Shown one piece after another: positions 1-64,000 of a DNA stretch of 64,000 nucleotides. The position numbers and the translations under genes are program-made. The notes beneath the pieces were generated by a model. The model was not told the origin of the DNA. It searched no databases and saw only the letters and a list, made by a program, of their open reading frames with translations. Source of the stretch: Candidatus Woesearchaeota archaeon (GTDB lineage: Archaea > Nanobdellota > Nanobdellia > Woesearchaeales > GW2011-AR4); assembly GCA_016184145.1 (NCBI GenBank), contig JACPDF010000030.1:76-64075 (forward strand), given 5' to 3'. Numbering within the stretch: the first letter of the stretch is position 1; every line of letters starts with the position of its first letter.

Positions 1-276
1 TTCAATGCCTATGCTGATGAGGTTGCTGAAAAATTAAGGAAGAATAGCATAAGGGTTGAGGTTGATAAGAGGGCAGAGTCTATACCTAAAAAAGTGAGGG
101 AAGCTCAAATACAATACGTTCCTTTGATTGTTACAGTTGGAGAAAAGGAAGAAACAAGCAATACTTTGGCAGTAAGGACTTTGGATGGAAATGTCAAATA
201 TGGAATGAAAGTTGATGAGTTTATACTTAAAGTTACTGGCGATATTGAGGAAAGAAATATTAAGGTTGAGATTTGA
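1..276 (+). CDS. thrS: threonyl-tRNA synthetase, C-terminal anticodon-binding domain (5' part lies outside the window)
   Basis: Frame 1 is open from nt 1. The translation ...KVREAQIQYVPLIVTVGEKEETSNTLAVRTLDG... follows the ThrRS C-terminal pattern (K.R.A....VPY..VVG.KE.....V.VR.R.G). TGA stop at 274-276. Confidence 0.7.
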   Translation, partial: FNAYADEVAEKLRKNSIRVEVDKRAESIPKKVREAQIQYVPLIVTVGEKEETSNTLAVRTLDGNVKYGMKVDEFILKVTGDIEERNIKVEI

Positions 277-362
277 GGCGAGTAAAATAGGTGGAATACG
301 GATTTTAAGAAAGAGGGTAAAATTACCGAGCAGAATTTATTGGGGGTTGGATTTGAAATAAA

Positions 363-563
363 ATGGTTAAACGAATAAATCCGTGTCCTGAAAAGTACGT
401 ATTAAAAATTAAATCAATTATCAATAGAAATCCTAAATTAACTTATAGAGAAATTATAAACGAAGGGAAAAAGCGATTTAATCGAAGTGTAAAGACCTGT
501 TGGATTACAGATGTAAAAGAGCAAATGGGATTCAAAGTTAGGAGGGCTTGGAATCGGAAATAA
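363..563 (+). CDS. hypothetical small basic protein
   Basis: 66-aa ORF, Lys/Arg-rich. No recognisable motif. Confidence 0.35.
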   Translation: MVKRINPCPEKYVLKIKSIINRNPKLTYREIINEGKKRFNRSVKTCWITDVKEQMGFKVRRAWNRK

Positions 564-660
564 ATTTTTAAGGTTATTTAACCCATCGTTAACTTAACAG
601 CCCTCAAAACAATTAGTTTTACAAAACAAAAATCCTTTCTTTAACGATTGCAAATGTAGT

Positions 661-961
661 TTATATCTGAAAAAGCCCATCTATCTGTTTGAGCAATTCT
701 TTATGGGTTTTCTTTGATATTTTTGCCACTTTTTTGATAGCCAAGTCTTTCAAGAAAGTATGTATCTGCCAATACTTTATTTTGCTCTTTAATGGAAGGC
801 TTCCTTCTTCAAAATTGTTAATTGGAACCCCTTCAGAATTAGGATTGCTTGTTATTGCACATCCAATAATATCCTCGCCTTTTTCAGCCAATCTTTTTTG
901 CATCTATAAGATCAGAAAAAGGAAAATTTATGATAATAACATCCCCTTTAGAGTACATCAT
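661..961 (-). pseudogene. MazF/PemK-like toxin, frameshifted in an A6 homopolymer
   Basis: An ATG at 959-961 overlaps the antitoxin stop and opens MMYSKGDVIIINFPFSDLIDAKKIG*. The tracked ORF 661-903 continues in another frame as ..RLAEKGEDIIGCAITSNP.., which is the MazF core. The two frames join at the T6 run 894-899. Confidence 0.6.
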
Positions 962-1181
962 CCCACCTTTCATCATAGGGGTTGTCCCACACTTTTTTTA
1001 ATGAAGATTCGCTTAGAAGCATAAGAAGATGCTTTTCCGTCAACTTTACCGGCTTAATAGTTATCTTGTCTTTGTCCTCGCTTACTATAAGCTTTGTGCC
1101 TTTGCTTATCTTAAGTTCATCTCTCATTTTTTTAGGTATTACAATTTGCCCTTTTTCGCCAACAGTTATTACTTCAGTCAT
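948..1181 (-). CDS. AbrB/MazE/SpoVT-type antitoxin
   Basis: N-terminus VGEKGQIVIPKKMRDELKISKGTKL is a swapped-hairpin AbrB-like motif. It sits directly upstream of, and overlaps, the MazF-like frame. Confidence 0.75.
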   Translation of the reverse strand: MTEVITVGEKGQIVIPKKMRDELKISKGTKLIVSEDKDKITIKPVKLTEKHLLMLLSESSLKKVWDNPYDERWDDVL

Positions 1182-1266
1182 ACAAGTAGGAATATCCTAC
1201 AAGTATAAATATCTTTTGGTTTTTCCCAGAAAAATTTAAATATGTAAACATCTTATTTGTTGTAGT

Positions 1267-2109
1267 ATGGACAAAGCCAAATCGACCTTGAGCATCATAT
1301 TTGCATTCTTGATAATTAGCATCCTTATTTCTGTTTATGCAATGGCAAAACCCAATACAGACAGGGTTACAGCTACCAACGTAAAGTCTGGCAATGTAGT
1401 TGTAATACCAGCAAACGCAGTAGAAGTTGCTCCAGACGTCTTTAGTTTAGGAACAGCAACGGATGTTGATGGAAGAGTTGTAGAGGGGTTTATGTTTGTT
1501 GACAGGAAGAGGGAAAATGCAAAGCCTCCATGGGCTGGCGGTGGCGGTGGAGGAGCTACAAAATGCTATTCATTTTTGGCAAAAGGCGCTAAATGGAAAG
1601 TTCTGGAGCCTTGGGTTGTAAATCCGGCTAATACTGAGGGATTAAGCGATAGTTTTGTTTTAGGTAACCTTGCAGCGGACATAACAAAATGGGAAGATGC
1701 CTCTTCAACTAATATACTTGGTAGCGGCAGCATAAACACATCTAATTTAGTTGCCGATACACAAAGTACTGATGGGGCAAATGAAGTCTACTTTGGCGAT
1801 GTCGACAGCCCGGGAGCAATTGCAGTCACAATAGTTTGGGGCATTTTCTCTGGTCCATCATTCGCAAGAGAATTAGTTGAGTGGGACCAGATTTATGACC
1901 AGGTTGATTATGACTGGTCTTCAACAGGACAAGCAGACAAGATGGACTTTGAAAATATAGCTACACATGAACTTGGCCATAGCGTTGGAATGGGACATCC
2001 GCCAAGCGAATGCACAGAAGAGACAATGTATGCGTATGCAGGCTTTGGAGAGACGAAGAAGAGAGACTTAAATGCAGGTGATATTACTGGAGTTAATGAG
2101 TTGTATTAG
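1267..2109 (+). CDS. secreted metzincin-type zinc metalloprotease
   Basis: N-terminal hydrophobic signal or anchor. HELGHSVGMGH matches HExxHxxGxxH, followed by a Met-turn-like MYAYA. Contains a Gly run. Confidence 0.8.
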   Translation: MDKAKSTLSIIFAFLIISILISVYAMAKPNTDRVTATNVKSGNVVVIPANAVEVAPDVFSLGTATDVDGRVVEGFMFVDRKRENAKPPWAGGGGGGATKCYSFLAKGAKWKVLEPWVVNPANTEGLSDSFVLGNLAADITKWEDASSTNILGSGSINTSNLVADTQSTDGANEVYFGDVDSPGAIAVTIVWGIFSGPSFARELVEWDQIYDQVDYDWSSTGQADKMDFENIATHELGHSVGMGHPPSECTEETMYAYAGFGETKKRDLNAGDITGVNELY

Positions 2110-2172
2110 ATTTGCAGAATTCTAATTTTTTATAATATTTATAATATAAGTGGTTGAAATAATTACTCTAAA

Positions 2173-4443
2173 TTACTCTACTACTGCGGGGCCAGCAGTT
2201 GCTATCCCAACTGAACCTCCTTCTACAGTAGTCCCATAGTAAGGTACTGGATAAGGGTAAGGCTTTTCGTAAGGAAGCTTTATTTCTTTTATCTCTTTGC
2301 TTACGTCTTCAAGCTCATTCATCTTTATTTTTCCTTCTGAGATAGTGTATAGCACATCATCCATGTACAATGACCTTCTGACTGCATTCGGGCTTCCATA
2401 ATAGTAATAGTCAGTTTCCTCATAATCATCGTTGTGCGTTATCTTCCCATTCAATTCAAAGCCATCCTCAGCAGTTAAATCAAAGACATAAGCCCCTTGC
2501 CAGTATCTTTGCCTGTAATAGCCATATTTTGGATCGTAAATTTGCTTCCCTTTGACTTCTGTAACCGGGATTACCAATAAATTCCTGTTTTTGTCAAAGA
2601 GGAATGCTTTATGCTCCCTTAAAGCCTCTGAGTCTGTTCCAGCCTCTCCAATTGTGTATTGATCCAATTGCTTTGGCTTCTCGACATCCGAAACATCAAA
2701 CAATGCCAGCTTAATGCCCTTCACAGATATCCCTCCCCATTCATTGCCTTCTGTCTCCTTGCCTACCCCTATGATGTGGTCTTCATCATAAGGATGCAAA
2801 TAATCCGAAAATCCGGGTATTTTCAGCTCTCCGAGTATTTTTGGATTTTGCGGGCTTGACAGGTCTATCACAAACAAGGGATCAATTCTCTTGAAAGTTA
2901 CCATGTAAAGCCTGTCGCCAATAAACCTTGTCGAGTATATTCTCTCATCTGGCGCAATTCCCTCAAGCTTTCCCGCAATTTTCAATTCATCATCAAGCAC
3001 ATATACATTATTGTGCATTATTTGCCCTCTATTGCCATAAAGCTCCAGAGTTGTCGCAATCCTGAAATAATCCTCATGCTCGTCCATTGAAAACTGGTTT
3101 AGCAAGTAGCCTGGAACTTCTCCCTTGGCATCGTACTCGATGCTGCCCTTATCAATATTTATCTTATGGATTACGGTCTTTGCCCTTTCTTCCTCCCGCT
3201 TTAGCTCATATTCATTTATTGCCTCCTCTATATCCTTAACCAATTCATATTTCTCCTCTTCATCCATTGAATTGTACATTTCTTCCAATACTTCAGAGAT
3301 TTCCTGCCATTTTTCATATGAATCTAAGCTTCCATCTGCCTTTATCTCGTCAATTTTCTCCCTGGCATCTGCAGGCAATAACGGCTTCACAACATCATAA
3401 AACCTGTCTTCATTATGGCTTTCATAGTAAACATAAGGCAAATTCTTCTGGTAAGTTATGTATAAATTGTCTTGGGATGCATAAATTGCATTTGAATACC
3501 CCATCATGAATGTTTTTGCATTTACATCATCATTTTCGTCGAAGATGTTAAATGAGGCAACTGTGTTAAAATTGTAGTTGTATTCGGGATTGTCAAAATA
3601 ATAAATATCCGGCCTTGCAATAGCCGTTGAAGCTTGTTTTATCACAGGCAAGTCAATTGACTGCGCATAATAATACACATCATCCCTTACTATGAAATAA
3701 ACATAATCATCTATCATTCTTGACTCGATATAATAGCCATTAAGGTTGTAATCCTTTACAAGCTCTGGATCTTCCCTGTCAGAGATGTCATAGACATAAA
3801 CATGAATTACACTGGTATATCTCGGTCTTGGAATATAATCATATTGCGCAAAAACCGGGACTTCCCCGTCTCTTTCCACAAATAAAGCCAGCCTGTCTTT
3901 GTTTACAAACATGTCTCTTGGCCTTCCATCTATTTTTGTTTCAGAAAGAATTTTTGCATCTTCTGCTGGGAAAGCATCTACTATAACCAGCTTGTTTTGC
4001 GTTAGTGTGTATATATACTTGCCATCATTCTTTACAAAGTCGGCTTCATCCACTCCTTCAACTTGAATATTTGTCTTAGAGTAGTCGGCAGCTGAAACGC
4101 CTGCGCTGCCTGAACTATCAGCAGATTTTGCCATTGGCGCAGCAGCACTTTCAGCCATAGCTGCCATTTCTCTCCCAATGCCAACTCCGCCGCCATAAAA
4201 TATGCCCCCATACTGCGCATTTGCTTGTGAGTCCTTAATATAATCCAAAACTTCCTGAGCGGAAGAAAATTTCTTCAATTCCTGCGTTGATTCAAATTGG
4301 GCTACTTTGGCGTCCTTTACACTAGTGGTTGCTTTCCCGTCTTTATCTGTAACTCCAACTTGGCACGATACAAGCAATATGCCTAAAAATACCAGTACAC
4401 AAATGTAAATTCCGTCAGCAAAATTTGTGTTTTTCATTTTCAT
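2173..4443 (-). CDS. secreted beta-propeller domain protein (COG4880/PF09826-like), probable lipoprotein
   Basis: N-terminal signal with LLVSC lipobox. C-terminal region ...RFIGDRLYMVTFKRIDPLFVIDLSSPQNPKILGELKIPGFSDYLHPYDEDHIIGVG is typical of this archaeal/Firmicute family (from memory). Confidence 0.7.
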   Translation of the reverse strand: MKMKNTNFADGIYICVLVFLGILLVSCQVGVTDKDGKATTSVKDAKVAQFESTQELKKFSSAQEVLDYIKDSQANAQYGGIFYGGGVGIGREMAAMAESAAAPMAKSADSSGSAGVSAADYSKTNIQVEGVDEADFVKNDGKYIYTLTQNKLVIVDAFPAEDAKILSETKIDGRPRDMFVNKDRLALFVERDGEVPVFAQYDYIPRPRYTSVIHVYVYDISDREDPELVKDYNLNGYYIESRMIDDYVYFIVRDDVYYYAQSIDLPVIKQASTAIARPDIYYFDNPEYNYNFNTVASFNIFDENDDVNAKTFMMGYSNAIYASQDNLYITYQKNLPYVYYESHNEDRFYDVVKPLLPADAREKIDEIKADGSLDSYEKWQEISEVLEEMYNSMDEEEKYELVKDIEEAINEYELKREEERAKTVIHKINIDKGSIEYDAKGEVPGYLLNQFSMDEHEDYFRIATTLELYGNRGQIMHNNVYVLDDELKIAGKLEGIAPDERIYSTRFIGDRLYMVTFKRIDPLFVIDLSSPQNPKILGELKIPGFSDYLHPYDEDHIIGVGKETEGNEWGGISVKGIKLALFDVSDVEKPKQLDQYTIGEAGTDSEALREHKAFLFDKNRNLLVIPVTEVKGKQIYDPKYGYYRQRYWQGAYVFDLTAEDGFELNGKITHNDDYEETDYYYYGSPNAVRRSLYMDDVLYTISEGKIKMNELEDVSKEIKEIKLPYEKPYPYPVPYYGTTVEGGSVGIATAGPAVVE

Positions 4444-4595
4444 TATCCCGTTTGATTTTTGTTTTTATTTTTTCCTTTATTGTCTTTTTGGTTTTGCCAC
4501 TTTGCTTATTTTTTGCTTATTTACTCATCCTGTTATTGAATTTGTAAAGTTGAGCATATTTAAATACTTATTTATGGTTTCAAATTGAGTTGAAG

Positions 4596-5204
4596 TTATC
4601 GGTTGAAGTCTTTCCTTATCATCCCAATAATAAGGTAGATTAGCAATGCGAATAACGCCCCCATTAAAAACCACAATGCCAGATTTTGCGTTAGTAATGG
4701 TGCTGCCTGCCCTGCAGGGGCTTCTGCAGCCATTGCCAGCGCAGATTCCTGCACCATAGCGGATTTAGCAACTGCAAAATCTTCAGCCACTACAGTCTTT
4801 GAAAAATAATTATTAACTAACTGTATGATTCCTGCTGCCCCGGCAGCTATTAAGGCTGCTGGCAATATCCCCATCAGCTTTTCCCTTATTCCGGAAGTTT
4901 TTTTGGGCGCAATGATAATATACTTATTGGCCAGCTTATAATGATAAACCTCCTTGCCCTTTTCGCTGTAATGGAATTCTTCCGCGATTAACAAGCCTGC
5001 ATCTGTTAGTTGTCTAAGGTTGTAATGCACAGTCGAAATTGGAATATTCAGGGCTTTAGCTATCTCTGATTCCGTGGCTTCCTTGTCCAGCAAATGATCT
5101 AATATTTTCCTGCAAGACTCATTGCTGACTATATTGGCTATTTTCTTTGTTTTTGAGTCTTCCAATGATAAAAGCAAAAAGTTTTTTTTTGCCATAGTAA
5201 ACAT
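4596..5204 (-). CDS. ArsR-family winged-helix regulator with C-terminal membrane segments
   Basis: ESCRKILDHLLDKEATESEIAKALNIPISTVHYNLRQL is an ArsR-type HTH. The tail is hydrophobic. The probable start is MAKKNF at 5195. Confidence 0.7.
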   Translation of the reverse strand: MFTMAKKNFLLLSLEDSKTKKIANIVSNESCRKILDHLLDKEATESEIAKALNIPISTVHYNLRQLTDAGLLIAEEFHYSEKGKEVYHYKLANKYIIIAPKKTSGIREKLMGILPAALIAAGAAGIIQLVNNYFSKTVVAEDFAVAKSAMVQESALAMAAEAPAGQAAPLLTQNLALWFLMGALFALLIYLIIGMIRKDFNR

Positions 5205-5325
5205 GATATGTCAAGCATTTATAAATAGTTTTCCTAAGCTTCAAGCTGGGTTGAAGTTATAGAAGTTATCCAAACTTGAAAAATAAATTAGATTGCACTT
5301 TCTATAATCAATAGCAAAACATTAA

Positions 5326-5335
5326 CTTTATAAAA
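5326..5335 (+). promoter_or_regulatory. TATA-box-like element (CTTTATAAAA) 22-31 nt upstream of the srp54 ATG
   Basis: The same motif and spacing recur upstream of the tRNAs and of the MutS-like gene, which suggests a leaderless or short-leader mRNA. Confidence 0.45.
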
Positions 5336-5356
5336 TAAAAACCATAACTACAGACT

Positions 5357-6712
5357 ATGGTACTGGAAAAGCTGGGAGATTCGTTAAAGAGCACTTTGCA
5401 AAAAATAGCGAGAGCTGTATTTGTTGATGACAAGCTGATAAATGAACTAGTCAAGGATATACAAAGAGCCTTATTGCAGGCAGATGTAAATGTGCAATTA
5501 GTTTTTGATTTAACCAATAACATCAAGGAAAGGATAAAAAAAGAGGAGACTCCTCCCGGGCTTACGAAAAAAGAGCATTTGATCAATATTGTTTACGAAA
5601 CTCTTGTTGATTTTCTTGGCAAAGAGCAGTACAAGATTGACATCAAGGAAAAGCCTTTCAAGATAATGCTTGTTGGCTTGTTTGGAAGCGGCAAGACTAC
5701 TTCTGCCGGCAAGCTGGCAAAATATTTTGCAAAAAGAGGCAATAAAGTCGCTTTATTGGGCTTGGATATACACAGGCCGGCTGCAATGGAGCAGATCGAG
5801 CAGATCGCCAAGCAGGCAAATGTTCCAGTATTTATGGACAAAAAAGAGAAAAATCCAATAAAAATCTATAATAATTATAAAAATGAATTAAGCAAATTTG
5901 ACATTGTTATAATTGATACTGCCGGAAGGGATGCTTTATCTAAAGAATTGATTGAGGAAATTGAGAATCTAAATGATGAAATAAGGCCCAATGAGAATTT
6001 TTTAGTTATTTCCGCTGATATTGGCCAGGCAGCTCAAAGACAGGCAGAGCAGTTTCACAAAAGCTGTAGCATAACTGGAGTTATTGTTTCTAAGATGGAC
6101 GGGACAGCAAGAGGAGGAGGCGCATTAACAGCGTGCTCTGTTGCTCAGGCTCCTATTGTCTTTATCGGTGTTGGGGAGAAAATAGATGACCTTGAGCACT
6201 TTAACCCGAAAGGCTTTGTGGGAAGGATTTTGGGAATGGGGGATTTAGAGGCTTTATTGGAGAAAGCAAAAGAAGCCATAAAAGTTGAGGATGCCGAAGA
6301 TTTGGGAAAGAAATTCCTGAAAGGAGAATTTAATTTGCTGGATTTGTATGAGCAGATGGCAGCAATGAAAAGCATGGGCTCCCTGAAGAAATTAGTGGAA
6401 ATGATTCCAGGCTTTTCATCTTTGCATTTGCCGAAGGAAATGCTTGATGTCCAGGAAGGCAAGCTTGAAAAGTGGAAAATTGCTATGCAATCCATGACCA
6501 AAGAGGAGCTTGAAGATCCTGATGTTATGTCCAATGAAAGACTGGAAAGGATAAGCAAAGGCTCCGGAGTTCAAATAAGCGCAATAAGGGAATTAATCAA
6601 ACAATACAGGCAGAGCAAGAAGATGGTCAAATTATTTAAGGGCAGCAAAGGAGACATGGGCAAGATTATGAAGAAATTTGGAGGACAGCTGCCAGGGAAC
6701 TTTAAGATGTAG
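5357..6712 (+). CDS. srp54: signal recognition particle protein SRP54
   Basis: GTPase motifs GLFGSGKTT, DTAGR and SKMDG. The C-terminal M domain is Met-rich. Confidence 0.95.
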   Translation: MVLEKLGDSLKSTLQKIARAVFVDDKLINELVKDIQRALLQADVNVQLVFDLTNNIKERIKKEETPPGLTKKEHLINIVYETLVDFLGKEQYKIDIKEKPFKIMLVGLFGSGKTTSAGKLAKYFAKRGNKVALLGLDIHRPAAMEQIEQIAKQANVPVFMDKKEKNPIKIYNNYKNELSKFDIVIIDTAGRDALSKELIEEIENLNDEIRPNENFLVISADIGQAAQRQAEQFHKSCSITGVIVSKMDGTARGGGALTACSVAQAPIVFIGVGEKIDDLEHFNPKGFVGRILGMGDLEALLEKAKEAIKVEDAEDLGKKFLKGEFNLLDLYEQMAAMKSMGSLKKLVEMIPGFSSLHLPKEMLDVQEGKLEKWKIAMQSMTKEELEDPDVMSNERLERISKGSGVQISAIRELIKQYRQSKKMVKLFKGSKGDMGKIMKKFGGQLPGNFKM

Positions 6713-6781
6713 TTTTCTAAAACCGAAATCTTTAAATAAACATTAAGTTATAATCCCGATAATAAAAAAGAGGTTGGTAGA

Positions 6782-7372
6782 ATGGCGGATGACGAGCCTT
6801 ATGACTTGTTGCCTCACCGTGAGATAGACGAATTGAAGAGGCAGGTGCAGGAATTAAAGACAAGATCCGATAAATCTTCTTCTCAGGAAATTGTAAGAGC
6901 CCTTGATCAGTTGACCAGGAGCATGGATGCCATGCTAAGGCTTTTTACAGAGGCTTCGCATGAAGTTACAGGCGAGGACAAAGGCCATGAAAAAATTGCG
7001 CAGAAGCTGGACGAAGTTATGGATCAAAACAAGACTATAGCAGAGGGCGTAGTAGCTGTTGCAGACATGGTAAGGGATTTTGCTGAAAAGCAAAAGTATG
7101 AACCAGCGCCTATGCCAAGACCAATGCCAAGGCCTAAATTCCCGCAGTCTGGGCCGGAGCCAAATTTTCCAGGGCCGGATTTTTCACAACCACCAAGATT
7201 TGAACCAGAATTCAATGAAATGCCAAAGACGCCAAGATTCGAGCCGGGCTTTAACGAACCGGGGCCTCAAGGGCCTGTTCCAATGCCAAGCATACCATTT
7301 TCAGATTTTAATCTAGGTAATCTAGGAGAAAAGCCGAAGAAAAAAGGAATTTTCGGCAGATTAAAAAAGTAA
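6782..7372 (+). CDS. hypothetical protein, coiled-coil N-terminus and Pro-rich repeats
   Basis: 196-aa ORF with repeated P(M/R)PRP and FEPxFNE units. Confidence 0.5.
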   Translation: MADDEPYDLLPHREIDELKRQVQELKTRSDKSSSQEIVRALDQLTRSMDAMLRLFTEASHEVTGEDKGHEKIAQKLDEVMDQNKTIAEGVVAVADMVRDFAEKQKYEPAPMPRPMPRPKFPQSGPEPNFPGPDFSQPPRFEPEFNEMPKTPRFEPGFNEPGPQGPVPMPSIPFSDFNLGNLGEKPKKKGIFGRLKK

Positions 7373-7373
7373 A

Positions 7374-7844
7374 ATGGAGCCTTTAGAGCATATAAGCCCT
7401 TCTCAGGTTAAAAGTTTCTTTACGAACTTATGCGCAGCAAGCAGAAGGTGCGAGAAAAAATACCATGATATTCAGGACTTAGGTAATCAGCTGGAGAAAA
7501 CTAAAAAATATTTAAAAGGAAACTTGGATACAGGCGATATTCCCAGGCTAAAATCAAAAATAAATGAGGTTCTTGAGTCAGAGAAAAAAATACTTGGCTA
7601 TAAAAGGGCGGAGACTGCAAAAGAAAAAAGGCTATCTGAAAAAATAGACGAGCTGGAACATGAGCTGCAGCAGGCAAGGCAGGAGAGAGACAATGCAATA
7701 GAGCAGAACAGGAAGCAAATTCATGAGCTTAATGCTGCTTTATCATCAATAAAAATGAGGATGGAGACATTCATCGAGCGCAAGAAGGAGAGGGAAACAA
7801 GAATAAGGGAATTAGAGAAGAAGGTAAAGAATAAAGTCAGGTAA
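7374..7844 (+). CDS. hypothetical coiled-coil protein
   Basis: 156-aa ORF that starts 2 nt after the previous stop. Strongly charged with heptad character. Confidence 0.5.
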   Translation: MEPLEHISPSQVKSFFTNLCAASRRCEKKYHDIQDLGNQLEKTKKYLKGNLDTGDIPRLKSKINEVLESEKKILGYKRAETAKEKRLSEKIDELEHELQQARQERDNAIEQNRKQIHELNAALSSIKMRMETFIERKKERETRIRELEKKVKNKVR

Positions 7845-7845
7845 A

Positions 7846-8037
7846 TCAAACGTCCCTTCCCATTAAAGTTGTCCTGTTGTTTGCTATCGCCCTGACACAG
7901 GCTTCCTCTATTATCTTCTGGACTTTCCTGTTCAAAGCCTCATAGAACTCGTTTGATATGTTTAATGCCTTTCCATTAATTTTTGCATAATTCTTTATCT
8001 GCGACCTTACGACAAGAGCTGTGCCCATCAAAACCAC
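7846..8037 (-). CDS. DUF1931-like histone-fold protein
   Basis: 63 aa. ...ALNISNEFYEALNRKVQKIIEEACVRAIANNRTTLMGRDV resembles the DUF1931 (Aq_328-like) pattern ..A.aNgRkT....D. Confidence 0.5.
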   Translation of the reverse strand: MVLMGTALVVRSQIKNYAKINGKALNISNEFYEALNRKVQKIIEEACVRAIANNRTTLMGRDV

Positions 8038-8099
8038 CTCATTGATTGTTTATTTTTAATTATTTAATAAAATAATTATTCCATCAATTCTAGGCTCGC

Positions 8100-8151
8100 C
8101 GCAGTGAATTGTGAGCGAGTTCGCAAAAAATTCGCTCACTCGCATCTCACT
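8100..8151 (+). repeat. copy 1 of a BHB-bracketed hairpin element, flanked by 7-bp direct repeats GGCTCGC
   Basis: 8104-8143 matches the reverse complement of 17835-17874 at about 36 of 40 positions. Layout: GTGA / ATT / GTGAGCGA..TCGCTCAC / TCGC / ATC. Termini CAGTGA...TCACTG. GGCTCGC occurs at 8093-8099 and 8152-8158. Confidence 0.7.
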
Positions 8152-8212
8152 GGCTCGCATCATTGGTACGTAGCTTTCCCAATCGCCCCATTGCGGGCGA
8201 TAATAAATATGC

Positions 8213-9904
8213 TTACTTATGAGTATACCAAAATATTAGCTTATTCTTCCCTTTTTTATCCAGCCTGCAAAATCCAAATCTTGCAAATTGCATGACATCA
8301 TTTTCCTTTAATTTACTTGCTAAAGGCTCCGCAATGCCTTTAACGAGCTTTTTATCGGGCATCAAAACCTCGGCCTTTGCCAAATCTTTTTGCTTTGGGA
8401 GCCAGTGCATTATAAGCCCTGGATTTTTCTTAAAGCTTGAATGCTCCAATGAGTCAAAAACAAGTTTAACTCCTTTTTTCCTGAAATTCAGGCAATCCAT
8501 CAGCCTGTTGATTTTATTTTCTTTGAATTTATTGTAATCCTCTTTTTCTATATAAAACGAATCTTTTGTCTTAAATTCCCTAAAGCCCCTTTCTTGGTGC
8601 TCAGGATGCAGCTTTAATTTGACAGTCTGCTCCGGGGCATTTTCTATCTTAATCTCCTTGGCGTCATGGATGAAGAAATACCTGTTTGACTGCGCATCAA
8701 GGATTCTTTTGTTCTGCACAATGAGGTCGTCCCATGCCAGCGTTGATTCTGTTTTTGTTATTCCTGTCGATAAAACAAAGTTCCTTATTGCTTCCGGCAC
8801 AAAGCCTCTCCTGCGCAGAGCAACAATTGTTGTTAATGAGGGGTCGTCCCATCCAATCAATTTTTTTTTCTTTATCAGATCCCTGATAACCCTTCCTGAG
8901 CTTTCAACGCCTTCAAGATTAAATCTTGCAAATTCATATATTTTTGTATTCGGAAAGCCCAAAGTCGTCTGGATGAAATTCTGCAGCTCATTCCTAAGCT
9001 CAAATTCCTTTGTCCTCAGCCTGTGTGTGACTCCCTGCAGTCCGTCTAAGACAGCATTTTCAAAATCATAGGTGGGCCATACGCGGTATTTGCTGCCAGT
9101 CCTGGGATGAGCATGCTTAATGATTCTTAGCAAAGCTGGATCTCTCATTGTCGTGTTTTCATGCTGCATGTAGCCTTTAAGCCTTAGCACCATGCTCCCT
9201 TCCGCCGCCTTAAACAGCTCTTCATACCTCCTTAGATGCTCATCTTCCAGCAAATACCTGCATGTGCATTCCTTGCCCTCCAGCCTGTCTTTCCTTATTT
9301 TTTCCTGGGGGCAGGTGCACACATATGCAAAGCCGTTTTTTACCATCTTCCCTGCAAGATCATAGAAATCCTGCATGTAGTCAGAAGCGTAAACAATCTC
9401 ATCTGCTTTTATGCCGAGCCATTTGTAATTGTCAAGCTGTATCTTGTAGAATTCTTTCTCTGCCAATCTTGGGTTTGTGTCCTCAAACCTTAAGATAAAT
9501 TTTCCATTGTATTTTTTAGCCAATTCGTAGTTTAAAAAAAGGGCTTTTGCATGGCCTATATGGGGATATTTGCTTGGCTCGGGAGGAAATGCGGTAACAA
9601 CTTTTTCATTCTCTTTTATATCAAATATGGAAAAGATATCCTTCTTTTCTTGCGCAGTTTCTTTTAGCTCACCGGAAAATTTTTCAAGCTCTTCCTTTTG
9701 CCTTTCCAGGTTTAGGGAATTGACCTCAGCAACTGTTTTTTTTATTTCCTGGCTTAATTTTTTCGTATCTTTTTTCAGCTCGGGATTTTCCGCCAGGACT
9801 TTCCCTATCACTGCCCCGATATTTGCTTTTCCCTTGTATTTGACCGCATTCTGCAATGCATACTTGAATATGATTTCCCTCATAAGCAAATATGAATGGA
9901 GCAA
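8213..9904 (-). CDS. gltX: glutamyl-tRNA synthetase (archaeal type)
   Basis: Class I signature PPEPSKYPHIGHAKALFLNYELAKKYNGKFILRFEDTNP. Length is typical for archaeal GluRS. Confidence 0.9.
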   Translation of the reverse strand: MLHSYLLMREIIFKYALQNAVKYKGKANIGAVIGKVLAENPELKKDTKKLSQEIKKTVAEVNSLNLERQKEELEKFSGELKETAQEKKDIFSIFDIKENEKVVTAFPPEPSKYPHIGHAKALFLNYELAKKYNGKFILRFEDTNPRLAEKEFYKIQLDNYKWLGIKADEIVYASDYMQDFYDLAGKMVKNGFAYVCTCPQEKIRKDRLEGKECTCRYLLEDEHLRRYEELFKAAEGSMVLRLKGYMQHENTTMRDPALLRIIKHAHPRTGSKYRVWPTYDFENAVLDGLQGVTHRLRTKEFELRNELQNFIQTTLGFPNTKIYEFARFNLEGVESSGRVIRDLIKKKKLIGWDDPSLTTIVALRRRGFVPEAIRNFVLSTGITKTESTLAWDDLIVQNKRILDAQSNRYFFIHDAKEIKIENAPEQTVKLKLHPEHQERGFREFKTKDSFYIEKEDYNKFKENKINRLMDCLNFRKKGVKLVFDSLEHSSFKKNPGLIMHWLPKQKDLAKAEVLMPDKKLVKGIAEPLASKLKENDVMQFARFGFCRLDKKGKNKLIFWYTHK

Positions 9905-9957
9905 TTATTTAAATATATACCCCTAAATTTAAATATTATCGCTATTCTCCCTTTTAT

Positions 9958-12648
9958 ATGAATGGGGGCAATATAGTAAAAAACAATATTCTCGGCTTTA
10001 TTATTCTTATTGTGGCAGCATTGTTCATTGCTGCGGGATTATATGCCGATTGGCTGTGGTTTGACTCATTAAGCTATCTTTCTGTCTTCAAGACAGTCCT
10101 TTTTTCGAAGATAATCATGGGCATTACAGCGTTTTTGGCGTTTTTTTCTTTCCTGTGGCTGAATTTTATCATATTAAAAAGAAGGATAAAAGTAAGCAAT
10201 CAGAGAATATATTTTTCAGTTATGGCTGCCGTTTCGGTGATTGCGGGCATTGTATCAAGCTCATACTGGTTTACTGCCCTCAGGTTCCTTGACTTTACAG
10301 GCTTTGGCTTTGTTGATCCTGTTTTCAGGAATGACATTGGCTTCTATATATTTGTCCTGCCTTTCTATAACTTTGTTCTAATGCTCTTGTTTTTCATGCT
10401 GATAGCGGCTATAATAATGGCAGCTGTCTCGTATGCATTTTCATCAAAGCCAAAAAAGATGGGCAGGGAGGAAGTGCCTGGCCAGAATATGCCCTTTGGC
10501 TTCGAGCCGGGATTCCCGAAAATAAAGATGGAGTTTCCGAAGAAAGGAAAAGCGCATCTTGCTTACTTATCAGGAATATTGCTGCTTGTAGCTGCAGCAT
10601 TCTTTTACCTGAAAAGATACTCTGTTTTAGCCTCTGCAAGGGGAGCTGTTTACGGGGCAGGATACACAGATATTCACATTATAATTCCATTGTATTTTAT
10701 CCTTGCAATAATCTCGTTGGCCACAGCGCTTATTGCTTTTTCTTACAGCTATATGCAAAACGCAAAGCTTGTCATTATTGGCATGGTTGTTTTGCTGGTT
10801 GCATTGCTCGGAGGAAATTTTGTTGCGGGAATAGTCCAGTTGCTGTATGTCGAGCCGAATGAATTTAACCTTGAGGAGCCTTATATCAAGCAGAACATAA
10901 AGCATACATTGTTTGCTTACGGCCTTACTGAGGTCAATGCAAGGGACTTTCCGGTTGCATACAACCTCACGCTTGATGATATAAGAAATAATCCTACTAC
11001 AATAAATAGCGTAAGGCTGTGGGACTGGAGGCCTTTGCTGACGACAAGCAAGCAGATACAGCTCTTTAGGACGTATTATGATTTTGTTGATGTTGATGTC
11101 GACCGCTACATAATCGATGGAGAGCTCAGGCAGCTTATGCTGTCTCCCCGCGAGCTAGACCAGAAGCAGCTGGACAGGAAAGCCCAGACATGGGTAAACC
11201 AGAAATTTGTCTATACTCATGGCTATGGCATCGTCGCTTCGCCTGTAAATGTTGTGACGCAGGAGGGGCTTCCGGAGCTTTTTGTGAAGGACATACCGCC
11301 AAAGACTGCTTATGAGGAGCTTGAGGTTTCACAGCCAAGAATTTATTTTGGGGAAAAGACAGACGGCTTTGTTGTGGTTAATACAAAGGCAAAAGAGTTT
11401 GACTATCCATTAGGCAATGAGAATGTTTTTGCAACCTATGAAGGCAGGGATGGCGTGCAGCTGTCAAATATGCTGAGAAAAACCGTTTTTTCCATCAAGC
11501 TTGCCTCTTTGAACCTGCTTGTTTCAAGCGCTGTTACTGACGAGAGCAAGGTTTTGCTTAGGAGGAATATTATTGACAGAATTAAAACTATAGCGCCTTT
11601 TTTGGAATATGACACTGATCCTTATATCGTGATTAATGACGGCAGGCTTTTTTGGATTATTGACGCTTACACCACAACAAATAAGTTTCCTTACAGCGAA
11701 TCTGTTTTTGGGCTTAACTATGTGAGGAATGCAGTCAAGGTTGTTGTGGACGTATATAACGGTGATGTTAATTTTTATATTATTGATAAGGAAGACCCTC
11801 TTATAAAAAATTATGCCAAAATCTTCCCTAGCTTGTTTAAGGATTTCAAGGAAATGCCTTTAGGACTAAAGGAGCATATAAGGTATCCTGAGGACTTGTT
11901 TAAGGTGCAAACAAGGATTTACGGAACTTACCACATGAAGGATCCGCAGGTTTTCTATAACAAAGAGGATGTGTGGAGGACTCCAATGGAGGTATTTGAA
12001 AGCAACCAGATAGAATTAAGCCCTTATTATATAATAATGAAGCTTCCCGATGCGGATAAAGAAGGGTTTTTCCTGATAATACCCCTGATACCCAGAGGCA
12101 AGGAAAACATGATTGCATGGTTTACCGCCAATTCAGACCCTGAAAACTACGGCAAATTAGAGGTTTTTGAGCTGAGCAAGCAGGAGCTTACTTTTGGTCC
12201 CATGCAAATTGAAGCAAGGATAAACCAGGATACTGAGATATCCCAGCTGTTTACGCTGTGGAACCAGCAGGGCTCAGAGGTAATAAGGGGCAACTTGATT
12301 GTAATACCTATAGAAAAAAGCTTCCTTTACATTGAGCCCGTATACCTTAAAGCCTCTGCAACCGGGGCATTGCCGCAATTCAAAAGGGTTATTGTAGCCT
12401 ATGACGACAAGGTTACAATGCAGGAAACTTTGGAAGACGCATTGAATGTGGTATTCAGCGGAAAAGCAATGCAAAAACAAAGTGAAAAAATCAGGCAGGA
12501 AACAGGCAAAGTTCTTGTAACCCTTGAGGAAAAATTTGCCAAAGCCTCCCAGCTTTATGAAGAAGCCCAGGCAGCCTTGCAGCAGGGAGATTTTGCAGCT
12601 TATGCAAACAAGATAGAGGAGCTTGGCAAGGTGCTTGGGAAGGATTAA
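9958..12648 (+). CDS. UPF0182 (COG1615) family large membrane protein
   Basis: 896 aa with about 7 N-terminal TM helices followed by a large soluble region. It contains ...YTHGYGIVASP.., ..DAYTTTNKFPYS.. and ..IEPVYLKA.., which I remember as typical of UPF0182. Confidence 0.8.
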   Translation: MNGGNIVKNNILGFIILIVAALFIAAGLYADWLWFDSLSYLSVFKTVLFSKIIMGITAFLAFFSFLWLNFIILKRRIKVSNQRIYFSVMAAVSVIAGIVSSSYWFTALRFLDFTGFGFVDPVFRNDIGFYIFVLPFYNFVLMLLFFMLIAAIIMAAVSYAFSSKPKKMGREEVPGQNMPFGFEPGFPKIKMEFPKKGKAHLAYLSGILLLVAAAFFYLKRYSVLASARGAVYGAGYTDIHIIIPLYFILAIISLATALIAFSYSYMQNAKLVIIGMVVLLVALLGGNFVAGIVQLLYVEPNEFNLEEPYIKQNIKHTLFAYGLTEVNARDFPVAYNLTLDDIRNNPTTINSVRLWDWRPLLTTSKQIQLFRTYYDFVDVDVDRYIIDGELRQLMLSPRELDQKQLDRKAQTWVNQKFVYTHGYGIVASPVNVVTQEGLPELFVKDIPPKTAYEELEVSQPRIYFGEKTDGFVVVNTKAKEFDYPLGNENVFATYEGRDGVQLSNMLRKTVFSIKLASLNLLVSSAVTDESKVLLRRNIIDRIKTIAPFLEYDTDPYIVINDGRLFWIIDAYTTTNKFPYSESVFGLNYVRNAVKVVVDVYNGDVNFYIIDKEDPLIKNYAKIFPSLFKDFKEMPLGLKEHIRYPEDLFKVQTRIYGTYHMKDPQVFYNKEDVWRTPMEVFESNQIELSPYYIIMKLPDADKEGFFLIIPLIPRGKENMIAWFTANSDPENYGKLEVFELSKQELTFGPMQIEARINQDTEISQLFTLWNQQGSEVIRGNLIVIPIEKSFLYIEPVYLKASATGALPQFKRVIVAYDDKVTMQETLEDALNVVFSGKAMQKQSEKIRQETGKVLVTLEEKFAKASQLYEEAQAALQQGDFAAYANKIEELGKVLGKD

Positions 12649-12726
12649 AACCAATTTTTAGCATAAACAACTTACCAACTTATTTTATCATTAACAAAAT
12701 TAAAGGATTTATTTTTGGGTGGCATT

Positions 12727-12942
12727 ATGGCTAGGAAAGCATCAACGATTCCAAAGGCGCCGGTAGGAAGGATTCTGATGAAAGCAGGGGCTAAAAGGGT
12801 TTCCCAGGATGCTGTTGATGCATTTACAGAGATCCTTACGGAAGAAACAGAGAAAATAGCAAAGAAAGCGGCAGAGATAGCAAAGCACGCAGGCAGGAAA
12901 ACCGTGCATGAAGGGGATATAAGGTTAGCGGCAAAGCAATAA
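12727..12942 (+). CDS. archaeal histone (HMf family)
   Basis: [61 protein letters not shown] is a canonical archaeal histone fold. ATG at 12727; the tracked TTG at 12715 is less likely. Confidence 0.9.
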
Positions 12943-12943
12943 T

Positions 12944-12953
12944 CTTTTTATAC
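12944..12953 (+). promoter_or_regulatory. TATA-box-like element (CTTTTTATAC) 25-34 nt upstream of tRNA-Ala
   Basis: Position and sequence resemble the other tRNA promoters in this window. Confidence 0.45.
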
Positions 12954-12977
12954 TGTTTCTAATTTCAGGTTTTATAT

Positions 12978-13079
12978 GGGCCGGTAGTTAAACCTGGTAT
13001 AATGCGCCCTTGGCTATTTATACCAAATTGGGTGAGGCTCCGGGTTCAAAGCGATTATGTGAAAGTCCCGGCCGGTCCA
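12978..13079 (+). tRNA. tRNA-Ala(GGC) with two BHB introns (13 nt at 37/38, 15 nt at 59/60)
   Basis: Acceptor GGGCCGG/CCGGTCC includes the G3:U70 Ala identity pair and A73. D arm GTTA/TAAT, anticodon stem CGCCC/GGGTG, T arm CCGGG..CCCGG. The extra segments 13016-13028 and 13051-13065 are each bracketed by a 4-bp helix (TTGG/CCAA; TTCA/TGAA) plus two 3-nt bulges. Confidence 0.8.
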
Positions 13080-13133
13080 TTTTATTAAGGTTCATCAATA
13101 AAATTTATAAACTAATAAACAATTACAGTCTTT

Positions 13134-13688
13134 ATGGCAAATATAATCTTATGGGCAATAGTTGGAATTGTAGCTTTAATTGCCTTATACATAGTCATAA
13201 CTTTTAACAGCTTAATTATGTTAAGGAACAGGGTAAATAATGCATGGAGCCAGATAGATGTGCAGCTTAAGAGAAGATATGATTTAATTCCTAACCTAGT
13301 AAATGCAGTTAAAGGCTACATGAAACACGAAAGAGGCACTTTAACAGAAATTACAAAAATGCGCTCAAAGCTTGTTTCTGGCTCAATGAGCGAAAAGTCA
13401 AAAGCAAGCGATGCAATAAGCAATGCATTAAAGACAATTTTTGCTGTTTCCGAAGATTATCCAAAATTACAGGCATCAGAAAACTTTAAGATGCTGCAGG
13501 AAGAACTTTCAGGAACAGAAAGCAAGATAGCATTTTCAAGGCAGTTTTATAACGATAATGTAATGTCTTTAAACAATAAAATACAGCAGTTTCCAAGCAG
13601 CATGATAGCAAATTGGCTTAACTTCAAGGAAAGGGAATTTTTCAAATCTCAAGAATCAGAGAGAAAACCTGTAAAAGTAGAGTTTTAA
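13134..13688 (+). CDS. lemA: LemA family protein
   Basis: N-terminal TM helix, then NSLIMLRNRVNNAWSQIDVQLKRRYDLIPNLV.., the classic LemA motif. Confidence 0.9.
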   Translation: MANIILWAIVGIVALIALYIVITFNSLIMLRNRVNNAWSQIDVQLKRRYDLIPNLVNAVKGYMKHERGTLTEITKMRSKLVSGSMSEKSKASDAISNALKTIFAVSEDYPKLQASENFKMLQEELSGTESKIAFSRQFYNDNVMSLNNKIQQFPSSMIANWLNFKEREFFKSQESERKPVKVEF

Positions 13689-13689
13689 G

Positions 13690-14586
13690 ATGAATTTGTA
13701 TGAGCACATCTCTTCTAACAAAAGAAAGTCAATATTCTTAATTGCTCTTTTTTTTATAATTATAGTTTCATTGGGCTATTTTTTTGGGTTTTATATCGGT
13801 GATATTTTTACCGGAGTTTTTGTTGCTGTTCTTATTTCTACAATAATGCTCTTAATTAGCTATTATTCCGGCGATAAATTAATATTGAAAATGAGCCATG
13901 CTATTCCTGCAGATAGGAAAAAATATCCTCATCTGGTTAATACTGTGGAAGGCTTGGCTATTGCAGCTGGAATTCAAACTCCAAAAATTTATGTCATTAA
14001 TGACGCAGCAATAAATGCATTTGCCACGGGAAGAAATCCAAAAAACGCTTCTGTAACTGTTACAACAGGAGCAATTGAAAGGCTTAAGAGAGATGAGCTG
14101 GAAGGAGTATTGGCCCATGAATTAGCGCATATAAGAAATTATGATATAAGGATGATGATGCTAGTTGTAATCCTTGTCGGCATTATAGCCTTATTAAGCG
14201 ATTTTTTCCTAAGAACATTAATTTATGGAAAAGGGCGTAGAGGTGTTAAAGCCAGCGGTATAATTGGAGTTTTGTTAATCATAATTGGTCTTGTTTTAGC
14301 ATTATTGGCACCTTTGATATCTCAACTGATTAAATTTGCGGTCAGCAGGCAAAGAGAGTTTCTTGCGGATGCAGACGGAGCCTTATTATCAAGAAATCCT
14401 CAAGGTCTGGCAAATGCACTAAAGAAAATTAGTAATGACAAAGAGCCATTGGTAGAGGCAGCAAACAAGGCAACTGCCCATTTATTCATTGAAAACCCGC
14501 TAAGGGTTTTTAAGGGCAGGATTAATACTCTTTTTTCAACGCATCCTCCAATTGACGAAAGGATTAAAAGACTGCAAAAAGATTGA
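13690..14586 (+). CDS. htpX: M48 zinc protease HtpX homologue
   Basis: HELAHIRNYD (HExxH) lies between TM segments. C-terminal ..STHPPIDERI is typical of HtpX. Confidence 0.9.
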   Translation: MNLYEHISSNKRKSIFLIALFFIIIVSLGYFFGFYIGDIFTGVFVAVLISTIMLLISYYSGDKLILKMSHAIPADRKKYPHLVNTVEGLAIAAGIQTPKIYVINDAAINAFATGRNPKNASVTVTTGAIERLKRDELEGVLAHELAHIRNYDIRMMMLVVILVGIIALLSDFFLRTLIYGKGRRGVKASGIIGVLLIIIGLVLALLAPLISQLIKFAVSRQREFLADADGALLSRNPQGLANALKKISNDKEPLVEAANKATAHLFIENPLRVFKGRINTLFSTHPPIDERIKRLQKD

Positions 14587-14661
14587 TTTATACGTTTAGA
14601 AAAAACAAAATTATTAAAAACAATCAAAAAAATTAAAAATAATTAAATTTTTTAACCTAAA

Positions 14662-15072
14662 ATGCCAGACTGTATCTTCTGCAAAATCGTGAAAGGGGAC
14701 ATTCCAGCAGCTAAAGTCTATGAAGGTAGCAAGTTTATTGCTTTCCTGGACATAAGCCCTGCCAATAAAGGCCATGTTTTGATAATTCCAAAAGAGCATT
14801 ATGAAAGGCTGGAGGAGATGCCTAATCCAGATGGGAAGGAATTTGGAGAGCTGCAGGTTAAAATTGCAAAAGCGGTAATGAAAGCAACTAATGCCGAGGG
14901 ATTTAATTTGCTGCTTAACAACGGAAAGGCGGCAGGGCAGGAAGTGATGCATGCTCATATGCACATACAGCCCAGATTTGGCACGGATGATTTCCATTAC
15001 AAATGGACTCATAAAAAATATGAAGAAGGAGAAATGAAGCAGTTTCAGGAGAAAATAAGGAAGTTTATTTAA
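14662..15072 (+). CDS. HIT-family (histidine triad) hydrolase
   Basis: N-terminus CIFCKIVKGDIP and the triad HAHMHIQP. Confidence 0.9.
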   Translation: MPDCIFCKIVKGDIPAAKVYEGSKFIAFLDISPANKGHVLIIPKEHYERLEEMPNPDGKEFGELQVKIAKAVMKATNAEGFNLLLNNGKAAGQEVMHAHMHIQPRFGTDDFHYKWTHKKYEEGEMKQFQEKIRKFI

Positions 15073-15079
15073 TAGCAAT

Positions 15080-15089
15080 CTTTTTAAAA
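15080..15089 (+). promoter_or_regulatory. TATA-box-like element (CTTTTTAAAA) 26-35 nt upstream of the tRNA
   Basis: Same spacing as at the other tRNA loci. Confidence 0.45.
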
Positions 15090-15114
15090 GCCCTACTTAT
15101 TCTTTTTGTCTTGC

Positions 15115-15252
15115 GCCGCTGTAGCTCAGCCTGGTTAGAGCGCTAGAAATTAGATTTTAGCGAAACTCATATTTTTGAGTTAGGACCGAAAGGGATGACT
15201 TACCTCAAACCGGGTTATCTAGAGGTCGTGATTTCAAATATCGCCAGCGGCA
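15115..15252 (+). tRNA. intron-containing tRNA, most likely CAU anticodon (elongator Met or Ile2); introns at 30/31 (18 nt) and 37/38 (about 45 nt)
   Basis: Acceptor GCCGCTG/CAGCGGC with A73. D arm GCTC/GAGC, anticodon stem CTAGA/TCTAG, variable loop AGGTC, T arm GTGAT-TTCAAAT-ATCGC. 63 extra nt lie inside the anticodon arm. A perfect BHB (CGCT/AGCG with bulges AGA and AAA) removes 15147-15164 and gives CTAGA-CTCATA. The 3' junction of the second intron is not fully resolved. Confidence 0.7.
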
Positions 15253-15262
15253 TTTTTATTTT

Positions 15263-15532
15263 TTATCTCAGGAATGTATTATCCCTTGATTTTTCTATTG
15301 AATCTAAGTATCCCAAATATTTCTCATCATACCTGTCAGAGGTCTTTGTTGGAGCATAATTCTGGTAACTATCATGAGAAACTTCAAAGTTTTGCATTGT
15401 TCCCGTGATTTCCTTAAAGCCGCCAAACTCCTTGTTTTGCTCTGTTTCGTTGACTAAAATTAAAGCTATTAAAACCACAAAAACAAGCGCTACAAGCAAT
15501 GCAAAAAGCATTTCCAGGGTTTTTGTTTTCAT
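15263..15532 (-). CDS. hypothetical small membrane-anchored protein (possible class III signal peptide)
   Basis: MKTKTLEMLFALLVALVFVVLIALILV has a charged N-terminus, then LE, then a hydrophobic helix. This is reminiscent of the pilin-like genes at 20.9-23.2 kb. Confidence 0.4.
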   Translation of the reverse strand: MKTKTLEMLFALLVALVFVVLIALILVNETEQNKEFGGFKEITGTMQNFEVSHDSYQNYAPTKTSDRYDEKYLGYLDSIEKSRDNTFLR

Positions 15533-15569
15533 TATACAGAAGTAATATGGCTTTATTTATAAATATTGA

Positions 15570-15655
15570 CGCCAAGGGCAGGATTTGAACCTACGTGTCC
15601 TTGCGGACACACGCTTTCGAGGCGTGCGCGTTAGACCGGACTCCGCCACCTTGGC
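15570..15655 (-). tRNA. tRNA-Ser(CGA), no intron
   Basis: Minus-strand read GCCAAGG..CCTTGGC-G. Anticodon arm CACGC-CTCGAAA-GCGTG. Long variable arm GTCC-GCAA-GGAC. T arm GTAGG-TTCAAAT-CCTGC. Confidence 0.9.
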
Positions 15656-15689
15656 ATAATAATATGCAAAGAATTCTTATTTTAAAAAC

Positions 15690-15800
15690 CTAATGGTCTG
15701 AGCAGTCTTCCATGAAGCCGCAGTTTAAACAAACAAGCTTGCAATGCCTCTCGATAAGGGTCGTTCCGCACCTCCCGCATTCGAGCTCAGAAACCTGCAT
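15690..15800 (-). CDS. small zinc-ribbon protein (36 aa), below the ORF-track cutoff
   Basis: MQVSELECGRCGTTLIERHCKLVCLNCGFMEDCSDH carries two CxxC pairs. Confidence 0.4.
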   Translation of the reverse strand: MQVSELECGRCGTTLIERHCKLVCLNCGFMEDCSDH

Positions 15801-15846
15801 AATCAAGCTAAATAAACAATGATATTTAAATTTTTATTGAATAAGA

Positions 15847-15860
15847 ATGCTCCCGCCGAG
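15847..15860 (-). repeat. 14-bp direct copy of the tRNA-Glu 3' end (ATGCTCCCGCCGAG)
   Basis: Identical to 16651-16664, which is the T-stem 3' strand plus acceptor 3' strand plus discriminator of tRNA-Glu. Same orientation, about 0.8 kb away. Confidence 0.6.
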
Positions 15861-15932
15861 CTACATACGTTTTTGTTAAAATTTAGGGAATTTAGAATTT
15901 GCCTGCATATTGTATTTTCCGGCTAATAAAAA

Positions 15933-16562
15933 TCACCAGCACCAAGTTTGAAGTTGCGGCGCTAGCCACTCCCGTGTTAGGCAGCAGTAGGGTTTAGTTA
16001 CAGTAGGGTCTGAATAATTGTCAAGCCTGTAAAAAGGAAAACCAGTAGTAAGAGGATAGTAAGTGCAATTCACAGTAAAGTACCCTTCTAGGTAGTTGTT
16101 GTTCTCATTAGATTCACGCACTTTTGAAGTCACATCAACTGTAAAAGCTATTTTATACCTTCCGTTAGGGATTTGCCCAAGAAATGCACCAATCCCGCTT
16201 CCCTCGCCAGCGTTCAGCGATGGCATTTCATACCTAACGTTCATATAGTCTGGTACACTCATTTCAGCTATATATCTACCAGCTTTTGCAGTGCCGCTAT
16301 TAAGTATCCAAGTAGACACACGCAATGAATCTGGGTCTGCATAGTTGCTATATGTACCGTAACTAAACCACATGTCTAAGTATTTAATGTCATAAAATAC
16401 TAAGTCTGGCTTGGGGTTGCTCGACCTTACTGCACCTCCGGTTAGCGAAGACAAACCATTAGAAATTATTGCTATAAATACTGCTAAAATAATCAAAACA
16501 AGCAGAATAGGATACCATTTATGAGTTTTGCTTTCTTCCGCCTCGGCCTCTTTTTTTGGCAT
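15933..16562 (-). CDS. membrane-anchored protein with CARDB-like domain
   Basis: N-terminal TM helix. PDLVFYDI... and ..VRESNENNNYLEGYFTV resemble CARDB (cell-adhesion-related) motifs. Confidence 0.5.
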   Translation of the reverse strand: MPKKEAEAEESKTHKWYPILLVLIILAVFIAIISNGLSSLTGGAVRSSNPKPDLVFYDIKYLDMWFSYGTYSNYADPDSLRVSTWILNSGTAKAGRYIAEMSVPDYMNVRYEMPSLNAGEGSGIGAFLGQIPNGRYKIAFTVDVTSKVRESNENNNYLEGYFTVNCTYYPLTTGFPFYRLDNYSDPTVTKPYCCLTREWLAPQLQTWCW

Positions 16563-16651
16563 TTTTCCGCTATTTTTTAATTTTATGAGAATTAGTGTTT
16601 ATAAACTTTCTTATTTCCAATTTGTAATTGCTTAATCAGAAGTAAAATTTG

Positions 16652-16844
16652 ATGCTCCCGCCGAGACTTTCAATGCTAAAGTCCCTTTAGCTTCTTTGAA
16701 CTCGGGTCACCGGCGCGAGAGGCCAGTATGATTGTTTGTCCATCTGGTTGCGAGCGTTTAGCGAGCACGTGGGGCTTTGCGAAGCAAATGCCGCACCTTG
16801 CGTGTCAACCGCGCGTAACCAGTTGCCGGACTACACCACAGGAG
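16652..16844 (-). tRNA. tRNA-Glu(CUC) with two BHB introns (90 nt in the D-loop, 28 nt at 59/60)
   Basis: Acceptor GCTCCTG/CGGGAGC with A73. Anticodon arm CTGGC-CTCTCGC-GCCGG, T arm CCGAG..CTCGG. The D-loop intron 16735-16824 is bracketed by GTCC/GGAC plus bulges GGC and AAA; removing it gives GTGTAGTCCGGACAATCAT, a normal Glu-type D arm. The T-loop intron 16666-16693 is bracketed by TTCA/TGAA. Confidence 0.8.
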
Positions 16845-16869
16845 CACAAGGTAAGAGAAAAATTACCGC

Positions 16870-16879
16870 TTTATAAATA
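16870..16879 (-). promoter_or_regulatory. TATA-box-like element (TTTATAAA core) 26-35 nt upstream of tRNA-Glu
   Basis: CTTTATAAATAT at 16869-16880. It lies in a divergent spacer shared with the GTPase gene. Confidence 0.45.
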
Positions 16880-16927
16880 TTTGTGGTGTCAAATTAAAAT
16901 AATAAGCAGTTTTTTAAATCTGGCGGC

Positions 16928-17695
16928 ATGAGCAAGCTCATGAAGAAAGGATTCTGGGTTGTAGTCAAGGATATGATTAGGAATGCAGACGTTATTCTGG
17001 AAGTGCTAGATGCAAGAATGCCTGAGCTTACCAGAAACAAAAAACTGGAAAAGTATGCCTCAATTTTAGGAAAAAGGCTGATCCTAGTCATAAACAAAAT
17101 CGACATAGTATCTCCAAAAACAATTGAAAGCATAGAAAAAAGATACTCCGGCCAGGATTATGCCCTTGTATCTTCCACAGCAGGCAAAGGCATGGAGCAT
17201 TTTATCAGGTTAATAAGAGGCAAAACAAAAAAAGACGCTTTCAAAGTGACCGTTATTGGTTATCCCAATACCGGAAAGAGCTCGCTTATAAACAGATTAT
17301 CAAGGGGAGGAAAGGCAAAAACAAGCTTAGAATCAGGTTTTACTAAAGGAATGCAGCTGATTACTGGCAAAAGCGGCCTTATGCTCATAGACACTCCAGG
17401 TGTAGTGCCTTATGGGGCAAGGGAAGAGGCTATGCTCGGATTAACATCTGCTATCAGCCCAGATAAGTTAAGCGATCCAGAAGCTGTCGCTTACCATCTT
17501 CTCAAAATATTCAAGCAAAATAATCCGATTGTTCTTGAAAAAGAGTATGGTCTTAATGCTGATTTAAGCCCGGAAGAATTACTGCTGGAATTCGGAAAGA
17601 AGAGAAACATGCTTATCAAAAAAGGAATGGTTGATGAGAGAAGAGCTGCAATACAGCTTCTTACTGACTGGCATAAGGGCAAGATTAGGCTGTAA
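16928..17695 (+). CDS. circularly permuted GTPase (YlqF/RbgA-like ribosome-biogenesis GTPase)
   Basis: G4 (NKIDIV) precedes G1 (GYPNTGKSS) and G3 (DTPGV). Confidence 0.85.
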   Translation: MSKLMKKGFWVVVKDMIRNADVILEVLDARMPELTRNKKLEKYASILGKRLILVINKIDIVSPKTIESIEKRYSGQDYALVSSTAGKGMEHFIRLIRGKTKKDAFKVTVIGYPNTGKSSLINRLSRGGKAKTSLESGFTKGMQLITGKSGLMLIDTPGVVPYGAREEAMLGLTSAISPDKLSDPEAVAYHLLKIFKQNNPIVLEKEYGLNADLSPEELLLEFGKKRNMLIKKGMVDERRAAIQLLTDWHKGKIRL

Positions 17696-17716
17696 GCATT
17701 TGCATGAATATAAAAA

Positions 17717-17948
17717 CGCCGAGACTGGGACTTTCAAACAGCTGCCTAGTTGTTAAGTCAGGCAACAAGCGGCTCGTGCAAAAGCTCAAGCCAATTTGCA
17801 AATTGCTGTCTTTGAACCCAGATGCCCCTCGCCTGCGAGTGAGCTCCTTTTTTGCGAACTCGCTCACAATTCACGGGCCAGGCTTGCTTGCATAATTCCA
17901 GGCTTACACCCTAACGGTCTGTGCAATACCGGGTTATGCGATCTCGGC
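17717..17948 (-). tRNA. intron-rich tRNA-like locus; anticodon arm not resolvable by eye
   Basis: Acceptor GCCGAGA/TCTCGGC with G73. D arm GCAT-AACCCGGTA-TTGC. T arm CTGGG-TTCAAA..T-CCCAG with an 80-nt 59/60 intron (17731-17810, TTCA/TGAA BHB). About 78 further extra nt lie between the D and T arms, including the BHB element 17833-17868. TATA-like TTTAAAAAG at 17973-17981. Confidence 0.55.
17833..17868 (-). repeat. copy 2 of the BHB-bracketed hairpin element, inside the tRNA-like locus
   Basis: Minus-sense layout GTGA / ATT / GTGAGC..GCTCAC / TCGC / AGG. 17835-17874 is the reverse complement of 8104-8143 apart from a 4-nt patch. Confidence 0.7.
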
Positions 17949-18025
17949 ATGAAATAAAAGAGTTTGTTATTGTTTAAAAAGCTTTATTATTTGATGAGAA
18001 ATAAGAAAATAAAAAAGAAAAAAAT

Positions 18026-18238
18026 TTATTTTTTCTTGGCCATTCCACCTGTCCTTACTGCCTTGCAGTCCGGGCAACCAGCAGATGCCAAACTGCCAAC
18101 ACCGCCTGCTATGAATGCTGCTGTCCACCACTGGATATTCCAGAAGTCCCAGTAGCCCAGGTCAACAACCAGGAATACTATGCCCAACACCAAAAAAATG
18201 GCGCCGCATATCTTCATGCACTTATCACACATACACAT
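18026..18238 (-). CDS. hypothetical small Cys-rich membrane protein
   Basis: 70 aa. MCMCDKCMKICG.. at the N-terminus, two TM helices, and a C-terminal CPDC. Confidence 0.4.
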   Translation of the reverse strand: MCMCDKCMKICGAIFLVLGIVFLVVDLGYWDFWNIQWWTAAFIAGGVGSLASAGCPDCKAVRTGGMAKKK

Positions 18239-18406
18239 TAGGCATCACCCTTTTTAGTTTAATTCTATACCTCTAAGAAGCAGTGTTTAAATACCTTTTT
18301 ATATTTTTAGAAACAGAATCGCTCTAACATTTCAATTTCGATATTCAAACCCTCGGGCAGTGGAAAATTTCTTTGAAATTTTCTAGCTTTCGGGACTTTT
18401 AAAGAA

Positions 18407-18709
18407 CTATTCGAGCATTTCGATTTCGATATTGAGCCCCTCAGGAATAGGAACCCTCATGACCAGCCTTAAAGCCCTTTCATCAAGGCCAAGGTCAATA
18501 AGCCTTTTATGAACGCGCATCTCATATCTTTCCCATGTGGCAGTTCCTTCGCCATCCGGGCTTTTTCTTGTGGTAACTTTAAGCTTTTTGGTAGGCATAG
18601 GAATAGGACCGCGCATTTCTACTCCGGTCTTGTCTGCAATGTCCTTTATGTAGCTGCAGACTTCGTTTATCTTGTTTATGTCTATGCTTGCTAACTTTAT
18701 TCTTGCTTT
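18407..18709 (-). CDS. rps10: 30S ribosomal protein S10 (start codon unresolved)
   Basis: [42 protein letters not shown] is the S10 core. The same frame is open upstream and encodes ..[31 protein letters not shown], the S10 N-terminus. There is no ATG, GTG or TTG between the in-frame TAG (18719-18721) and Met 18616. Confidence 0.85.
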
Positions 18710-19994
18710 ATTTCTTGACTAGGTCAATGCACATTCCTGCTGCTACTGTCGTGCCAGAGTCCCTTATTGCGAACCTCGACATCTGCGGAATGTCTTTTTG
18801 CCTTTCTATAACCATCGGCTGTATAGGCTTTATCTTCACTATAGCAGCATCCCCGTTCTTGATGAAATCTGGATTCTCTTCTTTCACCTGCCCTGTTGCA
18901 GGATCAAGCTTCTTCTCTATCTTAATGACTTGGCATGCCACCTGCGCTGTGTGCACGTGGAATACGGGCGTGTAGCCTGCGCTTATGACAGTTGGGTGAT
19001 TCAATACAACAAGCTGTGCAGTAAACTCGGTTGCAACAGTTGGCGGATTGTCAACATGCCCAAGAACATCTCCTCTTGCAATATCTTTTTTGCCTAGGCC
19101 GCGAACGTTAAACCCTACATTATCTCCTGGCTCTGCCTGCTGCAGCTGCTCATGGTGCATCTCTATAGTCTTTACTTCTCCATGCACTCCTTTGCCTTCC
19201 CTTCCGGGCATTATTATAACCTTGTCATTGACTTTCATTATGCCTGTCTCTACTCTTCCAACTGGCACAACACCAATTCCAGTGATGTTGTAAACATCCT
19301 GTATAGGCAGCCTTAATGGAAGCTGAGTTGGCTTTTCAGGCTCTTTTAATGTGTCTAATGTTTCCAACAATGTCTTTCCAGTATACCATGGCATTTTATC
19401 TGATTTTTTAGCTACATTCTCCCCTAGCAATGATGCTCCTGCAACAAATGGAATTTCATCCGGCTTGTAGCCAACGCTCTTTAGCAAGTCAGAAACCTGC
19501 TTCTTTACATCATCAAACCTTTTCTGGTCGTACTTTGCCATGTCCATCTTGTTGACATAGACAATAAGCTGGTTAACTCCCAATGTCCTGGCTAAGAAAA
19601 CGTGCTCTTTTGTCTGCGCCTGCACACCATCTCCAGGGTTTCCTGAAACAACCAGGACGCCTGCATCAGCCTGTGATGCTCCTGTAATCATGTTCTTGAT
19701 GAAATCCTTGTGGCCCGGTGCATCAATTATTGTAAAATAATATTTTGGCGTTTCAAACTTCCTATGGGCAAGGTCAATTGTAACTCCTCTTTCCTGCTCT
19801 TCCTTTAAATTGTCCATTACGAAAGCGAACTCAAAGCCTCCTTTTCCCAAGCTTTCAGCTTTTTCCTTGAGTTTCCTCATGGCCTGTTCGTCTATATTCT
19901 TTGTGTCATACAGCATTCTGCCTACTGTAGTGCTTTTTCCATGATCAACATGACCAATGAATACAAGGTTAATATGCACTTTTCCTTTAGCCAT
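18708..19994 (-). CDS. tuf: translation elongation factor EF-1 alpha
   Basis: [17 protein letters not shown] and NKMD motifs; full-length 428 aa. Confidence 0.97.
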
Positions 19995-20109
19995 TTTCTA
20001 CCTCCAAATTGTAATTTTTGACTGTAATTTGCTATTAGTGGGAAAGATGAGTTATTTATAAAGCTTATGGTTTTTATTTTTTGGCTTCTAAGGCAGTTTC
20101 CGAGAAAAA

Positions 20110-20634
20110 CTACTTGTTTTCTGTAGTCTGTATGGTGCATGAGCCAGGAAGCTTTTTAGAGGCCCTGGTTAGGGCTGTTTTTGCAAGCCCTAAATTAGCT
20201 TTGTCCACAGAAATCTGGAATATTGTGTCTCCCCTCCTTATCTGGGCTGCTACGCCAATAGGCTTTCCAAAAGACTTCTGCATTCCCGTGCTAAAACGGT
20301 CAGCGCCGGCTCCTGCAGCTATGGGGTTTTCCCTTAAAACATGATGAGGATACGGCTTTATCTTCAAATGATAGGCTCCCAGGCCAATGCCCTTTTCAAG
20401 GACCCTGTTGGATGTTTGCTTTGCGCTTTCCAATGCATTATCCCTTATCTGCAGGTCAACTTTTGATATAAGATTTAATGTATACTGGAACTTTTTTTTA
20501 GGTGTTCCTGTCTCAAATGCAATTACCTTTAAATTTGGATTCATCCTGATGAATGATTTTTCCTTATACTTAGAAACTCTAGTGTAAGGCCTTTCAATTC
20601 TCCTGTAGCTTACAAATTTTCTTATCCTTGCCAT
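20110..20634 (-). CDS. rpl10e: 50S ribosomal protein L10e (uL16)
   Basis: MARIRKFVSYRRIERPYTRVSKYKEKSFIR... is the typical L10e N-terminus. Confidence 0.93.
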   Translation of the reverse strand: MARIRKFVSYRRIERPYTRVSKYKEKSFIRMNPNLKVIAFETGTPKKKFQYTLNLISKVDLQIRDNALESAKQTSNRVLEKGIGLGAYHLKIKPYPHHVLRENPIAAGAGADRFSTGMQKSFGKPIGVAAQIRRGDTIFQISVDKANLGLAKTALTRASKKLPGSCTIQTTENK

Positions 20635-20672
20635 TTTCTATAGTTTAGTTTAAGGCAAAGGCTCGAAACACG

Positions 20673-20719
20673 CGAAAATCTTTGATTTTCGGTGTGCAGA
20701 AAATCTTTTTGGATTTTCT
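20673..20719. repeat. double-hairpin repeat, copy A (intergenic)
   Basis: CGAAAATC-TTT-GATTTTCG (20673-20691), 6-nt spacer, AGAAAATC-TTTTTG-GATTTTCT (20698-20719). Embedded in a longer imperfect palindrome GGCAAAGGC...TGCCTTGCC (about 20654-20746). Confidence 0.75.
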
Positions 20720-20919
20720 CGCACTTCAGTTTCCGCTGCCTTGCCATAAGATTTTGAAAATAGCGGCGGTTTTTAAATGTTTCTGATAAAAATTCCAGAA
20801 TAAAATAATTACCGAAATCAGATTGAAAAATTATAACATATCCGATTTGAAATCACCGATAAATAGAAAATTTTATAAAGAAGCTAGAATATGGTAATAA
20901 TATTAAAAGAGGTGCCAGA

Positions 20920-21474
20920 TTGATGCTTAAAAATAAGAGAGCTTCTTTAGAAATTTCAATACAGGCCATAGTCATTGTAATCCTTGCCATGACTCTTCTT
21001 GGGTTGGGCTTGGGATTCATAAGGGGTATGTTCAAGGACATAGGCGGAGTTACCACAGACGTTACAGAGCAGATAAGGCAGCAGATTCTTGATGATTTGA
21101 TAACCAACGACAAAAAAGTGTCGTTTCCAAAAACAGAGATAACAATTGATAAAGGGGGCTCTGAAGTCTTGACAGTGGGAATAAGGAATAAGAAAGATCA
21201 GCCATTGAACTACAGGATGCAGTTTTCTGCTATCTCCGGTCCTGATGGCGACATTGTCCCTGACGCATTAGATGAATGGTTTCAGTTTTCCACAGAGGAC
21301 GACACACTGCCTCCTGCGGATGCAACTGTCAGGAACGTCAGGCTAAGCATACCTTCTGGATGGAGATCAGGTTCATACTTCCTTACATTTGATGTGATAA
21401 ATGTAGACTCTCAAATAGGGGAAGACGATTATACATATGCATCAAAAGACTTTTTCATTGTTGTGAGGGGCTAA
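20920..21474 (+). CDS. archaeal type IV pilin-like protein (class III signal peptide)
   Basis: N-terminus MMLKNKRA|SLEISIQAIVIVILAMTLLGLG has basic residues, a small residue, then xLExS and a hydrophobic helix. The remainder looks like a beta-rich secreted domain. Confidence 0.6.
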   Translation: MMLKNKRASLEISIQAIVIVILAMTLLGLGLGFIRGMFKDIGGVTTDVTEQIRQQILDDLITNDKKVSFPKTEITIDKGGSEVLTVGIRNKKDQPLNYRMQFSAISGPDGDIVPDALDEWFQFSTEDDTLPPADATVRNVRLSIPSGWRSGSYFLTFDVINVDSQIGEDDYTYASKDFFIVVRG

Positions 21475-21479
21475 AACCA

Positions 21480-21524
21480 TGAAAATCAAAGATTTTCAGG
21501 TGCCAAAAATACGGAGGATTTTTG
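21480..21524. repeat. double-hairpin repeat, copy B (intergenic)
   Basis: TGAAAATC-AAA-GATTTTCA (21480-21498), 5-nt spacer, CAAAAAT-ACGGAGG-ATTTTTG (21504-21524). Confidence 0.7.
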
Positions 21525-21749
21525 AGCATGGCTAAGATGAAAAGAAGGCTTTCGGAGCAGCAGGAATTTGAAATCATGAAGCTTGTTCTGGACAAGTTCT
21601 TATGGCTCGGATTCATTATTATGGGCTTTGGATTATACCAGATGTTTGCAACAGGGATTCCTGTTGGCCTCATGTGGATGGTTGTCGGCGCAGTAGTGCT
21701 GATATTGTTCATGATTCTGGTAGTAAAACAATACGAGATGGTAAGATAG
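21522..21749 (+). CDS. hypothetical small membrane protein
   Basis: 75 aa with two predicted TM helices. The first ATG is at 21528. Confidence 0.45.
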   Translation: MSMAKMKRRLSEQQEFEIMKLVLDKFLWLGFIIMGFGLYQMFATGIPVGLMWMVVGAVVLILFMILVVKQYEMVR

Positions 21750-21811
21750 TTTGTTCTTATAGCAACTTTTTTATATATGTTATCCAATAATTTTTCTGGA
21801 TTAACTGAAAA

Positions 21812-22624
21812 ATGAGGCATTTCAAAATAAAATACAGGTTTTTGCTTTTTGTTGTAGCTTCTTTTTTGCTGCTTATTCTTGCAAATGGCTGCGGAAAGCC
21901 TGCCGAGTGCAAGGTTGATGCTGATTGCGGAAAGAGGACATGCTCTAGTGCTTCGTGCGCAGACAATGAATGCACATACAATACAGTGCAAAACTGCTGC
22001 GGCAACAAAATCAAGGATTCCATAGAGGATGGAAAGTTGGGGAACAGCTGCACATGCCCACAAGATTATGGCACATGCGCAGGCAAGGCCGAAATACAGG
22101 CAGGAGGCAGGACTTACGATGCCCAATACGTGCAATATTTCTGCGAAAATGCCGAGTGTGTTTTAGGGGTTCCTCCAGAGGATATAAGGCCTGTAACGCT
22201 GCTGGACGAGAAGGATTTTGGCTTGTTCACATTGGAAACTACAGTAACTTATAATGAGCCTTTTGATGCCGCAAAAGACACTTTCGCTTTCAGGATATCA
22301 TTGAAAGACTATAAGGAAGGAATAGTTCTTCCTGTAAACCTCAACAAGCTGCTCCTCAAAAACGGGGAAATACTTTTTGGAGAGAAAGAGGTTAAGCTCG
22401 CTTTGGGAAAAATAGGCGATACCGTTACTGTAAACGTGCCTTTGGATTATCGCTTGGAACAGGTCGAGGAAGCAGGAGGCCTTACCTACCAGATGAATTA
22501 TGAATATACTCAAAAAGTCAAGGACGAAAGGCTGCAAGATGGCTCTTACTCCTATAAAGATGAGCTGGTGAGGGATGACTACCAAAAGAGATTTACCACA
22601 AAAATAACTTTTGTAAATCCGTAA
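21812..22624 (+). CDS. Cys-rich putative lipoprotein
   Basis: Signal peptide ending LILANGC (lipobox), followed by a Cys-rich module (CKVDADCGKRTCSSASCADNECTYNTVQNCCG). Confidence 0.6.
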   Translation: MRHFKIKYRFLLFVVASFLLLILANGCGKPAECKVDADCGKRTCSSASCADNECTYNTVQNCCGNKIKDSIEDGKLGNSCTCPQDYGTCAGKAEIQAGGRTYDAQYVQYFCENAECVLGVPPEDIRPVTLLDEKDFGLFTLETTVTYNEPFDAAKDTFAFRISLKDYKEGIVLPVNLNKLLLKNGEILFGEKEVKLALGKIGDTVTVNVPLDYRLEQVEEAGGLTYQMNYEYTQKVKDERLQDGSYSYKDELVRDDYQKRFTTKITFVNP

Positions 22625-22629
22625 GCAAA

Positions 22630-23163
22630 ATGAAAAAAGGGATTGAGCTTTCATTAAATTTTCTTGTTACCATAATAATTGCATTTACAATTTTCATGCT
22701 TGGGGTAAGGTTCATTTATACTCTTGCCAGCGAGGCAACAGAGCTTGAAAGCATGACAACTGATGAGTTGGATACTCAGATAGGCCAGCTGCTTTGCGAC
22801 AGCACAGACAGGGTATGCATTGGCATAGACAAGGAAACCATCCAGAAAGGGAAATTTGATGTTTTCGGAATCAAGGTAATAAACATAAATCCAGGAAGCA
22901 ATTTTGAGATGCAGATAACGCCTACAGGACATATAAAAAACAATGGCCCTATTATTCCGGTTGAACAAGGCAAGCTTAAGCTAAAATACAGGCAGGCTTT
23001 TTTTATTAACAGGAATGAGGAAGAATCTCTCGGAGTTGGTGTGGAAGTCTCCAAGGATGCAGAGTCAGGCACTTACATCCTTGATGTCGAAGTAAAGCAG
23101 ATTATAGATGAGGGGGCAGTGCCTTATGGTGGGCTGCACAAGCTTTATGTTGATGTGCCCTAG
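22630..23163 (+). CDS. archaeal type IV pilin-like protein (class III signal peptide)
   Basis: N-terminus MKKG|IELSLNFLVTIIIAFTIFMLG has the same xLExS pattern as 20920-21474. Confidence 0.6.
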   Translation: MKKGIELSLNFLVTIIIAFTIFMLGVRFIYTLASEATELESMTTDELDTQIGQLLCDSTDRVCIGIDKETIQKGKFDVFGIKVININPGSNFEMQITPTGHIKNNGPIIPVEQGKLKLKYRQAFFINRNEEESLGVGVEVSKDAESGTYILDVEVKQIIDEGAVPYGGLHKLYVDVP

Positions 23164-23963
23164 GTGTTGCATATTTCCGCAAAGCTTTTTGGGTCTAGAG
23201 AAGCTCCTCCAACCAAGGCGCCATCGATATTTTTCATAGCCAGTAATTCTTTGGCATTTTTTTCATTAACACTTCCACCATAAATAATTCTTATATTTTC
23301 AGAAATATCCACATTGTATAATTTTTTTAATAATCCCCTTATAAACAGATGCACTTCCTCTGCCTGCTCTGGGGTAGCATTTTTTCCTGTTCCGATTGCC
23401 CAGACAGGCTCATATGCAATTACAATGTTCTTTATTTCCTCATTATTTATGCTTCTTAAGCAATTTTCCAATTGAAATTTTATCACTGCTTTTGTTTCGT
23501 TGCTTTCTCTTTGCTCCAAAGTCTCCCCAATGCACAAAATGGCTTTTAATTTATTTTTTAGTGCCGCCTTTATTTTCTTGTTTATTATCCCGTCTGTTTC
23601 ATCAAAATAAGCCCTTCTTTCGGAATGGCCAAGAATCACATATTCACAGCCCGCATCCCTCAACATCGGCGCGGATATTTCGCCAGTAAAGGCGCCTTTT
23701 TCCTCAAAGTGCATGTTTTGCGCCCCCAATTTTATTTTTGTGCCTTTTATTGATTTTTTCACTTCATTCAATGAAGCAAACGGAGGGCAGATCACTATCT
23801 CATTTTTTGAACTCACTGGAAAATCCTTGGGATTTTCTGTGTCCCGAAAATCTTTGATTTTCGTGGATTTTATTGAATTTTTAAAATTATCAATGAAAGA
23901 AACCGATTCTGGAATGCTCTTGTTCATCTTCCAGTTTGCTGCAATAAGCTTTTTTCTCGGCAT
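23160..23963 (-). CDS. tpiA: triosephosphate isomerase, bacterial-type, with a 17-aa in-frame repeat insertion
   Basis: AANWKMN, ..GHSERR.. and ..AYEPVWAIGTG.. motifs. 267 aa. The extra segment TKIKDFRDTENPKDFPV is encoded by hairpin repeat 23818-23863. Confidence 0.9.
   Translation of the reverse strand: MPRKKLIAANWKMNKSIPESVSFIDNFKNSIKSTKIKDFRDTENPKDFPVSSKNEIVICPPFASLNEVKKSIKGTKIKLGAQNMHFEEKGAFTGEISAPMLRDAGCEYVILGHSERRAYFDETDGIINKKIKAALKNKLKAILCIGETLEQRESNETKAVIKFQLENCLRSINNEEIKNIVIAYEPVWAIGTGKNATPEQAEEVHLFIRGLLKKLYNVDISENIRIIYGGSVNEKNAKELLAMKNIDGALVGGASLDPKSFAEICNT
23818..23863. repeat. double-hairpin repeat, copy C (inside tpiA, in frame)
   Basis: GGAAAATCC-TTG-GGATTTTC(T) (23818-23838), spacer GTGTCC, then CGAAAATC-TTT-GATTTTCG (23845-23863). 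Same two modules as copy A, in the opposite order. Confidence 0.75.
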
Positions 23964-24125
23964 TTATTCCCTTCCCCTTTTAAAATAATTCCTAAGCTTT
24001 TTAATAAAACCCTCTCCTTTTGGCCTGTTCTTGTAGCTTTCCCTGTCTTCCATATCCTGCTCGCAGAAATAGCAATATCTCTCGTCTTCAACCAGTTTCT
24101 TGCCGCAGTAAGGACAGTTTGGCAT
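23964..24125 (-). CDS. small zinc-ribbon protein (53 aa), below the ORF-track cutoff
   Basis: MPNCPYCGKKLVEDERYCYFCEQD... has CxxC...CxxC. Its stop abuts the tpiA start codon. Confidence 0.5.
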   Translation of the reverse strand: MPNCPYCGKKLVEDERYCYFCEQDMEDRESYKNRPKGEGFIKKLRNYFKRGRE

Positions 24126-24176
24126 TTTTACAATGTATTTTGATTATTATTAATAAATTTAATTGTTTCTGCAAGA

Positions 24177-24590
24177 TCATCTGACCAGCAGCTTACTGAC
24201 AAGAGCCCTCAAGGCTTTTATCCTTAAAATCATTTCTTTCGCTTCCTGCTCAGAAACTTCCTTGCCATAATAATTTACGCTATTCCTTGCCTTTCTTATC
24301 TCATCAAATTCCTCTGCCTGATGGCTTTCACTTAGGACTTCTCTCAGAAATGCAGTATAGCACTCATGATTGTAGACTTTAAACCCGTTTTTAAGCGCCA
24401 AAGCCTCCAAAAGCTCCCTAAGCGAGTCATAGGCGAGGGACAGCTTTGAGGCTGCGGTAATATTATCCATGCTAAGCTTGCTTTCAGACTCCATTTTGTT
24501 TTTGCTGGACTTTACAAGAGAATTTATCATGTCCTCATCAGGCTTTGCTTCCTTGGCAATTCTTTTATTGCAGCACTCTTCCCAGTCCAT
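24177..24590 (-). CDS. HEPN domain protein (toxin partner of an MNT nucleotidyltransferase)
   Basis: ..EFDEIRKARNSVNYYG.. (R-N-x-x-x-Y HEPN motif). Lies 1 nt downstream of the NTase gene. Confidence 0.75.
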   Translation of the reverse strand: MDWEECCNKRIAKEAKPDEDMINSLVKSSKNKMESESKLSMDNITAASKLSLAYDSLRELLEALALKNGFKVYNHECYTAFLREVLSESHQAEEFDEIRKARNSVNYYGKEVSEQEAKEMILRIKALRALVSKLLVR

Positions 24591-24591
24591 G

Positions 24592-25101
24592 CTAGGTTCT
24601 CAGCCTCCCGCTTAAAACATAGCCGTTGGCTATATTGCTTGCCAATTCCCTGCTCTTGGCTTTTGCCAATCCCTCAAACCAGTAAATCTGTATTTTTCTC
24701 TTCAGCTTATTTTCAAAACTTTTAATGTCGAGCTTTCTTTCGCTTGCGAAGATCGCCAAATCAATATCAGAATCATTTTTTGCCTCCGCCTTGGAAAGCG
24801 AGCCAAAAAGCACTATTGCGGGGCTCATTAAATGCTCCTCAATATAGGCTGTCAATTCTTTTAATTTTTGGCGCCAATAGATTCTCGACAAGTCTATGAA
24901 AACTTTGCTGTCCTTGTTTGCATAGAACAGGAGGTTATTCCTATACGCGGTTTTGAGCAGCAATCCTTCTTTCACATAGTAATTCAGCATTTTGGATGAG
25001 GTTGGGGGTGTTATATGGGTCAATTTCGCATACTCCCTCACATTGATTCTTCTGTAGCAATCCTCAAAAAACGGGCTTAAATCATTAATTATTTTTAACA
25101 T
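24592..25101 (-). CDS. minimal nucleotidyltransferase (MNT) with N-terminal wHTH
   Basis: LFGSLSKAEAKNDSDIDLAIF matches GS-x(9-10)-DxD. Confidence 0.8.
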   Translation of the reverse strand: MLKIINDLSPFFEDCYRRINVREYAKLTHITPPTSSKMLNYYVKEGLLLKTAYRNNLLFYANKDSKVFIDLSRIYWRQKLKELTAYIEEHLMSPAIVLFGSLSKAEAKNDSDIDLAIFASERKLDIKSFENKLKRKIQIYWFEGLAKAKSRELASNIANGYVLSGRLRT

Positions 25102-25175
25102 ATGTTAATTAAAATTAACAGATGTTTAAATACTTTTTGGTTTTACTCGAGTTTCCCAGACTTCCTACAAGAATT

Positions 25176-25727
25176 CTACTTCTTCCACTTGATGCTGCAT
25201 CCCATAGAAGGCTGCTGCTCTAATGCAATCTTGCCGTTTTTTAGGAATTGCCCAATGGCTTCGTGCATCTCATGCTTATTTGCTTCTTCCTGGCCGTGGG
25301 TGTCATCCAATCGGCTATGAAATATTAGGTTAAAATTGCCGTCAAACAGGAATGGATCCGGAGTGCAGCTTGCTCCATAGTCTTTTGCGGTTTTTTGTGT
25401 TTCATCCCTTAGATAGATGAAGTTAATGCCCCTTTCTTTGGCAGTTTTCTTCATGCCTTCAAAATTGTCTTCCGGGACAAAATTCTCATCATTTGGGTTA
25501 ATGCCAACAACAACCACCCCTTTGTTTTTATAGTCGGATTGTATTCTTTTAAGCTCATTGATTTTTGGCTTTACATAGGGGCAATGGTTGCACATGAAAA
25601 CAACAAGCAATGCTTTTGCATTTTTAAAATTTGATAAAGAATATGTTTTATTATCTACACCGGGAAGCTTGAAATCCGGAGCATTCATTCCTTTTTTTAA
25701 TTTGCTTATTGATTCTACCAATGCCAT
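25176..25727 (-). CDS. thioredoxin-fold redoxin (AhpC/TSA-like thiol-disulfide oxidoreductase)
   Basis: ..LLVVFMCNHCPYVK.. has a CxxC in a redoxin context. Confidence 0.75.
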   Translation of the reverse strand: MALVESISKLKKGMNAPDFKLPGVDNKTYSLSNFKNAKALLVVFMCNHCPYVKPKINELKRIQSDYKNKGVVVVGINPNDENFVPEDNFEGMKKTAKERGINFIYLRDETQKTAKDYGASCTPDPFLFDGNFNLIFHSRLDDTHGQEEANKHEMHEAIGQFLKNGKIALEQQPSMGCSIKWKK

Positions 25728-25828
25728 TTTATCACCTTAATTCCGGGAAGCGCTTATTATATTTAAAAATAATGTTTTTTGCTGCAAAACGAAAGCAATT
25801 TATATTCAATTTAATTCCGTTAATAATC

Positions 25829-26143
25829 ATGATTATTGCAAACACAGATTATGTCGCTGGCAAAAAGATAAAGGAAACCCTCGGCATAGTGAGGGGCAGC
25901 ACAGTAAGGGCAAAGCACATAGGCAAGGATGTAATGGCTATGCTAAAGCAGATTGTAGGGGGAGAGATTACAGGATATACTCAAATGATAAATGAAGCCA
26001 GAGATGAAGCAGTAAAAAGAATGGTGGAAGAGGCAAAAAAGCTGAAAGCCGATGCAATTGTCAATGTAAGGTTTGCAACATCCGATATAATGCAGGGAGC
26101 TGCTGAAGTCATGGCTTACGGGACTGCTGTTAGGTTAAAATAA
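25829..26143 (+). CDS. YbjQ/UPF0145 family protein
   Basis: ..GIVRGSTVRAKHIGKDVMAMLKQIVGGEI.GYTQMINEARDEA...M.EEAKKLKADAIVNVRF.. is typical YbjQ. Start taken at the internal Met MIIANTD (25829). Confidence 0.8.
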   Translation: MIIANTDYVAGKKIKETLGIVRGSTVRAKHIGKDVMAMLKQIVGGEITGYTQMINEARDEAVKRMVEEAKKLKADAIVNVRFATSDIMQGAAEVMAYGTAVRLK

Positions 26144-26156
26144 TCATAGAGGAAAA

Positions 26157-26282
26157 TTAGTCTACTAAAGAATCAATAAGCTCTTTCTGCTGCCGGGACC
26201 AGACCTTGTCAGGATGGTTTCTGATGTATTTAGCCCAGTACCTGATCATCCATTCCCTGTCTTCCTTGTTCTTATTTTCCAT
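26157..26282 (-). CDS. hypothetical 41-aa protein
   Basis: MENKNKEDREWMIRYWAKYIRNHPDKVWSRQQKELIDSLVD. Its start overlaps the 3' end of the upstream NTase-fold gene by 11 nt. Confidence 0.3.
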   Translation of the reverse strand: MENKNKEDREWMIRYWAKYIRNHPDKVWSRQQKELIDSLVD

Positions 26283-26844
26283 ATTCCTTAATTAGGCTTT
26301 CATAGTATTTAATTTTTTCTTCAGAGACATGCCCTTTAAATACCTCTTTCAGGTGCAGAGCATCTTCTTTGTCCTTTTCGCTTCCAAGCACTATTAGCTT
26401 ATAAGGTATCTGAATCTCAATCGGGGATATGAACAAGGTTACACCTCTTATTTTTACCTTAGCTTTTTCCTTTAAGGTCTCTTTGTCTATCAAAGAATCA
26501 GCAAACTTAAGCTCGATATTTGGAATGACTTTTTTCTTTCTTGCAAACCTTATCGAGTGTTTTGTCTGCAACAGTTCAAAAAGTTCACTAATTTCTTCTT
26601 CATTAATGCACCAGAACTCTTTTGACAAATCCTTATAGAGCTTTTTGAAATTGCCTTCATCAATCTTTGGGATTAATATATCTATGTCTTCTGAAATGCG
26701 GCTCCTGCCAAAAAGTATGGCAACATACCCAGAAACCAGAACATAATCTGTATGCCTTTTAAGGACATTTACAAAGTCAATGACTAATTTATCGAGATTG
26801 TTTAATATTTTATCCAAGATAACAACTTTGCCTTTTATTTTCAT
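26272..26844 (-). CDS. nucleotidyltransferase-fold protein (AbiEii/DUF6036-like)
   Basis: SGYVAILFGRSRISEDIDILI matches G-x-x-A...R.S.DxD. I place the start at Met30 (26844) because codons 1-29 of the tracked ORF read through a tRNA-derived repeat. Confidence 0.55.
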   Translation of the reverse strand: MKIKGKVVILDKILNNLDKLVIDFVNVLKRHTDYVLVSGYVAILFGRSRISEDIDILIPKIDEGNFKKLYKDLSKEFWCINEEEISELFELLQTKHSIRFARKKKVIPNIELKFADSLIDKETLKEKAKVKIRGVTLFISPIEIQIPYKLIVLGSEKDKEDALHLKEVFKGHVSEEKIKYYESLIKEYGK

Positions 26845-26913
26845 GCAATAGGGGAGTTCTTTTTGCTTTATATATTCTTCCCCTAAATGTCCAGTGGTAA
26901 TTAATGAGCCTGC

Positions 26914-26934
26914 AGGGATTCGAAAATACATTTT
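26914..26934 (-). repeat. distal 21-bp copy of the tRNA-Arg 3' exon (candidate att site)
   Basis: ATGAGCCTGCAGGGATTCGAA is identical to 31162-31182, in the same orientation. Confidence 0.8.
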
Positions 26935-26984
26935 CTCATCTCAATTTGTTATGCAAGCAGATACTATCCATTTCCCCCAGTAAC

Positions 26985-26994
26985 CTTTATAAAT
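26985..26994 (+). promoter_or_regulatory. TATA-box-like element (CTTTATAAAT) 22-31 nt upstream of the MutS-like gene ATG
   Basis: Same motif and spacing as srp54. Confidence 0.45.
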
Positions 26995-27015
26995 TGACAC
27001 TACTACCAAATAACA

Positions 27016-28944
27016 ATGTTAGATGATAAGGTAAGAGCTATCGATTATGAAACTATTGCCATCCTCTTTAGAAACCAGCCATTACGAACCGGGAAATATT
27101 CTGAATGGTGTTTGAGTCCTCGGTATGAGAAAGAAAAAAGACCTGAAAGGATGTTGGTTGATTCTTTTTATGGGCCACTCCAAGAAAGATTATCTAATCT
27201 AATGCCCCCGCTAGAAAAAACAAAAAGGGAGATTAAAGTCAAAAGGGAATATCCATTTAAAGGGGAAAAAGTGATTCATATACCCATAAATAACTTTTTA
27301 ATGGCTTCGTATGGTATGATGGGCGGTAAAAGTCTCGAATATTTCCCTACAATTAGAAAAGACAAGGAAAGGGAAGTTATTATGCTTTATGAAGATTCTT
27401 GGGTGAAGCCTCTACCAAACATTAATGCAATTCAGAGAAGACAGCAAGAATTGCGGGAATTGGTAGAAGATAAACCATATGCAGATGGGATTGATGCTCT
27501 TGCTCAATCCTTGAATAACATACTCCTGCCTCACCTCCATCTTTCCTCACTTACAAAATTGCTGGTTTCAAATACCTTAGGCGCATCAAGGTCTATGCCT
27601 ATCCATAGAAAGGACCAAGATGCCTTTTACCAGGATTACCTACGTTTTTGCAGGGAGTTTGTCCGTTGGTATGATGAAGCGAAAGACATTTCTTCCTCTG
27701 TTCAGCCAACATCCCAAAATATGAAGGGAACTGTCAAAGGGATTTGTTCTATTTTAGCTGAAAGCCCTCTCGTTGCTTCCTATAAGACAGCTCGCAATCT
27801 TGTGGATGATGCTCCTGCTTCTTTTGGCAAATTACGTGAGAGGGTTATGGCGTGCACTTCAGGAAAACCATTAGTTACACAAGAGAAACTGGAGAAATTG
27901 ACTGAAATGGTTCGCAATGAAGCGAGGAAAGCGCGAGACTTTTATTTTGAACACCCACCTGAGTGGTTAAGAATATTTCAAGAAGACAAATCAAAAAAAG
28001 GAAGTGTGATGGCAACAGAAAAGGAATACATGGATTTCTATCTTTACAAAGAACAAATGAGGAGATTAGGTTATTTTTCCATAAAGTCAGGCTTAACCGT
28101 CCCATGGCCATTTGCCCAATCTGACAATGCAATCGTGACAATAAATCGCCTTGCAAATCACTTTACAGCAGCCCTCTCTCATGCTGAATATATTAGAAAT
28201 AAGGAAGGGTGGACAGTTCCCAATACTCTTCCAAAAAGATTAGGGGTTATAGATATTAAAAACGGGTGGTATCCTCTAACTCCGCTATACAAAGGAGAGA
28301 AGTTTGCCTATAATGACACCTACCTTAACGGCCAGCAAAGAGTGGAAATACTTGATGGCACCAATAGGGGCGGCAAAACAATTGATATGAGAAAAACCGC
28401 TTTTGCAGTTGTTTGCGCGCTTGCAGGAAATTATGTCCCGGCTGGAGAAGGAACAAGAATATCTTATTTTGATAATGTCTATATTCGTCTCAGAAGTGGT
28501 GGATTGAACGACCAAAGTGCTCTTGAGCAGGAGCTTAATTCTACACATAAACTCATTGAAAAAATAAAATCTGGCTCTGCAGCCCTGGTCTGCATTGATG
28601 AGCCTTGGTCTTCTACGAATGCAAAGGAAGGGGAAGGGCTGACATATGGGTTAGTGAGGCGAATATCGGAAATCAGGCAAATAGCGGAAATTCCGAGCGC
28701 GAGGGGAGTTTTCGCAATCCATTACCCTCAAATGAGGCAGCATACTTTAGGAATTGAAGGGGTTGCACATTCCCATTTCGAATATAGTGAGGAAAATGGA
28801 GAAGTCATAACAAATCACCAAAAGCTTCCTGGGCCAAATCCACAGCCAGGGTACGCTTTCGTGATAGCGCGCGCAGAAGGACTCCATCCACAGGTGTTAG
28901 CCCATGCAATGAGGCTTTACCAGGAGAAGCACCATGAAAAGTAG
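27016..28944 (+). CDS. MutS-core/domain V-like ABC ATPase, paralogue A (no mismatch-binding or Smr domain seen)
   Basis: C-terminus YNDTYLNGQQRVEILDGTNRGGKTIDMRK (Walker A-like), ..NYVPAGEG.., ..DQSALEQELNS.., ..LVCIDEPWSSTNAKEG (Walker B), ..FAIHYPQM. The order and spacing match MutS domain V. Confidence 0.7.
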   Translation: MLDDKVRAIDYETIAILFRNQPLRTGKYSEWCLSPRYEKEKRPERMLVDSFYGPLQERLSNLMPPLEKTKREIKVKREYPFKGEKVIHIPINNFLMASYGMMGGKSLEYFPTIRKDKEREVIMLYEDSWVKPLPNINAIQRRQQELRELVEDKPYADGIDALAQSLNNILLPHLHLSSLTKLLVSNTLGASRSMPIHRKDQDAFYQDYLRFCREFVRWYDEAKDISSSVQPTSQNMKGTVKGICSILAESPLVASYKTARNLVDDAPASFGKLRERVMACTSGKPLVTQEKLEKLTEMVRNEARKARDFYFEHPPEWLRIFQEDKSKKGSVMATEKEYMDFYLYKEQMRRLGYFSIKSGLTVPWPFAQSDNAIVTINRLANHFTAALSHAEYIRNKEGWTVPNTLPKRLGVIDIKNGWYPLTPLYKGEKFAYNDTYLNGQQRVEILDGTNRGGKTIDMRKTAFAVVCALAGNYVPAGEGTRISYFDNVYIRLRSGGLNDQSALEQELNSTHKLIEKIKSGSAALVCIDEPWSSTNAKEGEGLTYGLVRRISEIRQIAEIPSARGVFAIHYPQMRQHTLGIEGVAHSHFEYSEENGEVITNHQKLPGPNPQPGYAFVIARAEGLHPQVLAHAMRLYQEKHHEK

Positions 28945-30556
28945 TGTTCTTGATGAGGAAACAAGAAAAATTTTTACCTATGATGACGAATTAGAAAGAT
29001 GGGACCGTCTCTGGAGGAAGATTGATGGCCTCATTAATTTTGGGGTGCCAAATGTTCCGTCCTTGGATGATTTGCTCTTAAGCCCCAAAACTGACATAAA
29101 TGAAATAAATGGCCAATTGGATGCAGTGGAATATTTAATCAGGAATCCGGATTTCTTAAAGCAATTTAAAAGAATTGATGAAGATACTCATGCTGCTATT
29201 GGCGGGTTCTTTTTTTCTGAGTCTCCAAGACTGGTAAGAAAAGGATGGGAGAACTATCTGGCCAACTCACCAAAAGATAAGCAATTAGCCGAATTATTAA
29301 GATATTTGGAGCGAGAAACAAAAGACCATTGGGAGCAGGCAATTGAGGGAATAAAAAATGCAATAGGATTTTTCAATCTGGCGCAAAAGCTTCCAAGAAA
29401 ATTAGAAATTAAAAAACATACTCCAAAAAAAATTGAAAGCATATGTGCGGAATATGATAAGTTAATTTCATCCCCACAGGTTACTGAAGCATTAGATTAT
29501 GCTTCAAGAGCAGTTGGTCATTTTGAAACCATTCAACAAAAATACTCATCAGATAAACAAAAAGAAAAGTATGCGCATGTCATTGATTTGAGGCGAAAAA
29601 AAGTAGATAACCCTAATTTGAGATTGAAAGATTATGATAAACATATAGAAAAACTAAGGAGAAGCCAAGAACGTTCTAGGGATTATGAAATTAGACTTGT
29701 AAAGCGATTAATTTCTGAGCTTGGCGATTTGATTAAAACGGAAGATGCCAACAGAAACTTAGAAATCCTTACTGGGATGAAAAAACAGTGGAATTTAACC
29801 GAGCTGTTCACCTATATGGAATTAGCAGCAGTTGCCTACAGAAACAATTGGACTCGCCCTGAGATTGCTCCAAGGGAAGAAAATTGCCTCATCATAAGGA
29901 ATGGTGTGTTTTACCCCCGTCAGAGAAGAAGGCATGATTATACACCTAATGACACTTACTTGAATTTGTATCTGGCCAATACTCATCGTGTCGAAATTCT
30001 TGAGGGAGTTAATATGGGCGGTAAAACTATGGATATGAAAAAGGCCCTCTATATTGCTACATTGGCATTGTCTGGCAGCTTTGTCCCAGCAACATATGCA
30101 TGTGTTTCTGCCAGAGACAGGATTATCCTCAGAGGCAAGGGAGATGGCCAGGATCGCTCAGCCTTCGTACAGGATGTTGCAAGAGTAAACGAAATTGTGC
30201 CTCCTGCTGGGCAATATTGGCTGGCCGCATTAGACGAGCCATTTACTTCTACAGAAGCTGATGGAGGGATGTATCTTACGGCAGGTGTTGCAATAACTGT
30301 CGCTGGACAAGGAAATTCATTGTTGATTCTCTCCAGCCATTATCCCAGCTTAAAAGAATTATTAGATGGTGATTCTACAGTTAAATTCAATCATTTCCCT
30401 TTTACTATGGAAGGAAAAAAAGTGACGTTTCCGCATAAAAAACAAGAAGGAGGGTTAAAAGATTATGCGTATGCTATCGCAGTTGCCAGGTCTCGCGGGT
30501 TTGATGAAACAACCTTGCAATACGCAAGTGAGTATCTCCAAAATCAGAAAAAATGA
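28934..30556 (+). CDS. MutS-core/domain V-like ABC ATPase, paralogue B
   Basis: PNDTYLNLYLANTHRVEILEGVNMGGKTMDMKK, ..SFVPATYA.., ..DRSAFVQDVAR.., ..LAALDEPFTSTEADGG, ..LSSHYPSL. Its start overlaps the stop of paralogue A by 11 nt (ATGAAAAGTAG). Confidence 0.7.
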   Translation: MKSSVLDEETRKIFTYDDELERWDRLWRKIDGLINFGVPNVPSLDDLLLSPKTDINEINGQLDAVEYLIRNPDFLKQFKRIDEDTHAAIGGFFFSESPRLVRKGWENYLANSPKDKQLAELLRYLERETKDHWEQAIEGIKNAIGFFNLAQKLPRKLEIKKHTPKKIESICAEYDKLISSPQVTEALDYASRAVGHFETIQQKYSSDKQKEKYAHVIDLRRKKVDNPNLRLKDYDKHIEKLRRSQERSRDYEIRLVKRLISELGDLIKTEDANRNLEILTGMKKQWNLTELFTYMELAAVAYRNNWTRPEIAPREENCLIIRNGVFYPRQRRRHDYTPNDTYLNLYLANTHRVEILEGVNMGGKTMDMKKALYIATLALSGSFVPATYACVSARDRIILRGKGDGQDRSAFVQDVARVNEIVPPAGQYWLAALDEPFTSTEADGGMYLTAGVAITVAGQGNSLLILSSHYPSLKELLDGDSTVKFNHFPFTMEGKKVTFPHKKQEGGLKDYAYAIAVARSRGFDETTLQYASEYLQNQKK

Positions 30557-30665
30557 GTCATCTCCTATAGAAGTGCACTTTCTGATCCTCTTCCCCGGAT
30601 ATGGGAGAAAGGTAAAATGAGCCCGAGGGGACTTCCAAATCCTGACCAAAAAGTCCGGGATATTT

Positions 30666-30695
30666 GAATTTTCCGGCCGAAAATTCGCAATTTTC
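30666..30695. repeat. overlapping short hairpins related to the GAAAAT(T)C family
   Basis: GAATTTTC-CGGCC-GAAAATTC (30666-30686) and GAAAATT-CGC-AATTTTC (30679-30695), nested in GTCCGG...CCGGAC (30652-30707). Confidence 0.5.
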
Positions 30696-30754
30696 AAGCA
30701 TCCGGACTCACCCATTCCTAGAATAAGTTTTATATATAAAAATAGTGTTTTGGA

Positions 30755-31093
30755 TTACGCTTGATTGTATAGCATATTATGGACTAGATACTCAACATTT
30801 CTTAAGACATCAATAGAAGTTGGGCGATAACCGTCAGGATTTTCAAAGCCTTCCTTTCCATAATTCCAACAAACAGAGAGAGGGACATCCGATTTAAATA
30901 CGAGGGCTTTGTGTTCTCCTCTAATGTCAATTATCCTACCAGCTGACCTTTCCCTTACCAGATACTCAATGAGTTTCTCTATTCCGGAAAATTCCTCATG
31001 GTGAAGCTCAAAGCTGCTGCCTGCAGGCCTCTGATGCATTACGCCCCATTCCTTCTTTGGTTTTGATGTCATGTATAGAATTATTGTTGGCAT
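30755..31093 (-). CDS. hypothetical protein (orphan; islet cargo)
   Basis: 112-aa ORF with no recognisable motif. It lies between the MutS-like pair and tRNA-Arg. Confidence 0.45.
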   Translation of the reverse strand: MPTIILYMTSKPKKEWGVMHQRPAGSSFELHHEEFSGIEKLIEYLVRERSAGRIIDIRGEHKALVFKSDVPLSVCWNYGKEGFENPDGYRPTSIDVLRNVEYLVHNMLYNQA

Positions 31094-31161
31094 ATTTTTT
31101 AGTGGAGGATTGTTATTTATAAATTTAGCTCTTTTTTAGTGATAACTAAACAAGTAAGATG

Positions 31162-31182
31162 ATGAGCCTGCAGGGATTCGAA
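31162..31182 (-). repeat. proximal 21-bp repeat, equal to the 3' exon of tRNA-Arg
   Basis: Identical to 26914-26934. It covers TTCGAATCCCTGCAGGCTCA plus 1 nt, which is exactly the part downstream of the 53/54 intron. Confidence 0.8.
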
Positions 31183-31298
31183 GTTCAGTACTGCAAAAAT
31201 AAACTTGCAATATCCCTGATCAATCGGTCCCTGCAAGCAACGCTTGCTCGCGTCACCCACCGAAGCCGACCGCACTATCCTGGTTATGCTACAGGCCC
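31163..31298 (-). tRNA. tRNA-Arg(UCG) with two 31-nt introns (37/38 and 53/54)
   Basis: Acceptor GGGCCTG/CAGGCTC with A73. D arm GCAT/GTGC. Anticodon stem GTCGG/CCGAT with loop CTTCGG..A. T arm CAGGG..TTCGAAT-CCCTG. The 53/54 intron (31183-31213) has a perfect BHB (TCAG/CTGA with bulges GGA and ACT). The anticodon intron (31229-31259) has a 3-of-4-bp central helix. Confidence 0.8.
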
Positions 31299-31322
31299 AT
31301 TAGGAAAATTATTATCACTTTC

Positions 31323-31330
31323 TTTATAAA
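31323..31330 (-). promoter_or_regulatory. TATA-box-like element (TTTATAAA) 25-32 nt upstream of tRNA-Arg
   Basis: CTTTATAAATA at 31322-31332. Confidence 0.45.
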
Positions 31331-31423
31331 TATTATTCAAATGCCGCAAGATAAAAACAATTAAAAACCGGCAATACTTTCAATACAATAATTAATAATA
31401 AAAAAATAATAAAAAATTAGAAG

Positions 31424-32569
31424 ATGAATGAAGGAAAACTATCCAAAGAAGAGCAAATAAGGTATTCGAGGCATTTAGCGCTTCCAGAAATAGGCATTGA
31501 GGGGCAGAAAAAGCTGAAGAAAGCTAAAGTGCTGATTGTAGGAGCTGGCGGCTTAGGAAGCCCTGCTGCTGTTTATTTGGCTGCTGCCGGTGTCGGAAAA
31601 ATAGGCATTGTTGATTATGACAAAGTTGACCTGTCTAATCTGCAAAGGCAAATTCTTTATTCATTAGGGGACATTGGAAAAAGCAAAACAGCAATAATAA
31701 AAAATCAATTGAAAAAAATTAATCCAAATGCAAAAATAATAACCCATGATAAAAAATTAACTTCAAATAATGTCATGGAAATAATAAAAGATTATAATGT
31801 AATAATTGACGGCTCTGATAATTTTCCAACCAGGTATTTAGTCAATGATGCATGCGTTTTGCTAAATAAACCAGATGTTTATGGCTCTGTTTACAGGTTT
31901 GACGGACAAGTTTCGGTTTTTAATTATGAAAACGGGCCTTGTTATAGGTGTTTGTTTCCTAGTCCGCCGCCTGCAAATTTGGTTCCAAATTGCGCGGAAG
32001 CCGGTGTTTTGGGGGTATTGCCCGGAGTTATAGGAATGATACAGGCAACTGAAGCGATAAAAATAATCCTGGGGAAAGGAGAAACCTTATCCGGAAGGTT
32101 GTTGGTTTATAATGCTTTGAGCATGAAATTCAGGGAGCTAAATTTGAAGAAAAACAAAAATTGCCCCGTTTGCTCAGAGAATGCAGCAATCAAGGAGCTG
32201 ATAGATTATGATGAATTCTGCAACGGAAAAAAAGAAGATAAAAATGAAATTACAGTTCATGAATTAAAGCAAATGATTAACAACAAGGAAGATTTTGTCT
32301 TGGTAGATACAAGGGAAAAGGCTGAGCAGGATATGTGCAAAATAGAGAATGCAAAATTAGCCTCTTTTTCGGAAATTGCCAGAGGGAATCTAAAAATTTT
32401 TGATAATATCGGCAAAAACAAAAAAATTGTCTTATACTGCCATACCGGCAACAGGAGCGCATTTGTTATGCATATGCTAAAGAAAAAAGGCTATAAGAAT
32501 GTAAAGAATCTTGTTGGCGGCATAGATGCTTGGGCAAAGGAGATAGACCAACAAGTGCCAATATATTAG
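31424..32569 (+). CDS. MoeB/ThiF/UbaA-type E1-like adenylyltransferase with C-terminal rhodanese domain
   Basis: GAGGLGSP nucleotide loop, CYRC...CPVC zinc motifs, and a rhodanese active-site loop YCHTGNRS. Confidence 0.9.
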   Translation: MNEGKLSKEEQIRYSRHLALPEIGIEGQKKLKKAKVLIVGAGGLGSPAAVYLAAAGVGKIGIVDYDKVDLSNLQRQILYSLGDIGKSKTAIIKNQLKKINPNAKIITHDKKLTSNNVMEIIKDYNVIIDGSDNFPTRYLVNDACVLLNKPDVYGSVYRFDGQVSVFNYENGPCYRCLFPSPPPANLVPNCAEAGVLGVLPGVIGMIQATEAIKIILGKGETLSGRLLVYNALSMKFRELNLKKNKNCPVCSENAAIKELIDYDEFCNGKKEDKNEITVHELKQMINNKEDFVLVDTREKAEQDMCKIENAKLASFSEIARGNLKIFDNIGKNKKIVLYCHTGNRSAFVMHMLKKKGYKNVKNLVGGIDAWAKEIDQQVPIY

Positions 32570-32604
32570 AATCAAAAGAAAAATAAAATTTTTTATTTAC
32601 TTTT

Positions 32605-32919
32605 TTACTGGTTTCTCCCCAATGTTATCTCAATTGTTGAGACTCTTATATCCCTGCCTTCGTTGTTCTTGAAGCCTTCGCTGTCTATCTTTATGTCCTT
32701 GACACCCACAGTGTTGTCCAGGAACCTTTTTGCTGCAACTTCCGCCACATCAACAGCCCTGCTTATGAACTTGCCTCTTGCCTTAACAATCACTTCATCC
32801 GCATTCTTTGTCGTAAACTGCATCACTACTCCTGTGACATAGTTCATAAAAGGCTTTCCACCAATAAAAACGCTGTTGTCCCTTGAAGCCATCCCTTCTT
32901 CCATATTACCACCTTCCAT
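32605..32919 (-). CDS. albA: DNA/RNA-binding protein Alba
   Basis: ..VFIGGKPFMNYVTGVVMQF....DEVIVKARGKFISRAVDVAEV...RF.. is canonical Alba. Start placed at an internal Met; the tracked ORF extends to 32973. Confidence 0.9.
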   Translation of the reverse strand: MEGGNMEEGMASRDNSVFIGGKPFMNYVTGVVMQFTTKNADEVIVKARGKFISRAVDVAEVAAKRFLDNTVGVKDIKIDSEGFKNNEGRDIRVSTIEITLGRNQ

Positions 32920-32981
32920 TTCTTGATTAATGTTTTCGCTTTGCTGTAGAACCAATATTCCATTTATAAACATTTCTCTTC

Positions 32982-33920
32982 CTAAAAAACAGAATCAAGA
33001 GCATACGCAGCTGTTAATAACAGCCCAAAAACAAGATGAAGCATAATAGTGGCTTTGTTTGTCGGCAATAATTCCTCAATTTTATCATAATTTTTGATTA
33101 GGTTTTTTATTGCTGTATAGGCTAATGGCAGTGAAAAAAACACTATCAGGGCATAATACGGCATCAATCCGGAAATTGCTCCTGCCATCACAATAATATA
33201 AGCCAATATTAAAAATGCAATGTAAATATTAACAGAAAATTTCTTACCAAATAGGACAACTATGGTGTTTTTTCTCACTTTTTTATCCGCTTCATAGTCC
33301 GGAAACTCGTTTATGAAAAGCACCAAGGCAATTAATATAGCGACAGGAATTGAGATGAAAAATGAGCTTAAAGTAACGGCTTTAGCCTGCACAAAATAAG
33401 AGCCCAAAACCATAAGGGGGCCAAAACCAATGCCCGTGGTTATTTCCCCAAGGCCGTTGTAGCCGATCTTAAATGGAGGCGCAGTGTAAAACAATCCCAA
33501 AAATATCCCAATACCGACTAAAACCAGAATAGTATTTCCTGGAAGAATATAATTCAGGTAAATGCCGATGGATGCTCCAAGGGCAAAAAACAATATTGCA
33601 GCTGTTAAAATTTGCCCAGCAGAGATGAGTTTTTCCTGAATAACGCGGCTTCCTCCGCTAAACATGGTTGGAGTTTTGTTGGCTTCGTCATTTCCGCTTA
33701 TATGGTCAAAATAATCATTTGACAGATTGACTCCCAGATGGACAAATACAGCGCCTATCAGAGCGAGAAAAAACAGGGGCCAAGAAAAAACATTAAAGTC
33801 GTGCCATGCCGCCACAGCTCCAAAAATAACCGGGACTAAAGTTGCAGTAAGGAAAGGCACCCTTGTAGCCCTAAACCACAGCTTTATTTTTTCCATTTTA
33901 AAAAATCCAATAATTAACAA
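32982..33920 (-). CDS. UbiA-family prenyltransferase (MenA-like)
   Basis: About 8-9 TM helices and an NDYFDHISGNDE motif (NDxxDxxxD). Confidence 0.8.
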   Translation of the reverse strand: MLIIGFFKMEKIKLWFRATRVPFLTATLVPVIFGAVAAWHDFNVFSWPLFFLALIGAVFVHLGVNLSNDYFDHISGNDEANKTPTMFSGGSRVIQEKLISAGQILTAAILFFALGASIGIYLNYILPGNTILVLVGIGIFLGLFYTAPPFKIGYNGLGEITTGIGFGPLMVLGSYFVQAKAVTLSSFFISIPVAILIALVLFINEFPDYEADKKVRKNTIVVLFGKKFSVNIYIAFLILAYIIVMAGAISGLMPYYALIVFFSLPLAYTAIKNLIKNYDKIEELLPTNKATIMLHLVFGLLLTAAYALDSVF

Positions 33921-33973
33921 TGAAAATTATAATTTCAATTTTTAATAATCAAATAAAAAAAATAAAAAAAAGC

Positions 33974-34420
33974 TCAAAAGTCCTTTTTGAACAAGGCTTT
34001 TTCCAATGACCATTTTCCTGCTCCGCTCAAAACCAAAGCTATCGCAATAAGGAACAGCGCAAATACGAACTCAAATCCCATTGGCAGGAAAAATCCACTT
34101 TTCATATGCACCAATATGAATGCAAAGAACATGTCTATCGCTATCAGCAAGGATGCATATCTGGTAAACAAGCCCAATAAAACCAATAATCCTCCAAAGA
34201 ACTCGACAGCAGCAACCACCACTCCAATTAATCCTGGCAGCACAACCCCCAAGCTTGCCATAAATCCCTGGGTGCCGCTAATCCCTGGACCTCCAAAAGC
34301 GCCAAACATTTTTTGCGCGCCATGCATTAAAAATACGATGCCTAAAGCAAGCCTTAAAGGCATTGTCGCCCAATCAGCATATTCTTTTTTCCAAAGCATA
34401 TGACCACCCAATTCAGCCAA
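33974..34420 (-). CDS. DoxX family membrane protein
   Basis: Four TM helices. ..PLRLALGIVFLMHGAQKMFG.. is typical DoxX. Confidence 0.75.
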   Translation of the reverse strand: MAELGGHMLWKKEYADWATMPLRLALGIVFLMHGAQKMFGAFGGPGISGTQGFMASLGVVLPGLIGVVVAAVEFFGGLLVLLGLFTRYASLLIAIDMFFAFILVHMKSGFFLPMGFEFVFALFLIAIALVLSGAGKWSLEKALFKKDF

Positions 34421-34455
34421 ATTCTAGCATATATTTAAATTTTATTATTCTTATT

Positions 34456-35292
34456 CTATTTTTTACCTCCGATTTTTTCCATGATCTCTTCCCTTATCTT
34501 GGTTTTTATTATGAATACTTTCCCTACAGTCATATTGCTGCTGACAGTTATGCTGATCTCGCCTATTATATACGGGCCTGACATTCTCAGCCTCAAATCC
34601 TTCAGCTTCACTTTTGGATGCTTACTGATTATTTTTAAAATCTCTCTTACTAATTCAGGGTTGTTAAAGCCGTCAATCAAAATCAATGAAGCCTGTTTTA
34701 TTGTGGTAATCGCAACCGAGATAATAAACACGCCTACAATTAAGGCGCCTATGGCATCCCCCCAAGCAAAGCCCATATAAGAGAGAAAAACTCCGGTAAG
34801 AATTACCAGCGAGCTAGTCCAGTCTTTTGTAGAAACTTTCGCATCTGCTTTGACAGAAAGCAGCTTGTAGGATTTAGCCAGCCTGTTTTTGATTATTGAA
34901 ATCCATAATGAAGTTAAGCCGCCTATCAGCAGGATTATCATTGCCGTCAATGGATATACTATTCTGACAGGATTAACAAGCCTTAAATACGCGCTATAAA
35001 AAATGAAAATGCCCATAATTATCATAGCCAGCGCTACCATCATGGATACCAGCGTCTCAACGCGGTAATAGCCGAAATGGAATTTGTTATCGGGGGTTTT
35101 TCTGGAAATCCTGAGGCCAAACCATACCATGAATGATATGACGGAATCGCTGATGGAGTCTATGCCGTCTGCAATCAAGCCGATGCTTTTTGAGAAATAC
35201 CCCGCAAAAATTTCCACTATGCCTATTAAAGTTAATACTATTGCGGAAACCAATACGATTTTTTCTATTTTTCTTAGGTCTTTTGCCTTCAT
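34456..35292 (-). CDS. cation diffusion facilitator (CDF) family transporter
   Basis: ..SIGLIADGIDSISD.. and ..FHFGYYRVETL.. motifs, six TM helices and a C-terminal cytoplasmic domain. Confidence 0.85.
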   Translation of the reverse strand: MKAKDLRKIEKIVLVSAIVLTLIGIVEIFAGYFSKSIGLIADGIDSISDSVISFMVWFGLRISRKTPDNKFHFGYYRVETLVSMMVALAMIIMGIFIFYSAYLRLVNPVRIVYPLTAMIILLIGGLTSLWISIIKNRLAKSYKLLSVKADAKVSTKDWTSSLVILTGVFLSYMGFAWGDAIGALIVGVFIISVAITTIKQASLILIDGFNNPELVREILKIISKHPKVKLKDLRLRMSGPYIIGEISITVSSNMTVGKVFIIKTKIREEIMEKIGGKK

Positions 35293-35377
35293 TTTGATTT
35301 ACTTCAATAAATTAAAATTAATGGCGCTGCAAATCAAGTTTTAAGCAGCCTAAAGCTGATATTTATATTTGAATTGC

Positions 35378-37039
35378 TTACATTTTCTCCAGAACACCTA
35401 TGCCAAGCAGATTTAAGCTGTTTTTTAGCGTCTGCCTTACACTTTCCGCTAATAGCAGCCTTGCTTCCCTGACGCCTTTTTCCTCTTTCAGGATGTTATG
35501 GATATGATAGAATTCATTAAACTGCTTTGCAAGCTCGTAAGCATAGTTTGCTATTATGTTCGGCCTTAATTCCTTTGCAGCCCTTTCCAGCAAATCTGGA
35601 AACATTGCTGTTTTTTTAATTAGCCCAGTCTCCTCTTTTTTGACCAATAATGAGAAATCCGCTTTTTTCGGCATCTGCCTGCGGTGCTTTTTTATTATGC
35701 TGCTTATCCTTGCATAGGCGTACTGTATGTAAGGCGCTGTCTCGCCCTCAAAGCTTAAAGCCTGCTGCCAGTTAAAGATGACATTTTTTTCAGGGCTCAC
35801 TTTCAGGATGCTGTACTTCAATGCTCCATGGCCGATTGCATTAGCTGCTTTCTGGTCTATTTTTTTGTATCTTTGCTTTAATTCATCAGATGATTTTTTT
35901 ACCGCTTCCTGCATAAAATCCTCTAAAAGCACCAGGTTTCCTTTTCTTGTTGACATCTTGCCCTCTTCCAGCAAAACGAAAGAGTAATGCACTGCTTTCC
36001 TGGGCTTTTTTTCCAGCATCAATAAAGCTGCGTTAATCTGCTCATTGTAGAGCTTCTGGTCTTCCCCCAAAACAACAATGTTTTCCCTTTTTTTCCCCAT
36101 ATCCAGTGCATAGGCAATGTCCCTTAATGAATATAAGGATGTGCCGTCGCTTCTTGTAAGGACGAGTACCGGCATCTTCATTCCAAGCTCAAAGCCCTTC
36201 TGGTCAAGAACAACCCTGTCATCCTTGTCAAAATAGAATTTTCCGGTTTTTTTTAGCAGCTCTAAAACCTCATTTGTCTTTTTGCTCCAGAGGTAAGATG
36301 ATTCATAATCAAAAACATCATACTTAATCCCTAATTCCGAGAGAATTTTTACCTGGCCTTTTACAGCAATATCCACAACTTTTTTGAATTCGCTTTTTAT
36401 CTTTTTGTCCCCTTTTTCAAGCTTGTTGAGTGTATCAAGAACTTCCTTTTCCTTTTCAGGATTGCTTTCCACTTCCCTGCTTATTCCCTGGTAGATTTTC
36501 AATAAACTCTCAAAAGCAGCATCTTTCTTTTTTCTTGTGCCTAGAACAAGCATAGCAATCTGCTTTCCGATATCATTTACATAATAATGGACTTCTACCT
36601 TATAGCCCTGGAATCTCAGGATTCTTGCCAAACAATCCCCTATCAATGCGTTCCTTGCCCTGCCTACATGGGGGCTTGCATTTGGGTTGATGCTTGTATG
36701 CTCTAAAATTATCTTTTTGTTTTTTCCGATGTTTGAAGAGCCGTATTTTTCCTTTTCTTTCAGGATTTTTTTTAATGTCTCTTCTGTTAAAGCATTTTTG
36801 TTTATGAAGAAATTGAGGTAAGGGCCTATAACCCTTATTTCATCTATGAACCTGTCTTTTTTCAGTTTTTTTGATAAATCCGAGGCAATATCATTCGGGT
36901 TCTTTTTGTATGTTTTTGCCAAAGGAAAGCACGGAAAAGCGTAATCTCCCATTTCAGGGTTTGGAGGGATTTCCAATTCTATTTCCTGGTTTACCTCTTT
37001 TTTTAATAAATTAATAATATGCTCCTTGAATTTGTTCAT
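35378..37039 (-). CDS. argS: arginyl-tRNA synthetase
   Basis: ..HTSINPNASPHVGRARNALIGD.. (HIGH-like) and a C-terminal DALR anticodon-binding region ..ANYAYELAKQFNEFY... Confidence 0.95.
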   Translation of the reverse strand: MNKFKEHIINLLKKEVNQEIELEIPPNPEMGDYAFPCFPLAKTYKKNPNDIASDLSKKLKKDRFIDEIRVIGPYLNFFINKNALTEETLKKILKEKEKYGSSNIGKNKKIILEHTSINPNASPHVGRARNALIGDCLARILRFQGYKVEVHYYVNDIGKQIAMLVLGTRKKKDAAFESLLKIYQGISREVESNPEKEKEVLDTLNKLEKGDKKIKSEFKKVVDIAVKGQVKILSELGIKYDVFDYESSYLWSKKTNEVLELLKKTGKFYFDKDDRVVLDQKGFELGMKMPVLVLTRSDGTSLYSLRDIAYALDMGKKRENIVVLGEDQKLYNEQINAALLMLEKKPRKAVHYSFVLLEEGKMSTRKGNLVLLEDFMQEAVKKSSDELKQRYKKIDQKAANAIGHGALKYSILKVSPEKNVIFNWQQALSFEGETAPYIQYAYARISSIIKKHRRQMPKKADFSLLVKKEETGLIKKTAMFPDLLERAAKELRPNIIANYAYELAKQFNEFYHIHNILKEEKGVREARLLLAESVRQTLKNSLNLLGIGVLEKM

Positions 37040-37133
37040 AAGGGAAATTAAAAGTAGGTGGAATATATAGTTTTTGGTTGTACTGGTGTAAATAGAAAAG
37101 TTTAAATAGTATTACTATAGTAATACTTTTTAG

Positions 37134-37334
37134 GTGATGCAAATGGACACTGTTCCTGCGAAATTGACTAAAAGGCTCATAGAAGAGGCAGATGAGCTCA
37201 TAAAAGAAGGATGGTACGCAAACAAATCCGAACTTATAAGGGACGCTGTAAGGGAGCTCATTAACAAGAACAAAATGCAGAAATTGGAGAAGGCCATAAA
37301 GGAAGATGTAGAGTGGGGACTCTATGGCAGATAA
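37134..37334 (+). CDS. ribbon-helix-helix (CopG-like) antitoxin
   Basis: ..VPAKLTKRLIEEADELIKEGWYANKSELIRDAVRELI.. is an RHH pattern. It overlaps the downstream PIN-like gene. Confidence 0.6.
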   Translation: MMQMDTVPAKLTKRLIEEADELIKEGWYANKSELIRDAVRELINKNKMQKLEKAIKEDVEWGLYGR

Positions 37335-37812
37335 AGCCTGCTCTGATACTGGACCTGTCCTGCATTTGCATGAAATAAGCCAATCTCAATTGTTAAAAGT
37401 TTTCTCAAAAATTTTTATTTCTGGTTTTATAAATGAAGAATTATTAAAATACAAAATTGAAAAGCTGCCAAGGAATATAGAATTAAAGCCTGTGGATAAT
37501 GACCAGGTAGCGCTTTTAGCTGAAAGATTTGCCCTGAGCATCGCAGAAGCCTCTGCTCTCTGGATGTGCGAATGCCTCAAAGTGCCTATTTTGCTCACTG
37601 ACGATTTAGATGCAAGGCAAGCTGCAATTGATATGGGCATAAAGCCTGTGGGCACAATTGGAATAATAATAAGATGCTTTAGGGAAGAGATTATTAATGA
37701 AAAAGAAGCAGTGCAAATCTTAGAAGGCATTTATAAAAATTCATCGCTTTTTTTGACCCGCTCCTTGATAAAATACGCTGTTAGCGAAATCAGAAGATTC
37801 AGAAAAAAGTGA
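37324..37812 (+). CDS. DUF3368-type PIN-like nucleic-acid-binding protein
   Basis: ..SDTGPVLHL... and ..LLTDDLDARQAA.. resemble COG2405/DUF3368. Confidence 0.6.
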   Translation: MADKACSDTGPVLHLHEISQSQLLKVFSKIFISGFINEELLKYKIEKLPRNIELKPVDNDQVALLAERFALSIAEASALWMCECLKVPILLTDDLDARQAAIDMGIKPVGTIGIIIRCFREEIINEKEAVQILEGIYKNSSLFLTRSLIKYAVSEIRRFRKK

Positions 37813-37986
37813 GAGTTATTCAGCTTACTTGAAGTTGTTCATAAAAAATTTAGAATTAAGTTTAATATAAATTTAATGGTTTTTGATTAATAGTATATTC
37901 TGCAGCTTTATCTAAAAATGTCATCAAAATCTTATAAGACTTAAGCGTTTTTCTGTCCATGCCTTACTAAGTATAGTTATTGCATT

Positions 37987-38583
37987 TTAACGAATCCCAT
38001 AATTATCTAACATACGTGTCAATCTTTTTTCTACATGAGCATCTCTTACGGAAGGAACTCTTTCTCTAGTAATATTAATTGAGTGGCCTTCAAGGCTATA
38101 TTGCATTTTTCTATCGCCAATTTGAGTTGGAATTGGATGTTGTCCTTTAACATATTCAACTAAAGCGTCATTTAGAGAGGTTGGTTGGACTACCCAAAAA
38201 TTGCTCCAATATGTTAAGTCAGATGAGCAAGCCAATGTAGCTAATCTTCTTTGTCTAATCAGCACCGTAGTTTTTCCATTTTCATGAGCCAAACAAATTC
38301 CAATTCCTGGCCCTTCCCCAATAAGCTCCAAAACATTTTTATTTTCTAAGAGTTCACTTATGTCAGCTGATCCACTTTTTGTCACATAAATTGGATTATC
38401 TCCTAATGCACTTTGATATGTTGCAAGAACTCTGTTATGCAAGTAATTTGCAATACTAACAAAGCCTCCAGGTGTAATTTCGACTTTCAGCATTTCCAGT
38501 TCAGGGTTGCCAGCACTAAAGTCTACAGGCACAACTCTGACTACATTGCCTTCTTCATGTTGTACGGGTTTTATTAATTTCAT
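37987..38583 (-). CDS. hypothetical protein
   Basis: Start taken at MKLIKPVQ (38583), 1 nt after the upstream lipoprotein stop. No motif recognised. Confidence 0.45.
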   Translation of the reverse strand: MKLIKPVQHEEGNVVRVVPVDFSAGNPELEMLKVEITPGGFVSIANYLHNRVLATYQSALGDNPIYVTKSGSADISELLENKNVLELIGEGPGIGICLAHENGKTTVLIRQRRLATLACSSDLTYWSNFWVVQPTSLNDALVEYVKGQHPIPTQIGDRKMQYSLEGHSINITRERVPSVRDAHVEKRLTRMLDNYGIR

Positions 38584-38584
38584 T

Positions 38585-38950
38585 TTAATCAACCACTTCC
38601 TTAAAATCTGGATTATCAAGCTCTTTTTTATAGCCAACAACCAATTCATCATCAACTATCCTTCTTACGTTCTTATACGTGCTTTCATAATAAAATTCTT
38701 CCTGCTCATCTTTATCTTCCCTCAATGCCCTTATTTTATTGAGTTCGCTTCTTTTTTCTTTTGTTTCTGTATTCCATGCCAAAGGGGCATTTTCCTCAAC
38801 AACAAATGTTTTTGGCTGCCCTTTTTCCGCTGCCATAGACTCATCCACAACATAGACTTTTGGAGCTGCTGGAACTGGCTGCTCATAAGCGCAGCTAGAC
38901 AAAAGAAATATTGCTAATACTGATAAAACAAACATTAATTTCACTTTCAT
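38585..38950 (-). CDS. putative lipoprotein
   Basis: Start at MKVKLMFVLSVLAIFLLSSC (lipobox LSSC). The tracked ORF extends to 39022. Confidence 0.5.
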   Translation of the reverse strand: MKVKLMFVLSVLAIFLLSSCAYEQPVPAAPKVYVVDESMAAEKGQPKTFVVEENAPLAWNTETKEKRSELNKIRALREDKDEQEEFYYESTYKNVRRIVDDELVVGYKKELDNPDFKEVVD

Positions 38951-39102
38951 ACAGTAGTGAATAATTCTATTTTCATTTATAAATCTATCGGTTTTTTGAT
39001 AGGGAAATCTGGTATAAAACAAAAATCATTCCGTTGCTTCGCAACAAATTTTACACTCGGCAAATTTTTTTTCCTGCCAATAAAATTTCGCCTCGAATCT
39101 CA

Positions 39103-39148
39103 TAGAAATCTGAAGGATTTCTAGGATGCCAAAAATCTTTGATTTTTG
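39103..39148. repeat. double-hairpin repeat, copy D (intergenic)
   Basis: TAGAAATC-TGAAG-GATTTCTA (39103-39123), spacer GGATGC, CAAAAATC-TTT-GATTTTTG (39130-39148). More small palindromes follow up to about 39235 (AGGCAC..GTGCCT, GTGC-GAA-GCAC). Confidence 0.7.
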
Positions 39149-39264
39149 TGCATATTGACAATAAATAGGCGAGGCACGAGCGCAATGTTGAGAAGCGAGT
39201 GCCTAGCACTATAATTTGTGCGAAGCACCGAATTAAAAAGCATTCAATTATTTAATCGAAGAAA

Positions 39265-39495
39265 TTATTTCTTTTTCTTGGCAATATCATCAATCTTCTG
39301 CTCAAGCCTTGCCATATCATTTTTAATTTGCTTATAGAACTCAAATGTTTTTTTCAGATAAATCAGCCTTATAGCAAGAATCACCAAATAAATCCCGAAA
39401 ATGCCGCCAACAAGCAGGCTTATAGTGCCGATAAGCTGCTCTACAGTTGAATAATACGGGGTCAGAAATGCAACAGTAGTGTTTAAATCAGCCAT
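39265..39495 (-). CDS. hypothetical small membrane protein
   Basis: 76 aa with one TM helix and a C-terminal coiled coil. It overlaps the ribB stop. Confidence 0.4.
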   Translation of the reverse strand: MADLNTTVAFLTPYYSTVEQLIGTISLLVGGIFGIYLVILAIRLIYLKKTFEFYKQIKNDMARLEQKIDDIAKKKK

Positions 39496-40135
39496 AGACT
39501 ACACTGCTTTCTTCAACTTTATTAACCTTTTTATTTTTCAGATAACGCGCTAAATCGCTTATCTTGACTATTTTCATGCCATTGTGCTTTTTTGAGAACT
39601 CAATAAGGTCAGGCATCTTTGCCATTGTGCCGTCTTCGTTTATTATCTCGCATATTACGGCTGCGGGATACAAAGCAGCAAGCTTTGCCAGGTCCACAGA
39701 AGCTTCCGTATGCCCTTGTCGCGCCAAAACGCCCCCTTCACGGTATATCAAGGGAAATAGATGACCCGGCCTGATGAAATCTTCCGGTTTTGTTTTTGAA
39801 TCGACAAGGGCCTTTATTGTTGCTGCGCGGTCAGCTGGAGAAATCCCTGTTGTTGTCCCGTTCTTATAATCAACTGACACTGTGAACATGCACCTGTTTA
39901 TCTCATTATGGTTTACCATTGGAGGTATTTTAAGCTGCTCCAGCCTTTCCCTTACTATTGGCATGCAGACTAAGCCGCGGGCATGGGTTATCATATAATT
40001 TATCTTATGGGCACTTGCTTTTTCTGCCGCAAGAACCAAATCCCCTTCATTTTCCCTGTCTTCATCATCAATGACAATTACAAATTTTCCCCTTTTAATA
40101 TCGCTAATTGCCTCTTCTATTTTGCTGAATACCAT
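39488..40135 (-). CDS. ribB: 3,4-dihydroxy-2-butanone-4-phosphate synthase
   Basis: ..VIVIDDEDRENEGDLV.. and ..GHTEASVDLA.. motifs. Confidence 0.93.
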   Translation of the reverse strand: MVFSKIEEAISDIKRGKFVIVIDDEDRENEGDLVLAAEKASAHKINYMITHARGLVCMPIVRERLEQLKIPPMVNHNEINRCMFTVSVDYKNGTTTGISPADRAATIKALVDSKTKPEDFIRPGHLFPLIYREGGVLARQGHTEASVDLAKLAALYPAAVICEIINEDGTMAKMPDLIEFSKKHNGMKIVKISDLARYLKNKKVNKVEESSVVYG

Positions 40136-40213
40136 CTCCCGTAAGTTTAAGTAAGAGGTTTTTATAGTTTTCTATTTTAAAATTAAAATAAAAAGCCTGT
40201 ATGGCCCTGCTTT

Positions 40214-41284
40214 TTACAGGTAACCTTCTACTAGAAAATCCTTGCCTATTTTCTGTGTGGAAACATTCTTAAGGTTGAGGGCCTTGTTTACTTTTTTTAT
40301 GTTGAGGTTCTTTATGGGGCTAAAGCCATTGCCTATGATCTTTGGTGCAGTGAACATCATTATCTTGTCCAAAATCCCTTCTTTTATTGCGCTGCCGCTC
40401 AGCTCAGCGCCGCCTTCTATCATCACAGAGGCTATGTCTGATTTTACAAGTTCTTTCATTAATTCTTTCAAGTCAACGAGGCCTTTTTTAGGCTTTAATG
40501 TCAATATTGTAACGCCTTTCTGGTGCAATTTGTCTATCCTGCTTTTTGACGCTTTATTTGTTGTTGCTATGATAACCTTGCTGGGATCCTTTAGGACTTT
40601 TGCTTTTTCAGGAATCTTTAATGTTGAGTCAACTATTATCTTTATCGGGTTTTTTCCCTTGACAAGCCTTGAATCAAGCAATGGGTCGTCTCTTATTACA
40701 GTATTTATCCCTACCATAACAGCATCCGCCTCATTCCTTATCTGATGCACATATGTCCTGGCTTCCTTGCTCGTTATGTATTTTGAGTCACCGCTCTGGG
40801 TTGCAATTTTGCCGTCAAGGCTTGTTGCCAATTTCAATATAACAAAGGGCATTTTCTTTTTCATGTACTTGATATAGATTTCATTAAGCTTTTGCGCTTC
40901 GTTCTTTAGAATTCCTATCTTTGTTTTTAAGCCGCGGAATTTCAGCTCTTTGAAGCCGTCCACAACCGGATTGGGGTCTTCCATCGCTACAATAACTTCC
41001 CTTATCCCTGCCTGGACAATGCTTTCAGTGCACGGAGGAGTTTTTCCCCAATGAGAACAAGGCTCTAAATTGACATACATTGTGGCATTATTTGCCTTCT
41101 TTCCTGCCGACCTTATGGCATTGATTTCTGCATGCTCTTCGCCATATTTTTTGTGGTAGCCCTTGCCAACGATTTTTCCGCGCTTTACGATAATGCAGCC
41201 AACAAGCGGGTTAGGGCTTACATAGCCCCTGCCTTTTTCAGCAAGCTTAAGGGCTATATCCATATATTTCTTATGCGAAATCAT
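40214..41284 (-). CDS. ribD: bifunctional riboflavin deaminase/reductase RibD (bacterial type)
   Basis: HAEINAI and PCSHWGKTPPC deaminase motifs plus a C-terminal reductase domain. Start at MISHKKYMD (41284). Confidence 0.9.
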   Translation of the reverse strand: MISHKKYMDIALKLAEKGRGYVSPNPLVGCIIVKRGKIVGKGYHKKYGEEHAEINAIRSAGKKANNATMYVNLEPCSHWGKTPPCTESIVQAGIREVIVAMEDPNPVVDGFKELKFRGLKTKIGILKNEAQKLNEIYIKYMKKKMPFVILKLATSLDGKIATQSGDSKYITSKEARTYVHQIRNEADAVMVGINTVIRDDPLLDSRLVKGKNPIKIIVDSTLKIPEKAKVLKDPSKVIIATTNKASKSRIDKLHQKGVTILTLKPKKGLVDLKELMKELVKSDIASVMIEGGAELSGSAIKEGILDKIMMFTAPKIIGNGFSPIKNLNIKKVNKALNLKNVSTQKIGKDFLVEGYL

Positions 41285-41308
41285 CCAACCAAAACCCCCA
41301 TTGCCAGC

Positions 41309-41406
41309 GGGAATTTCTAACGAAATTCCGAGCATTCAGCAAACTGAATACAACGGGAATTGTTTGCACAATCCCGAGTATTTGACAAGCAAATATAACG
41401 GGAATT
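41309..41406 (-). promoter_or_regulatory. repeat-containing leader upstream of ribD (three AATTCCCG units plus hairpins)
   Basis: Minus sense: AATTCCCGTT at 41397-41406 and 41352-41361. Palindrome CGGAATTTC-GTTA-GAAATTCCCG at 41309-41330. Hairpin ATTCAG-TTTG-CTGAAT between them. Confidence 0.4.
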
Positions 41407-41496
41407 TAATTGTTTATTTAAATTTGTTTGTTTTAATTAAATGGGGATAACAGAAACTATGCGTATAAACAAATCTTGGGCGAATATAATCCTGTC

Positions 41497-42270
41497 CTAT
41501 GCACCTATTCTTACTTCAGGTTTATAATCAAATGCGTGGCTTGCCAGCTTAAAATACCTTGATAAAAAATACGCAGAAAAAGCAACCTTAAACCACAAAG
41601 GGGCATTTGTTTCAAATATTCCAGCTGAATTTTTTGGAATTGCCACTAAGATTTTTCTCTTAGTAAATTCGTAAAAATGAAGCAGATCCAAAACACCATA
41701 CCTACAAAATTTAGCCAACTCCTCTCTTGGAAATAGGTACAGATAATTTGGAAAGTCTTCCCGAATATCAATTAGAGCATCATATTGTATGTATGTATCT
41801 CCCATCCTTTCAAATTTTCTTCCAAATTCAAACTCCCTTTCAAAAAGGATCAATGAGGTAATCTTAAATCCTGACAAGTAATGTTTTTTATTCCTTTCTC
41901 TAAGCTCAGCTTCACTTAAGGGAGACCTGCTTCTTATTATGCTATTATCAACTAGGAACCCTTCTATGTTGGCTATAAAATAATCTATAATTCCCCGACC
42001 ATATGCGTCAGACAGTCTTCCAAAAAATGAGGATGTTCTTATACCCCTCTTAAAGTCGTGCATCTTATTTATCTCGTCCTCTAATTCAGATTTAACCTCT
42101 TCAGCACCTTTCTCATTATTATCATTCAAATTATCTAAATTTCTTAGATAGCAGTATGATCTTAGAAATTCTTGTACTTTTTTCTCTCCATAAACTACCC
42201 TAATCAACTCAGCAAAACGTATTGCAGCCTTTACTTTCTCTTGTGCAAAGAAATTGCTTTCATCTAGCAT
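41497..42270 (-). CDS. squalene/phytoene synthase-like protein with a degenerate first Asp-rich motif
   Basis: ..YCYLRNLDNLND.. stands where Y.f.R..DD..D is expected. ..YIQYDALIDIREDFPNYLYLFPREELAKF.. resembles Q..NilRDv.eD...gR.YlP.eeL. Confidence 0.4.
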   Translation of the reverse strand: MLDESNFFAQEKVKAAIRFAELIRVVYGEKKVQEFLRSYCYLRNLDNLNDNNEKGAEEVKSELEDEINKMHDFKRGIRTSSFFGRLSDAYGRGIIDYFIANIEGFLVDNSIIRSRSPLSEAELRERNKKHYLSGFKITSLILFEREFEFGRKFERMGDTYIQYDALIDIREDFPNYLYLFPREELAKFCRYGVLDLLHFYEFTKRKILVAIPKNSAGIFETNAPLWFKVAFSAYFLSRYFKLASHAFDYKPEVRIGA

Positions 42271-42348
42271 TATAAGAGCTAAAGTGCTTTTATTTAAAAA
42301 TGTTTACTCCTTTCTAATAAGAACTTTTTTAACTGCTATACAGCACTT

Positions 42349-42747
42349 CTATTCTTTCCCCTTAAACCCCAAAGCCAGGGAATTTATGCAGTACCTTTTT
42401 CCTGTCGGTTTTGGGCCATCATTGAAGACGTGCCCCAAATGCCCTTTGCATTTTTTGCACATAGCTTCTATGCGGTGCATTCCATGGGAAAAGTCGTCTT
42501 TTAGTTCTATCTTGTCTTTAGAAACAGCGTCATAGAAGCTCGGCCAGCCGCTGCCTGAATCAAACTTTGTATCGGAAGAAAACAATTCATTTCCGCAGGC
42601 TGCGCAAACATACCTCCCTTTTTTCTTGTTGTGCAAAAGCTCTCCGGTAAAAGCAAGCTCTGTTCCTTTCTCCCTTAATATCCTGTATTGCTCAGGGCTT
42701 AGTTTTTTCTTCCATTCATCTTCCGGCAAATCACTTTTATTTTTCAT
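42349..42747 (-). CDS. msrB: peptide-methionine (R)-S-oxide reductase
   Basis: CAACGNELF..., GWPSF and ..[10 protein letters not shown]...RYCINS. Confidence 0.95.
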
Positions 42748-42789
42748 GAATTATAATCAAAAATAAGAATTAATGAACTTATTGGAAAC

Positions 42790-43023
42790 TCACATCTTCT
42801 TCAAAGCCTTCTGAATCAAGGGAACAACTGCCTCAGCTTCGTCCTTGAACATCCTGCCCAATTTTGCAAAAGACCATACGCCTTCCTGGCTCATGTTTTC
42901 CCTTGAAATCTGCATCTTCTTTTCCCCGTCATTGTAAGAATATATGCCTACTTTTATCCTTGTTGTTTCAAAATTTGCTGTTTCTGAAAACAATTCCTTG
43001 TCAAGATTTTTATCAAATGCCAT
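42790..43023 (-). CDS. small PC4/YdbC-like protein (tentative)
   Basis: 77 aa. ..RIKVGIYSYNDGEKKMQISRE......WSFAKLGRMFKDEAEAV.. loosely fits YdbC-type ssDNA-binding proteins. Confidence 0.35.
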   Translation of the reverse strand: MAFDKNLDKELFSETANFETTRIKVGIYSYNDGEKKMQISRENMSQEGVWSFAKLGRMFKDEAEAVVPLIQKALKKM

Positions 43024-43073
43024 ATATTATCACCACAAATCAGGAATTGAGGCTGTTTTAAAAGTGTTTGGGT

Positions 43074-46000
43074 TTACCCATACTCATCCCAATCCTTAAT
43101 CTCAAGGTCTTCCATCTTTAACTTGGAAATCGATTCAATGAACAGCTTTGTGTTCTGGGGGTTTGTCAATAAAGGTATGTTGAAGTCAACTGCACTTCTC
43201 CTTATCAAGTAATCATTCTCCAGCTCTTCCTCTTCATAGCTTTTTGGAATGTTAATGACCAAATCGATTTTCCTTTCCTTGAGATAAGTCAGGATGTTTG
43301 GCTCTTTTTTCTCCAAAGGCCAGTAAAGGATTTTTGTGTTTATGCCATATTTCTTGTAGAAATCATGGGTTCCTTTTGTCGCATACAGATTAAACTTGTT
43401 CTCTTCCAGCTTTTTTATGCTTTCAAGCAGATAAGCCTTGTTTTTTACCGTTCCTGTTGACAGCAAAATATTTTTTTCAGGCATTTTATAGCCTACGGAC
43501 AATAACGCTTTCAGGAAAGCCTCGCTAATATTTTCCCCCAGGCAGGCAACTTCTCCGGTAGACGCCATCTCAACGCCTAAAACCGGATCCGCCCCATGCA
43601 GCCTTGAAAAAGAAAACTGAGGGGCTTTTACGCCTACATAATCAAGGTCAACAGTATTATACCTCTCGTTTTTTACAATATCGAGCATTGCTTTGGTTGC
43701 AATATCTATAAAATTATATTTGGTCACTTTTGAAACAAACGGAAAACTTCTTGAGCTTCTTAGATTGCATTCAATAACCTTAATCTCATTGTTTTTTGCT
43801 ATGAACTGTATGTTAAACGGGCCTGTTATTTCCAGGGCAGATGCAAGCTTTTTTGCTATGCCTTTTATCCTTCTTATTGTTTCTATATATGTAAACTGCG
43901 GCGGCAAGACAAGGGTTGCATCCCCTGAATGGACCCCGGCATTCTCAACATGCTCGGATATGGCATAAACCAGTATTTTTCCCTTGTAAGCAACCGCATC
44001 TATCTCAATCTCTTTTGCATTGGTAATGAATTTGCTTATCACCACAGGATGCTCTTTGCTTACTTCGGTTGCTTTTTGCAGGTATTTATCAAGATATTTC
44101 TTGTTGAATGCCACAGACATGGCCGCTCCTGACAGGACATAGCTCGGCCTTATCAAAACAGGGTATTTAACGCGGTTTGCGAACTCTTCTGCTGACTTGA
44201 TTGTTGCTGCTTCTATCCATTCCGGCTGGTCTATTTGGAGCCTGTCGCATAATTTTGAGAATTTGTGCCTGTCTTCAGCATTGTCTATGCTTTCCGGGCT
44301 AGTCCCTAAAACCCTTACTTTCTGCTTATGCAGCCTCATTGCGAGATTATTGGGAATCTGGCCGCCCATCGAGATTATTACCCCATTAGGAGCTTCTTTT
44401 TCATAAATGTCCAAAACCCTTTCAAAAGACATCTCCTCAAAATACAAACGATCGCAGACATCATAGTCTGTTGAGACAGTCTCAGGGTTGTAGTTTATCA
44501 TTATCGTATTATACTTTAGCTCTTTTAACGTCAAAACGGCATTTACGCAGCACCAGTCAAATTCGACAGAGCTTCCAATCCTGTATGCGCCTGAGCCAAG
44601 AACTATCGCAGAATTCTTATCTTGAAACCTTATATCATCCCTGCTGCCGTTGTATGTTACATAAAGATAATTTGTCTTTGCAGGCCATTCAGCAGCCAGG
44701 GTGTCAATCTGCTTTACATATGGGACAATATTGTATTTTTTCCTTAGATTCCTTACAGCAAGAGCATTATCTTCATAATTTTTGTCGGCGAATAATAATC
44801 TTGCAATCTGGAAATCGGAAAATCCTTGCTGCTTTGCCAGCCTTATCAGCTCAGAAGGAACAGTTTTTATGCCATGCTTCCTAATCTCTTTCTCAGTATC
44901 AACAATGTTTTTTATTTTGTACAGGAACCATTTGTCTATTTTTGTCAAAGAATAAATCTTATCTATAGAATAATTCCCTTTTATGGCTTCTGCTATCGCC
45001 ATTACTCTTTTGTCAGTTGGATTTTTCAATTCCGTATTTAAATTATTATTTATTTTTATTGAGTTACAAACCAAACCATGCAATCCGATGCCTAGCATCC
45101 TCAATGCCTTCTGCAAGGCTTCCTCAAACTTCCTGCCGATTGCCATTACCTCCCCTACAGACTTCATCTCGCTTCCTATCTGGAACTTTACTTTCCTGAA
45201 TTTCTCAAGGTCCCATCTGGGGATTTTTATGACAACATAATCAAGCGCTGGCTCAAAGCAGGCCATTGTCTTCTTTGTTATCTTGTTCTCAATTTCCGTC
45301 AGGGAATATCCTAAAGCCAATTTTGCCGCTATAAACGCCAAAGGATAGCCGGTTGCCTTTGACGCCAAGGCAGAGCTCCTGGACAAGCGGGCATTCACTT
45401 CTATGACACAGTAATCCTCGCTTTCAGGGTCAAGCGCATATTGTATATTGCATTCCCCTACAATCCCAAGATGCCTTATAACCCTTATTGCAATCTCTCT
45501 TAATTTATGATACTCGGAGTTTGTAAGTGTTTGGGAAGGGGCAACAACAATGCTCTCTCCTGTATGTATCCCCATGGGGTCAAAGTTTTCCATGTTGCAG
45601 ACTGTAATGCAATTATCAAACTTGTCGCGGACAACCTCATACTCTATTTCCTTCCAGCCTCCAACATATTTCTCAACTAAAATCTGCTTTGAATAGGAAA
45701 ATGCCTTTGTAAGAATTTCTTTCAGCTCTTTCTCGTTATAGGCTATCCCGGAGCCTTGGCCGCCTAATGCATAGGCAATGCGGGCCATGACTGGGTACTT
45801 GATTTTTTTCGCTGCTTTGAGGCCTTCATTTACTGTTCCAACGGCTTTGCTTTCAGGGACTTTTACATTAATTTCCGATAATCTCTTTTTGAACAAATTC
45901 CTGTCTTCTGTATCAATGATTGTCTGCACAGAAGTTCCTAAAACATCTACATTATATTTTTTAAAAATTCCTTTTTTATATAGCTCAACGCCGCAGTTTA

Positions 46001-46283
46001 GCGCTGTTTGGCCTCCAAATGCAAGCATAATACCATTAGGCTTTTCTTTCTTAATTACTTGCTCGACAAAATAAGGGGTTACAGGAAGGAAATAGATTTT
46101 GTCGGCCATGCCTTTTGAAGTTTGTATTGTGGCAATGTTCGGATTTACCAAAATTGTCTTTATTCCTTCTTCACGCAAGGCTTTCAAGCATTGAGAGCCT
46201 GAGTAGTCGAATTCGCCCGCTTGCCCAATGGTCAGAGCTCCAGAACCTACCAACAATACTTTTTTCAATTTTATTTTTTCCAT
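43074..46283 (-). CDS. carB: carbamoyl-phosphate synthase large subunit
   Basis: 1069 aa with duplicated ATP-grasp halves (..[19 protein letters not shown].. and ..[16 protein letters not shown]..) and a C-terminal MGS-like domain. Confidence 0.97.
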
Positions 46284-46363
46284 TTTATTATTCTATTCTC
46301 AATGATAATTTTTTATTGTTATTTTGTTTTTATTGGAATTATCTTTTATTTTTGACAATTTTA

Positions 46364-47764
46364 TTATTGGCTTAGTTTTTTAACAAACTCATCAAACAAA
46401 AACTCAGTATCTACAGGTCCAGGATTCGCTTCCGGATGGAATTGACAGGAAAAAAAAGGCTTAGTTTTATGTTTAATTCCTTCATTTGTATTATCATTTA
46501 TATTCGTGAATAATGGCTCCCATTCTTTCGGCAGTGTTTTAGTGTCAACCGCATACCCGTGATTCTGTGTTGTTATGAAGCATCTTTTGGTGCCTTCCAT
46601 TACGCAAGGCTGGTTCTGGCTCCTATGACCATACTTTAATTTGTAAGTGTCGGCCCCTGCTGCAAGGGCAAGAATTTGGTTTCCGAGGCATATCCCAAAA
46701 ACCGGAATATTTTTTTCAATGGCTTTTTTTATATTTGCTATAGCTGTTTTGCACATCTTGGGGTCGCCAGGTCCGTTGCTGAGCACAATACCGTCAAAAT
46801 CAAGCTTGAAGAAGTCATAATCATAAGGAACCCTAATTACAGCTAACTCCCTTTTAAGCAAGTTCCTCATAATATTGTTTTTTACGCCACAATCAACGAG
46901 AATTACTATTTTTTTATTTTTACTATTTTTTTTGATAATTTTTATTTTGTCAAAAACCGACCCCGCACTAAAGTGCGTGGCGTGTTTTTGAGCATGCTCG
47001 GAAATCGCTGGCTTACTCTGAGCTGAAGCACAAGAGATTGCACCTTTTGCGATTTCCGACATTTCAATTATTGAATTATTTTGATTTAATTTTTTATTTC
47101 TATTGAAATTATCTTTTTTATCGGAGTTATTTTCTATTGAATTCACAGAAATCAGAGATTTCTGGGACACAAGAGCGAAGCTCTGTGCCGAACTCCGTTC
47201 GTGCACCGAAAATCTTTGATTTTCGCGTGCTTTATTATTGGAATTATCATAAATTACCGGCTTTTTTATTGTGACCTCTTTTACCAAATCAACCTTATTG
47301 GGATCGTAGAGCTCGACATCCTTGCCGTTTATTATAATTTTGCCGAGCATTGAGCCCTTTTCCCTGAGCTTTTTAGTCAGTTCCCTTGTGTCAACGCCAT
47401 AGATTCCAGGTATGTTATGCTCCTTGAGCCATTCTCCAAGGCTTTTTTTTGCGCTCCAATGGGAATACTCAAAAGAATAATCAGAGATTACAAGCCCTTG
47501 TATGTGGATTGCATAGGATTCAAAATTTTTCGGCATGCTATATCTGTCAGTCTCATTCGAAGGGATTCCGTAGTTTCCTATTAAGGGATATGTAAGGCAG
47601 AGTATCTGGCCTTTATAGCTGGGGTCTGTAAGACTTTCAGGGTAGCCTACCATGCCTGTGGAAAAAACAACCTCTCCGGAAACAGAGCTTTCAGAAGCGA
47701 ATGAGAAGCCGTAAAAAACAGAGCCGTCCTCAAGAATAAGCTTTGCGTTCTTTTTTAGCAGCAT
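46364..47764 (-). CDS. carA: carbamoyl-phosphate synthase small subunit with a roughly 105-aa in-frame insertion
   Basis: N-domain ..GMVGYPESLTDPSYKGQIL.. and GATase ..PVFGICLGNQ.., ..QFHPEA... Between VKEVTIKKPVIYD and IVILVDCGVKNN lies a low-complexity insert encoded by the palindromic repeats (about 46927-47251). Confidence 0.9.
   Translation of the reverse strand: MLLKKNAKLILEDGSVFYGFSFASESSVSGEVVFSTGMVGYPESLTDPSYKGQILCLTYPLIGNYGIPSNETDRYSMPKNFESYAIHIQGLVISDYSFEYSHWSAKKSLGEWLKEHNIPGIYGVDTRELTKKLREKGSMLGKIIINGKDVELYDPNKVDLVKEVTIKKPVIYDNSNNKARENQRFSVHERSSAQSFALVSQKSLISVNSIENNSDKKDNFNRNKKLNQNNSIIEMSEIAKGAISCASAQSKPAISEHAQKHATHFSAGSVFDKIKIIKKNSKNKKIVILVDCGVKNNIMRNLLKRELAVIRVPYDYDFFKLDFDGIVLSNGPGDPKMCKTAIANIKKAIEKNIPVFGICLGNQILALAAGADTYKLKYGHRSQNQPCVMEGTKRCFITTQNHGYAVDTKTLPKEWEPLFTNINDNTNEGIKHKTKPFFSCQFHPEANPGPVDTEFLFDEFVKKLSQ
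46961..47225. repeat. cluster of hairpin repeats inside carA (includes double-hairpin copy E)
   Basis: CAAAAAC..CGCAC-TAAA-GTGCG..GTTTTTG (46961-47001). TCGGAAATCGC (46998-47008) pairs with GCGATTTCCGA (47049-47059). CAGAAATC-AGAG-ATTTCTG (47146-47164). GAGC-GAA-GCTC and CGAAC-TCC-GTTCG. CGAAAATC-TTT-GATTTTCG (47207-47225). Confidence 0.7.
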
Positions 47765-47825
47765 ACTAAAAAAAAGAAGCAGTAATGGATTATATATAAA
47801 GTTTGCTGTTTTTCAAAGCAATCTT

Positions 47826-48194
47826 TTATTTAACGAACTCCACTCCTTCCAAGCCTTTAAACATATAGTCTCCTGTCAGGAATTCTGCATTATATCTGCG
47901 CGCAGTTACATAGCCGATGCAATCCGCAAAACTAAATCTTTTTTTCTTGTGCTTGATTTTGAACATATTTGCTTCTCTTACAATTGAATCGTCAATTCTT
48001 ACAACCATGTCCTTTACAATATTGTAGATAACATCAGCATCTTTTTGCCCATGATGCTTTAAATAATAAAAATGCACTTCTACAAGGTTGAAGATTGTGG
48101 CGATTCCAATGTTTCCCTGCTCAACATATTTTCTGTAGAGTGGATTATCTATCGCTATTTCTATTATTGCATACGTGTCAAGAAAGATTACCAT
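47826..48194 (-). CDS. vapC: PIN-domain toxin VapC
   Basis: N-terminus VIFLDTYAII (acidic D), 122 aa. It overlaps the upstream AbrB-type antitoxin. Confidence 0.75.
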   Translation of the reverse strand: MVIFLDTYAIIEIAIDNPLYRKYVEQGNIGIATIFNLVEVHFYYLKHHGQKDADVIYNIVKDMVVRIDDSIVREANMFKIKHKKKRFSFADCIGYVTARRYNAEFLTGDYMFKGLEGVEFVK

Positions 48195-48394
48195 TCTTTT
48201 CTAATCTCGTCCTTGGCTTTCTGAGCATCTATTTTCAGATGTTTGCTCTTTCCCAAAAGGCTCTTTAAATTCACTTTCTTAAAAATCTGGTACTCTACAA
48301 TTTCCCCTATCTTGACATTCCTTTCCCTAACAACTTCTGGCGGTATAACCAGCACTGTGCTGTTTCCCGACTTTCTTATTTTTGCTGTTGGCAT
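48188..48394 (-). CDS. vapB: AbrB/SpoVT-type antitoxin VapB
   Basis: ..KIRKSGNSTVLVIPPEVV.. is a swapped-hairpin motif. Confidence 0.75.
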   Translation of the reverse strand: MPTAKIRKSGNSTVLVIPPEVVRERNVKIGEIVEYQIFKKVNLKSLLGKSKHLKIDAQKAKDEIRKEW

Positions 48395-48544
48395 TGTATT
48401 ACATATGTATTACATAAAGTATATAAAGTTTTCTATTTTGGATTTTGTCAAAAACACAGCAACCCAAACCGATGATAAATAGGCGTGATATTCATAATTG
48501 CCAGTCCAGCGAAAGATTTATATAGTTTGCACCCGCGATTAATA

Positions 48545-48844
48545 ATGTTAAGAATGGCTTTTAAGCAAAGGCTTTCAAAACACGACAGATATGTGCTGGA
48601 GTTGCGCGACAAAATAAGGCACAGGTATGATTCTATTTCTGTTAATGTAAAAGTGGCTGGAAAGAAGAGAAGCTTAGACCTGGTTGCAAGGAAAGGCAAG
48701 AAAGTTGACCTGTATGAGGTAAAGTGCAGCCACAGGATTGTCAAGGCAAGGAAGCAACTGAACAGGATGAGAAGGCTGATGAATATGGAGAAATCAGGGG
48801 CTTATTTCTACTGCGGCAGCTCAGGTATGCTGGTGAGCGTTTAG
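48545..48844 (+). CDS. small PD-(D/E)xK nuclease-fold protein (YraN-like, tentative)
   Basis: ..SLDLVARKGKKVDLYEVKCS.. fits D-x(n)-E-x-K. Start taken at the internal Met (MLRMAFK). Confidence 0.4.
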   Translation: MLRMAFKQRLSKHDRYVLELRDKIRHRYDSISVNVKVAGKKRSLDLVARKGKKVDLYEVKCSHRIVKARKQLNRMRRLMNMEKSGAYFYCGSSGMLVSV

Positions 48845-49459
48845 CTGGACTATATTTTCTAAAGGTTTTTGCTGGTACGAACTGATTCCAGCCTTTATTA
48901 TAGTTGCAGGCTTTGCAGCCGCTAATGATGCCACATGCTCAAAAATGTATCTTGGATCTGCACCATTTGCCAATTCGCTAAAACCGAAACCATGGACGAA
49001 ATAATTGCTTATAATAGCTGGGCTATTGCCAAATTCTGAATGGGCTTCGTATTTTCTGCTTATGTCTGCATCTGATGTCCTCCATATAGTAGGAATGCCT
49101 TTTTTTCTCTTACCGGACTCTATTGCTTTCGCCGCATACATCAAATCCGCTAAAGTGCCATTACCCCACCTTTCCGGAGATACTGCTATCTTGTCTATTA
49201 CAACATAGGCGTCAAGGCCATCGCTTTTCATTTCATCGTCAGCTTCCTGATGCAATGCGAGCATGACTCCGCCAACGGAACCATTTTGAATTGTATCCAA
49301 CACAATATACGCAACCTGTTCATTTTCCAGGCTTTCAAAAAATCCCGGTACTATAGAATACCTTCTGGCACGAAATGCGTCTTCGATTGTATCTCTGAAT
49401 GCTTCATAGAGCTTATCGTCTTTGAGGTGTTTTAACCCTGTTTTTATGTGCAATACCAT
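48821..49459 (-). CDS. GNAT-like acetyltransferase-fold protein (tentative)
   Basis: ..VVIDKIAVSPERWGNGTLADLM.. resembles GNAT motif A (R/Q-x-x-G-x-G/A). Confidence 0.4.
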   Translation of the reverse strand: MVLHIKTGLKHLKDDKLYEAFRDTIEDAFRARRYSIVPGFFESLENEQVAYIVLDTIQNGSVGGVMLALHQEADDEMKSDGLDAYVVIDKIAVSPERWGNGTLADLMYAAKAIESGKRKKGIPTIWRTSDADISRKYEAHSEFGNSPAIISNYFVHGFGFSELANGADPRYIFEHVASLAAAKPATIIKAGISSYQQKPLENIVQLNAHQHT

Positions 49460-49888
49460 CCTAATGATAATTATGCTTCCTCTTTTAAGCTTAACGCCTC
49501 ATTTTGGACAAATTAGACAAAAATGTCTAATATTGGACATTATTAGCTAGAAGAGATATTGTCGAATAAAAAACTATTTGTTTTTTATCAATATAAAATG
49601 TCCAAAACAAAACATTTAAATACAAGTTATAGGAAGGATATAGATGAGCGATGTGTCTTTTTGAAAAGAGTACCACAAAGGCCAAGACATAGACGCTCCA
49701 TATTTGAAAATTCCAGAGCCGCAGTATGAAAATACGCGGCTCCGGTTTATGCTCATTTATCATGCAAAAGGACCTTTCTGACTGGATAAACACAGCAGAA
49801 ATAAGGATAGACAACAAAACCGCAGAGAAAATAAGCAGGCCAATTGCTGAATATTAAAAACATACTTGCTTAAGTTGGGGGTGTATAA

Positions 49889-50524
49889 TTGGCAAATATA
49901 ACCAAGCTTACAGAGGGCTATATAGCAGAGCACCCTTTTGTAAAAGACTGCCTGAAGAAAGGGCTGATAAATTATTCTTCCCTGGCAAGGCAGATCTGCC
50001 TGGATTTGAATCTGGATGCGAAAAAGAGCTTTGACGCTGTTCTGATTGCCTGCAGGCGCTTCTATAATAAAATTAAATCAGAGGCTACAATAGAAAAAAA
50101 AATACTGGAAATACTTAAAAATAGCAAGATTGAGGTGAAAAATAAGATTAATGCCATAGTTCTTGAAAAGAATATTTTTTTCCCTAATCTCATTGATATC
50201 GAGAAGGAAGCAAAAAAATCAATGGAAACTTTCCATATTGTTGATGGAGCGACAGCGATAACAATAATAGTCTCTGACGAATTTGCAGTAAAAATCAAGC
50301 AGGCTTTTAGGAACAAAATATTAAAGGAAAGCAAGGATTTGGTTGAGGTTATATTGAAGAGCCCAAAGCAGATAGAGACTACAGCTGGGGTAATCTCTTA
50401 TTTATATTCTCTGCTGGGGGAAAATGATATAAATGTCTACGAAACCCTGAGCTGCTGGACCGACACGATATTTCTGATTGAGGAAAAGGATCTGAGCAAA
50501 GTTATGGCTTTATTGAGATTTTAA
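49889..50524 (+). CDS. ACT-domain-containing protein (COG1707-like)
   Basis: N-terminal HTH-like ..INYSSLARQI.. and a C-terminal ACT-like ..GVISYLYSLLGENDINVYE... TTG start according to the track. Confidence 0.5.
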   Translation: MANITKLTEGYIAEHPFVKDCLKKGLINYSSLARQICLDLNLDAKKSFDAVLIACRRFYNKIKSEATIEKKILEILKNSKIEVKNKINAIVLEKNIFFPNLIDIEKEAKKSMETFHIVDGATAITIIVSDEFAVKIKQAFRNKILKESKDLVEVILKSPKQIETTAGVISYLYSLLGENDINVYETLSCWTDTIFLIEEKDLSKVMALLRF

Positions 50525-50561
50525 GAAATATTTATATTCTTTCTGTCAAAAATATCAGGCA

Positions 50562-51092
50562 ATGGAAAAAACAAGAGGGTGGAAGCATGATGTTGAGGTA
50601 ATTGTTGACAGGGCAATACCTTACGCTTTAATATTGCTATTTTTTTTAATTATAGGAGAAATACTCTTTGCAGAGCAAATCCAGCATTATTCGCTTTTTG
50701 TGTCCACTATAGACGGCTTTATAATAGGCGCTTTTGTTTTTGACCTATTCTTCAAATATAAGCACAGTAAAAATATTCCAACATTTTTGAGAAAACACTG
50801 GCTGCAGATAATTGCATTGTTTCCGGCATTTCTAATAGTAAGATTGGTGGAGGAATTTTTGATTGTCACAAAGCTCGAGGATGCTGTCAAATTTTCACAA
50901 GAGGCCTTGGAAATTGGGCAGAGAACAGTATTAGGTCCAACAAGATTATCTTATTTTTCAAAAATTATGGAGCCATTGGCAAGACTGCCGAGATTTTTGG
51001 CCGCATTCCACTTTTACGAGAAGCCAACCCACAGGCATTTGCATAAGCATATTTACAAAAATGCAGCGCAAATAAAAAGCGAAAAGAAATAA
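50562..51092 (+). CDS. hypothetical membrane protein
   Basis: 176 aa with 3-4 TM helices. Confidence 0.45.
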   Translation: MEKTRGWKHDVEVIVDRAIPYALILLFFLIIGEILFAEQIQHYSLFVSTIDGFIIGAFVFDLFFKYKHSKNIPTFLRKHWLQIIALFPAFLIVRLVEEFLIVTKLEDAVKFSQEALEIGQRTVLGPTRLSYFSKIMEPLARLPRFLAAFHFYEKPTHRHLHKHIYKNAAQIKSEKK

Positions 51093-51104
51093 AACCTCAA
51101 TTGC

Positions 51105-51698
51105 TTACTCAACAAATCCCTTATCTTCCAAATAATGCCCAAGCTTTTCTTTCTTGGTCTTTAAGTATTTTATGTTCGTTGCAGAGGGCTTTATTACCAA
51201 AGGAACTCTTTCAACAATCTTAATGCCGTATTTTTCAAGGCCTTCTATCTTTTTTGGGTTGTTTGTTATGAGCCTTATTTTTTTCACGCCAAGATCCGCT
51301 AAAATCTGAGCAGCAAGATTATAGTCTCTCATATCTGCCTTGAAGCCGAGCTTTTCATTTGCTTCAACAGTGTCCATGCCGCTGTCCTGCAGATTATAGG
51401 CTTTTATTTTGTTCAATAAGCCTATGCCGCGGCCTTCCTGCCTCAAATAAAGCAAAACCCCATTTTCCTTGGCTATAAGCCTTAAGGCCTTGTCAAGCTG
51501 CTCACCGCAATCGCACCTTTTTGAATGGAAAACATCTCCTGTAAGGCATTCTGAATGCATCCTTACCAATACTGCATCCTTGCTTTTGATGTCTCCCTTG
51601 ACCAATGCAAGATGGTGCAGGTGTTCGGAGCACTCGTAAACGTATGCGGTAAAATTGCCATATTCTGTCGGCAGTTTTGCAGTTTCCTTTCTTTGCAT
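51105..51698 (-). CDS. ribA: GTP cyclohydrolase II
   Basis: ..[22 protein letters not shown].. and ..[14 protein letters not shown].. motifs. Confidence 0.95.
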
Positions 51699-51789
51699 CT
51701 CTATCTTCCCTTTGATGATGTATCTTAAGTCCTTATATAAACATTATCTTTAATCAACAGAATTCCACTATTCGTGAAATTCTGAGCAT

Positions 51790-51850
51790 CAAAAACCACT
51801 AAAGGTACGCTAAACAAATCATGTTAGCCGTGTTTGATTGGTGGTTTTTG
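51790..51850. repeat. 61-nt hairpin with perfect 10-bp stem (CAAAAACCAC / GTGGTTTTTG)
   Basis: 51790-51799 is the reverse complement of 51841-51850. The stem sequence resembles the CAAAAAC/GTTTTTG hairpin inside carA. Confidence 0.55.
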
Positions 51851-51900
51851 ACACATTGCAGAAACAGACAGAAGCATGTAGAAAAAACAAAAGAACAAGT

Positions 51901-52089
51901 TTATTCTTCCTCTTCCTTTTTCTCTTCTTTCTCCTCTTTCTCTTCGTCAGCGTCTTCATAGCCCTGCATGAATGCCTGCTCTTCAGGGCTTACTTCATCG
52001 CTTTCTATGAGCTCTTCCCTGCCTTCCTCGTCATAGACGCTGTCCTCTTCCTTTTCCTCTTCCTCCTTATAGTCCTCTTCTTTTGCCAT
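51901..52089 (-). CDS. hypothetical highly acidic small protein
   Basis: 62 aa, more than 50% Glu/Asp, with a central EEQAFMQGYEDA. I prefer it to the overlapping plus-strand ORF 51838-52299, which is a Phe/Leu-rich antisense artefact. Confidence 0.4.
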   Translation of the reverse strand: MAKEEDYKEEEEKEEDSVYDEEGREELIESDEVSPEEQAFMQGYEDADEEKEEKEEKKEEEE

Positions 52090-52207
52090 TATAACTATAA
52101 AAAATTCTGCAGCTCATTTAAAAACTTTTCTGTTGGAATTTATTTTACTGCAATTTTTTTCTATGGAAATGAAAAAATTTATATAGTGGGCTGTTATGTT
52201 CAGCATT

Positions 52208-52375
52208 ATGGCAATGGACAAGACTTTTTTAATCGCTTTCGGGATTATCATAGGAATCTACATATTGTACAAGCTTCTCTTTGGAAAAAGCCAGCTTGAT
52301 GAGGAATTTGAGCATAAGTACAACAAGATCCTGACTTCTGACGAGTACAAGGTCAAGGGGCAGTATGACAAGTAA
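52208..52375 (+). CDS. hypothetical 55-aa single-pass membrane protein, below the ORF-track cutoff
   Basis: MAMDKTFLIAFGIIIGIYILYKLLFGKSQLDEEFEHKYNKILTSDEYKVKGQYDK. Confidence 0.4.
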   Translation: MAMDKTFLIAFGIIIGIYILYKLLFGKSQLDEEFEHKYNKILTSDEYKVKGQYDK

Positions 52376-52390
52376 GTATTATGAGTAAAT

Positions 52391-52639
52391 TTATTGGTTT
52401 CTAAGAAGGTACGGCAGTATAATAAAGAACAATGCTAATGCAGCCATTATTCCTACCACTATCCAAAGCATTCTTTTGTCATTCGCAAACCCAAACGGAA
52501 TAAATCCTATAAATCCTCCAACAGCTACTTTTGTTTCGCTTTTTTGCGTTCCAAGGAAAGAGCCTATGAAAACGATTGCAAAACCAATTAAGATTACCAA
52601 AATTCCTATTGATATCAGCTGCTGGTTCATATATGGCAA
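52391..52639 (-). CDS. DUF131-like small membrane protein
   Basis: 82 aa with two TM helices flanking ..VAVGGFIGFIPFGF.., as I recall for archaeal DUF131. Confidence 0.5.
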   Translation of the reverse strand: MPYMNQQLISIGILVILIGFAIVFIGSFLGTQKSETKVAVGGFIGFIPFGFANDKRMLWIVVGIMAALALFFIILPYLLRNQ

Positions 52640-52893
52640 TATTATTTTTTAATATTTAATTTTATTGCTTATTATTTGACATTATTATTTTATGTATTTT
52701 AACCTATATTCTACAGAATATAAATAATCCGAAAGGTTTAAATATCAGTAATGTGGAGATTTGTATACTAGTTTACAATTACCTTTTATGTCAAAAGGGG
52801 CATAAAAGGTATCATAGATGAGGACAAAATGATTTTCATTAGACCTCTCTGCTACGATATCAAAGCCCCTTTGTAAAAGTCTTCATTGACAAT

Positions 52894-53112
52894 GTGGACG
52901 CTTGGATTAAGCAGATAAGGAGGGAATTTTCAAATTTCCAGGATGTTCCCAGTATTATTTCTGAGAATACAGACAATATACAACACAATTACGAATTGAT
53001 ATATGAATTAAAAGACCAGGTAGAGGAATTAAAGCAGGAAATAAATGCATTAAAGCTTATACAGATAATAAGCCTCAAGAAAACCAAGCAGGAAGCCAAA
53101 AATCTCAGCTAA
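52894..53112 (+). CDS. hypothetical coiled-coil protein
   Basis: 72 aa with a GTG start according to the track. Confidence 0.3.
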   Translation: MDAWIKQIRREFSNFQDVPSIISENTDNIQHNYELIYELKDQVEELKQEINALKLIQIISLKKTKQEAKNLS

Positions 53113-53422
53113 GTTCATTAACTATTTTCTTTAAAGCATTATCCACTGCTATAAACAGGTTTCTTTCAACAACCTCAGAGACAAAAGGCTTTCCGTTATC
53201 AATCAGTTTGGCGTGTATCTCATATTTCTCGCTTTTCTCTGTCTCATGCACCGGCTTCATGGTAACGTGCAGCTTCTCGAATTTTTCGGAAAGCTCAGAC
53301 ATCCGGCGGGCATAATTGCCTATTATTTTCTTTAGAACCACCATAGAAGCGCCATCTATATCCCTAAAACCAGACAACTCTATATTGCCGCCCAACTGCA
53401 CATTGTCATCCATACCAACCAC
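53105..53422 (-). CDS. HPF/RaiA-like ribosome-associated protein (tentative)
   Basis: ..IELSGF.......V.KKI......L.EKFEKLHVTM.......KYEIHAKL.DNGKPFVSEVVERNLFIAVDNALKKIVNEL follows the S30AE/HPF pattern ending d.y.AiD...dkl.rql. Confidence 0.45.
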   Translation of the reverse strand: MVGMDDNVQLGGNIELSGFRDIDGASMVVLKKIIGNYARRMSELSEKFEKLHVTMKPVHETEKSEKYEIHAKLIDNGKPFVSEVVERNLFIAVDNALKKIVNELS

Positions 53423-53474
53423 TCGCTGTATTCCATTTTTTATTGATTTTGTTTAAATAGTTTGCTATTTTAAG

Positions 53475-53638
53475 GAGTTTGTCGATTAATTCTCGCTAAT
53501 GCTTGGGTGCCATCGGGTTCGCATTTGATGTCGTAAGCTATGGCAGACATTCCCCGTGAGGGACATCCCCCTTGTCTGCTAGTTATAAGCAGTAAAGATG
53601 CTCACAAGATGATGGCACCTTCATTAATCGACAAACTC
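53475..53638. mobile_element. MITE: 164 bp, perfect 16-bp terminal inverted repeats, 9-bp target-site duplication
   Basis: GAGTTTGTCGATTAAT (53475-53490) is the reverse complement of 53623-53638. TATTTTAAG flanks both ends (53466-53474 and 53639-53647). There is an internal nested palindrome GGTGCCATC/GATGGCACC and no ORF. Confidence 0.7.
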
Positions 53639-53736
53639 TATTTTAAGCTGAGGGCCTGGGAATCAGATGGCCATGGTTTTTGATTCTTAGGGAGGCACAA
53701 AAAAGCTTATATATATAGATTATATAATCTGTTTCT

Positions 53737-55143
53737 ATGCCTTTGGTGGAATCTTTTTCGGGCATTCGCGGAATTTATGATGACGGGATGGATGAGCAGG
53801 TAACTGTTAGATATGGCTATGCCTACCTTTCCTTTCTAAAGAAAAAATACGGCAATAACCTCAAGGTTGTTATAGGGACTGACACAAGGCCTTCCAGGGA
53901 TATTTTAAAAAACGCCTTAATAGAGGCTTTTGATTGCGAGATAATTGATCTGGGCATTGTAAGCACTCCAATGACGGAGTTTGCTGTAAGACGCTATAAA
54001 GCCAATGGCGGCATAGTGGTAACAGCCTCGCATAATGAGCCGTACTGGAACGGGTTCAAGTTTCTGGATAAGGATGGCGCAGTTCTGAAAGCCAATGAGA
54101 TGGGTGCAATAATAAGGAATTACCACAAATTAAAGAAATTAAGCAATGAAAACTTTTTCAATAATTATTTGTATAAAAACACCAATCCAAAAAAAATAAA
54201 AATCAAAAAAATCCAAAAAAAATATGAGGAAATCAATAAGGAATATTCTGAGTATGTTTTAGGCTTTCTTTCAAATAAGGAAAAGGAAAAAATAAGAAAT
54301 TCTAAATTTAAAGTTATTATTGATCCTAATGGCGGTTCTGGAATCATTGCAAAGCAGATTCTTGAAAAATTAAATGTTAAAGTTATGGGAATTAATATGG
54401 AGCATGGAGTCTTTAACAGGGCTGTTGAGCCGAATGAGGACTCTTTATTGTACCTTTCAAATATGGTAAGGGACAGTAATTATGATTTTGCTGCAGGATT
54501 TGACTGCGATGCTGACAGGGTGGAGATTATGGCTGCCACAGGCCTTATTTCCGGAAATCAACTGCTTGCTTTGATTGCAGATGATATATTGAAAAAATCA
54601 AAAAATAAAGTCATTGTGGTGAATGACGCTACCTCTTTTATGGTAAGGGATATAGCAAAAAAGCATAATGCAAAATATGTTGAGACAGAAGTTGGAGAGA
54701 TAAATGTTGTCAATGAGATGCACAGGCTAAAGGCGCCTGTCGGAGGGGAAGGAAGCTCCAGCGGCGTAATAATACCTGACAGCAGATGCAGGGATGGCAT
54801 ATTAACCTTGCTGTTTTTAATAAAAATTATTGCGAACAAAGGCAAAAAAATAGAAGAATTGATTAGGGAATTGCCGCAATACTATAACTTAAAAACAAAG
54901 GCAACTATTGATTCGAAAAGATATGATTCAATACTCAAAAAAATATATAATTATTATAAGAGAAAAAATTATAAAATAAAGAAATCAAAAGAAGGAAGCC
55001 TGAAAGTCATGCTTGATCATAATTCGTTTATATGGTTCAGGGCTTCAAGGACAGAAGCAAACTTATTAAGGGTTATTGCAGATGCCCAAAAGAAAGAGCA
55101 GGCAGAACTCATAGTTAAGGAAGCTTTAAAGCTTATAAAGTAA
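53737..55143 (+). CDS. phosphoglucomutase/phosphomannomutase family protein
   Basis: Active-site loop VTASHNEPYWNGFKF, metal loop GFDCDADRV and sugar loop GGEGSSSG. Confidence 0.9.
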   Translation: MPLVESFSGIRGIYDDGMDEQVTVRYGYAYLSFLKKKYGNNLKVVIGTDTRPSRDILKNALIEAFDCEIIDLGIVSTPMTEFAVRRYKANGGIVVTASHNEPYWNGFKFLDKDGAVLKANEMGAIIRNYHKLKKLSNENFFNNYLYKNTNPKKIKIKKIQKKYEEINKEYSEYVLGFLSNKEKEKIRNSKFKVIIDPNGGSGIIAKQILEKLNVKVMGINMEHGVFNRAVEPNEDSLLYLSNMVRDSNYDFAAGFDCDADRVEIMAATGLISGNQLLALIADDILKKSKNKVIVVNDATSFMVRDIAKKHNAKYVETEVGEINVVNEMHRLKAPVGGEGSSSGVIIPDSRCRDGILTLLFLIKIIANKGKKIEELIRELPQYYNLKTKATIDSKRYDSILKKIYNYYKRKNYKIKKSKEGSLKVMLDHNSFIWFRASRTEANLLRVIADAQKKEQAELIVKEALKLIK

Positions 55144-55160
55144 TCCCAAAGGCTGGAAAT

Positions 55161-55295
55161 ATGGTAGAGGACAATATATGCAAAAAATGCGGGCAGGAAA
55201 TGGAACTTTTAAGGCAGGAGACTATAGCCAGAACCAGATATAAAATCCTAAAATGCGGGAAATGCAGGAAGCAGATAGCAAGGGCGCAGAACTGA
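55161..55295 (+). CDS. small zinc-ribbon protein (44 aa), below the ORF-track cutoff
   Basis: MVEDNICKKCGQEMELLRQETIARTRYKILKCGKCRKQIARAQN has two CxxC pairs. Confidence 0.4.
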   Translation: MVEDNICKKCGQEMELLRQETIARTRYKILKCGKCRKQIARAQN

Positions 55296-55344
55296 TGCAT
55301 AACAACAATCCTATAATCTCATTTATTCAATTTCATAAAATACA

Positions 55345-55824
55345 ATGTTAATGCAAAAAACTTATGAAGAGCCAGAGGTTTTTTTGGAATACCTTGCCAT
55401 GCCAAATAAGAAGTCTGCTAATGACAATAAACCAAAAAGCGAGCTTGAAAACATAGTGGACGAAGATACAGAAAAAAAGCCTTCTTCAAACGTAGTGTAT
55501 TTAGATGATTACAGGCAAAAAAGACAAAATGCAGATTATGAGTCAACAACAGGGACTTACTTAAACAGAAGGCAGCAGGCCCTTAATGATTTCTCCGACA
55601 GGGTTCCTGGAAAATGGGTTGATGTTTTTCCAGCAAACATGATGGGCTCTGTGCTTGGGTTTACTTACCTTGGGCAGGGCTACATGGCATTGAGGGACGA
55701 TTTGACAGGAAAAACAAAGAAAATGGTTGACATACATGAATCAATACATACTCCGGATGAGTATGAGACAAGAATTCTTACAGAATGGATAATGAGCAGA
55801 CTCAGGATTAAGTACATTAAATGA
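55345..55824 (+). CDS. hypothetical protein with HExxH motif
   Basis: ..MVDIHESIHTPDEYE.. could be a minimal metallopeptidase site. Otherwise unrecognised. Confidence 0.4.
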   Translation: MLMQKTYEEPEVFLEYLAMPNKKSANDNKPKSELENIVDEDTEKKPSSNVVYLDDYRQKRQNADYESTTGTYLNRRQQALNDFSDRVPGKWVDVFPANMMGSVLGFTYLGQGYMALRDDLTGKTKKMVDIHESIHTPDEYETRILTEWIMSRLRIKYIK

Positions 55825-56088
55825 TCATTTTCTTTCTTCGAAAAGCCCAATCTCTTTCCCGGCATCAAGCCAGCCAAAAGCATAATTCAAGGCGCCAAAA
55901 GCAGATGCCCTGTCGTTTTTATTTTTAAAATATTTAGCATCCTCATAATACCTTTTTGCCGTATCAAGGAATTTAATGGCATGCTTGTAGTTTTTATTGC
56001 CTTTTTTTATTTTGATTTTAATATTGTTGAGAACTTTTTCAGTGACTTTGAACTCCCTTTCAAGCCTTTCATCTGTTAGAGTGTCCAT
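55825..56088 (-). CDS. DUF357 family protein
   Basis: ..AKRYYEDAKYF.......ASAFGALNYAFGWLDAG.. matches the archaeal DUF357 pattern. Confidence 0.65.
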   Translation of the reverse strand: MDTLTDERLEREFKVTEKVLNNIKIKIKKGNKNYKHAIKFLDTAKRYYEDAKYFKNKNDRASAFGALNYAFGWLDAGKEIGLFEERK

Positions 56089-56100
56089 TTTATTTTCAAT

Positions 56101-56577
56101 TTACAGCAGCTCTAAAAACCTTGCGTAAACTTCCGTGGATATATAAAAGCCGTCTTTTATCATAGTTTTTAAAATATTTTTTGCATCTTCTTTGCCAATA
56201 ACTCCTTTAGTATATGCAAGATAAATGGCATATAATGTTCCATGAATTTCTACCCTCAGCAATAAAGCAAATTTTTTTGCAGTTTCGTCATCAATAAGCG
56301 CTTTAGCTTTATGCTCCTTTGCCAGTGATATTGTTTCTTTTTCTGCTTGCCCAATGTTTTTTGTTTGCAGAACTCTGCTTATTGCAGCATTTTCAACAAG
56401 AATCCATTTTTCCCTTATTGCCTTTTCTAACGCTATAAATTCTGGAGTTTGTGCTTTTTTTCTTATCTCTTCATAAATATTCTTTGAAATCATTATAGTG
56501 TTAAAGCATTTTTTAAGCAGCTCTAATCTGCCTTGCTTGCCAAGCATAATTATTGGGGAAGAATTAGAAACAATCAT
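56101..56577 (-). CDS. DUF3368-type PIN-like protein (toxin candidate)
   Basis: ..SNSSPIIMLGK.. and ..ALIDDETAKKFA.. It is a paralogue in kind of 37324-37812. Confidence 0.65.
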   Translation of the reverse strand: MIVSNSSPIIMLGKQGRLELLKKCFNTIMISKNIYEEIRKKAQTPEFIALEKAIREKWILVENAAISRVLQTKNIGQAEKETISLAKEHKAKALIDDETAKKFALLLRVEIHGTLYAIYLAYTKGVIGKEDAKNILKTMIKDGFYISTEVYARFLELL

Positions 56578-56882
56578 TTTTTTCTTAAGGCTGCCTTAAA
56601 ATCCGCTTCCAAAGACTCAACTGTGTAGTTAATGGGTATTTTTCTGTCTGCAGCAACTTTCATGAAATCAGCTAATGGAACACTGGCTATTTCTGAGGCT
56701 CTTCCTAGGCTTATATTTCTTTTACTGTATTCATCCAGAGCATATTCCAATTTTTTTTGTTTGACAGCGCTAGTCAGGAGCCTCCTTATTATATTCGACT
56801 TGTCTGTCTGCTCCTGCCTTGCAAAAAACTCTATATCCTTCTTTACGTCCTTTGGGACCCGCGCAACTACTCCTTCTGCCAT
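56574..56882 (-). CDS. UPF0175 family antitoxin candidate
   Basis: ..EYSKRNISLGRASEIASVPLADFMKV...R.IP.. is the typical UPF0175 HTH. It overlaps the downstream DUF3368 gene by 4 nt. Confidence 0.65.
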   Translation of the reverse strand: MAEGVVARVPKDVKKDIEFFARQEQTDKSNIIRRLLTSAVKQKKLEYALDEYSKRNISLGRASEIASVPLADFMKVAADRKIPINYTVESLEADFKAALRKK

Positions 56883-56966
56883 TTTGTTCTTCTATGTTTA
56901 CGATATATATAGATTGTAAACATATATTTAAATCTTTTGTTTTCACGGACTTTGCATATAAGAAAT

Positions 56967-57740
56967 CTACCTAATCAATCTCCTTAGCTCTTTTGCTTTC
57001 CCCAAAGCAATATGGACCATCTTATCAATGTCTTCCGCTGTCAATGGATAGTCGCCGCCTTTCTGCAAAGCACATAATGTGCCGTCACTTAATGAAGCTA
57101 CAGTAAGCCTTGCGTCTATCACCTTTTCCTCGTCAAGATCAGGATCGACAATAAGCTTGTCTCCAATCTTTATTACTGTTACTGTTATCGGCAAATCTTT
57201 GAGATCAAGCTTTTTGTCTGTCTTTTCCTTGTAGTCCAGCTTCTCATTTTCATATTTCGGAAAGCGCATGTCTTTTAATGCGGCGACAGCAGCCAAAGCG
57301 GATGCATCCAGCAGGTTTCCGGAATCATTGATTGTGCATATGTCTATTACCAGCATCCATACCTTTTCATTCTCCTTTATGCACAGCTTTTTGAAATTTA
57401 TTGCTTTGCTTTCCCTTATGCCCCTATCAACAACCCTTGCTATCTCTATGGCTTCTATGCCTGGCGGCCCAAGCTCAAAGTCAGGGTTTGACAATGGCAG
57501 CAGCTCAGCGCCGACCATTATGCCCCCTTCATCAGGTGTATCAGGAAATGGCTCCATAACCTCTGTTTTTATTCCTACAATGACATCGGTCTTTCCTATG
57601 TTAACCCTGGCAGAGCCTTCTGCTGAGCTTGCGACTCCTGTCTCAAGCTTTATAGGCCTGAAATCAGTAAATTTGCGCCCATCCAGCCTTGTATCAGATC
57701 CAAAAAGCTTGATGATATGGTTCCTTAGCTCCTTGTACAT
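56967..57740 (-). CDS. rrp42: exosome complex component Rrp42
   Basis: RNase PH-like fold (..RLDGRKFTDFRPI..) lacking the phosphate-binding residues. It occupies the position after rrp41 in the conserved operon. Confidence 0.9.
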   Translation of the reverse strand: MYKELRNHIIKLFGSDTRLDGRKFTDFRPIKLETGVASSAEGSARVNIGKTDVIVGIKTEVMEPFPDTPDEGGIMVGAELLPLSNPDFELGPPGIEAIEIARVVDRGIRESKAINFKKLCIKENEKVWMLVIDICTINDSGNLLDASALAAVAALKDMRFPKYENEKLDYKEKTDKKLDLKDLPITVTVIKIGDKLIVDPDLDEEKVIDARLTVASLSDGTLCALQKGGDYPLTAEDIDKMVHIALGKAKELRRLIR

Positions 57741-57749
57741 TGTTTCACC

Positions 57750-58460
57750 TTATTCTGCCTCAGCTTTGTATTTTTCTTTTAGCGCCTTGTTCTGCACCTT
57801 GTAAATGTCCTTGCATGCTTTCTTGGCCATCTCGATCACTTTTTTCAGCTCGTCCGTTGATATCAAGCCATCCATCTGCAATAAGGTTATCTTGTCATGG
57901 TTTGGCATCATAGCAACAGGAATATCTGCTACTGGACCGTCTTCGTATGATTCTTCATTATAGTCAAGGTCGACAACAAGCTTATCGTCCACACGGCCAA
58001 CGGATACAGCAGCCACCAAATCCTTCATTGAAAGCCCTGCATCTGCAAGCGCCATTGCAGCAGCAGAAATGCCCGCGCACCTGCTTCCGGCTTCTGTCTG
58101 CGGAAACTCTATAAAAACATCAACAACCGAGTTCGGATACTCATTCAAGTCAAGCACCGGCAATAACGCTTTCTCAGTTACCAAAGAAATTTCTTTTGAT
58201 CTTCTGCTTCCACCAGGCCTTACCCTTTCCCCAAAACTTGAGAAAGGCATCATGTTGTAGTTGCACCTCAAAATTCCCTTGGAAGGGTCCTGCAAAAATC
58301 TTGGATGCAAATTCCTAGGGCCATAAACAGCTGCATAAGCCACCGTGTTCCCTGTCCTGAACATTGCACTGCCGTCAGCCCTCGGTATAATGCCAACTTT
58401 TGCCTCTATTTTCCTCGTCTCATCAAATTTCCTTCCGTCTATCCTTTGTTTGTAAGCCAT
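57750..58460 (-). CDS. rrp41: exosome complex exonuclease Rrp41 (RNase PH-like)
   Basis: ..RIDGRKFDETRKI..ADGSA....GNT.V.AAVYGP.. and ..GGSRRSKEI... Confidence 0.93.
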   Translation of the reverse strand: MAYKQRIDGRKFDETRKIEAKVGIIPRADGSAMFRTGNTVAYAAVYGPRNLHPRFLQDPSKGILRCNYNMMPFSSFGERVRPGGSRRSKEISLVTEKALLPVLDLNEYPNSVVDVFIEFPQTEAGSRCAGISAAAMALADAGLSMKDLVAAVSVGRVDDKLVVDLDYNEESYEDGPVADIPVAMMPNHDKITLLQMDGLISTDELKKVIEMAKKACKDIYKVQNKALKEKYKAEAE

Positions 58461-58494
58461 TTTGGTTTTTTTATTTTTATTGAATTATTGTCTT

Positions 58495-59256
58495 TTATTG
58501 ATTATTATCATCTGTTGTATCTTTCTTTCCCTCTATTTTTTCCCTCCAGTTAGTAATCCTTCCTTTGTTGTTCTTTTCCAAAAACTCCTTTATCTTGTCT
58601 GTCAATCCTGAAAGATGGCTCTCTTCCTCTATCTTTCTTATTGCCATTATTGCAAGAAGCTCGCCTTCAGGGCTTCCGTCAATCCATACAAGGCCATTTT
58701 GTCCTACGCTTATATTGCATCCTGTTGCATCCTTTATCATTGAAACCATGCTGCCCTGCTTCCCTATGATTCTTGGCACTTTGTTGCTCGCAACCTCAAT
58801 CATTCTGCCTCCTTTAAGCCTTCTCAGCCCAGGGCCTTTCATGCTGATATCAACAAGCTTCTGGCTCGTGACATTGACAATTTTGCCTACAATATAATCG
58901 CCTATATCATAAAATTGAGTTAGGTCAGCGCCCCTTTCAATGAATTGCGAGGTCGCTTCCTTCATTGACAGCATTGCCTGGTATGGGCTGTTAGTATCAA
59001 GGCGCCAGCCGTTGACTGTCACATCTGTCACTTTGCATATTATTGTGTCAAATTTTTTTGGTATATACCTTCCTGATAAAGGTATGAGCTTTATCGTCCT
59101 TCCGTCAAGCTGCGCCAATCCCAATCTTGATGCAACAATATTTTCGCCTTCCCTGTAAGTGCCTTGCCCCGGAAAATTATCCATTCCTACTGCTAATGTC
59201 TCTCCTGGAACTACAATGTCCTTGTCCTTCACGTTTATTTTTCCCATGCTAATCAT
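58495..59256 (-). CDS. rrp4: exosome RNA-binding subunit Rrp4 (S1 + KH)
   Basis: N-terminal ..IVVPGETLA.., an S1 domain, and KH ..IIGKQGSMVSMIKDATGCNISVGQNG... Confidence 0.9.
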   Translation of the reverse strand: MISMGKINVKDKDIVVPGETLAVGMDNFPGQGTYREGENIVASRLGLAQLDGRTIKLIPLSGRYIPKKFDTIICKVTDVTVNGWRLDTNSPYQAMLSMKEATSQFIERGADLTQFYDIGDYIVGKIVNVTSQKLVDISMKGPGLRRLKGGRMIEVASNKVPRIIGKQGSMVSMIKDATGCNISVGQNGLVWIDGSPEGELLAIMAIRKIEEESHLSGLTDKIKEFLEKNNKGRITNWREKIEGKKDTTDDNNQ

Positions 59257-59957
59257 TATTTAGTTTTCAAAACCCTTACCTCTGCCTCTCCATGGCAGAT
59301 GTTGTTGAGCTTTTCATAAAACTCCTCTTCTAAACCACCGGGCATCTCTATTACGGCCATGTAGTAGCCGTTATTTTGCCATTCGTCCCTTAAGATTGTA
59401 CCATAGCTTTTTACTGTGGGGTAGGCTTTGCCTGCATACTGCGGCCCAATCTTGACTTCCAGCTCCTTAACCTCAAATTTTATCGGCAGTATAGGCTTCA
59501 GCTTGTTTAAAGCCTCTTGCACCTGCTGCTCTACTGGTAAAAATTCATCGACATGGAACTTTGCCTCTTCAAACGCATTTTCTATCCTTATTACCGGATG
59601 CGGCAAATGCGTTTTTGGATCAACGCCGTTCCTGTGGATTATGCCTATGATCTGCCTTCTCTTCCTTTCCTTAAGCTGGTTCCTGTATTCAGCTGTCAGC
59701 TGTATTTCGCCTTTTTTTATTATATGCCTCGCAACCTCCTCTGCATCTGCAGTCTGAAAAATCTGCCGCATAGCATGCTCAGATGCTTCCAGGCCTTTTT
59801 TAGCGTCTGCATATATATGGGGTGCTGCAAGAACATCCTTCATATCAATACTTTTGCCTTCCCTTAATGCTATTGCATTGCTGCAGTCAACCAGAATCTC
59901 AAAATTCTGGCCGTGCGTTTTTAATCTTGCAATCACTGCCTCATCAACAGTTACCAT
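59256..59957 (-). CDS. SBDS-family ribosome maturation protein
   Basis: ..AVIARLKTHGQNFEILVD.. is the typical SBDS N-terminus. Start taken at MVTVDE; the tracked ORF extends to 59990. Confidence 0.9.
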   Translation of the reverse strand: MVTVDEAVIARLKTHGQNFEILVDCSNAIALREGKSIDMKDVLAAPHIYADAKKGLEASEHAMRQIFQTADAEEVARHIIKKGEIQLTAEYRNQLKERKRRQIIGIIHRNGVDPKTHLPHPVIRIENAFEEAKFHVDEFLPVEQQVQEALNKLKPILPIKFEVKELEVKIGPQYAGKAYPTVKSYGTILRDEWQNNGYYMAVIEMPGGLEEEFYEKLNNICHGEAEVRVLKTK

Positions 59958-60002
59958 ACTCAAAAATCCTCTGTGTATTTTTGGCGCCAACTCCGTGGTT
60001 TT

Positions 60003-60770
60003 TTATCTTTTCTTCTTGTCCTTTGCTTCTTTGGATTCCCCTGATGTTTTCTCTATCTTTTCCTTGGAGAATTTGCGGAACTTTTTCTCGTCTATGCCGA
60101 TATAAGCGGCGTCTATCCTCTCTATCTTGAAATTTTCCCCTAAAACTTTTTTCAATGCCTTTAATGAAAGCCTTAAGCCCTCCTCTATCGTAAGCTCCGG
60201 CCTGTATTCATTATGCAGTATCTCCTCAACTTCAACCTCTCCTTCGCCTATTGCAGTGGCTTTATACTGGAAAAATATTCCTGTTGGGTCAGTCTCGTAG
60301 AGCCTAGGGGCGTGGTCTTCAATTCCAGCTATTAATAAGGAGACTCCAAACGGCCTTAAGCCGCCGCTTTGAGTGCAAATCTGCTTTAAGTCGCAGATTT
60401 CCTTTACGACTGAAAGAGTGTCTATCGGGCTGTCATAAGTGATGCGATGCTGCTGCGCCTTTAGCTGCGCCCTTTCTATCAAAACCCTTGCATCAGACAA
60501 TATTCCTGATGCGGTTGCGCCCATATGCTCGTCTATCTGCCATATCTTTTCAACAGCTTCCGGGACAACCAGGGAATCAATTACCCTCTTGTCTGTTACA
60601 AATAAAACGCCATCTGCGCATACCATCGCTATTGCTGTGCTTCCCTGCCTTACAGTCTTTTTTGCATACTCTACCTGCAAAAGCCTGCCATCGGGGCTGA
60701 ACATTGTTATTGCCCTGTCATAGCCCATCAGCTGATGGGGCATCGGCTGCATACTTTCTCCCTTTACCAT
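60003..60770 (-). CDS. psmA: proteasome subunit alpha
   Basis: ..GYDRAITMFSPDGRLLQVEYA.. is the canonical alpha-subunit N-terminus. Confidence 0.95.
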   Translation of the reverse strand: MVKGESMQPMPHQLMGYDRAITMFSPDGRLLQVEYAKKTVRQGSTAIAMVCADGVLFVTDKRVIDSLVVPEAVEKIWQIDEHMGATASGILSDARVLIERAQLKAQQHRITYDSPIDTLSVVKEICDLKQICTQSGGLRPFGVSLLIAGIEDHAPRLYETDPTGIFFQYKATAIGEGEVEVEEILHNEYRPELTIEEGLRLSLKALKKVLGENFKIERIDAAYIGIDEKKFRKFSKEKIEKTSGESKEAKDKKKR

Positions 60771-60783
60771 TTTTACCTCGTTT

Positions 60784-61143
60784 TTAGTTTAAATATTTTT
60801 GCTGTGCTTTTTTCAAAATTCCAGAAGCTCCAACGCTTCTTATAATAACATCATTATTATCTATTTTGTCTGCGAAAATTAATGACGCCCTTAAATTGTC
60901 AAGGTGCTTGTTGCTTACTCTTAATAGGCCTCTCTGCTTTTCCTTGTTGAATTGGTCATTTATCATCATAATGCCTGCTTTTGCCATTCCTAGGTTTCCT
61001 AAAAATTCCTTTGCAGCATCCATTATGGCCTTGTTTACCTCAAATGCATCATTAAACTTATGCCCTGAAATCACTTCGTATGCTAAATAGCGCTTTTTTT
61101 CCCTTAATGTCGGCAATAATGGTTTTGTTTTTGCCTTAGCCAT
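60784..61143 (-). CDS. RNase P protein component Pop5 (Rnp2)
   Basis: ..LPTLREKKRYLAYEVIS.. is the Pop5 signature. It occupies the conserved position upstream of psmA. Confidence 0.85.
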   Translation of the reverse strand: MAKAKTKPLLPTLREKKRYLAYEVISGHKFNDAFEVNKAIMDAAKEFLGNLGMAKAGIMMINDQFNKEKQRGLLRVSNKHLDNLRASLIFADKIDNNDVIIRSVGASGILKKAQQKYLN

Positions 61144-61380
61144 TGTAATTTTAAAGAAGATAGTTTGCTTCTCCTTTTCTCTCTGATGCCAGGATATTTT
61201 GGTGATATTTAAAGTTTGCTGTTTTGAAATTGGAATAGGATGCAGCTTATAGAGAAAGACAAAAGTCGGTTATAATTTGTTTGTCTTTCTATAAATATTA
61301 GCAGGTATTTATTATAATTTACTTTAGTCTGCTACTATTAAATTAGAAATATTTTTATATGATTTAAAGAATGGATTTTT

Positions 61381-62439
61381 ATGCTCATTTACTGGTTTCT
61401 TCCAATTATATTGCTCTTTGGTATTGTTACTTCCTATGAGGATGTTAAGTTCGGGAAGATAAGGAACAAGTGGATTATTTTAGCTTTGGCTTACAGCATA
61501 GCTGCCAATATTGTGCTTTTTTCGCTGAAATATTATGATGCAGATTATTTAACAAAATTTTTAATAAACAGCTTGTTGTCGCTGGCTGCCGGCTTTTTAA
61601 TCTGGCATTTAAATTTATGGACTGCCGGAGACGCAAAATTGTTTTTTGCCTTTACAACACTCATGCCAATTTACAAGCCCTACTCTTATTTTTTCTTTAT
61701 CAGCTTTTTATCAAACGCATTTATTCCAATTTCAATAGTTTTTTTTATTTATATGCTGTTTAAAACCACCGCGGAGAAAAAATTATTTTATTTTAAAAAA
61801 ACTTTCAATGCCAAGACTATTTTTGATATTATCCTTTTTATTTTTGGTTTTTTGTGGATAATAATATCAGTGTTTGATTTAATAGGCTTAAGAAGCAATA
61901 TACTCCTGTCTTTATTTGCTGTGTTCTTAATGTATTATTTTATTGAAAGAATCCTGAAAATTAAAATACTTTATATCAGCCTGTTAATGTCATTATTAAG
62001 ATTAATTTTTGACAGCTCAGTTTACTCATTAGAGTTTATTGGGGAATTTGCGATGCTGGCATTGCTTTTCTTGATAATCAGAATATTTTTGTTTTCAATG
62101 GGCTCTGGGCATTTCGCAAGGGAAGTAAAATTCACCGAATTAAAAGAGGGGATGATTCCGGCAGAAACCATTTTTAAATCCAAAGGAAAATACTTTAAAA
62201 GCCCAGTGGCATTTTCTATAATCGGGCTGGCTAAACGGAAAAATATTGGAAAGCTTTTATTCAAAAATTCTGCCAAAGGGCTGGGCAAAAAAGAAATAAG
62301 GATTCTCCAGTCTTTGCAGGGAAAATCGCCTCTCAATTCTTTAAAAGTGCAAACCACAATGCCTTTTGACCCTTTCATATTTCTTGGCGCTATATTGACT
62401 ATTGTTTTTCATGGAAATTTTATAGGCGCTTTGGTGTAG
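61381..62439 (+). CDS. A24-family prepilin/preflagellin peptidase with C-terminal extension
   Basis: Polytopic membrane protein. ..SYEDVKFGKIRN.. and ..WTAGDAKLF.. supply the two catalytic Asp motifs. Confidence 0.75.
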   Translation: MLIYWFLPIILLFGIVTSYEDVKFGKIRNKWIILALAYSIAANIVLFSLKYYDADYLTKFLINSLLSLAAGFLIWHLNLWTAGDAKLFFAFTTLMPIYKPYSYFFFISFLSNAFIPISIVFFIYMLFKTTAEKKLFYFKKTFNAKTIFDIILFIFGFLWIIISVFDLIGLRSNILLSLFAVFLMYYFIERILKIKILYISLLMSLLRLIFDSSVYSLEFIGEFAMLALLFLIIRIFLFSMGSGHFAREVKFTELKEGMIPAETIFKSKGKYFKSPVAFSIIGLAKRKNIGKLLFKNSAKGLGKKEIRILQSLQGKSPLNSLKVQTTMPFDPFIFLGAILTIVFHGNFIGALV

Positions 62440-62474
62440 CAAAGTTTATAAAATGCTCCCGCATACCTCTTTTT

Positions 62475-62588
62475 ATGGAAAATTTTGAGATAAAGGATGG
62501 AAGCGCGTTTGTTTCTGTAAACCCCAAGATATATCCTTTGGATGTTATTTTTTCAGCTGCCTATATATTTACCGACAAAATTATATAA
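62475..62588 (+). pseudogene. 37-codon fragment (possible truncated gene)
   Basis: MENFEIKDGSAFVSVNPKIYPLDVIFSAAYIFTDKII* looks like the N-terminus of a larger conserved family (..iYp.d.i..aaY.f.dk.y..) cut by TAA. Confidence 0.25.
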
Positions 62589-62613
62589 AGGTTCATAACT
62601 GTTAACTTCAATT

Positions 62614-64000
62614 ATGGAATATAAAATATTTGAAGCAAAAAAGAGGTTAAGACAATTAATTTTAGATCATGGATTAAAGTGGGCGGAAGGCACATTTAGG
62701 AATGGCACAACACCCAAGTGGATTTTTGATTTAAGAGAAATTGTCCTACGGCCTGATGGCTTAAAGCTGGCGACTCTTTTAATGTATGAGGAACTTAAAA
62801 AATTCAAATTTGAGCATATTGGTGGCCCTTCTATCGCAGCCGAGCCAATTGTGGAGTCGCTTGTCTTGCATAGTTACATTCAAGGCAATTCTATTCAGGG
62901 ATTTATAGTTAGAGATAAGCTCAAAGAATCTGGCTTAATCAAATGGATTGAAGGCCCCGATATAAGTAGAAAAGAAGTGGTTTTAGTAGATGATGTAATA
63001 AATTCTGGAAATAGCATTCTTAAGGCTATAAACGCTGTCCAGCAGCTAGGTTGCAAAGTTACAGGTGTTGTTACAATAGTTGATTTCATGAAAGGCGGTC
63101 GGAATAAATTAAATGATCTTGGTATAAGGCTGCACTCGCTATTTAATTTGCAGGACTTCAAGCTCCAGATAAACCAAAAAGTATCTTATACGGATGTCAG
63201 CTTAACTCCTATTGACAAACCAACAACTCAACCAATACTGCCAATAAATGAGTTATTTTCGAAATTGAATGTCCAAGTAAAAGACTTTATAATGTCTGAT
63301 GAAAAAACAATTTTTATTGAACAAGATGATAGTATAAACTGCATGGACCAGGAATACAGGCTATTATGGAGAACTAATCTCGGCAGTATTTCTTCTAATG
63401 CGTTAATAGCGCCTAATAGAAATGGCTTGATAGTCCCAGTATATTCTGGATTAAAAGTAAGCAGTATTTTCTTGATCGATATAAATCAAGGAAGTGTTAT
63501 TAATAGCTTCAGAGTCGATTCAGCTATAAAATCAAACTTGATTTTGAATAATGCTCACTTAATTTTTGGCACAGATAATGGGATAGTCTACCAATTAGAT
63601 GGCACTGAATTAAATACTTTATGGAAATATAATGCTAATAGTAGGATAATCTACTTAAGACTGGATGAAAAAAGTGCTATGCTGTTTATTTGCACTGATA
63701 ATGGATTTCTGCATGCTTTAAGCATAGACGGAAAACTAATTTGGAAAAAGCACCTTGGTAACACTTTTAATCATCAAATGATGATTAGTGGTAACTCCAT
63801 TATCATTAAGCCAGATTTAAATATACTATTCAATTTAAATAAAAAAAATGGTAGCCTAAACTGGTTCTTTGAGCCAAAAAATAGGATAAAAGATATGAAA
63901 AGGATTAACGGCAATATAGTAGTAAACTGCAGATACGGCAATTTATTTTTCTTAGATCCAAAAAATGGGGAGTTGATATTAAGTGCGAAAATGCCTTTTG
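62614..64000 (+). CDS. phosphoribosyltransferase domain fused to PQQ/beta-propeller-like repeats (3' end outside the window)
   Basis: ORF open from ATG 62614 to the window edge, so it is absent from the track. PRPP loop EVVLVDDVINSGNSI. This is followed by repeats ..LLWRTNLG.., ..GIVYQLDG..LNTLWKY.., ..GFLHALSIDGKLIWKK.., ..NGSLNWFF... Confidence 0.7.
   Translation, partial: MEYKIFEAKKRLRQLILDHGLKWAEGTFRNGTTPKWIFDLREIVLRPDGLKLATLLMYEELKKFKFEHIGGPSIAAEPIVESLVLHSYIQGNSIQGFIVRDKLKESGLIKWIEGPDISRKEVVLVDDVINSGNSILKAINAVQQLGCKVTGVVTIVDFMKGGRNKLNDLGIRLHSLFNLQDFKLQINQKVSYTDVSLTPIDKPTTQPILPINELFSKLNVQVKDFIMSDEKTIFIEQDDSINCMDQEYRLLWRTNLGSISSNALIAPNRNGLIVPVYSGLKVSSIFLIDINQGSVINSFRVDSAIKSNLILNNAHLIFGTDNGIVYQLDGTELNTLWKYNANSRIIYLRLDEKSAMLFICTDNGFLHALSIDGKLIWKKHLGNTFNHQMMISGNSIIIKPDLNILFNLNKKNGSLNWFFEPKNRIKDMKRINGNIVVNCRYGNLFFLDPKNGELILSAKMPF

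Follow-up and report, generated by a model that had tools for sequence, protein, structure and literature searches.

An overlapping gene pair of DPANN archaea that probably encodes a two-subunit ATPase of the MutS family

Two overlapping genes, here termed A and B, were analyzed within a 64-kb stretch of DNA (the window). They lie on the core chromosome of an archaeon of the DPANN group (Woesearchaeota/Nanoarchaeota type), where they probably constitute a single operon for an obligate heterodimer, a MutS-family ATPase with one subunit from each gene that would act as an ATP-switched clamp without mismatch recognition; we assign this combined reading a probability of about 0.6. In agreement with the preliminary description of the locus, the pair appears to be an undescribed branch of the MutS family: no description of it was found in curated families (Pfam beyond MutS_V, NCBIfam, PADLOC) or in the literature searched, and a direct comparison did not place it in the MutS4A/MutS4B subfamily. 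The general design is not new, since an overlapping structure of MutS paralogues was described in 2007 for MutS4A/MutS4B (PMC2190696). The genes and their expression signals are as follows.

26986..26993, plus strand: TTTATAAA box, putative archaeal TATA element, ~26 nt upstream of the ATG of A
27016..28944, plus strand: gene A (ORF A), 642 aa, short-form DPANN MutS-core subunit A, orthologues P0002-P0006
28922..28926, plus strand: AGGAG, Shine-Dalgarno-like motif in the 3' end of A, 7 nt before the ATG of B
28934..28944, plus strand: 11-nt overlap ATGAAAAGTAG, with the start of B within the last codons of A
28934..30556, plus strand: gene B (ORF B), 540 aa, DPANN MutS-core subunit B, orthologues P0026-P0031

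The ORF lengths and the overlap are thus as first described, and the overlap together with the Shine-Dalgarno-like AGGAG supports the proposal of a translationally coupled pair of divergent MutS-core paralogues, in which this motif may assist coupled A-B translation. The same 11-nt overlap is present in the related loci L001, L007 and L035, a 4-nt ATGA overlap is found in L003 and L006, and purine-rich motifs (AAGGTGA, AGGTGG, GGGAG) precede the ATG of B in L001, L007, L006 and L035. Archaeal TATA elements are located at about -26, and from this position a promoter role is tentatively assigned to TTTATAAA; its distance of ~26 nt from the ATG of A implies a leaderless or near-leaderless operon mRNA. 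In the alignment of upstream regions from the window, L035 and L001, CTTTATAAA is invariant, even though the L001 proteins are only ~50-55% identical. Conservation of the TATA-like box was seen upstream of A only.

The pairing itself is conserved. All relatives detected, from about a dozen distinct metagenomic loci of which the named ones are Woesearchaeota or Nanoarchaeota, retain the A-then-B order, with the genes overlapping or adjacent in L001, L002, L003/L012, L006, L007/L009, L010, L011, L022, L025 and L035, and fused in the unchanged order into single chains in P0145 (1369 aa, three assemblies), P0148 (1494 aa), P0185 (truncated) and L027. Every A protein is nearest to another A and every B to another B, and no third gene is common to all loci compared. 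Approximately 25 clusters each of A and B were identified among 1.84 billion representative proteins, and pattern matches occurred in 4 of 185,579 species genomes; judged by these relatives, the pair is a rare branch of the MutS family with named records in DPANN archaea only. Both genes are under purifying selection, as seen from dN/dS values against L035 of 0.26 for A and 0.21 for B at dS ~0.4. An insertion (IS element) interrupts B in one lineage, where the system is therefore dispensable.

The two proteins are composed of the following segments, all encoded on the plus strand.

27043..27072, plus strand: A aa 10-19, IDYETIAILF, MutS domain III entry motif, aligned in the A-family alignment
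27073..27387, plus strand: A aa 20-124, A-specific insertion, predicted beta-hairpin, with conserved N92 and G100 (invariant alignment columns)
27388..28200, plus strand: A aa 125-395, helical core (domain III-like), opening with WVKPLxxxxxIxxRQxxLxELVED
28201..28941, plus strand: A aa 396-642, MutS domain V ABC-type ATPase and C-terminal helix-turn-helix region
28357..28380, plus strand: Walker A of A, GTNRGGKT, aa 448-455
28597..28602, plus strand: Walker B DE of A, aa 528-529
A aa 501-503, signature SAL; A aa 569-571, HYP
28946..29839, plus strand: B aa 5-302, domain III-like helical core
B aa 5-14, entry motif VLDEETRKIF; B aa 50-68, SPKTDINEINGQLDAVEYL
B ~aa 200-270, charged helical insert specific to the subclade of the window
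29840..30553, plus strand: B aa 303-540, MutS domain V ATPase and C-terminal helix-turn-helix region
30005..30028, plus strand: Walker A of B, GVNMGGKT, aa 358-365
30158..30166, plus strand: signature SAF of B, aa 409-411
30233..30238, plus strand: Walker B DE of B, aa 434-435
B aa 469-471, HYP

The MutS domain V ATPase is intact in both proteins, and neither has a nuclease domain. Pfam MutS_V scores 64.6 bits for A (1.5e-17 over aa 445-636) and 70.3 bits for B (2.7e-19) against a curated gathering cut-off of 30.2; a weak MutS_III match (1.2e-3) is present in B, and PF05192 is recorded for the B orthologues P0028 and P0030. As proposed from the bare sequence, the C-terminal regions align with each other (31% identity over 248 aa, E 2e-30 by BLASTP) and carry, in order, the domain V motifs NDTYLN, G(T/V)N(R/M)GGKT, VPA, SA(L/F)xQ(E/D), DEP(W/F)(S/T)ST and HYP. 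The absence of the mismatch-binding domain I and of Smr was likewise borne out, since Pfam found neither MutS_I nor Smr in A or B, nor MutS_II or MutS_IV (PF01624, PF05188 and PF05190 for mismatch-binding domain I, connector II and clamp IV). The N-terminal ~400 aa had been described as different in the two proteins. This is correct at the level of BLASTP, which gave no match between the N-terminal regions, but not at the level of profile-profile comparison, where A125-637 and B44-537 form a single alignment (probability 100%, E 2e-58) and the helical segments A125-395 and B44-302 correspond (hhalign). This alignment and the domain III entry motifs in both proteins indicate homology along the whole core, with an insertion of ~100 aa in A at a position where B and MutS1 have only ~35 aa.

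In the A family, the entry motif [IV]DxxT[ILV]xx[LV][FL] occurs in 16/16 long forms right after their N-terminal extension, and was matched through the alignment consensus to the canonical MutS 'LDxxTxxNLEL'. The A subclade of the window has lost this extension of ~200 aa, which is present in other A proteins. In the B family, L6, D7, T10, P51, I58 and L62 are invariant. The AF2 models have a low mean pLDDT (49 and 57.5) and show an all-helical segment at aa 125-395 of A (pLDDT 60-90), a helical B with pLDDT 70-90 at aa 140-310, and low-confidence strands at 72-79 and 83-90 in the A insertion. With models of this low confidence, the Foldseek check gave MutS, MSH and MutS2 only as best matches of both proteins (for A, the top 35), and the PDB sequence matches were likewise limited to MutS, MSH and MutS2. 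Only the last ~250 aa, and not the N-terminal halves, align to canonical MutS1 (hhalign, MutS1 alignment), so the proposed lever and clamp architecture is drawn from motifs, secondary structure and low-TM fold matches.

Both nucleotide-binding sites look competent but not equivalent. The Walker A motif, the Walker B DE and the His are conserved across 22 A and 23 B sequences, and in the window A has GTNRGGKT, SAL, DE and HY in this order and B has GVNMGGKT, SAF, DE and HY. The asymmetry first read from SALEQE versus SAFVQD is not evidenced by these motifs, as Ser is kept in both; a mild asymmetry does emerge across the family, where the signature Ser is found in 22/23 B proteins and 14/22 A proteins, the other eight A proteins having Gly. 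The trans-acting signature serine was thus often lost in subunit A.

Since the AF2 models are poor, the case for a heterodimer is built on genomic logic, by which A and B probably assemble with each other. Each subunit would contain a MutS core only: a domain III-like helical lever, the ABC ATPase (domain V) and a C-terminal region for dimerization. By analogy with MSH4-MSH5, MutS2 and archaeal MutS5, the complex may serve as an ATP-switched clamp or sensor whose binding depends on the structure of the nucleic acid and not on mismatches; the putative ligand is most probably branched or recombination-intermediate DNA, and the complex would signal to or recruit other factors without cutting DNA itself. 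A recognizable DNA-binding clamp (domain IV) is absent in A and B, which counts against the clamp. MSH4-MSH5 lacks domain I and recognizes structures in DNA, not mismatches. The MSH heterodimers of eukaryotes, MSH4-MSH5 in particular, resemble the proposed A-B complex as obligate heterodimers of paralogous MutS subunits with non-equivalent ATP sites, whereas they keep domains II-IV, of which domain IV is not detectable in A/B, and belong to the MutS1 lineage, from which A+B stands apart in the tree (99% for the MutS1 clade, 86% for A+B). For DNA binding that does not depend on mismatches, the closest functional parallel is archaeal MutS5, a domain-V-only MutS homologue without mismatch specificity; the 'MutS2'-like protein of P. 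furiosus is an ATPase with non-specific DNA binding (PMC2190696). MutS5 is a single gene, whereas A and B are paired.

MutS-type ATPases also act on ribosomes. MutS2 is a bacterial homodimer with C-terminal KOW and Smr domains, described as an Smr endonuclease or ribosome-collision sensor. An action of the heterodimer on ribosomes or RNA in translation quality control, like that of MutS2 on collided ribosomes, is unlikely but deserves consideration. Like A and B, MutS2 has a MutS core of domains III and V only and lacks domain I; it is among their top sequence and fold matches, and the PDB sequence matches include the ribosome-bound MutS2 structures 7qv3 and 8qpp. Scattered translation-related genes are also found nearby: L001 has an S4_2 RNA-binding gene and ProRS, L002 a YchF/Obg-like GTPase and L003 AlaRS, while distantly related giant tandem fusions adjoin a ThiI/NFACT-R_2 gene. 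Such neighbors vary by locus, as chance predicts in small genomes rich in such genes. The KOW and Smr parts of the MutS2 architecture are missing from both proteins (no match to PF01713 or PF20297), the NCBIfam mutS2 model TIGR01069 gives only 55-62 bits against a cut-off of 400, and A/B are no nearer to MutS2 in tree distance (2.2-2.6) than to MutS1 (2.0).

Membership in the described MutS4A/MutS4B subfamily is very improbable, despite a gene organization of the same kind. Lin, Nei and Ma 2007 (PMC2190696) described MutS4A and MutS4B as adjacent paralogues in which the stop of the upstream gene and the start of the downstream gene overlap, and overlapping MutS4 pairs were also reported by Kim et al. 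2017 (PMC5742357). Expression of MutS4A/MutS4B in M. smegmatis was reported to raise homologous recombination. The two systems share two adjacent domain-V paralogues in one operon, the lack of domains I and II and of a nuclease, a patchy distribution and a presumed heterodimer, and the ATGA overlap of some DPANN pairs is that of authentic MutS4 pairs. MutS4 is also present in some archaea (Thermoplasma, Ferroplasma, Picrophilus, Methanocella). Nevertheless, the MutS4 subunits are both ~510 aa long, compared with 642 and 540 aa here, and three reference pairs define a MutS4 motif type with N-E-S/I-F at Walker B and G-K-L at the signature, where A/B have D-E and S-A-L/F; MutS4 thereby lacks the Walker B DE and the signature S-A/T-F with its Ser. 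MutS4 has a broad bacterial distribution that includes plasmids, in contrast to the chromosomal DPANN pair, whose named records are of Woesearchaeota/Nanoarchaeota type. The MutS4 pairs recovered for comparison were those of M. branderi (WP_083134047.1 and WP_083134046.1, from the Table S3 accessions) and of Klebsiella and Alicyclobacillus plasmids. Identity between MutS4 and A/B is 18-32% over ~100-235 aa (pairwise E 1e-3 to 3e-11), and tblastn with the B ATPase domain reached the M. branderi locus at E = 2, versus ~1e-13 to 1e-17 for canonical MutS1.

The ATPase-domain phylogeny is a neighbor-joining tree (distance method only; 80 sequences, 229 columns, 500 bootstraps) that includes MutS4 accessions from Table S3 of PMC5742357. 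Clade A is supported by 87%, clade B by 95%, A+B by 86%, MutS4A+4B by 98% and MutS1 by 99% of bootstraps, and 0/500 join A with 4A, B with 4B or all four. As A is sister to B and MutS4A to 4B, and no bootstrap groups the pairs, the tree points to a duplication separate from that of MutS4, which is the group most distant from A/B (mean distance 2.75-2.99, versus ~2.0 for MutS1). The phylogeny that had been suggested as a check thus sets the pair apart from MutS1 and MutS4 on a tree with references from MutS1, MutS2 and MutS4 and one candidate MutS5 protein. The NCBIfam MutS models give 68-100 bits for A/B against cut-offs of 480-642. This candidate MutS5 reference, the plasmid-encoded Halorussus protein WP_276302228.1 (590 aa, HhH-like N-terminus), joins A, B and their nearest outside relatives (group X) in 22% of bootstraps.

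The pair had also been viewed as an anti-phage defense, DNA-sensing or mobile-element maintenance module on a tRNA-flanked islet, a reading that we now regard as highly doubtful. Some defense systems do use ABC-type and MutS-like ATPases, the family is patchy and rare, with one B gene struck by an IS element, and a nucleotidyltransferase with a putative HEPN-like partner, of which Pfam supports only Polbeta/NTP_transf_2, is located 2 kb upstream (24177-25101). The islet did not hold up: ARAGORN and Rfam each identify one tRNA in the whole window, a tRNA-Ser at 15568-15656 on the minus strand, 11 kb upstream of the pair, and none downstream, while GC content is flat (0.34-0.43). Neither integrase, transposase or restriction genes near the pair nor an effector domain (nuclease, protease, TIR, membrane) in or beside it was detected, PADLOC returned nothing for A and only DpdC at E 0.014 for B, and no relatives were found among 2.9 million viral contigs and 72,556 plasmids. 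In place of a defense island, the window and related loci contain TIM, redoxin, YbjQ, ThiF/MoeB, Alba, aminoacyl-tRNA synthetase, FBPase, SOD, PRPP synthetase and proteasome genes, with TIM, Redoxin and Alba common to the window and L001. These housekeeping neighbors, partly syntenic between relatives, fit vertical inheritance within the DPANN lineage; A and B are ordinary chromosomal genes and not part of a defense system or mobile element. As a point against the proposed action on DNA, the neighborhood is without genes pointing to DNA metabolism. No MutL-type domain was found among ~20 window ORFs (Pfam) or the recorded genes of related loci; an unrelated match, P0032, is a truncated canonical MutS adjoining MutL.

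A protein-remodeling or reactivase ATPase for a metabolic enzyme, like KamC of lysine 5,6-aminomutase, is scarcely credible: NCBIfam names the MutS-related KamC an enzyme reactivase ATPase, and aa 142-474 of B match its model at E 7.9e-20, a match that extends deeper into the helical region than those of the MutS1 models, but the scores for NF052383 (71 bits for B, 50 for A) are far from the cut-off of 300, the match is generic to the MutS core, as MutS4 and a haloarchaeal protein match equally well, and no B12-dependent or radical enzyme is conserved beside the pair in related loci.

The nearest relatives of the heterodimer candidate outside the pair are the proteins of group X (P0189, P0193, P0208), which join A+B in 70% of bootstraps. 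Among the longer matches of an exhaustive profile search, the proteins read between the family and canonical MutS1 were assigned to groups X and G, canonical MutS or fragments. Group X shares the DE-x-[FWIL]-T-S-T type of Walker B region with the pair and may also have the N-terminal extension seen in long A forms (60% probability in hhalign), whereas it is unpaired in the one contig examined (L019). The giant tandem fusions (P0172, P0187) resemble the pair in having two MutS-core modules, here in one chain, and differ from it by added PfkB kinase and histidine-kinase-type ATPase domains and by the retention of the canonical DExGR.

The overlapping genes A and B are a real pair and not an artefact; their coordinates, lengths and 11-nt overlap, as reported in the preliminary description, were all borne out in the window. 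The pair and its upstream signals comprise the following features:

26986-26993, + strand: TTTATAAA box, ~26 nt 5' of A's ATG
27016-28944, + strand: ORF A, 642 aa
28922-28926, + strand: AGGAG motif, 7 nt 5' of B's ATG
28934-28944, + strand: A/B overlap ATGAAAAGTAG, 11 nt, from B's ATG to A's TAG
28934-30556, + strand: ORF B, 540 aa

Among the upstream regions compared (the window and the related loci L035 and L001) the TTTATAAA box is invariant, and its position, combined with the known geometry of archaeal promoters, suggests a leaderless A-B transcript. The Pfam domain MutS_V, the MutS ATPase (domain V), is detected in A (64.6 bits, aa 445-636) and in B (70.3 bits, aa 355-536) against a curated cut-off of 30.2, and B additionally has a sub-threshold match to the helical lever MutS_III (E 1.2e-3). 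The C-terminal regions of the two proteins share 31% identity across 248 aa (E 2e-30), and all the domain V motifs quoted for them were found in the correct order. The claimed lack of the mismatch-binding domain I and of Smr also held, as Pfam finds no MutS_I, MutS_II, MutS_IV or Smr in either protein. The match to MutS continues through the C-terminal helix-turn-helix region (MutS_V positions 2-185 of 188), which in MutS1 mediates dimerisation.

The statement that the N-terminal halves of A and B differ can be retained only in part. They are not unrelated, because A125-637 aligns to B44-537 as one stretch in a profile-profile comparison (probability 100%, E 2e-58); A does carry an insertion of its own. 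Compared with the MutS1 consensus, both proteins carry two hallmarks of the opening of canonical MutS domain III: [ILV]DxxT...[LF] at aa 10-19 of A (IDYETIAILF) and aa 5-14 of B (VLDEETRKIF), and PLxxxxxIxxR(Q/L)xx(L/V)xxLV at aa 132-150 of A and aa 51-68 of B. The hallmarks are separated by ~110 aa in A versus ~35 aa in B and MutS1, which points to a family-specific insertion in A. For the N-terminal halves of either family, hhalign gave no extension of the match onto the MutS1 alignment. Helices alone are predicted for the region preceding the ATPase in B, and mostly helices in A, where the sole predicted strands form a hairpin (aa 72-90) within the insertion; no segment resembling the clamp domain IV is predicted there in either protein. 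The AlphaFold2 models are poor (pLDDT 49 and 57.5 for the two subunits, from family alignments of 5 and 7 sequences), and Foldseek searches with both lend weak support by returning only MutS, MSH and MutS2 at TM ~0.2; a sequence search of the PDB with A and B likewise retrieved MutS, MSH and MutS2 alone.

A word-indexed search of 5.8 billion clusters identified close relatives of both proteins, five for A and six for B; directly below these the next matches were canonical MutS. By applying an exhaustive HMMER search with the B profile to 1.84 billion representatives, we recovered ~25 clusters each of B type (>370 bits) and A type (170-290 bits), the small sister group X of uncharacterised metagenomic proteins (P0189, P0193, P0208) and two giant tandem fusions (P0172, P0187), while canonical MutS1 scored <=137 bits. 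Family-specific peptide patterns occur in 4 of 185,579 GTDB species genomes and at 6 loci among 241 million metagenome records, and have no match in viral contigs. Two other candidates were discarded: P0032, considered as a distant relative of B, is a truncated canonical MutS adjoining MutL, and the 'MutS-like' accessory proteins of DGRs are 112-283 aa long. The sources of the relatives are named "Candidatus Woesearchaeota archaeon" or "Nanoarchaeota archaeon", with one contig titled otherwise. This 260-kb contig (L010, CAYHAM010000002.1, 'uncultured Methanosarcinales archaeon') has a typical pair with a long A, and both the pair itself and the GC content of 0.36 over a 14-kb stretch are like those of the DPANN loci; either the MAG is mislabelled or mis-binned, or the pair was transferred outside DPANN.

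The pairing is conserved elsewhere: in every contig with readable context the B-type gene comes directly after an A-type gene and shares its strand. The two genes overlap by 11 nt in L001, L007/L009 and L035 and by 4 nt in L003/L012 and L006, and the called genes lie 1-8 nt apart in L002, L010 and L011. Four further cases are single-chain fusions in the same A-B order, namely P0145 (1369 aa, identical across three independent assemblies), P0148 (1494 aa), P0185 (truncated) and L027. Fusions that recur in this way are, in genomic terms, a classic sign that two proteins are subunits of one complex. By reciprocal BLAST, A proteins are closest to A and B proteins to B, and comparison with the L035 relative (82-84% identical), for which dS is unsaturated at ~0.4, gives dN/dS values of 0.26 (A) and 0.21 (B). 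Taken together, the constant gene order, the fusions and the dN/dS values show that A and B are conserved and selected as a pair.

A split B gene was observed in the Nanoarchaeota-type contig L026 (4656-8690), where A is intact (873 aa). The N-terminal 275 codons of this B stop just past the conserved PREDNCLI motif; 2.6 kb further on the gene picks up again, with its frame unchanged, for the C-terminal 189 codons, and the Walker A segment is absent. The insert contains an IS200/IS605-type Y1 transposase-like ORF (5619-6194, motif HLHLFV) and three other ORFs, and this B is probably a pseudogene.

A and B belong to none of the families tested (MutS1, MutS2, KamC and MutS4A/MutS4B), and a literature search found no description of the DPANN pair. 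With the NCBIfam models for MutS1, MutS2 and KamC both score far under the cut-offs. The design of a MutS-family ATPase pair is already known from the MutS4A/MutS4B paralogues, whose genes likewise overlap (Lin et al. 2007; Kim et al. 2017), and conceptually from the MSH dimers. MutS4A/MutS4B were reported from a few bacteria plus Thermoplasma and Ferroplasma (PMC2190696), and the list was later extended to ~60 bacteria and four Euryarchaeota, with no DPANN member; M. smegmatis carrying a MutS4 operon was reported to show increased recombination (Kim et al. 2017, PMC5742357). Searching plasmids by tblastn with full-length B yielded canonical MutS only, and a relaxed search with the B ATPase domain recovered the M. 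branderi MutS4 locus, whose proteins WP_083134047.1 and WP_083134046.1 are exactly the accessions of Table S3 of Kim et al. (2017; PMC5742357), our source of MutS4 references, together with pairs of the same kind on two other plasmids, an IncF plasmid of Klebsiella and one of Alicyclobacillus. In this search the M. branderi locus has E = 2 versus ~1e-13 to 1e-17 for ordinary MutS1. The MutS4 proteins, ~510 aa each, share 18-32% identity with A and B across ~100-235 aa.

In a neighbour-joining tree of the ATPase domain (80 sequences, 229 columns, Kimura distances, 500 bootstraps), a distance method applied to three MutS4 pairs only and with MutS3 and verified MutS5 references missing, bootstrap values are 87% for DPANN-A, 95% for DPANN-B, 86% for A+B and 98% for MutS4A+4B. 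None of the 500 replicates contains the grouping A+4A, B+4B or all four together, and MutS4 is the group furthest from A and B. This separation is mirrored in the motifs: MutS4 has N-E in Walker B and, in place of the signature S-[AT]-[FL] shared by A, B, MutS1 and MutS2, G-K-L. Membership of A and B in MutS4A/MutS4B was rejected on the basis of the absent joint bootstraps, the differing motifs and the low identity. Because tree and motifs set the two systems apart, their common overlapping-pair structure appears, from a distance tree with three MutS4 pairs, to be parallel evolution through two separate duplications.

The three MutS4A/B pairs examined closely (L013:4041-7096, L014:4032-7087 and L016:3053-6099) are all plasmid-borne, on an 864-kb plasmid of M. 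branderi, a conjugative Klebsiella IncFIB/IncFII plasmid and an Alicyclobacillus plasmid, and similar matches occur in ~20 more enterobacterial plasmid records. Their neighbours repeatedly relate to ion transport (cation:proton antiporter, CrcB, Mn efflux, DUF190, cation transporter). All three pairs have N-E in place of D-E in Walker B and miss the signature Ser, and on these grounds one may ask whether MutS4 is able to hydrolyse ATP.

In the tree, A+B has group X as its sister (70% bootstrap); X is unpaired in the one contig examined. A candidate MutS5-type protein of a Halorussus plasmid (590 aa, HhH-like N-terminus), the single reference of this type, groups with A+B+X in only 22% of bootstraps. 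Most A proteins carry an N-terminal extension of ~150-290 aa, absent from the window's A, in which Pfam and NCBIfam find no domain; X may share it, according to a tentative hhalign match (probability 60%, E 9e-5). A plausible history would begin with the duplication of an X-like single gene, after which the extension would have persisted in A and disappeared from B; within the subclade of the window, A would then have shed it as well, and B would have acquired a charged helical insert (aa ~200-270). The giants P0172 (L020:4487-12898, 2803 aa) and P0187 (1739 aa) each contain two tandem MutS-core modules, with the motifs GPNMDGKT...DELGRHTN and GSNMDGKS...DEPGRSTN. P0172 has in addition a PfkB sugar-kinase domain and a histidine-kinase-type ATPase domain, and its gene adjoins a ThiI/NFACT-R_2 gene and a gene with two PLD domains; the giants represent a MutS pair fused into one chain in a signalling-like arrangement.

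Throughout the family both subunits retain Walker A (GxNxGGKT), Walker B (DE) and the HYP His, so that both sites should bind and hydrolyse ATP. In ABC-type dimers the signature Ser works in trans on the partner's site. This Ser is present in 22 of 23 B proteins versus 14 of 22 A proteins, and both serines are present in the window's A and B. Given its frequent loss in A and its action in trans, the site formed by the B Walker A and the A signature is predicted to be weaker or regulatory in many lineages. We propose that A and B would form an obligate heterodimer, a minimal MutS clamp whose conformation on nucleic acid would be switched by ATP, and which would recognise its substrate by shape, not by mismatch, and have no nuclease of its own. 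We assign this model as a whole a probability of roughly 0.6; the heterodimeric MutS-core complex, taken alone, is decidedly more secure. By analogy with MSH4-MSH5, MutS2 and MutS5, the likeliest substrate would be DNA recombination intermediates, although a DNA-structure substrate falls somewhat short of even odds. That the complex acts on ribosomes or RNA, in the way MutS2 rescues ribosomes, is improbable. A wider reading of the proposed clamp appears doubtful: that DPANN of the Woesearchaeota/Nanoarchaeota type, by their own duplication, built a third independent heterodimeric MutS machine after MSH and MutS4A/B, composed of lever and ATPase, which would serve as the main recombination, genome- or translation-surveillance clamp replacing canonical mismatch repair, with the A insertion and charged helical arms as a new substrate-binding module.

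MutS is a textbook case of an ATPase clamp put to several uses, among them mismatch repair, the control of meiotic crossovers, anti-recombination and ribosome rescue, and the asymmetry of the eukaryotic MSH proteins arose by heterodimerisation following duplication. The A/B pair would be a further independent case. A two-gene system kept under purifying selection in very small genomes is likely to have an important role, and a minimal MutS without domain I or IV, and in the window's subclade also without the N-terminal extension, is attractive for asking what the lever-plus-ATPase core does alone. Its practical value is limited until the substrate is known.

The pair does not lie on a tRNA-flanked islet, since ARAGORN and Rfam each detect one tRNA in the 64-kb window (tRNA-Ser, 15568-15656, minus strand, 11 kb upstream of A) and none downstream of the pair, and GC is flat throughout. 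The window is core archaeal chromosome, encoding SRP54, GluRS, EF-1alpha, ArgRS, both carbamoyl-phosphate synthase chains, RibD, phosphoglucomutase, TIM, redoxin, YbjQ, ThiF/MoeB-rhodanese and Alba. At related loci the neighbours are housekeeping genes that vary by locus (TIM, ROK kinase, Alba, redoxin, ABC transporter, ProRS, PRPP synthetase, proteasome subunit, FBPase, DeoC, SOD, AlaRS, YchF-like GTPase, HAD hydrolase, amino-acid kinase). In the window, and also in L001 with its only ~50-55% identical A and B, TIM, redoxin and Alba lie <=10 kb from the pair, and this retention has the look of vertical descent with local rearrangement. No third gene is common to the A/B loci; the ~210-240-aa ORFs upstream of A at several loci, considered for this role, lack mutual BLASTP similarity. 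With this housekeeping context and no meaningful PADLOC match for A or B, the suggested defence or mobile-element function is unsupported. Three minor features lie near the pair:

24177-25101, minus strand: nucleotidyltransferase (Polbeta/NTP_transf_2), 169 aa, and a 137-aa ORF, the former alone matching Pfam
26272-26931, minus strand: flanking ORF, 219 aa, no Pfam match
30755-31093, minus strand: flanking ORF, 112 aa, no Pfam match

The first is the only defence-like element near the pair. It is wedged between the TIM and redoxin genes, is missing from the syntenic region of L001 and is likely a toxin-antitoxin-like module, in which the 137-aa ORF looks, from the gene arrangement, like a HEPN-type partner. 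The two flanking ORFs have no counterpart beside the pair at other loci, and the 112-aa ORF adjoins B in all population samples of the window's organism. The mechanically called ORF at 25709-26143 begins at a TTG overlapping the end of the redoxin gene; its YbjQ_1 domain (E 5e-37) starts at ~25838, which makes an internal ATG the probable true start. Directly downstream of the pair in L003 (9375-11099), a LAGLIDADG_3 homing-endonuclease ORF (9657-10484) is flanked by a 40-aa Sod_Fe_C fragment on one side and a complete Fe-SOD gene on the other, and may represent a homing-endonuclease insertion with a duplicated SOD 3' end.
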